Assembly: GCA_026770705.1 (NCBI GenBank)
Contig: JANJGN010000071.1
Location: 1 to 64,000 of the forward strand
Source of the DNA: Isurus oxyrinchus
Taxonomy: Eukaryota
Length of the DNA stretch: 64,000 bases
Reading direction: 5' to 3'
The notes beneath the pieces are model-generated. The model saw only the letters and a list, made by a program, of their open reading frames with translations, did not search any database and was not told the origin of the DNA. The position numbers and the translations under genes are program-made. This document shows, piece by piece, positions 1 to 64,000 of the stretch. Numbering within the stretch: the first letter of the stretch is position 1; each line of letters starts with the position of its first letter.

Positions 1-39698: not shown

Positions 39699-39985
39699 GA
39701 GTGACGTCAGAGGGATGGTCTATGAAGGCGCTGCCTCGGAGGGCCATCAGCAGCTCTTGTGTGGTTATTCCGTGTAGCTTTGACTTTCCTTCCCACTCTT
39801 ACACAGCACTGCACGGAGCTTGGTATAAATATTGGTATAGATGGAAATATACCATCACATACACCAAAGATCCCAATTATCGGGTGGCCACATTCGTGGG
39901 ACGTGCTAAAATAATCGGCGACTTGGAAGGGAAGAATTGTTTGGTGAGGACTGATAGTCTCAGAGCTGAAGACAGTGACGTGTAT
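39699..39985 (+). pseudogene. Siglec-like pseudogene A, truncated V-set Ig exon
   Basis: Acceptor cctttcag|GA in phase with the leader. Translation GVTSEGWSMK...SSCVVIPCSFDFP...GAWY...GDLEGKNCLVRTDSLRAEDSDVY has the Siglec Cys pattern. It breaks into Gypsy sequence after DVY and stops at 40000. Confidence 0.85.
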
Positions 39986-41090
39986 TGCACCCAATTCTAA
40001 ATCTTTTCACCAATTAGTCGACCTCATGAAGATGTGTTTTCAGCTGAAGCCGTGGGTAATAATGCAGAGGTTTAAGTTTAACTCCAGAGTAAGGGCCCAG
40101 GGAGAGTCCATCGCAACCTATACAGTGAAGTGGAAGCAGGTGACTGAGCACTGGGACCTCGGAGACACACTCAATGACATGTTGCGGGGCCGATTGGTTT
40201 GTGTCGTTCACCCCAACGCCATTCAGAGCCGTTTACTCGCAGAAGCCGACATCGATTTGAAGCGCACCATGGAAATAGCGCCAGGCATGGAAAGTGCTGG
40301 GAGAGACTGGCGGGATTTACAGGATGTACAACATGGCACCAGTCCTCAGCTGGGACAGGAACCAACCACCGGGCGTGAGGCTCAAACTGGAGTGAGAGAG
40401 AGAGAGAGAGAGACAGCCGCCAAGCGAGAGACAGTCTCTGCCGCTCCAGAAACTAAAAGGCTTTGTGGGAGTATTTCAGCAGCAACTCCGAAGTTGGCCT
40501 GTTCTCGATGTGGGGGGCATTGAGCACGTACTGGACACCTGCAGGTTCAAGGGGGCAGAATGCCATCACTGCCACAAGAAAGGGGCGGGTAATAAAGCAA
40601 TGCAGGGTGAAATCGAGACAGCCCATCAGGCAGTGCACCAACATGATGGAAGTGAATAATATCACAGAGCCTGAAGCTGCTGATACCGATGTCTATTCCC
40701 TGTCCAATGTCACAGTGGTAAAAACTGAACCTATAACCATCACAACCCAAGTGAATGGGCAGCCACTAGTAATGGGGCAGATACGGGAGCCTCAGACACA
40801 GTGGTGGAAGAGCCCACATTTAAACAGCTAAATGAAGGAACCCAGACGCTGAATTTAGAGCAAACAATGGATCAGCTGAAGACACACACTGGAGAATCCA
40901 TACAGGGAAAGGACCTCATCCCAGTACCTGTGTCCTACAGGCAGCAGACAGCCCAGCTTCCAGTGATCATAGCGACAGGTGAGGGCCCTAGTCTTCTGGG
41001 CCGAGACTGGTTCCAGAAAACCAAGCTCAGCTGCTCTGAAATGTTTCACTGGAGGAGTTGCTGAGTTGCTGGGGGAATATGAGAGTGTAT
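39986..41090 (+). mobile_element. Degenerate Ty3/Gypsy gag-protease fragment
   Basis: Gag motifs QRFKFNSRVRAQGESIATY and LNDMLRGRLVC; zinc knuckles CSRCGGH and CHHCHKKG; protease DTGAS at 40780 and GPSLLGRDW. Frameshifted. Confidence 0.9.
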
Positions 41091-41357
41091 CTCGGGAATG
41101 AGTTTGAAGAATTGAAGCATCCTCACAGGCTGCAAGTGTCCCTCAGGTCAGAGTTGGTTCCACTGGAAAATCCTGAAGAGAAAGAAAGCGAATTCTGTGC
41201 CGCTCTGAGCAAACTGAAGAAACAGTTGGCAGGGAAGACCCAACCATGTCCAATGTTCCAGGAGGAAGGCAAGAGATACAAGGAAGAGACTGAAGAGCTG
41301 AAGATTCAGCTGAATGAAACCAAAGAGGCAGTTACAGTATCACAACAAGTTTACAGT

Positions 41358-41682
41358 GCAGAAGGAGGCCATTCAGCCCCTTGAGCCTGTTACACAGGAA
41401 CAGGAGGAGGCCATTCAGCCCCCTCAAGCCTGTTACACAGGAACAGGAGGAGGCCATTCAGTCCCCTCGAGCCTGTTACACAGAAACAGGAGGAGGCCAT
41501 TCAGTCCCCTCGAGCCTGTTACACAGGAACCAGAAGAGGCCCATTCAGCCCCCTCGAGACTGTTACACAGGAACAGGAGGAGGCCATTCAGCCCCCTCAA
41601 GACTGTTACACAGAAACAGGAGGAGGCCATTCTGCCACTTATGTCCGTTATACAGGAACAGGAGGAGGCCATTCAGCCCCTT
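41358..41682. repeat. ~43-bp minisatellite derived from the CR1 3' end
   Basis: Monomer gagcctgttacacaggaacaggaggaggccattcagcccctc resembles the reverse complement of the CR1 tail at 44331-44366. Confidence 0.85.
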
Positions 41683-42064
41683 GTAGGGTGTGGTGGTGTG
41701 TGTCAGCTTCACCTGCGACTTCTGAGCCGTCTGAATCACTCCCAATCCCTGGGTTCTAGACCTTGGACTTATTCGGGGCTTGTCACAAAGTGCAGCAGAC
41801 AACTGGTTTTGGTGCAAGACAAAAACTGAGTTTACTGAAGTCACAAATGAACTTATAACATTAGGATGACACTGAGATTATACAGACTTACAAAGTACAC
41901 TGAGTTAAGAATGGGGAACACACGGCATAACGAGGGAGAATCACGCTACTAATGCCCTTACCCTTGTCCCACCCCCAAACCCTAACTAAATTGCACTAGG
42001 AGAGGTCAGGGGTCATGCTCACCAACCCAGGGTTCCTTGACAGTTGGAAATTTTGAGAACCCTT

Positions 42065-42690
42065 CAAGAGATGGGGAGGGTTACAGGGGCTGGAGGAGGT
42101 TACAGAGATAGGGAGGGTTGTAGGGGCTGGAGGAGGTTACAGAGATAAGGAGTGTTGTAGGGGCTGGAGGAGGTTACAGAGATAGGGAGGGTTGTAAGTG
42201 CTGGAAGCTGTTCCAGAGATAGGGAGGGTTGTAGGGGCTGGAGGAGGTTACAGGTATAGGGAGGGTTGTAGGGGCTGGAGGATGACACAGAGATAGGGCG
42301 AGTTGCAGGGGGTGGAGCAGGTTGTAGAGATAGGGAGGGTTGTAGGGACTGGAAGAGATTACAGAAATAGGGAGGGTTGTGGTGGTTGGAGGATGTTACA
42401 GAGATGGGCAGGATTGTCAAGGCTGGTGGAGGCTTGGGAGATTATTAGGGTTACAGTGGCTAGAGGAGGTGACATGTATAGGGGTGTTGTCGGGCTGGAG
42501 GTTGTTACAGGGATAGGGAGGATTGTATGGGCTTGTGAAGGAGGTTACAGATATAGGGAGGGTTGTGGGAGGTGGAGGAGGTTACAGAGATGGGGAGGAT
42601 TGTAGGGGCAGGTGGAGGTTACAGAGATAGGGAGGGTTGTAGGGGCTGGAGGAAAGGGACAGAGAGAGGAGGTTACAGATATAGGGAGGG
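42065..42690. repeat. 37-bp minisatellite (gagatagggagggttgtaggggctggaggaggttaca), L2-derived
   Basis: Tandem array; the inverted array lies at 45301-46160. Confidence 0.9.
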
Positions 42691-42844
42691 AGACAGTCAG
42701 AGAGAGAGCCTCCAGGAGATAGAGAGCGATAGAGAGATTGAGAGACAGACAGAGACTGAGAGAGGGGGAAGAGAGAAGGAGAGTGAGAGAGAGAGAGAGC
42801 GATTGTGAAAGATGGTGGAAGGGAAGAGTGGGGAGGAGGGGGCC

Positions 42845-43190
42845 TGATGGTATTTTCGCTGGACCAGTAATCCAGAGACCCAGTGTAATGCTCCTGGGAC
42901 CCTGGTTAGAATCTCACCACAGCAGTTGGTGGAATTTCAATTCAATAAAAACCTGGAATTAAAAGTCCGATGATGACCAGGAAACCATTGCTGATTCTTG
43001 TATTTGGGTCACAAATGCCCTTTAGGGAGGGAAATCTGCTGTCCTTACCTGGTCTGGCCTACATGTGACTCCAGACCCACAGCAATGTGGTTCACTTTTA
43101 AAAAGTGGCCTCTGAACAAGGGCAATTAGGGTTGGGCAATAAATGCTGGCCTAGGCAGTGATGTCCACATCACATGAAAGAATGAAATAA
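42845..43190 (+). mobile_element. tRNA-derived SINE with LINE-shared tail (related copies ~58470-58838, interrupted, and ~60010-60275)
   Basis: Shared body cctttagggaaggaaatctgc...tacatgtgactccagac and tail gggcaataaatgctggcctag. Confidence 0.75.
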
Positions 43191-43764
43191 AAGGACAGAG
43201 AGGGACAGACAGAGTCGAGAGACACCCAGAATGAAAAAAAACACAGTAAACACTGGAAAATAAACATTCTGGTCTGATCTGGTCTTGTATACCTTCAAAT
43301 GGAACACCAGTAAAACAGGGAAATAAGAGTACTGGGCCAAACTGTTAGAGATGGTCACATTTAGAGAGAGAGAGAGAGAGAGAGAAAGAGGGAGACACTG
43401 AAAGAGATAAGGACAAGGAAAGAAAGAGTGAGAGAGAGAGAGACAGACAGAGACACACAAAGAAGTAGAAAGAAAGTGATAGAGATGAAGCAGGAGAGAA
43501 TGAGGAGAAAGATAGATAGATAGAGAGAGAGGATGGTAGAGAAAGAGAACGAGAGGAAAAGAGACAAAGGCAGAATGTGATGGAACACTGAATCCTTGTC
43601 TATGCGTTTTGAAATCCAGCCCAGAACTATCATTGGAAGATTCAGCGAGTGTCCAGTACAGGGGACCCAGCCCAACCTTCTCATCCTGACCTTCCCAGTG
43701 GGGCTGAAGAGGGCAGAGAGGAAACCTTCCTCTGTTATTCTGTTGTCGAATAAACACAACAATT

Positions 43765-44376
43765 CTGGAACTCTGCCCTTTCTATCTCACGGATTAGAAT
43801 ATAAGGGGGCAGAGGTCATGCTTCAGTCTACATAAAGCCCTGGCTAGACCACACCTGGAGTCACTGTGAGACATTCTGGGCCCCACACCTTAGGAAGGAT
43901 ATATTGACCTCGGAGGGAGAGCAGTGTCAGTTTACCAGAATGAGACCGGGACTCCAAGGGTTAAATCACAAGGAGAGATTAAACACAAACTCGGCTTGTA
44001 TTCCCTGGAAGTTAGAATGTTAAGCAGGAGATTTGATGAAAGTTCGCATGATAATAAGGGGAACAGATCGGGGGCGATAAAGAGAAACCATTTCCCCTGG
44101 TTGGGGGGAGTCTGGGACTCAGGGTCAGAGCCTAAAAAGGAATTAAATTAGGAAGTACAAAGGGTGGGAGAAATTTGGAACTCTCTTCCCCAAACAGGAA
44201 CTGATGCACGATCAAGTTGTTCATTTTAAACCTGTGAGACTGATAGATTTTTGTTATCCAAAGGTATTAAAGGAGATGGGACAAAGCCATATGGGGCTAG
44301 TTTGCAGATCAGCCATGATCTCATTGAATGGTGGAGCAGGCTCGAGGGGCCAAATGGCCTCCTCCTACCCTCATGT
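43765..44376 (+). mobile_element. CR1-type LINE 3' end
   Basis: GLEYKGAEVMLQ-like coding remnant followed by the tail gatctcattgaatggtggagcaggctcgaggggcc. Confidence 0.8.
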
Positions 44377-44719
44377 AATAGAAACTTACCTGTCAGAAGC
44401 CAGTTTATGTTGATGTGAGTCTGAGTCGATGACTGAACCCAGTTGGTAACTTGTTCCATACAAAGCAAGAACGTTCATGCCCTTCAATGTTCCTGGATAA
44501 ACCATGAACAAAGCTGGTGACAGACAGTCTCCACATGGTAAACAGTTAACCCCTAAACCTCAGCGTAAATCAGTTCCCCCTCGAGGCCCCTTGTCCAAAA
44601 TAAAAGCAACGCACACAATTTGTAAAATAGTAAGTGTAGCAATGAGAGGAGTAAGGGGTTAGGGGGCATGCGGTTCACCTGATTTGCCGACATAAGAACC
44701 AGCCCCTCTGTTTTTGCTA

Positions 44720-44945
44720 TGTTGTGTTGCGTCAATATGAACACATATCTGCACAAGGTGAAGGGCGTTGCGGAGGGACTGATAGTTCTCGGTGCCAGAC
44801 AGTCAATGTCCCAGTGACCTTACTGCTGGTCCCAGGCCAGTGGGACAGGGAACATCGACACTGCAATATCCAGAAATGGGTGTGATACCACACAGCAACC
44901 CGCCCCCGGCTGTCCCCTTCAAGTGTTTCAGGTATAAGAGCAGGA
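44720..44945 (+). promoter_or_regulatory. Candidate TATA promoter of the small two-exon gene
   Basis: TATAAG 44933-44938, GC box cccgccccc ~44899-44907, GGTGCCAGAC 44791-44800, TTGCGTCAAT 44727-44736. ATG lies 77 nt downstream of the TATA start. Confidence 0.5.
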
Positions 44946-45009
44946 AGCTCCTCTAGTTACAAACCAAAGCATCAAAGCAGAGCCAGAAGATCAGAAGAGA
45001 CAGGCAGAG

Positions 45010-45102
45010 ATGGGAAGCTCCCAGATGAAATGGCGACTTGTCTTGTTCACTCTGACTTTGCTGCTCTCCCTGCAGCTGAGTCACTTCTTCTCCTTGTCGA
45101 GG
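45010..45102 (+). CDS. Signal-peptide exon of a small secreted-peptide precursor (hepcidin-like exon 1?): MGSSQMKWRLVLFTLTLLLSLQLSHFFSLSR
   Basis: ATG at 45010, basic n-region plus Leu-rich h-region, phase-0 donor AGG|gtaagc after 31 codons. Not in the ORF track. Hepcidin identity is inferred from exon size, phase and locus context. Confidence 0.55.
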
Positions 45103-45300
45103 GTAAGCTAAGAGATGTCCCTCTGGGTGAGGTGTTTCTTGCACATGACTCTACGTCTACCACCCAGATAGACTGGTCTCTTCCGCAGTTTGATATTATT
45201 ATGTTCGTGCCTTTAATATTGTCGCCCTCTATGAATTTAACATCATTTCCTTCTGTCGTTTCCCCTGAAATTCTCATTCTTGTTTTCAATCCCTCCTCAG

Positions 45301-46160
45301 CCACTCCCTATCTCTGTAACCTCCACCAGGCCTTACAACCCTCCCTATCTCTGTAACCTCCTCCAGCCCCTACACCCCTCCCTATCTCTGTAACCTCCTC
45401 CAGCCGCTACAACCCTCCCTATATCTGTAACCTCCTCCAGCCCCTACAACAATCCCTATCTCTGTAACTTCCTCCAGCCCCTACAACTGTCCCTATCTCC
45501 GTAACCTCCTCCAGCCCCTACAACCCTCCCTATCTCTGTAACCTCCTCCAGCCCCTATAAACCTCCCTATCTCTGTAACCTCCTCCAGCCCCTACAACCC
45601 TACCTATCTCTGTAACCTCCCCCAGGCCCCACAACCCTCATGATCACTGTAACCTCCTCTAGACCCTACAACCCTCCCTATCTCTGTAACCTGCTCCAGA
45701 CCCTACAACCCTCCCTATCTCTGTAACCTCCTCCAGGCCCTACAACCCTCCCTATCTCTGTAACCTCCTCCAGGCCCCACGACCCTCAGAATCACTGTAA
45801 CCTCCTCCAGCCCCTACAATGCTCATGAACTCTATAACGTCCTCTCCACACTATAACTCTCCCTATCTCTGTAACCTACTATGGCCCCTACAACAGTATC
45901 TATTTTGGTAACCTCCTCCAGCCTCTACAACCCTCCCTACCTCTGTAACCTCCTCCAGCCCCCACAACCCCCCCCATCTCTTTAACCTCCTACAGCCCCT
46001 ACTCACCTCCCTATCTCTGTAACCTCCTACAGCCCCTACAACCTTCCCTATCTCTGTCACCTCCTACAGCCTCTAGAACCCTCCCTATCTCTGTTACCTC
46101 CTACAGCCTCTACAACCCTCCCTATCTCTGTAACCTCCTCCAGCCGGAACAACCCTACCT
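45301..46160. repeat. 37-bp L2-derived minisatellite, opposite orientation to 42065-42690
   Basis: Monomer tgtaacctcctccagcccctacaaccctccctatctc, preceded by the L2 ORF2 remnant (ILILVF...PYLCNL). Confidence 0.9.
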
Positions 46161-46214
46161 AAATCTCTGGTCTGAGTCTCACTCCAGGGAATTCAGTCCC
46201 ATAACGTCGGTCAA

Positions 46215-46812
46215 CACTCCGTGCTGAGGGAGTGCTGGACTGTCAGAGGGTCAGTAGTGTGGAAGTGTTGCACTATTGGAGGGACAGTACTGAGTGAGTG
46301 CTATACTGTCGGAGGTCAGTACTGAGGAAGTGCTGCATTGTTACAGGGTCAGTACTGTGGAAGTGTTGCACTGTCGGAGGGTCAGTACTGAGGTAGCGCT
46401 GCACTGACGGAGGGACAATACTGTGGGAGTGCAGCACTATCGAAGGGTTAGTACTGAGGGAGTGCTGCAGTGTCAAAGGGTTAGTACTGAGGGAGCACAA
46501 CAATGTTGAATGAGACATTAAACCGAGTCCCCCGTCTGCCCTCTCGGGCGGGTGTGAAAGATCCCACAGCCACTATTTGGAGGAAGAGCAGGGGGTGTTC
46601 TCCCCGGTGTCCTGGGACCAATATTTATCCCTCACCCAACATCACCAAAAACAGATGATCTAGGCCATGATCACATTGCTATTTGTGGGATCTTGCTGTG
46701 CACAAATCAGCTGCCACATTTCCTACAGTGTGAGTGCACTTCAAAAACATCCTTCAGTGGCTGTGAAATGCTTTGGGATGTGGTGAAAGGCGTTAGAGAA
46801 ATGCAAGTCTGT
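46215..46812 (+). mobile_element. Deu-domain (SacSINE1-like) SINE with a tandemly expanded 33-bp segment
   Basis: 33-bp repeats, then gagacattaaaccgagtccc...aaagatcccacagccactatt..., ending aaatgcaagtct. Confidence 0.8.
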
Positions 46813-46909
46813 CCTCCTCCCCCTCTCTCTCCTGTACCTCTCTCTCTCTCTCTCCCTCTCCCTCAATCCTCCTCTCACTTTCTCCCTGATAAATTCTTTC
46901 TTTTTGCAG

Positions 46910-46966
46910 GTTGACACTGCTTTAGGTTCTTCGACGATTGAGAAATCTGTGGATTCCCCGGACACG
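46910..46966 (+). CDS. 57-nt phase 0-0 exon VDTALGSSTIEKSVDSPDT (hepcidin-like prodomain exon 2?)
   Basis: Strong acceptor ttctttctttttgcag, donor ACG|gtaggt, in frame with 45010-45102. Confidence 0.55.
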
Positions 46967-47654
46967 GTAGGTGGAAATTCATTCCTTATTTTAAGGTTTC
47001 TCCCTGCTCGTTTCTTCCACAGAAAGTTTTCTGATTTCAAGCTGATTTCAGTGGCAGTCTGTCTCGGTTATACTCAGGAGGCATGTTTGAAATCGAACCC
47101 CCCCCGCCCCCTTTTTTTGCAAAGCTGGGAAGAGGCAATTCCAAGGAAGTGAACATATCCCCACAGGAATTTTAAATGTAACCCACGCCGGGAATAGTGA
47201 GAGGGAGACTGATCCAGCCTGGGAGTGGGTTAAAGAGAGGCTGGGAGTCGAGAGTCGGAGAGAGGGATGGAATGGGGGAGGGAGGGATTGGAAGAGAGAG
47301 ACAGAGAGTGGGACGGGGAGGGGTGAAAGGGAAAGAACATAGGTGGGAGAGAGTGACAGAGGGAGAAATTAAAGAGATGCAGAGTGAGGGAAAGTGAAAA
47401 GGGAAGAGTGATTGTCCAAGAGAGAGAAATTAACAGGAAAGGGAGAGTTACAGAGTGAGCGAAAGTTACAAAAATAGTGTGAGAGAGAGGGAGAGATACA
47501 GAGTGGGAGAAGGAGACAGGGGAGAGAGAGGGAGAGAGACAGGAAAAGGGAGAGAGGAGAGAAAGATTGGGAGAGAGGGCAATTGAGAGGAAGAGTAGGA
47601 GAGAGAGAGACAGGGAGAGGAGGAGTGGATGAGAGGAAGAGAGAGAGATATGGA

Positions 47655-47995
47655 GCAGGAGAACACCTCCTCCGGTCCCGATGTTCCTCCAAAATCTCTG
47701 ACATTACTGCATCTCCCGGGTCCCCCTGATTCCCATCGCTCCACCATTGGTGGCCGTGCCTTCAGCTGCCTGGGGCCCTGAGCTCCGGAATACCCTCCCT
47801 TAACCTCTCTGCCTCTCTCTCTCTCTCTCCTTTAAGACGCTCCTTAAAAACTGACATCTTTGACCAAGCTTTTGGTCACCTAACCCTAATATCTCCATAT
47901 GTGACTCAGTGTTAGACGTCTCTCTGATTTACGCTCCGGTAATGTGGGCTGGGACATTTTGCAATATCAGAGGCGCTGTGTAAATGCAAGTTGTG
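47655..47995 (+). mobile_element. L2-type LINE 3' end
   Basis: cgctccaccattggtggccgtgccttcagctgcc...tcctttaagacgctccttaaaa...aaatgcaagttg. Confidence 0.7.
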
Positions 47996-48494
47996 AGTGT
48001 TATGTGGAAGGGAGACCCCAGGCGGCAGTCAGTGCCAGAGACTGGAGTCATTGTGTGCAGACCGTATCTAATCTCTCCGAATGCACAATCGGTTTGACTG
48101 TCAGCCAAAGCACTTTTGATATTTGATCCTTCTAACTGTTTATAACCAGGCCTACATCAAACACCGAGAGGCTGGTTAATCAACAGACACCTTAGAGGAT
48201 CAAGTGAAAGACAAAGAGGACTTGCATTTCTCTAGCGCCTTCCAACACATCAGGACGTCCCAAAGTGTTTCGCAGACAATCAAGTGCTTTTTTTCTTTCA
48301 TGTGACGTCACTGATGTACTGTGGGAAAAGAATCAGCCATTGGCGCACAGTAAGATCCCACAGACAGCAGCATGATAATGACCAGCGCGCTCCCAGTACT
48401 TGCACTGCAAGTGTCAGTTCAGGATGTGTGCTCGATTCTCTGCAACTCTCAGCTCTGAGTTAAAAGGACCACCAGGCATAATTGAGAAATTACC

Positions 48495-48915
48495 GAGCTG
48501 TCGGAGGGTCAGTACCGGCGGGGGGGCAGGACAGTCGGAGGGTCAGTACTGAGGGGGTGCTGCATTGTCAGACGGTCAGTCTTGGAGTGCTGCACTGTCA
48601 GAGGGTCAGTACCGGCGGGGGACTGCACAGTCGGAGGGTCAGTACTGAGGGGGTGCTGCATTGTCAGACGGTCAGTACTGAGGGAGTGCTGCACTGTCAG
48701 AGGGTCTGGGCTAAGGGAGTGCTGCACTGATGGAGGGTCAGTACTGAGTGAGTGCTGCACTGTCAGAGGGTCAGTGCTAAGGGAGTGCTGCACTGTTGGA
48801 GGGTCAGTGCTAAGGAAGTGCTGCACTGTACAGAGGGAGTGTGAGACTGACAGAGGGTCACTATTGAGGATGTGCTGCACAGTCGGGGGGGTCAGTACTG
48901 AGGGAGCACTGCACT
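48495..48915 (+). repeat. 33-bp Deu-SINE-derived minisatellite (paralogous array 51570-51852)
   Basis: Tandem cagtactgagggagtgctgcactgtcagagggt. Confidence 0.9.
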
Positions 48916-49061
48916 GCCATAGGTGGTTTCTTTCAGATGACATGAGAGAGAGGGTTAAACCCACTGAGACAAGACTGACACTAGCGAGGCTGCTCAATAA
49001 TTTAACCCTATCAGTGCCAGTAAATAATGTGAGGATGTCTTCTGTTTCCATTTCTCTGTAG

Positions 49062-49310
49062 GGTAAACAGAACGTGCTGATTACTGAGCCCCGGAACACA
49101 ACCAGAGACACAACTAGTGAGGGGGAGACCCCAGCTCCGCGGGGTCTCTCTGAAGGTGCATTGGGAGGCGATGCTGGACATTGGCACATCGACAATCCCA
49201 ACGGCCTTCTCTACGCCAATCCCCAAGTATTGAGGATGTCCAGTGATGATGGGTCTGTCCACAGGGAAGAGGAGACGGAATACGCACAGATCAGGTTCGA
49301 GCATAACTGA
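49062..49310 (+). pseudogene. Orphan Siglec-like terminal cytoplasmic exon A (ITIM-like LLYANP, ITSM TEYAQI)
   Basis: Acceptor tttctctgtag|GGT in phase 0, 82 open codons then TGA; AATAAA at 49843. No transmembrane exon found upstream. Confidence 0.8.
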
Positions 49311-49508
49311 ATGAGAAATGGGGAGTGGGAGTGAGGAGGTGTGAGGGTGGGGGGTAGTGATTGAGTTTCCTGGGAACAGGAAACAACCCACTGGGGGAGA
49401 GGGGGAGAGAGGGAGGAAGGGATGCGATTGGGCTGCGGTTGCTGTGGTTTGGAATGAAATGCTTCTCCAGAGAGGACTGGATGCTGAGCCACTGGGGATA
49501 GAGATTCA

Positions 49509-49547
<39 letters not shown>

Positions 49548-49879
49548 TCTTTGTCTTTCTTTCTGTGTCTGTCACTCATTCTCTATCTCCAGCTCCTCCT
49601 TTAAGATGCCCGTTAATAACTGACTTTGTTGACTCAGCTGTTGGTCTCCTGTCCCTTATATCTCCTCATGTGCCTCAGAGTCAGGTGAAGATGTGACTAA
49701 CAATTCCCGGATGAGCCTTGGGACATTTTGCTACATTAAAGGTCCTATATAAATGCAAGTAGTTGCAGTAAGTCTGATCTGCTTCGATTAACAATGGAAC
49801 CACAAAGGCTCCTTCGACAGGGCGTGTGTGCAGGAGGATCCCAATAAATACATTGAGCTGTGAGATTTTTAATTCTTAC

Positions 49880-50332
49880 ATCGAATGTGGCTGTCACTGG
49901 TGATGCCAGCATTAATGCCCATCCCTAATTGCCCTTGAGAAGGTGGTGGTGATCAGCCTTCTTGACCCGCTGCAGTCCATGTGGTGTAGGTACACCCACA
50001 GTGCTGTTAGGGAGGGAGTTCCAGGATTTTGACCCAGTGACAGTGAAGGAACGATGATATATTTCCAAGTCAGGATGGTGAGTGGCTTGGAGGGGAACTT
50101 CCAGGTGGTGGTGTTCCCATGTGTCTGCTGCCCTTGTCCTTCTAGATGGTAGAGGTCGTGGGTTTGGAAGGTGCTGTTGAAGGAGCCTTGCTGAGTTGCT
50201 GCAGTGCATCTTGTAGATGGTACACACACTGCTTCCACTGTGTGTTCGTTGTGGAGGGAGTGAATGTTTAATGTGGGGGATGGGGTGTAGATCAATCGGG
50301 CTGCTTTGTCCTGGATGGTGTCAAGCTTCTTG
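49880..50332 (-). mobile_element. Non-LTR retrotransposon 3' end (related + copy ~53120-53375)
   Basis: ORF2 C-terminus ...SFTVTGSKSWNSLPNSTVGVPTPHGLQRVKKADHHHLLKGN* plus the tail shared with the SINE at 42845. Confidence 0.8.
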
Positions 50333-50466
50333 ATTCTGTGCTTTGTATAGAACTGATTTAAAGAGACAGTCCCAGTCGTTGGTCTAAGATTACAGTGGGC
50401 TCTGTGTCTGTGCTACACTGACTCTCTGCTATATGATAACCACAGTGTGATATTGTGTTATTGCAG

Positions 50467-50548
50467 GAGAAAGACAGCGATGGAGGAGAGAGTTTCAGGG
50501 ACCAGAGACATTGCATTGACCCCCAGTCCACTCTCTGTGAAGCACCAG
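50467..50548 (+). pseudogene. Orphan juxtamembrane cytoplasmic exon (x-RKTAMEERVSGTRDIALTPSPLSVKHQ)
   Basis: Acceptor tgttattgcag, donor CAG|gtacag. 82 nt gives phase 2 to phase 0, in frame with the exon at 51997. It starts with basic stop-transfer residues. Confidence 0.7.
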
Positions 50549-50683
50549 GTACAGGAGCTGTTTACACTCACTCCAAAGCTTCTATCTCAGTGTGTAGACA
50601 ACACGTGTCCCTGATTCCCAGCCCAGTTACCCACTGATTTGTACCTGTGGAGTCAGCAATGGTTCAGTATCATGCTGTCTCTC

Positions 50684-51441
50684 TGTTATGACACAGCAAC
50701 TGGTAAAGGCTGTTGTTTAAAATCCCAGAGGGAAACTTTAAACAACTGTCATAACCTATATTTCCCAGTGGAATGTTTGAGATGCAGCTCTAAATTCAGG
50801 AATAAGACCATCAGTTCTTGAGATGGGTTTATATCAAACTACATGAGACATTTATTAATTTTCACAAATTAATCATATGCACATGGCTACAAACTAGTAT
50901 TATCATAACTATTTAACAAATTCCCAAACTAACGTCCTCTAAGACAACCCATAGACTTTAAGCAGATTCCAAGCGAAGCATTTTCACCTCAGAAATTCCA
51001 AATGAGGTTCCTTTCACTTTGGTTCCTTTGCAGACAGGTGTAGGCTTACAGCTGCTTTGATGTTACAAGCCTCTGCTCTGCACACACAAAACTGCTCAAG
51101 TTATACCCAGTGCTTCTCTTTGAATGTAAATTCTCATTGTATCATCAGGACCTTTGATCTCCATCTCTTCTAACTATAAATCCCGTTTCATAGTATCAAT
51201 TTTATTAGTAATATAAACATTGATTGGTTTAAGAATTCACTCCCAGGCTTTGAATCCTCCTTTTAAAAATGCAATATGCCTCTTTACCTCTTTGTTTACA
51301 TCTCAAAACTACTATACATAAAAGTACCCAGACCGGCTGTCTTTAATCCAATTAAAACACACACACACACACCCACAGACTAAACCTCTGTTTAAAAAGA
51401 CAATTTCCAATTACAATACATACATTAATAGATTCATAACG
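50684..51441. mobile_element. Solo LTR
   Basis: Termini TGTTATG...CATAAC(G); paralogous to 55054-55882. Confidence 0.75.
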
Positions 51442-51996
51442 CTCAGTCTCTGACCCTTCATCTCTCTCTCTCTCTCTCATCCTCTCTCTGATTACAAGAT
51501 TCATGTTATTGAGCCTCACACCAGGCACCTGAGTGCAGAATCCAAGCCGACACTCGCCAGAGCCATTACCGAGGGAGTGCAAGACTGACAGAGGGTCAGT
51601 ACTGAGGGAGTGCTGCACTGTCAGAGGGTCAGTACTGAGGGAGTGCTGCACTGTCAGAGGGTCAGTACTGAGGAAGACCTGTACTGTCGGAGGGTCAGTA
51701 CTGAGGGAGTGCTGCACTGCTGGAGGGTCAGTACTGAGGGAGCGCTGCACTGTCGGAGGGTCAGTACTGAGGGAGTGCTGCACTGTTGGATGGTCAGCAT
51801 TGAGGAAGTGCTGCACTATCGAAGGGTCAGTACTGAGGGAGCACTGCACTGCCATAGGTGTTTTCTTTCATAAGACATGTGAGAGAGGGTTAAACCCACT
51901 GACCCACGACTGACACTAACGAGGCTGCAGAATATTTTAACCCTATCAGTGCCAGTAAATGATGTGAGGATGCCTTCTGTTTCCATTTCTCTGTAG

Positions 51997-52245
51997 GGTA
52001 AACAGAACGTGCTGATTACTGAGCCCCGGAACACAACCAGAGACACAACTAGCGAGGGGGAGACCCCAGCTCCCCGGGGTGTCTCTGAATGTGCAGTGGG
52101 AGGCGATGCTGGACATGGGAACCCTGACAATCCCGACGAGCTTCTCTACGCCAATCCCCAAGTCTTCAGGGTGCCCAGTGGTGATGGGTCTGTCCACAGG
52201 GAAGAGCAGACGGAATACGCACAGATCAGATTCAAGAGAAACTGA
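51997..52245 (+). pseudogene. Orphan Siglec-like terminal cytoplasmic exon B (LLYANP, TEYAQI)
   Basis: Duplicate of 49062-49310 with the same acceptor; open frame to TGA; AATAAA at 52853. Confidence 0.8.
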
Positions 52246-53384
52246 GCGTGAAAAAGGCAGAGGTGGTCAGGAGGTTTGTGGATGGTGGCAGGGATGAAGA
52301 TTCTTGGGAACATGAGACAACCCACTGGGGGAGAGGGGGAGAGAGGGAGGAAGGGACTGAATGGGTCTGTGGTTGGTGTGGTTTGGAATGAAATGTTTCC
52401 CCAGTGACGACTTGATGCTGAGTCATTGGGGACAGAGATTCAGTNNNNNNNNNNNNNNNNNNNNNNNNNNNNNNNNNNNNNNNNNNNNNNNNNNNNNNNN
52501 NNNNNNNNNNNNNNNNNNNNNNNNNNNNNNNNNNNNNNNNNNNNNNNNNNNNNNNNNNNNNNNNNNNNNNNNNNNNNNNNNNNNNNNNNNNNNNNNNNNN
52601 NNNNNNNNNNNNNNNNNNNNNNNNATTAACTGGCTTTGTGAAATCAGCTTTTTGTCACCTGTCCCTAATACCTCATTATGTGTCTCTGAGATGGATTTAT
52701 ATGTAGGTAACAATCCCCTGAAGAGATTGGGGACAGTTTGTTACATTAAGTGTGCCATATAAATGCAAGTTGTTGCAGGAAAGTTGATTTGCCTCGATTC
52801 AGAATGGTAATTCGGAGGGTCCATCGACAGGGCGTGTGTGCAACAGCCTCGCAATAAATGCATTGCACGGCAACAACTAAGCATGTCCTTTGATGCTGAT
52901 GCATCCCAGTACTGCTGTGTGGACACATCACAACCGAGGGACTGCCTGACTGCGTGCAGCCAACATGGCCGAATAGTAATTAGCAGAAATGTGATGTCAC
53001 TGAACTTTGTTGACATTTCAGAAAGTGCTTTCTGAATTCTGCAACTTGTTTATTCTGTGATAGATTACAAGAAGCCTTTGCATTTTCTATAATATTACAT
53101 TTATTGTCACAAGGGATTGAAATGCCCAGACACCACCACCTGGAAGTTCGCCTCCAAGACACACATCATCCTGATTTTGAAATATATCGCCATTCCTTCA
53201 CTGCCACTAGGGTCAAAATCTTGGACTTCCTTCTCTAACTGCATTGTGGGTGTACCTACACCACATGGACTGCAGAGGGTCCGGAAGGCAGCTCACCACC
53301 ACCTTCTCAAGGTAATTAAGGATGGGCCATAAATGCTGGCCTAGCCAGTGATGCCCACTTCCCATGGAAGAATGAATATATAAA

Positions 53385-56310
53385 ATATAAAGTTGGAACA
53401 AATGAATGAAGTTATAGCACAAATAGAGATTAATGGGTACGATAAGATGGACACTGCAGAGAGTTGGTTGCAAAGTGACCAAGGTTGGAAATTGAAAATT
53501 GAAGGATATTTGGAATCTTTGAAAGGATAGGAAAAATGAAAAGGAGGTGGGGTAGCTCTGTTAATAAAAGATGAGACCTGTAAAGTAGTGAGAAATGATT
53601 TTGGCTCAGATGTCAAGATGCACAGTCAGTTTGGGTGAACATAAGGAATTGCAAGGGAAAGAAATCACTGGTGGGTTGGTTTATACTCCCCCCTGAATGT
53701 AGTTACACTGCAGGGGTAGATTATAAATCAATACATGAGGAGGTTTATGAGAAAGGCACCACATTAATCATGGGAGTTTTCAATCGTCATATGGATTAGC
53801 CAAATCAGATTAGCAAATGTAGCTTTCAGCGAGGTTATACAGATTGTATTCAGGACAGTATTTTAGAACAATCCAACATGGAACCAACCAGGGAAGAGGC
53901 TGTTTTAGTCCTGGCAATGTTTAATGAGACAAGACTAATTAACATCTCATTGTAAAGGACCCTCAAGGGAAGAGTAATCATACGGTGTTGAAATTTAATA
54001 TTCAGTTTAGAAACTTGGGTCTTAAGCTAGTGTCATAAACTTAACTAAAGGCAATTACAAGGGTTAAAAGTAGAGTCGGCCCAAGTAGAGTGGGACAGCA
54101 GGTTAAAGGGGGGTGGGTAGGTGAAGAGTAATAGGCATCTGAAGAGATCTTTCATAAATGCCAATGAAGATATTTTCCAGTAAGAAAGAAAGAATCTATA
54201 AAAAGGATGGAGCATCGGTGGCTAACTCAGGAAGCTAAGGACGGTATCCAATTGTGAGATAAAGCCGGCAATGTTGGGATGCTTAGTGATGTGCTGGAGA
54301 TTGGGAATATTTGAGAAACCAGAAAAGTGAGGGGAGAAATATAAGGAGGCAGAAATGATGATATGAGAGTAAACTAGCAAGAACCATAAACAATGACAGT
54401 GAGATGTTGTACATTAAAATAAGAGAGAAGCTACAGTAATAATGGGACACATAGAAAATCAGACTGGGGAATTAATAATGGGAAACAAGGAAATGACAGA
54501 GACTTTCAACAAGAATTTTGTGTCTGTCTTCACAGTAAAAATCTCTAAAACCATCCCAATGGCAGGAGAAAGTCACGGTGCAACAAGGAGGGAGGAACAT
54601 AAAACAATCACTATCACCAGAGAAAAAGTATTAAGAAAACTAATGAGACAAATGCTGACAAGTCCCATGGAGCAGACGGCCTGAATGTGAGGGTCTGAAA
54701 GGAAATGGCTGCAGAGACGGTGGATGCATTGGTTGTAATCTTCCAGAATTCCTTAGATTATGGGAAGGTCCCAGTGGATTGGAAAAACATAAATGAAACA
54801 TTTCTGTTCAATAAAGGGAGGAGGCAGAAAGCAAGAAACCACAGGTCAGTTAGTCTAATATCTGTCATTGAGAAAATACCAGAATTCATTATGAAGGAGG
54901 GAGCAGCAGGACATTTAGAAAACCATAATTCAATCAGACAGAGTCAACATGGGTTTGTGAAAGGGATATCATGTTTGAAAAAATAATTAGATTTCCTCGA
55001 GGATGTAACAAGTGGATTGGATAAAGGGGAACCTGTAGATGTGGTGTATTAGGGACTATGACACAGCCAAGGGTAAAGGCTGAGTTGTTCAAATCCCAGA
55101 GGGAAAATTGAAACAACTGTCGTAACCCAATTTTGCTGATTGTAATTTCGAGATGAAGACTTTGAATTCAGTAGGAATTAGACCACCGAGACTTGTGGGT
55201 TTTTTTATATAAAACTAAATAAACCATTTATTAATTTAACAACAAATTTAACACATACACATTGGCTACAAATAACTACTATAATAAATCTTTAACAAAT
55301 CCCCAATTAATCAACCCCACGTAAACCTCTACTAAGGCAACAATGAACCATTGACATAATATAGACACCAGGCAAAGCACATTTGACATTACGAATTCCG
55401 AATGAGGTTCCTTTGCAAGTTGGTTGGAGGCTACAGGCCGGTTAGGTCTGAAATGCTCCTGCCTCACACACACAAACTCCTTCCTTTATATAGCTAGCTT
55501 TCCCTTTGAATGTAAATTTTCCATTGTATCACTCGGTCTTCTGAACTCCAGCTCTTCGAACAATAAACCCCCTTTCATAGCACCAATTTCATTAGTAAGT
55601 TCAAGAAAAAACACATCTTTTGGCTCCTTCTAACTAGGTGCAAGATTTTACCCCCAGTCTGGAATGGTTTATTCAACAATTGCAAATGAACACTTTACTG
55701 TTCTCCTCACAATTCACCCAATTAACATCTCAAAACTACTAAACATCAAAGCACACAGACCAGCTGGCTTTAATCCAATTAAGACACACACAGACATACC
55801 CCTATACATGGACCACCACTAGAATTCTATTTGAAAATATTATTTCCAAGCACACGTTACACACAAATATCTCTTCATGACATTGGATTTCCAAAAGGCT
55901 TTCGATAAGGTCCCACATCAAAGGATACTGCACAGGGTGAAATTGAATGGTGTTGGGGGTGATATATTAATATGGATAGAGGACTGGCTAACTGACAGGA
56001 AACAGAGAGCCAGGATAAATGGGTGATTTTCAGCTTGGTAAACTGTAACTAGTGGAGAGCCACAGGGATCAGTGCTGAGGCCTCAACTATTCACTATCTA
56101 CATTAGTGACTTGGATGAAGACACTGACTGTACTGTAGGCAGATTTTCTGACTGTATGGTGAAGATAGGTAGGAAATATATAACCTGGGCAGGAAAGCTG
56201 GTTGTGAGGAGGACACAAAGAGGCTGCAGAGGGAGATAAATAGTTTCCGTGAGTGGATAAAATAATGTGTGGATGGAATATAAGGAGTGAAAATGTCAGG
56301 GTGTCCAGCT
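53385..56310 (+). mobile_element. Degenerate CR1-type LINE ORF2 (endonuclease plus RT), interrupted by a solo LTR
   Basis: IAQIEINGYD...ESWLQSDQGWKLKIEGY (APE domain), VIFQNSLDYGKVPVDWK, SQHGFVKG, DVVY|LDFQKAFDKVPH. Many stops. Confidence 0.9.
55054..55882. mobile_element. Solo LTR nested in the CR1 RT region
   Basis: Splits DVVY|LDF, ends in catgaCA, and has an approximate 4-bp TSD tagg/ttgg. Confidence 0.8.
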
Positions 56311-56394
56311 GATCCTACTTGTTCTGTTCTTATATTCTTATACAGACACAGGGTTTACTGACAGTGCACAGCAAAGTGCTGTTCACTCACTTTG

Positions 56395-56539
56395 TTCCAA
56401 CTTCCTCATTTTGTCTCACAGTGACACATCAGCCCTTTCTAATTAAATACACAGAGGGAGCAGCACAGGAAGAGGTCATTCAGCCCAAGCAGAGCGTGTG
56501 GGCAGTTCATCCCCAGGCGAGCAGTCGGATAGGTCCTGG
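56395..56539 (+). promoter_or_regulatory. Candidate promoter and non-coding exon 1 of Siglec-like gene B
   Basis: PU.1-type site caacttcctcatt ~56398-56410, CAGGAAG ~56466, strong donor TGG|gtaagt at 56540. The next exon has an acceptor before 56930. Confidence 0.5.
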
Positions 56540-56971
56540 GTAAGTAACAGAACGATTGGAATTCACTTCCACCACCAACACCGTCCTTTGTTGATGTTGT
56601 GACTTTATAAAGACATTTTCCAATGATCGATGCCTTTGAAAGATTTCTACTGATTATTGAGATCTGGGTGTGAGGCTCAAGTCTGTTGTACAGAACATCT
56701 TTCTAGCTCAAGGGACATGAGCTTGGGGCATCCTGAGGTGGTGAAAGGTGCTATAGAAATGCAAGTCCTTCATTGTTTTTCTTTCTGAAAGCCTTGTAAC
56801 TCTCTGCAGAGCACCTATCATCCCACAGAGAATCAAAGTAGTCTGAGAAGATATTGTCTAAAAGCAGTTCTGATCTCTCGAGAGCATTCGGACAAGAGGT
56901 GAAGTCTCATTAACTCCTTTCTCTTTCAGAACTTCAGAGTTAGAAGCTAAAGGAATATCTGGGAGTGGACA

Positions 56972-57011
56972 ATGATCGGGAAATCTTACTTCCTCCTGTC
57001 ACTTCTCCAAG
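56972..57011 (+). CDS. Siglec-like gene B, leader exon (MIGKSYFLLSLLQ-)
   Basis: Acceptor ctctttcag before 56930, ATG at 56972, phase-1 donor AAG|gtaat, in frame with the V exon at 60500. Confidence 0.85.
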
Positions 57012-57639
57012 GTAATATCATCATCAGCTCGGACAGACTTATGGTTAATAGTCTTTGTAAAAGATCATTCTTATTGACCTCTAATTGGGAACTGATTTAG
57101 CAGTGAGCCAGTGTACAAACTCACACTATGTCCCATTCATCCATCACTCCTCTGCTCACTGATATACACTGACACCCTGTCTGACAGCAGAATTGGAGGA
57201 CAGCAGAGGCCTTGGAGGGTTGTAGGGGCTGGAGAAGTGTACAGGGATAGGCAGGTTTGTAGCAGCGAGAGCAGAATCTCAAAATTCAGGTGCTGTCAGA
57301 CGTTGGTCAGTGAGCAATGGGGATTGATGGATTGAATAGAGAAGCAGGGATAAAACCTGGTGGGTGAAGCCTATCCTAATGAGAGTTATCCGATAGCAAT
57401 AACCTGAAATTTGTGTCCTTTGCTGCCTTTATTCAAAACTTCCCATGAAGACAACACAGCAGCTCCTAGAATAGACAGGCTGTTCAGTGTCACACTTCCT
57501 GTCCATTCTCACCTTGCTAGATACTTCAATAAGGGAGCAAGATAACTGAAAGAGAGAAGGGAGGCAAAGCTGTCTGTGTGTAAAACTGTCAAATATTCTG
57601 AGTTATCATGATTGTCTCTGACCTGCTGCAGAGTTTAAA

Positions 57640-57855
57640 TTTCACAGAATCTGAGCACTTTGCAGCTCAGAGAGAGACCATTGACTCACTGCCTGAAAGG
57701 GCGGTGGAAGCAGATTCAACAGGAACTTTCAGAAGGGGAACTGGATAAATACTTGAAGGGAAATTTGCAGGGATGTGCGAAAGGTGCTGGAGAGGAATTG
57801 GGAAAGAGTCAGCACATGCACGATGGGTCAAACAAGCTCCTCCTGTGTTGTATCA
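57640..57855 (+). mobile_element. CR1 3'-end fragment
   Basis: actcactgcctgaaagggcggtggaagcagattca...ctggataaatacttgaagg. Confidence 0.65.
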
Positions 57856-57884
57856 TTCAACAATCAGACAATTTAAGACCCTTG

Positions 57885-59137
57885 TCAGCAAATCTTCAGA
57901 ATCCTGCTGAATCACAGATGTTTCAGAAGGACAGGGAACAAGAAGTTTCTGGTATCAGCATTTCATGTGGGGCCCAGTTCAGTTTGAACAAAAAAAATGA
58001 CAACAGCGCCTTTGAAAGTCATGAACCCACCACAGCGGCACCTCCGACACATGCAGAGCTCAGGCTAGAGGCACTTTGTTAGTGTGTTTCACAGTGTCTG
58101 CTGGAGTAGGGTCAGTGCTGAGCTTGGGGACAAGTCAGTCTACAATGCTGCATCGGAATCAACAATACAACAATATGGGGTTTGGATCAGAAATAATCCC
58201 TTAGACAATGAGGATCCAAAGAGATTCCTTAGACAATGAGGATCCAAAGAGATTCCTTAGACAATGAGGATCCAAAGAGATTCCTTAGACAATGAGAATC
58301 CAAAGAGATTCCTTATTCCATTGGTTGTCTAACTGGGGTCCATGATTTTCCAAGGGGTCCTTGGCAGAATCTAATTATTGAGCAATAGTGTGTAAAATAC
58401 CGGAGAGAACGGGAAAGGTGGGATCAATGGAAAACTGTTCACTCTGTTTACACTAATGGGAGTTAGTCTAAGTAATGGAGACCATGAAACTATCATCGAT
58501 TGTCATACACACCCATCTGGTTCACTAATGGCCTTTAGGGAAGGAAATCTGCCGTCTATATCTGGTCTGGCCTACATGTGACTCCAGACTCATAGCAACG
58601 TGGTTCCTCTGAAATGTCCGAGCAAACCATCCAGTTCTCACCATGCTAGAAACTTCAATAAGGGAGTAAGATAACTGAAAGAGAGAAGGAAGGCAAAGCT
58701 GCTCATGTGGATAGATGTCAAATATCCTGAGTGATCATGATTGTCTCTACTCTGCTACAGAGATTATGTCACGGGACATTAGAGATGGGCAGCAAATGCT
58801 GGCCTTGGCAGCGACGCCCACATCCCATGAATGAATACATTTACAAAATCTTATTACTTGGAAGGTGCAAGTGCAGGTTGTTATGATCCTTGAGCAGACC
58901 CTCTCAGCACTGACCCTACTCCAGCAGACCCTGTGAAACACACTAACAAAGCGCCTCTCGCCTGAGCTCTGCATGTGTCGGAGGTGCCGCTGTGGTGGGT
59001 TCATGACTTTCAAAGATGGTGTTGTTTATTTGTTCAAACTGAACTGGGCCCCACACAAAACGCTGATACCAGAAACCTCTTGTTCCCTGTCCTTCTGAAA
59101 TATCCGTGACTTCAGCAGGATTCTGAAGAGTTGCTGA
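57885..59137. repeat. Inverted repeat: arms 57885-58122 and 58903-59137
   Basis: The arms are reverse complements over about 235 bp with scattered mismatches. Confidence 0.92.
58199..58315. repeat. 28-bp tandem repeat x4 (ccttagacaatgaggatccaaagagatt)
   Basis: Seen directly; one substitution in copy 4. Confidence 0.95.
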
Positions 59138-59680
59138 TGGAGGAACAGGCACCCAATTTTTTTTGATAATTTACAGTTAGGAACCAATAATATTTTGTTT
59201 CAAGTAGACGAGGTTTGAGATTTAAGACGCTTGTGAAGAGAATAAAGCTACAAGATTCCATGGCTTTTAAACAAACAAAAATAAACTTTACTGCACCAGC
59301 TCAGAAAGATAAAATAATTTACAATATCCACCTTATACTCTAACATTCTGGATTAATATGAGCTCATATGAATTAACAGACAAACTGTGGTCTCACAGCC
59401 ACATTACTCATTAAATTGTAAACGCAACCAAGACAGATCCCATGGATTTCACAACAACCCACCCGGACATCAGTGAACACTGTCAGTCAACCAATCTCAC
59501 TGAAACTCTGTTTCTCTCATGAGGGATTCCAATCTTCAACTTCGAAGATCTTGCCTTGGAATTCTCTCCAAAAGTCGCTTCAACTCGGATGGCCTCAGTG
59601 ACATTCGACCTCACAGGGTTTCCATCTCTTCTCCTGAGGCTCCATTGCCCTGGATTCCCGACTATATACTCAAGCACCAC
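58879..59680. mobile_element. LTR-like remnant interrupted by the right inverted-repeat arm
   Basis: Starts TGTTATGA like the other solo LTRs and appears to resume at about 59138. Confidence 0.45.
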
Positions 59681-60499
59681 TAGGATTAGATGAAAGGTTT
59701 TGATTGACTGGGTAGACAGAGAATGTTCCCTCTTGTGGGCAGGAGAATAACTAGAGGCCGAGTGATTGGTGATTCCTTAAAAATTGAAGAGGGAATGAAC
59801 ACCAATCAGATTGAATCAGATTAGCCAATCAGCTGTGTTGAAGAGCAGACAGGAATGTTAGGCTAATTAGTGATTCATGACGGTGATAATGGGGGGAGTT
59901 CTGAGGGCTCCTAATCCATTGTCCTGTCTTGTAAATCAGCACTGAATGGATCTCAATTGGTGCGTCTTGTAGACACTGTGTTGGGTGGAAGACTGGCTTC
60001 ACTAAGGGGAAGCGGTAGCAGAGAGGTATTGTCACTGGGCTAGTATTCCAGAGGCCCAGGGTGATGCTCTGGGGCCCTGGGTGTGAATCCTATCACAGCA
60101 GATGAATGGGATTAAAAAGCCTGGTTCACTGATCACCTGTAGGGAAGGAAATCTGCCACCCTTACCCAGTCTGGCGTACATGTCACTCCAAACCCACAGC
60201 AATGTGGTTGATTCTTAAATACCTCTGATGGACATGGGATGGGCAATAAATCCCAAGAATGAATAATTTGAAAAAAAGCTAAACTGGGTCCTGAGGACCA
60301 TGAGCCAATGTAGAATGAACTTGTCCACTCCTGCATCCAGGATTCTCTTCCATCCATTGTGAAACCTTGAGGAGTTCCTTGTGTGTCCTGTAGATGGTCC
60401 ACACTGCAGCCAATGTGCCCCAGTGATGGAGGAAGTGGATATCAAGTCTAGTGGATCGAAAAAACATCCAGAATTAAGTATTGATATTTCTCTCCACAG

Positions 60500-60865
60500 T
60501 TGGACTGTCACAAGAGTGGAAAGGTGACACTCCACAACAGGTGACAGCGCAGGAAGGTTCGTGTACACAGATCCCATGTCATTACAGTTATCCATCACAT
60601 TTGGAAAAGCAACCACGAGTTGGAATCTGGTTTAATAATGAGGAATGGAGAACATTGTCTATAGCCTTTCACTCCAAGGATCACAGTCACGAGTTACCAC
60701 GGTTCCACCATCGGACCCGGCTGTCTGGAGACCTGAAAGATGGTGACTGTTCCCTGATTATAAACAACATCAGACGGGAAGATGCAGGACCTTATTTTTT
60801 CAGAATAGAATTTGACAGCAGAAATAAATACAGCTACTATCCTGTAAGCCAGCTTCACGTTTCAG
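60500..60865 (+). CDS. Siglec-like gene B, V-set Ig exon with the essential Arg (MAG/CD22/CD33-family type)
   Basis: ccacag|TT...CAG|gtaag, 366 nt, phase 1-1. Motifs QEW, EGSCTQIPC, GDCSL, EDAGPYFFR (AGA 60802-60804) and KYSY. Confidence 0.93.
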
Positions 60866-61340
60866 GTAAGTGCTGTGTTATAATTACTCAACAATTCACT
60901 TTCAACTCTCAATGGGAAATAACACAAACTGTGACGTTTACATATTAACACAAAACACAGCTTATTATAACACACTGTCTGATTCTCAATAACCTGCTGA
61001 TAGCTTCCAGTTCAGTCCGAAAGCAACGTCTAATACTCACTTTAATATCAATGATGAAAAGCATTAACTGTATTATCAGGTTATCCACTCCCATCAATCT
61101 CTCCTGTCCTGTTTAAAAGTCTGACTTATCGATAAAAGAAAGATGTGCATTTCTGCAGCGCAATTTACCACCTCAGGAGGATCCAAATCCCTTCACAGCC
61201 AATGAAATTATTCCTGAATTGTAGTCACAGATGTTAAACACAGCAGGCAGTTTGTGCACAGCAAGATCCAACAAACCACAATGTAATAAATCACCCAGAT
61301 CACTGAGGAAATGAGAAGCCAGTGAACTCAAACCTCTGGT

Positions 61341-61375
61341 CTGATGAAGAGTCATACGGACTCGAAACGTTAACC
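61341..61375 (+). ncRNA. Minimal Penelope-type hammerhead ribozyme motif (activity uncertain)
   Basis: CTGATGA-A-GAGTC-atacg-GACTC-GAAAC-GTT: core boxes, a perfect stem II and a palindromic ACGT stem III. Stem I is weak. Confidence 0.55.
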
Positions 61376-61472
61376 CTGTCTTCCTCTCCACTGATACTGT
61401 CAGACCTGCTGAGTCTTTCCAGCAATTTTTGTTTTTGTTTCAGATTTCCAGCATCCGCAGTATTCTGCTTTT
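61341..61472 (+). mobile_element. Penelope-type terminal fragment
   Basis: Hammerhead core followed by ...tgtcagacctgctgagtctttccagc...ttcagatttccagcatccgcagta. Confidence 0.6.
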
Positions 61473-61724
61473 AACTCCAATCTCTGGTCTGAGCCTCTTC
61501 TCTCATCCAGTGTTCTCAATTCACATGTCTCGGAGTGAACGTGTATTAAGCTGAGAGACAGAAACACTACTGCCAAAGAGCAAGAAAATCTTTCCTGATC
61601 ATCGTAACCTCTCAGTTCTGATATCATCCTTGTAAAAGTGCTTTCTCTTGTGGGACTGTGGTTTCTATTTGAACTGATGCTTCACATTATATTTCTCTAA
61701 AAGGATCCATTCTCTGTCTGTTAG

Positions 61725-62021
61725 ATTTCACAGATAAACCCACGATATTCCCTGCTGAAATTATTGCAGGAAAGCGTGTGGATGTAAGCTGCACCTTCAA
61801 CACAACGTGCAATGGAACAGCAGCACCTGTCTTAACCTGGGACACTCCCACTGACGTACCTGGATCAGTCTCAAACACTGTAACTCAGCATGGTGTCAGT
61901 CTGACCTATACTTCTGTTCTGACCCTGATCCCATCACTCAAACACCACGGACACACTCTCAGCTGCAGAGTGAGATATCCATCTGTTTCATCGGAGCGGA
62001 CCCTCGTACTAACTGTGCAAG
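61725..62021 (+). CDS. Siglec-like gene B, Ig domain 2 (C2-set)
   Basis: gttag|AT...AAG|gtaag, 297 nt. DFTDKPTIFP...VSCTFNTTCNGTAAPVLTW...HGHTLSCRV, including the extra inter-domain Cys. Confidence 0.92.
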
Positions 62022-62240
62022 GTAAGAACGGACACCCTTCATTCTACATTAGCTAGAAAGCTCTACATAGTACATTGCAAGATCCCACAACTGCATTGTG
62101 TTTCGCAACAAATCAATAGTCTTTAACTGATACAAATTCACCTCTGACACTGCAGCAGTCCCTGAATACTGATTCTCCAACACTGCAGCACTCCCTCAGT
62201 ACTGAGTCTTGTTCACAATGAAATCTTTAATTGTTCTTAG

Positions 62241-62333
62241 ATGCACCACAGAATCTCTCATTTACTTCGCTTGATATGATTAATTCTTCATCGTTCAATA
62301 TAATTGAGGGGTTCATAACCATCACTGTGGAAT
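62241..62333 (+). CDS. Siglec-like gene B, internally deleted Ig mini-exon (31 codons)
   Basis: cttag|AT...AAT|gtgagt, 93 nt, in frame. Equals exon 63002-63283 minus 189 nt. Confidence 0.65.
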
Positions 62334-63001
62334 GTGAGTTAATGCAAACTTCAACATCACTCACACACACAAACACACACACATGCAGAAACATACACAA
62401 TCTCAACTCACACAAGCACACACACACACACACACACACACACATGCATAGACAGACACACGTGCGCACACACACACAAACACACATGAGTGCGTGCACA
62501 CACACAGATCCTTATTTTACAGAAACATACAGACACAAGCCAACAGACACAAACACACACAAAAACATGTGGGTTCCCTCTCCTCTCCCAGTGCTGCACT
62601 GGAGTCTCAGTATCAGCTCCGAATCTGTGTTGAAGGAAGGTAAACTCCAGATCATCAAGACACTGAACTGCATGGAGCAACCTCCTGAACAGAGAATTGT
62701 AGATTTACCCCTCAGTGCTCCATTGGTCAAATACAATTCATTGCCTTTGAAGCCTTTGTGGACATCCTGAGGATCTGAAAGGGAGTTTCCTGCATTCTAG
62801 ATGGACACCTCCACTGGTGGGAGAATGTAACTGCAGTGTGACAGTTTACATAGGCAGTGCCCATTGTAAATGTGAAATAAGTTCTTATCCTGAGGGAATG
62901 TGTACCTGGAAATGCATTCAGACATCAGATACAGAGACATGATGCATGGAGTCTTGCTGTGCACTATATTTGCTCATATTAAAATTTTTCTATGTTTATA
63001 G

Positions 63002-64000: not shown

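What the first reader, a model, noticed from the sequence alone, without database searches (positions are those of the whole stretch)
44720..49850. Possible in-frame chimera: hepcidin-like promoter and exons 1-2 spliced to a Siglec ITSM tail
Seen: a TATA promoter, exon 45010-45102 (phase 0), exon 46910-46966 (phase 0-0), exon 49062-49310 (phase-0 acceptor) and AATAAA at 49843. These join into an uninterrupted 132-aa ORF: hydrophobic leader, Ser/Thr/Asp linker, then a tail with LLYANP and TEYAQI. Inference: a deletion fused two neighbouring broken genes. If the leader is cleaved, the product is a secreted tail fragment. If it is retained as an N-out anchor, the product would be an ectodomain-less tyrosine-motif adaptor, although the N-terminal K/R favours cleavage or N-in topology. 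It may simply be untranscribed debris.
Basis: partly seen in the sequence, partly recalled or inferred. Interest (0 to 1): 0.8.

Follow-up and report, generated by a model that had tools for sequence, protein, structure and literature searches.

The report
Truncated hepcidin gene spliced onto Siglec tails
A partial copy of a shark hepcidin gene (promoter, signal-peptide exon and pro-region exon, but no hormone exon) sits in front of leftover tail exons of a broken Siglec immune-receptor gene and is spliced onto them in frame in public RNA-like data, most likely a transcribed by-product of rearrangement and not a working new gene.

Summary

Both halves are now identified by homology:
- Exons 1 and 2 match a basking-shark hepcidin (P0033, Pfam Hepcidin) at 29 of 31 and 16 of 19 residues. 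The window has no Cys-rich exon 3.
- The tail exon is the C-terminus of lamniform shark Siglec/CD33-like proteins.

In run X1 (a guessed RNA run, Logan contigs) GT..AG joints link 45102^46910, 46966^49062 and 46966^48150.

Tail 1 has an internal donor after 49294, a juxtamembrane exon lies at 50467-50548, and tail 2 starts at 51997. A 237-aa ORF is therefore as likely as the 132-aa one.

Caveats:
- The two tail copies share their first 57 bases.
- The scan's own unchecked notes report the same chimera at four other places in this genome, so the scan found this before on other DNA.
- The joints therefore cannot be assigned to this copy.

The leader is a hepcidin signal peptide, so the tyrosine motifs would end up outside the cytosol. 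A signalling role is unlikely.

The parts
38833..38878 (+). Leader exon (CDS part, phase 1) of the broken upstream Siglec gene ('gene A')
   Evidence: Read. The leader resembles the start of Cetorhinus Siglec-13 P0022/P0023.
39699..39990 (+). V-set exon of gene A, cut off after ...DSDVY by an inserted retroelement
   Evidence: tblastn with P0022 residues 14-111 gives 87.8% identity on 39692-39985. Pfam V-set is weak (E 0.026). Gag-like ORFs follow at 39975-41829.
44933..44939 (+). TATA-like box (TATAAGA), about 70 nt upstream of the ATG
   Evidence: In X1 the bin 44891-45081 has depth 228634, against 1196 in the bin before it. The transcription start site was not mapped; contigs cannot show it.
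45010..45102 (+). Hepcidin exon 1 (signal peptide), 31 codons, phase 0 donor
   Evidence: It is 29/31 identical to P0033 and P0032. Joint 45102^46910 is seen in 10 X1 contigs.
46910..46966 (+). Hepcidin exon 2 (start of the pro-region), 19 codons, phase 0-0
   Evidence: It is 16/19 identical to P0033 residues 32-50. X1 joints on both sides.
48150..48179 (+). Cryptic alternative acceptor; the reading frame stops after 9 codons
   Evidence: Joint 46966^48150, GT..AG, 1 X1 contig, depth 844. Sequence.
49062..49310 (+). Siglec tail exon 1 (LLYANP, TEYAQI). It has an internal GT donor after 49294 and its own stop at 49308-49310.
   Evidence: Joint 46966^49062 is seen in 1 X1 contig, depth 4352. The loose end at 49295 continues exactly as 50468-50492.
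49843..49848 (+). AATAAA after tail exon 1
   Evidence: X1 depth here is only 54-221.
50467..50548 (+). Siglec juxtamembrane (JM) cytoplasmic exon, 82 nt. It links the tail-1 internal donor to tail 2 in frame.
   Evidence: The same peptide lies between the two tails in P0001, P0018, P0019 and P0020. Use of its donor in RNA was not seen, because my laid stretch ended at 50400.
51997..52245 (+). Siglec tail exon 2 (terminal; no internal donor)
   Evidence: Best match is Carcharodon CD33-like P0002, 74/82.
52853..52858 (+). AATAAA after tail exon 2. An N run at 52446-52625 lies in this 3'UTR and was left alone.

Best explanation
Shown:
- A truncated duplicate of a hepcidin gene lies 2.1 kb upstream of the orphaned 3' end of a Siglec gene. 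The duplicate has the TATA-like box, exon 1 (signal peptide) and exon 2 (first part of the pro-region); the mature-peptide exon is missing.
- The Siglec 3' end consists of tail exon 1, a juxtamembrane exon and tail exon 2.
- The 5' end of a Siglec gene lies 5-6 kb further upstream: a leader and a V-set exon cut by a retroelement. Its middle part (other Ig exons, TM exon, first juxtamembrane exon) is absent.
- In public contigs of one run (X1), the hepcidin exon-2 donor is joined by canonical GT..AG splicing to a Siglec tail acceptor and, less often, to a cryptic acceptor at 48150.

Inferred:
- The strong hepcidin promoter drives transcription through the region, and the exon-2 donor, lacking its own exon 3, pairs with the next good acceptors. 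The frame fits because both are phase 0.
- Products would be 132 aa (one tail) or 237 aa (tail 1, JM, tail 2).
- The leader is a hepcidin signal peptide. The chain would therefore enter the ER, lose the leader and be secreted or degraded as an acidic, Cys-free polypeptide that I take to be disordered.
- The ITSM tyrosines would then be out of reach of cytosolic kinases and SH2 phosphatases.
- It is therefore most likely a transcribed, translatable by-product of rearrangement in a fast-evolving hepcidin/Siglec cluster, without receptor-type signalling.
For: - Hepcidin half: one search returned 2 candidates, both hits. P0033 and P0032 of Cetorhinus LOC144671611 are 94% identical over exon 1. One search gives their sequences. 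One search gives P0033 Pfam Hepcidin E 1.5e-11 on residues 53-87. One search finds exons 1 and 2 once each in the window and no hepcidin exon 3; the only hits were low-complexity, best E 0.015.
- Siglec half: one search found 15 proteins at E <= 0.001. Searches show the tail at the C-terminus of proteins that NCBI names Siglec or CD33-like in Carcharodon, Cetorhinus and other sharks; in 4 of 19 hits (P0001, P0018, P0019, P0020) the match covers 99-100% of the two-tail query; their sequences show TM-JM-tail1-JM-tail2.
- Missing middle: searches find no Ig, TM or JM hit between 39990 and 49061 (best E 0.35). Searches show that the gene A V-set equals the start of the 458-aa Siglec-13 of Cetorhinus.
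- Splicing (X1): joint 45102^46910 has 10 contigs, depth 10779. Joint 46966^49062 has 1 contig, depth 4352. Joint 46966^48150 has 1 contig, depth 844. All are GT..AG. Exon bins are 140112-228634 deep, against about 600-1700 for the intron bins free of repeats.
- Internal donor: the loose end at 49295 equals 50468-50492. The GT donor is present in tail 1 only.
- Leader: its Kyte-Doolittle 19-residue maximum is 1.71, the same as in intact hepcidin P0033, against 2.58 for the Siglec TM segments.
Against: - X1 is only guessed to be RNA, and it consists of contigs. Strand, ends and levels cannot be read.
- The first 57 nt of the two tail exons are identical. The joint therefore cannot tell 49062 from 51997.
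- At 49139, the one place in the tail-1 exon where X1 differs from the window (the window's copy 2 reads C there), all 13 X1 contigs read C where the window has G.
- The 3'UTR of copy 1 is only 54-221 deep, against 4352 at the joint. The 132-aa, copy-1-terminated form is therefore minor at best.
- X1 contigs off the exons differ from the window by 0-2.4% (table 8). Unchecked scan notes report the same chimera at four other places in this genome and many intact, highly expressed hepcidin copies. The joints may come from a paralogue.
- X4, X5 and X8 (organism B) show no such joints.
- No annotated protein with this architecture was found in the length ranges 31-145 and 224-712 aa. The range 146-223 aa was never searched.
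- Signal-peptide cleavage, secretion and lack of function are inferred, not tested.
Confidence: 0.66

Rival explanations
1. This particular copy is silent or nearly so. The spliced contigs in X1 come from one of the other chimeric loci of the same genome, or from intact hepcidin genes for the exon 1-2 joint.
For: - The joint at exon 1-2 has 10 contigs, which suggests several near-identical sources.
- 49139 reads C in 13 of 13 X1 contigs against the window's G.
- X1 contigs off the exons differ from the window by up to 2.4%.
- Unchecked scan notes s1-866030, s1-868551, s1-866042 and s1-869595 describe the same layout elsewhere, and other notes describe many expressed hepcidin copies.
Against: - Three X1 contigs in intron 1 (45180-45324, 46519-46711, 46685-46827) match the window with 0 differences.
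- One contig runs from exon 2 into intron 2 (46939-47162).
- No differences of 10% or more are listed inside exons 1 and 2.
- The promoter, the splice sites and the ORF are intact here.
Confidence: 0.2
2. It is a working new gene: a secreted, possibly N-glycosylated acidic polypeptide made under a hepcidin promoter, kept and amplified by selection.
For: - The ORF is open in both forms, the Kozak context is good and splice sites are canonical.
- Depth at the joint in X1 is high.
- The same layout is reported at several places in the genome (unchecked).
- An NTT sequon is present in each tail.
Against: - The tail evolved as a cytoplasmic segment. It has no Cys and I found no known extracellular function for it.
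- No annotated counterpart was found in Carcharodon or Cetorhinus within the length ranges searched.
- Multi-copy status is equally expected from segmental duplication of a neutral unit.
- Tail 1 carries several private changes.
Confidence: 0.09
3. It is an ectodomain-less membrane adaptor. The leader stays as an N-out anchor and the tyrosine motifs face the cytosol, acting as a decoy or scaffold for SH2 proteins.
For: - The Kyte-Doolittle 19-residue mean of 1.71 is just above the classic 1.6 threshold, a value I recall.
- TEYAQI fits the ITSM pattern T-x-Y-x-x-[IV], a pattern I recall.
Against: - The same segment is the leader of an intact prepro-hepcidin (P0033). Hepcidins are secreted peptides with cleaved signal peptides (established knowledge).
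- K7 and R9 lie on the N-terminal side, which favours N-in orientation or cleavage.
- The hydrophobic core is about 14 residues, and its hydropathy is far below that of the Siglec TM (2.58).
Confidence: 0.03
4. It is an assembly artefact: collapsed or mis-joined repeats put hepcidin and Siglec pieces side by side.
For: - The region is full of 33-nt and 37-nt satellites and SINE-like repeats.
- An N run lies at 52446-52625.
- No laid piece spans the whole stretch.
- One X1 contig diverges to the left of 47133 (loose end).
Against: - The spliced joint itself shows that exon 2 and a tail exon lie on one transcription unit in the X1 animal.
- X1 contigs cover 46939-47162, 47839-48178 and 48205-48500 colinearly with the window.
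Confidence: 0.03

Closest known systems
Hepcidin (HAMP) genes of lamniform sharks, e.g. Cetorhinus maximus LOC144671611 isoform X2 (P0033)
   Same: - A three-exon layout with phase-0 junctions.
- Exon 1 is 29/31 and exon 2 is 16/19 identical.
- The gene lies among Siglec genes. P0033 is on the same 13.67-Mb contig as P0001, P0003, P0005 and P0020.
   Different: - The exon with the furin site and the eight-Cys peptide (Pfam PF06446) is absent from the window.
- Exon 2 is joined to foreign exons instead.
Cetorhinus LOC144671611 isoform X3 (P0032)
   Same: It has the same two hepcidin exons followed by a non-hepcidin third exon in an NCBI model. An exon-2 donor picking another downstream acceptor therefore has a precedent in a relative.
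   Different: Its third exon is unrelated to Siglec tails.
Double-tail Siglec/CD33-like genes of Carcharodon and Cetorhinus (P0018, P0019, P0001, P0020)
   Same: - The module tail 1 (ending ...TEYAQIR at an internal donor) - JM exon - tail 2 is the same.
- Tail 1 is 67/78 identical to tail 1 of P0018. Tail 2 is 71/80 identical to tail 2 of P0018.
   Different: Those proteins have a TM segment, and mostly Ig domains, in front of the tails. Here no TM, first JM or Ig exon precedes tail 1.
Chimeric genes born from partial duplication, e.g. human CHRFAM7A (PMC8998457, abstract start seen in the listing), and fusion transcripts of segmental duplications (PMC6169893, abstract start seen in the listing)
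   Same: A partial copy of one gene is placed next to parts of another and transcribed as a hybrid.
   Different: - Here a secretory leader is fused to a cytoplasmic signalling tail, which moves the tail to the wrong compartment.
- No function or selection is shown.

Membership tests
Hepcidin family (Pfam PF06446) | N-terminal signal peptide and pro-region homologous to hepcidin prepropeptides | tested here: met
   Exon 1 is 29/31 and exon 2 is 16/19 identical to P0033.
Hepcidin family (Pfam PF06446) | Cys-rich mature peptide (eight Cys) after a basic cleavage site | tested here: not met
   No match to P0033 residues 51-88 in the window apart from low-complexity hits, best E 0.015. The window's exon 1 and both tail exons have no Pfam hit. 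The locus is therefore a truncated hepcidin copy, not a hepcidin gene.
Siglec (sialic-acid-binding Ig-like lectin) | N-terminal V-set domain, C2-set domains and a TM segment in the same transcription unit | tested here: not met
   No Ig or TM exon lies between exon 2 and the tails, or anywhere in 39990-49061. The nearest V-set exon (39699-39990) is truncated and lies upstream of the hepcidin promoter.
Siglec (sialic-acid-binding Ig-like lectin) | Cytoplasmic tail homologous to Siglec tails, with an ITSM-like T-x-Y-x-x-[IV] (pattern recalled) | tested here: met
   One search gave E 1.2e-64 to 2.2e-11 for nine shark proteins. TEYAQI is present in both window copies and in 15 of 19 aligned tail units.
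Siglec (sialic-acid-binding Ig-like lectin) | Canonical membrane-proximal ITIM [ILVS]-x-Y-x-x-[ILV] (pattern recalled) | tested here: not met
   LLYANP has Pro at Y+3 in both window copies. The same holds in 13 of 19 aligned units; 6 of 19 have I or V there.
Chimeric (fusion) gene from partial duplication or rearrangement | Parts derived from two different parent genes on one strand, in order | tested here: met
Chimeric (fusion) gene from partial duplication or rearrangement | A transcript that joins the parts | tested here: inconclusive
   A GT..AG joint 46966^49062 is seen in one X1 contig, depth 4352. However, X1 is only guessed to be RNA, the joint fits 51997 equally well, and paralogous copies may be the source.
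Chimeric (fusion) gene from partial duplication or rearrangement | Protein made, and under selection | not testable with these tools
No proteome data were available.

The most novel reading that the evidence does not exclude
The hepcidin-front/Siglec-tail unit is not debris but a young, amplified gene family. Under a hepcidin promoter, the shark would export a former cytoplasmic signalling tail (one or two units, each with an NTT sequon) as an abundant secreted polypeptide. That would be a change of compartment giving birth to a new plasma or defence protein, with the several copies in the genome kept by selection.
Probability: 0.09. Interest if true: 0.7.

Novelty: new member of a known kind. 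Interest (0 to 1): 0.4.

Why it matters
- It is a clean, datable example of how a partial duplicate with a very strong promoter captures neighbouring exons. Both parents are identified, the splice is seen, and the missing parts are accounted for.
- It shows how unstable the hepcidin/Siglec cluster of lamniform sharks is.
- It is a warning for annotation. Ab initio models here will give 'uncharacterized proteins', and the high RNA depth on hepcidin exons 1-2 is shared among intact and truncated copies.
- If the product were made and kept by selection, it would be an unusual case of a cytoplasmic tail turned into a secreted protein. Nothing here shows that.

Tried and rejected
- A search for an annotated counterpart of the short product, using the tail exon alone (46-145 aa candidates), found nothing.
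- A search with the double-tail part of P0001 (224-712 aa candidates) gave 19 hits. The three without Pfam domains (P0019, P0020, P0005) start with Siglec Ig or TM sequence, not the hepcidin leader. The other 16 carry Ig domains in the listing. Candidates of 146-223 aa were never covered.
- Of the 15 hits I fetched 10. I left out P0008 and P0011-P0014, which were repetitive multi-stretch matches of 25-36% identity.
- Exons 1, 2 and the JM exon have no second copy in the window.
- Remnants of Ig, TM or first JM exons in 39990-49061: none.
- Left border of the tail duplication: homology between the two units starts inside the 33-nt satellite (about 48498 against 51550) and runs to the AATAAA. 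The breakpoint could not be placed more exactly, and recombination between satellites is only a guess.
- The idea that exon 1 is a Siglec TM or leader exon was rejected. There is an in-frame stop at 44935, a phase-0 donor, and the hepcidin match.
- One all-words look-up was also blank.
- Papers: searches listed no paper on shark hepcidin genes among Siglecs or on such a chimera; I saw only listings and abstract starts. I read passages of PMC4453067, which places HAMP and USF2 in the mammalian FFAR locus and MAG and USF2 in the vicinity of FFAR2. That HAMP lies directly beside MAG and CD22 in humans is my recollection. Supplements were closed and not consulted.
- I did not predict a structure or run a signal-peptide predictor (none is offered). 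Kyte-Doolittle values stand in.
- Tissue, species and library of X1 are coded, so I cannot say where the RNA comes from.

Full report
WHAT IS IN THE SEQUENCE

- TATAAGA lies at 44933-44939. An in-frame stop lies at 44935.
- The ATG at 45010 has a good context.
- Exon 1 (45010-45102) has 31 codons: a short basic N-terminus, a Leu-rich core and a polar end.
- Exon 2 (46910-46966) has 19 codons rich in Ser, Thr and Asp.
- The 249-nt exon 49062-49310 carries LLYANP and TEYAQI and ends in a stop. AATAAA follows at 49843-49848.
- All junctions are phase 0 with canonical GT and AG.

The length of 132 aa is 31+19+82 by arithmetic.

THE TWO PARENTS

Siglec half.
- The tail exon searched alone against 1.84 billion representatives gave 15 proteins at E <= 0.001.
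- Of the ten I fetched, nine carry it at or near the C-terminus of a Siglec-type protein: eight named by NCBI as Siglec, CD33-like or hemicentin-1-like, and one 'uncharacterized' (P0005). They come from Carcharodon carcharias, Cetorhinus maximus, Stegostoma, Hemiscyllium, Scyliorhinus and Mustelus. The tenth, P0006, is a 96-aa whale-shark model that is a bare tail exon with intron read-through in front.

Hepcidin half.
- Exon 1, extended upstream by its own in-frame 5'UTR codons to pass the tool's length window, found two proteins. Both are isoforms of Cetorhinus LOC144671611.
- Isoform X2 (P0033, 88 aa) reads leader, pro-region, a basic site and an eight-Cys peptide. It hits Pfam Hepcidin at E 1.5e-11 on residues 53-87.
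- Window exon 1 is 29/31 and exon 2 is 16/19 identical to it.
- The window holds no counterpart of its third exon.
- 'Hepcidin-like' is therefore not just an architectural resemblance. These are hepcidin exons 1 and 2.
- P0033 sits on the same 13.67-Mb contig as four of the Cetorhinus Siglec proteins. Hepcidin thus lies among Siglec genes in a relative as well.
- In mammals HAMP and USF2 share the FFAR locus, and MAG and USF2 lie in the vicinity of FFAR2 (passages of PMC4453067). That HAMP directly adjoins MAG and CD22 is my recollection.

- The tail exon is tandemly duplicated. The two copies are 49062-49310 and 51997-52245, 90% identical in DNA and 67/82 in protein. The unit of about 2.93 kb runs from a 33-nt satellite to the AATAAA.
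- Between the copies lies an 82-nt exon, 50467-50548. Its peptide is the juxtamembrane (JM) piece that precedes the tail in all full-length relatives.
- Four NCBI models (P0001, P0018, P0019, P0020) read TM - JM - tail 1 (ending ...TEYAQIR) - JM - tail 2.
- The window has what this needs. There is a GT donor right after 49294 in tail 1 only; tail 2 has AT at that place. The lengths 233 and 82 nt restore phase 0 at 51997.
- A transcript entering tail 1 can therefore either stop at 49308 (132 aa) or run on through JM and tail 2 (237 aa by arithmetic).
- In tail 1 the four residues after the internal donor differ from the family's conserved ending. This is what one expects if that read-through has long been unused.

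THE BROKEN SIGLEC

- At 38833-38878 lies a Siglec leader exon. At 39699-39990 lies a V-set exon that is 87.8% identical to residues 14-111 of Cetorhinus Siglec-13 (P0022, 458 aa). It is cut off after ...DSDVY by an element with gag-like ORFs.
- P0022 goes on with two more Ig domains, TM, JM and one tail.
- Nothing of these is left between 39990 and 49061 (best E 0.35).
- The hepcidin promoter and exons 1-2 lie in unique sequence between two inverted arrays of a 37-nt minisatellite.
- The anatomy fits 'two neighbouring broken genes fused'. Whether by one deletion, by insertion of a partial hepcidin copy into a Siglec gene, or by satellite-mediated recombination is not shown.

RNA EVIDENCE

One call each of the look-up of sequencing runs and read laying was allowed. 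All runs are Logan contigs with coded names, and their kind is guessed.

X1 (organism A) shows these GT..AG joints:
- 45102^46910: 10 contigs, depth 10779.
- 46966^49062: 1 contig, depth 4352.
- 46966^48150: 1 contig, depth 844.

Further observations in X1:
- The exon bins are 140112-228634 deep. The intron bins free of repeats are about 600-1700 deep.
- A contig ending at 49295 runs on with 25 letters that equal 50468-50492. This is the tail-1 internal donor joined to the JM exon.
- Spliced joints at predicted borders, together with this exon/intron contrast, argue that X1 is RNA.

Results that limit this reading:
(a) The first 57 nt of the two tail exons are identical. The exon 2-tail joint therefore fits 51997 as well as 49062.
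(b) At 49139 all 13 X1 contigs read C, as the window's copy 2 does, and not the G of copy 1.
(c) The 3'UTR after tail 1 is only 54-221 deep. A loose end at 49422 does not continue as copy 1 does.
(d) X1 contigs off the exons differ from the window by 0 to 2.4%, and one contig diverges to the left of 47133.
(e) A contig upstream of the TATA box (44700-44896) has the same depth (667) as the introns.
(f) The three organism-B runs (X4, X5, X8) show only repeats and, in X5, one 126-nt contig on 49063-49181. They show no joints.

Notes of this scan are AI notes that I could not check. They report the same hepcidin-front/Siglec-tail layout at four other places of this genome and many intact, very highly transcribed hepcidin copies. 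The scan has thus found this before on other DNA. The depth at the exon 1-2 joint must be shared with those genes, and the chimeric joint cannot be assigned to this copy.

HOW IT MOST LIKELY WORKS

Shown: a hepcidin promoter and exons without their own exon 3, followed on the same strand by strong Siglec tail acceptors, and hybrid splicing in one run.

Inferred:
- Transcription from the hepcidin promoter reads through. The exon-2 donor takes the next usable acceptors: 48150 weakly and the tail acceptors strongly.
- NCBI's isoform X3 of the Cetorhinus hepcidin gene (P0032), with an unrelated third exon, shows the same behaviour in a relative.
- The leader's hydrophobic core is identical to that of an intact prepro-hepcidin. 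Its 19-residue hydropathy (1.71) is far below that of the Siglec TM (2.58). Hepcidins are secreted after signal-peptide cleavage (established knowledge).
- The product should therefore be luminal or secreted. It would be an acidic, Cys-free polypeptide (one Cys in tail 2) with one NTT sequon per tail, and I take it to be disordered.
- Its tyrosine motifs would then be on the wrong side of the membrane for Src-family kinases and SH2 phosphatases.
- The first motif also lacks the canonical ITIM residue: Pro at Y+3, as in 13 of 19 aligned tail units.
- I conclude that it is a transcribed, translatable by-product, with about two-thirds confidence. The membrane-adaptor reading is very unlikely.

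NOVELTY

- Chimeric genes from partial duplication are a known kind. This is a new, well-resolved example.
- I found no paper on it or on shark hepcidin/Siglec clusters (listings only).
- I found no annotated protein with this architecture in the ranges 31-145 and 224-712 aa. The range 146-223 aa is untested.
No orthologous locus could be compared, and the age of the fusion and any selection on it remain open.

Noticed in passing
window 1-38600: Four or so tandem units of roughly 10 kb. They consist of purine-rich low-complexity arrays (GC skew up to 0.99), CA/TG-type microsatellites and the 33-nt satellite, with several N runs. The long 'ORFs' there are translation of simple repeats.
   Followed up: no
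window 39975-41840: A retroelement-like insert with gag-like ORFs cuts the V-set exon of the upstream Siglec gene after ...DSDVY. A 57-nt-type internal repeat lies at 41380-41660.
   Followed up: partly
window 42080-42680 (-) and 45290-46150 (+): Two arrays of the same 37-nt minisatellite in inverted orientation flank the hepcidin promoter and exon 1. A short piece of it is also seen at 57200-57260. Whether this marks a mobile or recombinogenic unit is unknown.
   Followed up: no
window 56972-57011, 60500-60865, 61712-62021, 62241 onward: An apparently intact next Siglec gene. It has a leader; a V-set exon (Pfam V-set E 1.9e-11, Ig_CD22 E 5.8e-11); a C2 exon 96% identical to Carcharodon P0021; and then repeated near-identical Ig exons that run off the window. 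The scan's notes s1-868913 and s1-866972 concern these.
   Followed up: partly
P0032 (Cetorhinus LOC144671611 isoform X3): An NCBI model joins hepcidin exons 1-2 to an unrelated 37-residue third exon that looks derived from a transposable element (my impression, not tested).
   Followed up: no
tail units of 13 shark Siglec proteins: Two tail types coexist. One has LLYANPQV... (Pro at Y+3) and the other has LLYANINFSKL (canonical ITIM). Both keep Y-x-N, which I recall as a Grb2-SH2 type motif.
   Followed up: no
window 47133: In X1 one contig matches the window from 47133 rightwards but has at least 255 unrelated letters on its left. This could be a paralogous locus or a structural difference at the poly-C/poly-T tract in intron 2.
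   Followed up: no

Follow-up and report, generated by a model that had tools for sequence, protein, structure and literature searches.

The window, by which we mean the whole analysed stretch of 64,000 nucleotides, corresponds to positions 1-64000 of contig C71 of Isurus oxyrinchus. On its forward strand, where all features described below are located, lie the two small exons which an earlier note on this DNA had singled out as a 31-codon signal exon and a 19-codon exon, both in phase 0, and which are found as described. Exon 1 (45010..45102) starts with an ATG, carries an intact GT donor and encodes a signal peptide, with a hydrophobic core reaching a 9-residue hydropathy of up to 2.7, as well as the start of the pro-region. 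Exon 2 (46910..46966) continues the pro-region; it is preceded by a polypyrimidine tract and an AG acceptor and ends at a GT donor. Human HAMP has a 30-codon exon 1 and a 20-codon exon 2, both in phase 0. The possibility that exon 1 is a transmembrane or leader exon of a Siglec gene was rejected, because Siglec leader and transmembrane exons differ from it in sequence.

A predicted TATA-like box (44933..44938) lies 77 bp before the ATG and is common to the two canonical hepcidin genes on C34, a chromosome-scale contig of 19.9 Mb. The upstream region (43601..44905) is rearranged relative to these C34 genes and is of the type found in the array, as we call the numerous hepcidin copies on unplaced contigs. 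Intron 1 harbours a 37-bp minisatellite (45295..46169). Looking for STAT, BMP and C/EBP promoter patterns gave nothing decisive, and Rfam yielded 0 matches.

Behind exon 2 the gene does not continue into a hepcidin exon 3. A six-frame scan of the readable part of the 64,000 bases (N stretches being unreadable) detected no hepcidin-type cysteine pattern, which agrees with the earlier note, according to which the window contains no RxxR site plus poly-Cys exon downstream. The remnant of intron 2 (46967..48736) is 96-98% identical to intact sister copies until about 48736, and from about 48684 onward the sequence corresponds to the final intron of Siglec genes. The resulting crossover zone (48684..48736), at which hepcidin exon 3 was lost, is situated inside a 33-bp minisatellite (48498-48923) which occurs in the last Siglec intron as well as in hepcidin intron 2. 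Hepcidin exon 2 is next joined, in phase and in frame, by a Siglec cytoplasmic tail exon (49062..49310, phase 0) with ITIM-like and ITSM-like tyrosine motifs, which the earlier note had overlooked; it is followed by a short cytoplasmic exon (50467..50548, phase 2 to 0) and a second, terminal tail exon (51997..52245) which is 90% identical to the first. The fused hepcidin-Siglec frame is open for 133 codons, or for 238 codons if an internal donor after 49294 is used.

The same junction between exon 2 and a Siglec tail is present in 10 of 15 loci which have exons 1-2 but lack exon 3, distributed over two contigs (C52 and C71). Because of this recurrence the rearrangement can be regarded as real and re-amplified, and a mis-assembly specific to the window was rejected, the junction being found on C52 and elsewhere on C71 as well. 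An exon 3 elsewhere in the window was also rejected, as it is absent from the readable sequence and the junction explains its loss. The splice sites of exons 1-2 are intact in six of the ten chimeric loci and broken in four. Exon 3 of the window copy, with furin site and eight cysteines, is thus replaced by a Siglec tail, and the copy is a truncated paralog, as had been proposed. Judged from the minisatellite, it likely lost exon 3 through ectopic recombination. The chimera would most likely yield a non-functional secreted product of 133 or 238 residues without membrane anchor. Having a signal peptide but no anchor, this product is probably a by-product which is secreted or degraded.

Hepcidin copies and their transcripts

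Searching the genome with exon 1 gave 130 first-look candidates (40 scored, 99-100% identical), and exon 2 gave 124 (40 scored, 100% identical), so that chance exons could be rejected. With the Pfam hepcidin profile (PF06446) 97 matches at E<=10 were obtained after scoring 150 of 151 candidates: 85 on 13 unplaced contigs, two on C34 and 10 weak ones elsewhere. The profile cut-off is exceeded by 76 of the 85 array matches, and the 13 unplaced contigs also bear copies of exons 1-2. An independent DNA search with exon 3 resulted in 91 candidates, compared to 90 identified copies including those on C34.

In total we defined 103 array loci. These comprise 83 of the 85 profile matches, 17 loci added because they were among the exon 1 or exon 2 candidates and had no exon-3 match alongside, the window copy, and two further copies from the region 64-264 kb of C71; about 40 additional exon-2 candidates lie outside this count. 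Exon 3 is present in 88 of the 103 loci (C52 30, C71 20, C189 8, others 1-6) and all three exons in 78. Fully intact with respect to splice sites, frame and eight cysteines are 43 loci, encoding 21 distinct mature peptides; the 85 in-frame exon-3 copies encode 40. The other 60 loci are not intact, and a GT-to-TT change of the exon-1 donor is found in 39 of the 99 loci bearing exon 1. The haploid copy number of the array lies between 30 and about 90. The earlier reading of a hepcidin paralog therefore holds, and the intact paralogs with furin site and 8-Cys peptide which it led one to look for do exist, but with about 90 copies it far underestimated the scale.

The closest database protein is an 88-residue protein of the basking shark annotated as ‘uncharacterized’, which is 92% identical to the C34 exon-3 region; exons 1-2 of the window are near-identical to its residues 1-50. 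A profile search with this protein returned 13 proteins, and the 10 that were looked up are either hepcidins (from sharks, rays, chimaera, sturgeon, frogs and a lizard) or isoforms of the basking-shark gene. For the array exon 3 a word-based search of limited sensitivity found no database relative. An identity as repeat, transposon, FXYD or LEAP2 was rejected because the best named matches are hepcidins and the FXYD matches are located elsewhere. Both window exons are genuine hepcidin exons.

Contigs of the sequencing runs X1, X2 and X4, which carry one sample label and are RNA only by guess, no run being on record as such, contain the exon 1-2 and exon 2-3 joints at GT..AG, which are absent from X5. 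Spliced homologues, another point raised by the earlier note, were thus found. Thirteen X1 contigs run from exon 2 into an array-type exon 3. Array-type transcripts appear spliced; expression level, tissue and the number of copies used are outside this evidence. Contig depth is far higher in exons than in introns and cannot rank expression, which also applies to the canonical-type letters of exon 1 (depth 14,917 of 323,687 in X1 and 6,350 of 56,362 in X2). One exon-1 contig of X5, which stems from another organism, has canonical-type letters, a weak hint. The chimeric joint from 46966 to 49062 occurs at GT..AG in one X1 contig (depth 4352, the shorter side covering 27 letters) and is absent from the contigs of X2-X4, that is, one of four runs is positive. 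At the same locus out-of-frame read-through splices are found as well.

Siglec genes around the hepcidin copies

Upstream of the hepcidin exons the window contains a broken Siglec leader exon (38835..38879), which travels with the hepcidin cassette, and a Siglec-like V exon (39700..39985) which is truncated by an insertion (about 39990-41300). By eye, this insertion is retroelement-like. Downstream, the V-set exon of the next Siglec-like gene (60500..60865), whose sialic-acid-binding Arg position aligns with that of Siglec-5, is followed by further Ig exons (61725..64000; 61725-62021, 63002-63283 and 63946 onward), and the gene runs on beyond the window, with its transmembrane and tail exons located near 71-73.6 kb of C71. 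The V-set exon matches best to Siglec-5 (E 3e-15), then to Siglec-8, sialoadhesin and MAG (about 2e-13), and also to CD33; for CD22 the E value is 1e-4. The neighbours possess what defines Siglecs, namely a V-set domain with the essential Arg, C2 domains, a transmembrane segment and a tail with tyrosine motifs. Human MAG adjoins CD22; based on the V-set match the linked shark genes are Siglec-like and at most candidate orthologs of MAG or CD22.

Within C71 1-264 kb, 10 V exons of the kind found at 60500 and three hepcidin loci alternate, with the same broken Siglec leader and V exon ahead of every hepcidin locus. A genome search with the V exon gave 1,099 first-look candidates; the 150 that were scored all have identities of 82% or more and are found largely on the hepcidin array contigs, otherwise on other small contigs. 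The proposed co-duplication with Siglec genes is borne out by this alternation of hepcidin loci and V exons on the array contigs.

The canonical hepcidin pair on C34 lies between Siglec genes, too. In the basking shark, the records behind the hepcidins (XP_078389753-755) and behind Siglec-like proteins (XP_078389734-741) have the same length (13,667,426), and in Heptranchias both kinds of protein stem from records of 15,743,313. These data support an old hepcidin-Siglec linkage in sharks, as suggested before, directly on C34 and indirectly in basking shark and Heptranchias. USF2, LSR and MAG were not found beside the shark hepcidin in LSR and FXYD searches and among C34 open frames, USF2 being covered by the frames only. 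LSR-family matches are located on C18, C452 and C1620 and FXYD matches on C24, C271, C764 and C4051, none of them on C34. Among 893 open frames in a 200-kb stretch of that contig, the 150 longest comprise only Ig, RT, GIY-YIG and hepcidin frames. The synteny probes PF09767 and PF09272 had no match anywhere and are uninformative. In human, a HAMP-USF2-MAG-FFAR block is described in the available text of PMC4453067.

Divergence of the array peptide

The array and the C34 genes differ mainly in the mature peptide. Relative to basking-shark hepcidin, the mature region of 29 residues is changed at about 16.5 positions in the array and at 2.0 in the C34 genes, compared to 7.3 and 4.5 of 59 residues in the pre-pro region. 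Relative to Heptranchias hepcidin the mature differences number 17.8 for the array and 9.0 for C34, and because the array value is the higher one the peptide change lies on the array branch. The long loop is an old shark trait. All eight cysteines are kept in 83 of the 85 in-frame exon-3 copies, and both copies that lost a cysteine also have a broken exon-1 donor. Among the 43 intact copies the furin-type site reads RQKR in 34, RQNR in seven and HQNR in two, and every one of the 43 contains an N-x-T sequon, a predicted N-glycan site. The net charge of the array peptide ranges only from 0 to +4, which counts against an antimicrobial role. Ferroportin binding is carried by the N-terminus of hepcidin. 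The Ser-His-Leu N-terminus is present in both C34 genes and in none of the 85 in-frame array copies, and the same holds for the HAMP1-type N-terminus in general (S-H-L/T-H-F).

Exons 1-2 are almost invariant among the array copies, and the non-coding flanks differ from those of the C34 genes by about 9%. Array and C34 correspond in place over no more than about 110 bp ahead of the ATG. Beyond this, pieces of the array match sequences that on C34 lie farther upstream, at distances of about 3.5 kb and 11-12 kb, which suggests that the promoter of the founder underwent deletions.

For the 40 intact full-length array copies, divergence and diversity were compared between the mature peptide and the non-coding flanks, which serve as the neutral yardstick and on which the signal of selection rests. 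Fixed differences to C34 amount to 29 of 87 nucleotides in the mature peptide versus 50 of 729 in the flanks (Fisher P=4e-11), and common variable sites to 13 of 87 versus 48 of 750 (P=0.008); both P values are optimistic, since the array copies share history and are not independent. Diversity within the array is 0.040 in the mature peptide versus 0.018 in the flanks, of which some windows reach 0.03-0.04 and are as variable as the peptide. A test restricted to synonymous sites of the peptide was not significant (1.5 synonymous versus 15.5 non-synonymous alleles, P=0.50), and between array and C34 pN is 0.339 and pS 0.345, the latter on 14 synonymous sites.

We assign a probability of roughly two in three to the following reading: the window exons are exons 1-2 of a hepcidin copy whose exon 3 was lost by recombination into the neighbouring Siglec gene, and this copy belongs to an array of about ninety whose intact members would encode a diverged, likely antimicrobial hepcidin. 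The data show a hepcidin of ancestral type surrounded by Siglec genes on C34, and a duplicate, its upstream region rearranged, which was amplified as a cassette inside the very large Siglec cluster. The mature peptide of this duplicate changed at most non-cysteine positions with all eight cysteines kept, and variation among the copies is still found mainly there. Positive selection may have driven this change. After removal of the signal peptide a furin-type protease would cut behind R-x-K/N-R and release a hairpin of 27-29 residues with four disulfides, which presumably no longer regulates ferroportin. The array peptide has likely switched from iron control to an antimicrobial role, as happened separately in some bony fish. 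The C34 pair would keep the iron role, and the division of labour between HAMP1 and HAMP2 would have evolved a second time.

An unlikely but sizeable alternative is that the Siglec cluster was amplified and took one already diverged hepcidin along for the ride, with drift and gene conversion shaping the copies and little selection on their number. The many and similar V exons would fit such an event, as would their excess over hepcidin loci within C71 1-264 kb and the lack of significance at synonymous sites. Moreover, the broken copies were multiplied as well: the 60 broken or partial loci among 103 include TT-donor and chimeric forms which themselves spread. Amplification therefore does not need hepcidin function. 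What mere carriage leaves unexplained is that variation is focused in the mature peptide when exons 1-2 are almost invariant, and that cysteines were lost only in copies already broken; it also still requires selection on the founder. A hepcidin family in defence and carriage by the Siglec cluster can each hold in part.

A functional coupling of the peptide repertoire to the co-amplified Siglecs is improbable in our view. Because every intact copy carries the N-glycan sequon, sialylated hepcidins could be ligands, with inhibitory Siglecs as candidate receptors; if so, the hepcidin-Siglec cassette would represent a co-evolving ligand-receptor unit.

It is very improbable that the array peptide is an iron hormone, modified or amplified for dosage, which still binds ferroportin. 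Eight cysteines, furin site and core promoter are kept as one would expect, but the N-terminus shared by C34, basking shark and human is replaced throughout the in-frame copies, the array lacks the proximal upstream region that the C34 genes possess, and a conserved hepcidin pair remains on C34.

Even less can be said for the chimera as a selected new gene which combines the hepcidin promoter and signal peptide with four tyrosine motifs. The repeated junction, the six copies with intact exon 1-2 splice sites, the open frame and the X1 contig with the joint are consistent with it. However, a signal peptide without anchor would place the motifs outside the cell and away from phosphatases, four of ten copies have broken splice sites, three of four runs lack the joint, and the same locus gives out-of-frame read-through splices.

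That the copy number is an artefact of duplicated haplotigs or mis-joins is hardly credible. In its favour, the contigs of the array are not placed, some redundancy of the assembly is indicated by LSR and FXYD matches that score identically on pairs of small contigs, and two haplotypes could still halve the count. Against it, C52 and C71 alone carry 30 and 20 exon-3 copies, a partner above 0.9 in 31-mer Jaccard exists for only eight of 103 loci (median 0.60), no collinear pairing of loci is visible by eye, and the 85 in-frame copies encode 40 distinct mature peptides.

Comparison with known hepcidins and Siglecs

In a literature search, with subscription journals and supplements outside its scope, we found no report of a hepcidin expansion in sharks and no paper on a shark Siglec cluster. 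In the available text, shark hepcidin is mentioned once in a study of nurse-shark plasma (PMC9207270), and no shark hepcidin appears in a review of the immune system of sharks (PMC6795676). The largest published hepcidin set found consists of 15 genes of seabream, 14 hamp2 and one hamp1, with charges of the Hamp2 peptides from -2 to +6 (PMC11043163, available text); for croaker six hepcidin genes are given in the text at hand. As far as the accessible parts of PMC3978493 and PMC6240063 state, HAMP2 is reported from ray-finned fish only. Work on sea bass found that ferroportin is lowered by Hamp1 and not by Hamp2 (PMC5665920) and that Hamp2 protects against infection (PMC5665920, PMC8502971), again according to the available text.

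The split into an iron hormone and diversified antimicrobial hepcidins is thus described only for ray-finned fish in the literature found, where no set exceeds 15 genes. If a shark has made this split independently, having about three times that number of intact genes and comparable changes of residues, it becomes testable which residues shift hepcidin from ferroportin control to defence, and the array supplies 21 natural peptide variants from intact genes for this. The family is missed by standard annotation, as illustrated by the basking-shark label.

The chondrichthyan HAMP1-type proteins used for comparison are those of basking shark (XP_078389754.1, the ‘uncharacterized’ entry), Heptranchias (XP_067831448.1), Narcine (XP_069796063.1) and Callorhinchus (A0A4W3GGV6). 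The precursors of basking shark and Heptranchias have 88 residues, a furin site, eight cysteines and a long loop, and signal peptide and pro-region of the basking-shark protein are near-identical to the shark copies described here. Human HAMP (PDB 1M4F, 6WBV) and shark hepcidin both have three phase-0 exons. The C34 genes match human HAMP in cysteine spacing and in the N-terminal His motif, and the human gene, although single-copy, has Siglec-family neighbours as in the shark.

Among PDB sequences the array exon scores best with 1S6W (14.9 bits, human hepcidin 10.1), and the C34 exon with human hepcidin (20.2 bits), 1S6W being absent from its listed matches. With E values of 0.24 and 9.1 the PDB scores are low, and only one HAMP2 structure stands behind the comparison. 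The core of 1S6W equals the sea bass hamp2 peptide as printed in the available text of PMC8502971. With this peptide the array shares C-R-F-C-C-N-C-C, an aliphatic residue after C-G, an Arg after the last C-C and a loop motif P-N-x-S/T, which reads P-N-x-T in 38 of the 43 intact copies where hamp2 has P-N-x-S. At the three core positions separating sea bass hamp1 and hamp2 (Phe after C-R, the aliphatic residue and Arg) the array has changed towards hamp2, in a comparison of one pair only that is small and weakly scored. Since sea bass hamp1, too, has the Arg and Asn of the first motif, the match is only partly HAMP2-specific.

Descent from the HAMP2 of teleosts (acanthomorphs) is excluded, as the non-coding flanks share about 91% identity with the C34 genes of the same shark. 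The array is best seen as a within-shark duplicate, with an origin independent of teleost HAMP2. Leaving any coupling to Siglecs aside, the shark rather probably has an independent HAMP2-like defence repertoire of dozens of variants which converged on the same residues as teleost HAMP2. Like teleost HAMP2 (sea bass hamp2, PDB 1S6W, seabream hamp2.1-2.14, croaker LcHamp2-1 to 2-5), the array represents a multi-copy, fast-evolving second type beside a conserved HAMP1 and has lost Ser-His-Leu; the accelerated change of the mature peptide, a HAMP2 trait, is found here too, with the synonymous-only test not significant. It differs from teleost HAMP2 by the longer, shark-type loop, by its position in a Siglec cluster and by its number of copies, about 90 against 15 hepcidins in seabream and six in croaker. 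The Siglec genes share the essential Arg, the transmembrane exon and the tyrosine-motif tail with CD33-related Siglecs (Siglec-5, -8 and CD33) and MAG. Unlike clusters of CD33-related Siglecs, the shark cluster comprises hundreds of V exons and interleaved hepcidin genes, and its tandem-duplicated tails are spliced in frame.

Tandem units and the interrupted upstream Siglec gene

The first part of the window (1-38500) is built from a unit of 9-13 kb, which is present in three to four copies in tandem. This unit is rich in simple repeats and contains masked stretches, and we did not recognise any gene in 1-38500. One segment within the tandem region (33250-35122) is found again upstream of another hepcidin cassette. 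Following this region, an insertion (39990-41300), which was judged retroelement-like by eye, interrupts the V exon of the upstream Siglec gene. Counterparts with 98% identity to the insertion are located further along the window's own contig (C71), at 82.8 kb and 171.3 kb. The V exon was cut by this insertion before the cassette was amplified.

Splicing around the hepcidin copy and the Siglec tails

In contigs from sequencing runs X2 and X3, splicing connects a leader exon (38835-38879), which belongs to the broken Siglec gene further upstream, to hepcidin exon 2 (46910). Because phase 1 is thereby joined to phase 0, this splice is out of frame. Within hepcidin intron 2 a cryptic acceptor at 48150 is also in use, according to contigs of X1-X3.

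Siglec tails are duplicated in tandem in the window (49062-52245) as well as at 150-155 kb and 239-264 kb of C71. Loose ends in the contigs of X1-X3 reveal that an internal donor of the first tail exon is used for splicing into the cytoplasmic exon that follows, with the reading frame maintained. Such splicing would yield Siglec receptors with at least four tyrosine motifs.

The Siglec-like cluster extends over C71, C52 and at least 11 further unplaced contigs, about 13.6 Mb, and appears to comprise several hundred V exons. Up to seven C2 exon repeats occur within one gene.

Hepcidin variants within and outside the array

Among the array-type hepcidin loci (L080-L179), the exon-1 donor is changed from GT to TT in 39 of the 99 which bear exon 1, and the furin-site Lys is replaced by Asn in nine of 43 intact copies. 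Six loci (L155-L158, L164, L169) form a sub-family whose N-terminus is two residues shorter, giving a 27-residue mature peptide.

Two weak matches to the hepcidin model, at C126:1200707 and C988:21589, have equal scores and two stops each; they represent either a decayed paralog or chance similarity. The basking-shark hepcidin gene (proteins P0001, P0127 and P0128), annotated as 'uncharacterized', has two isoforms in which exons 1-2 are spliced onto unrelated last exons.
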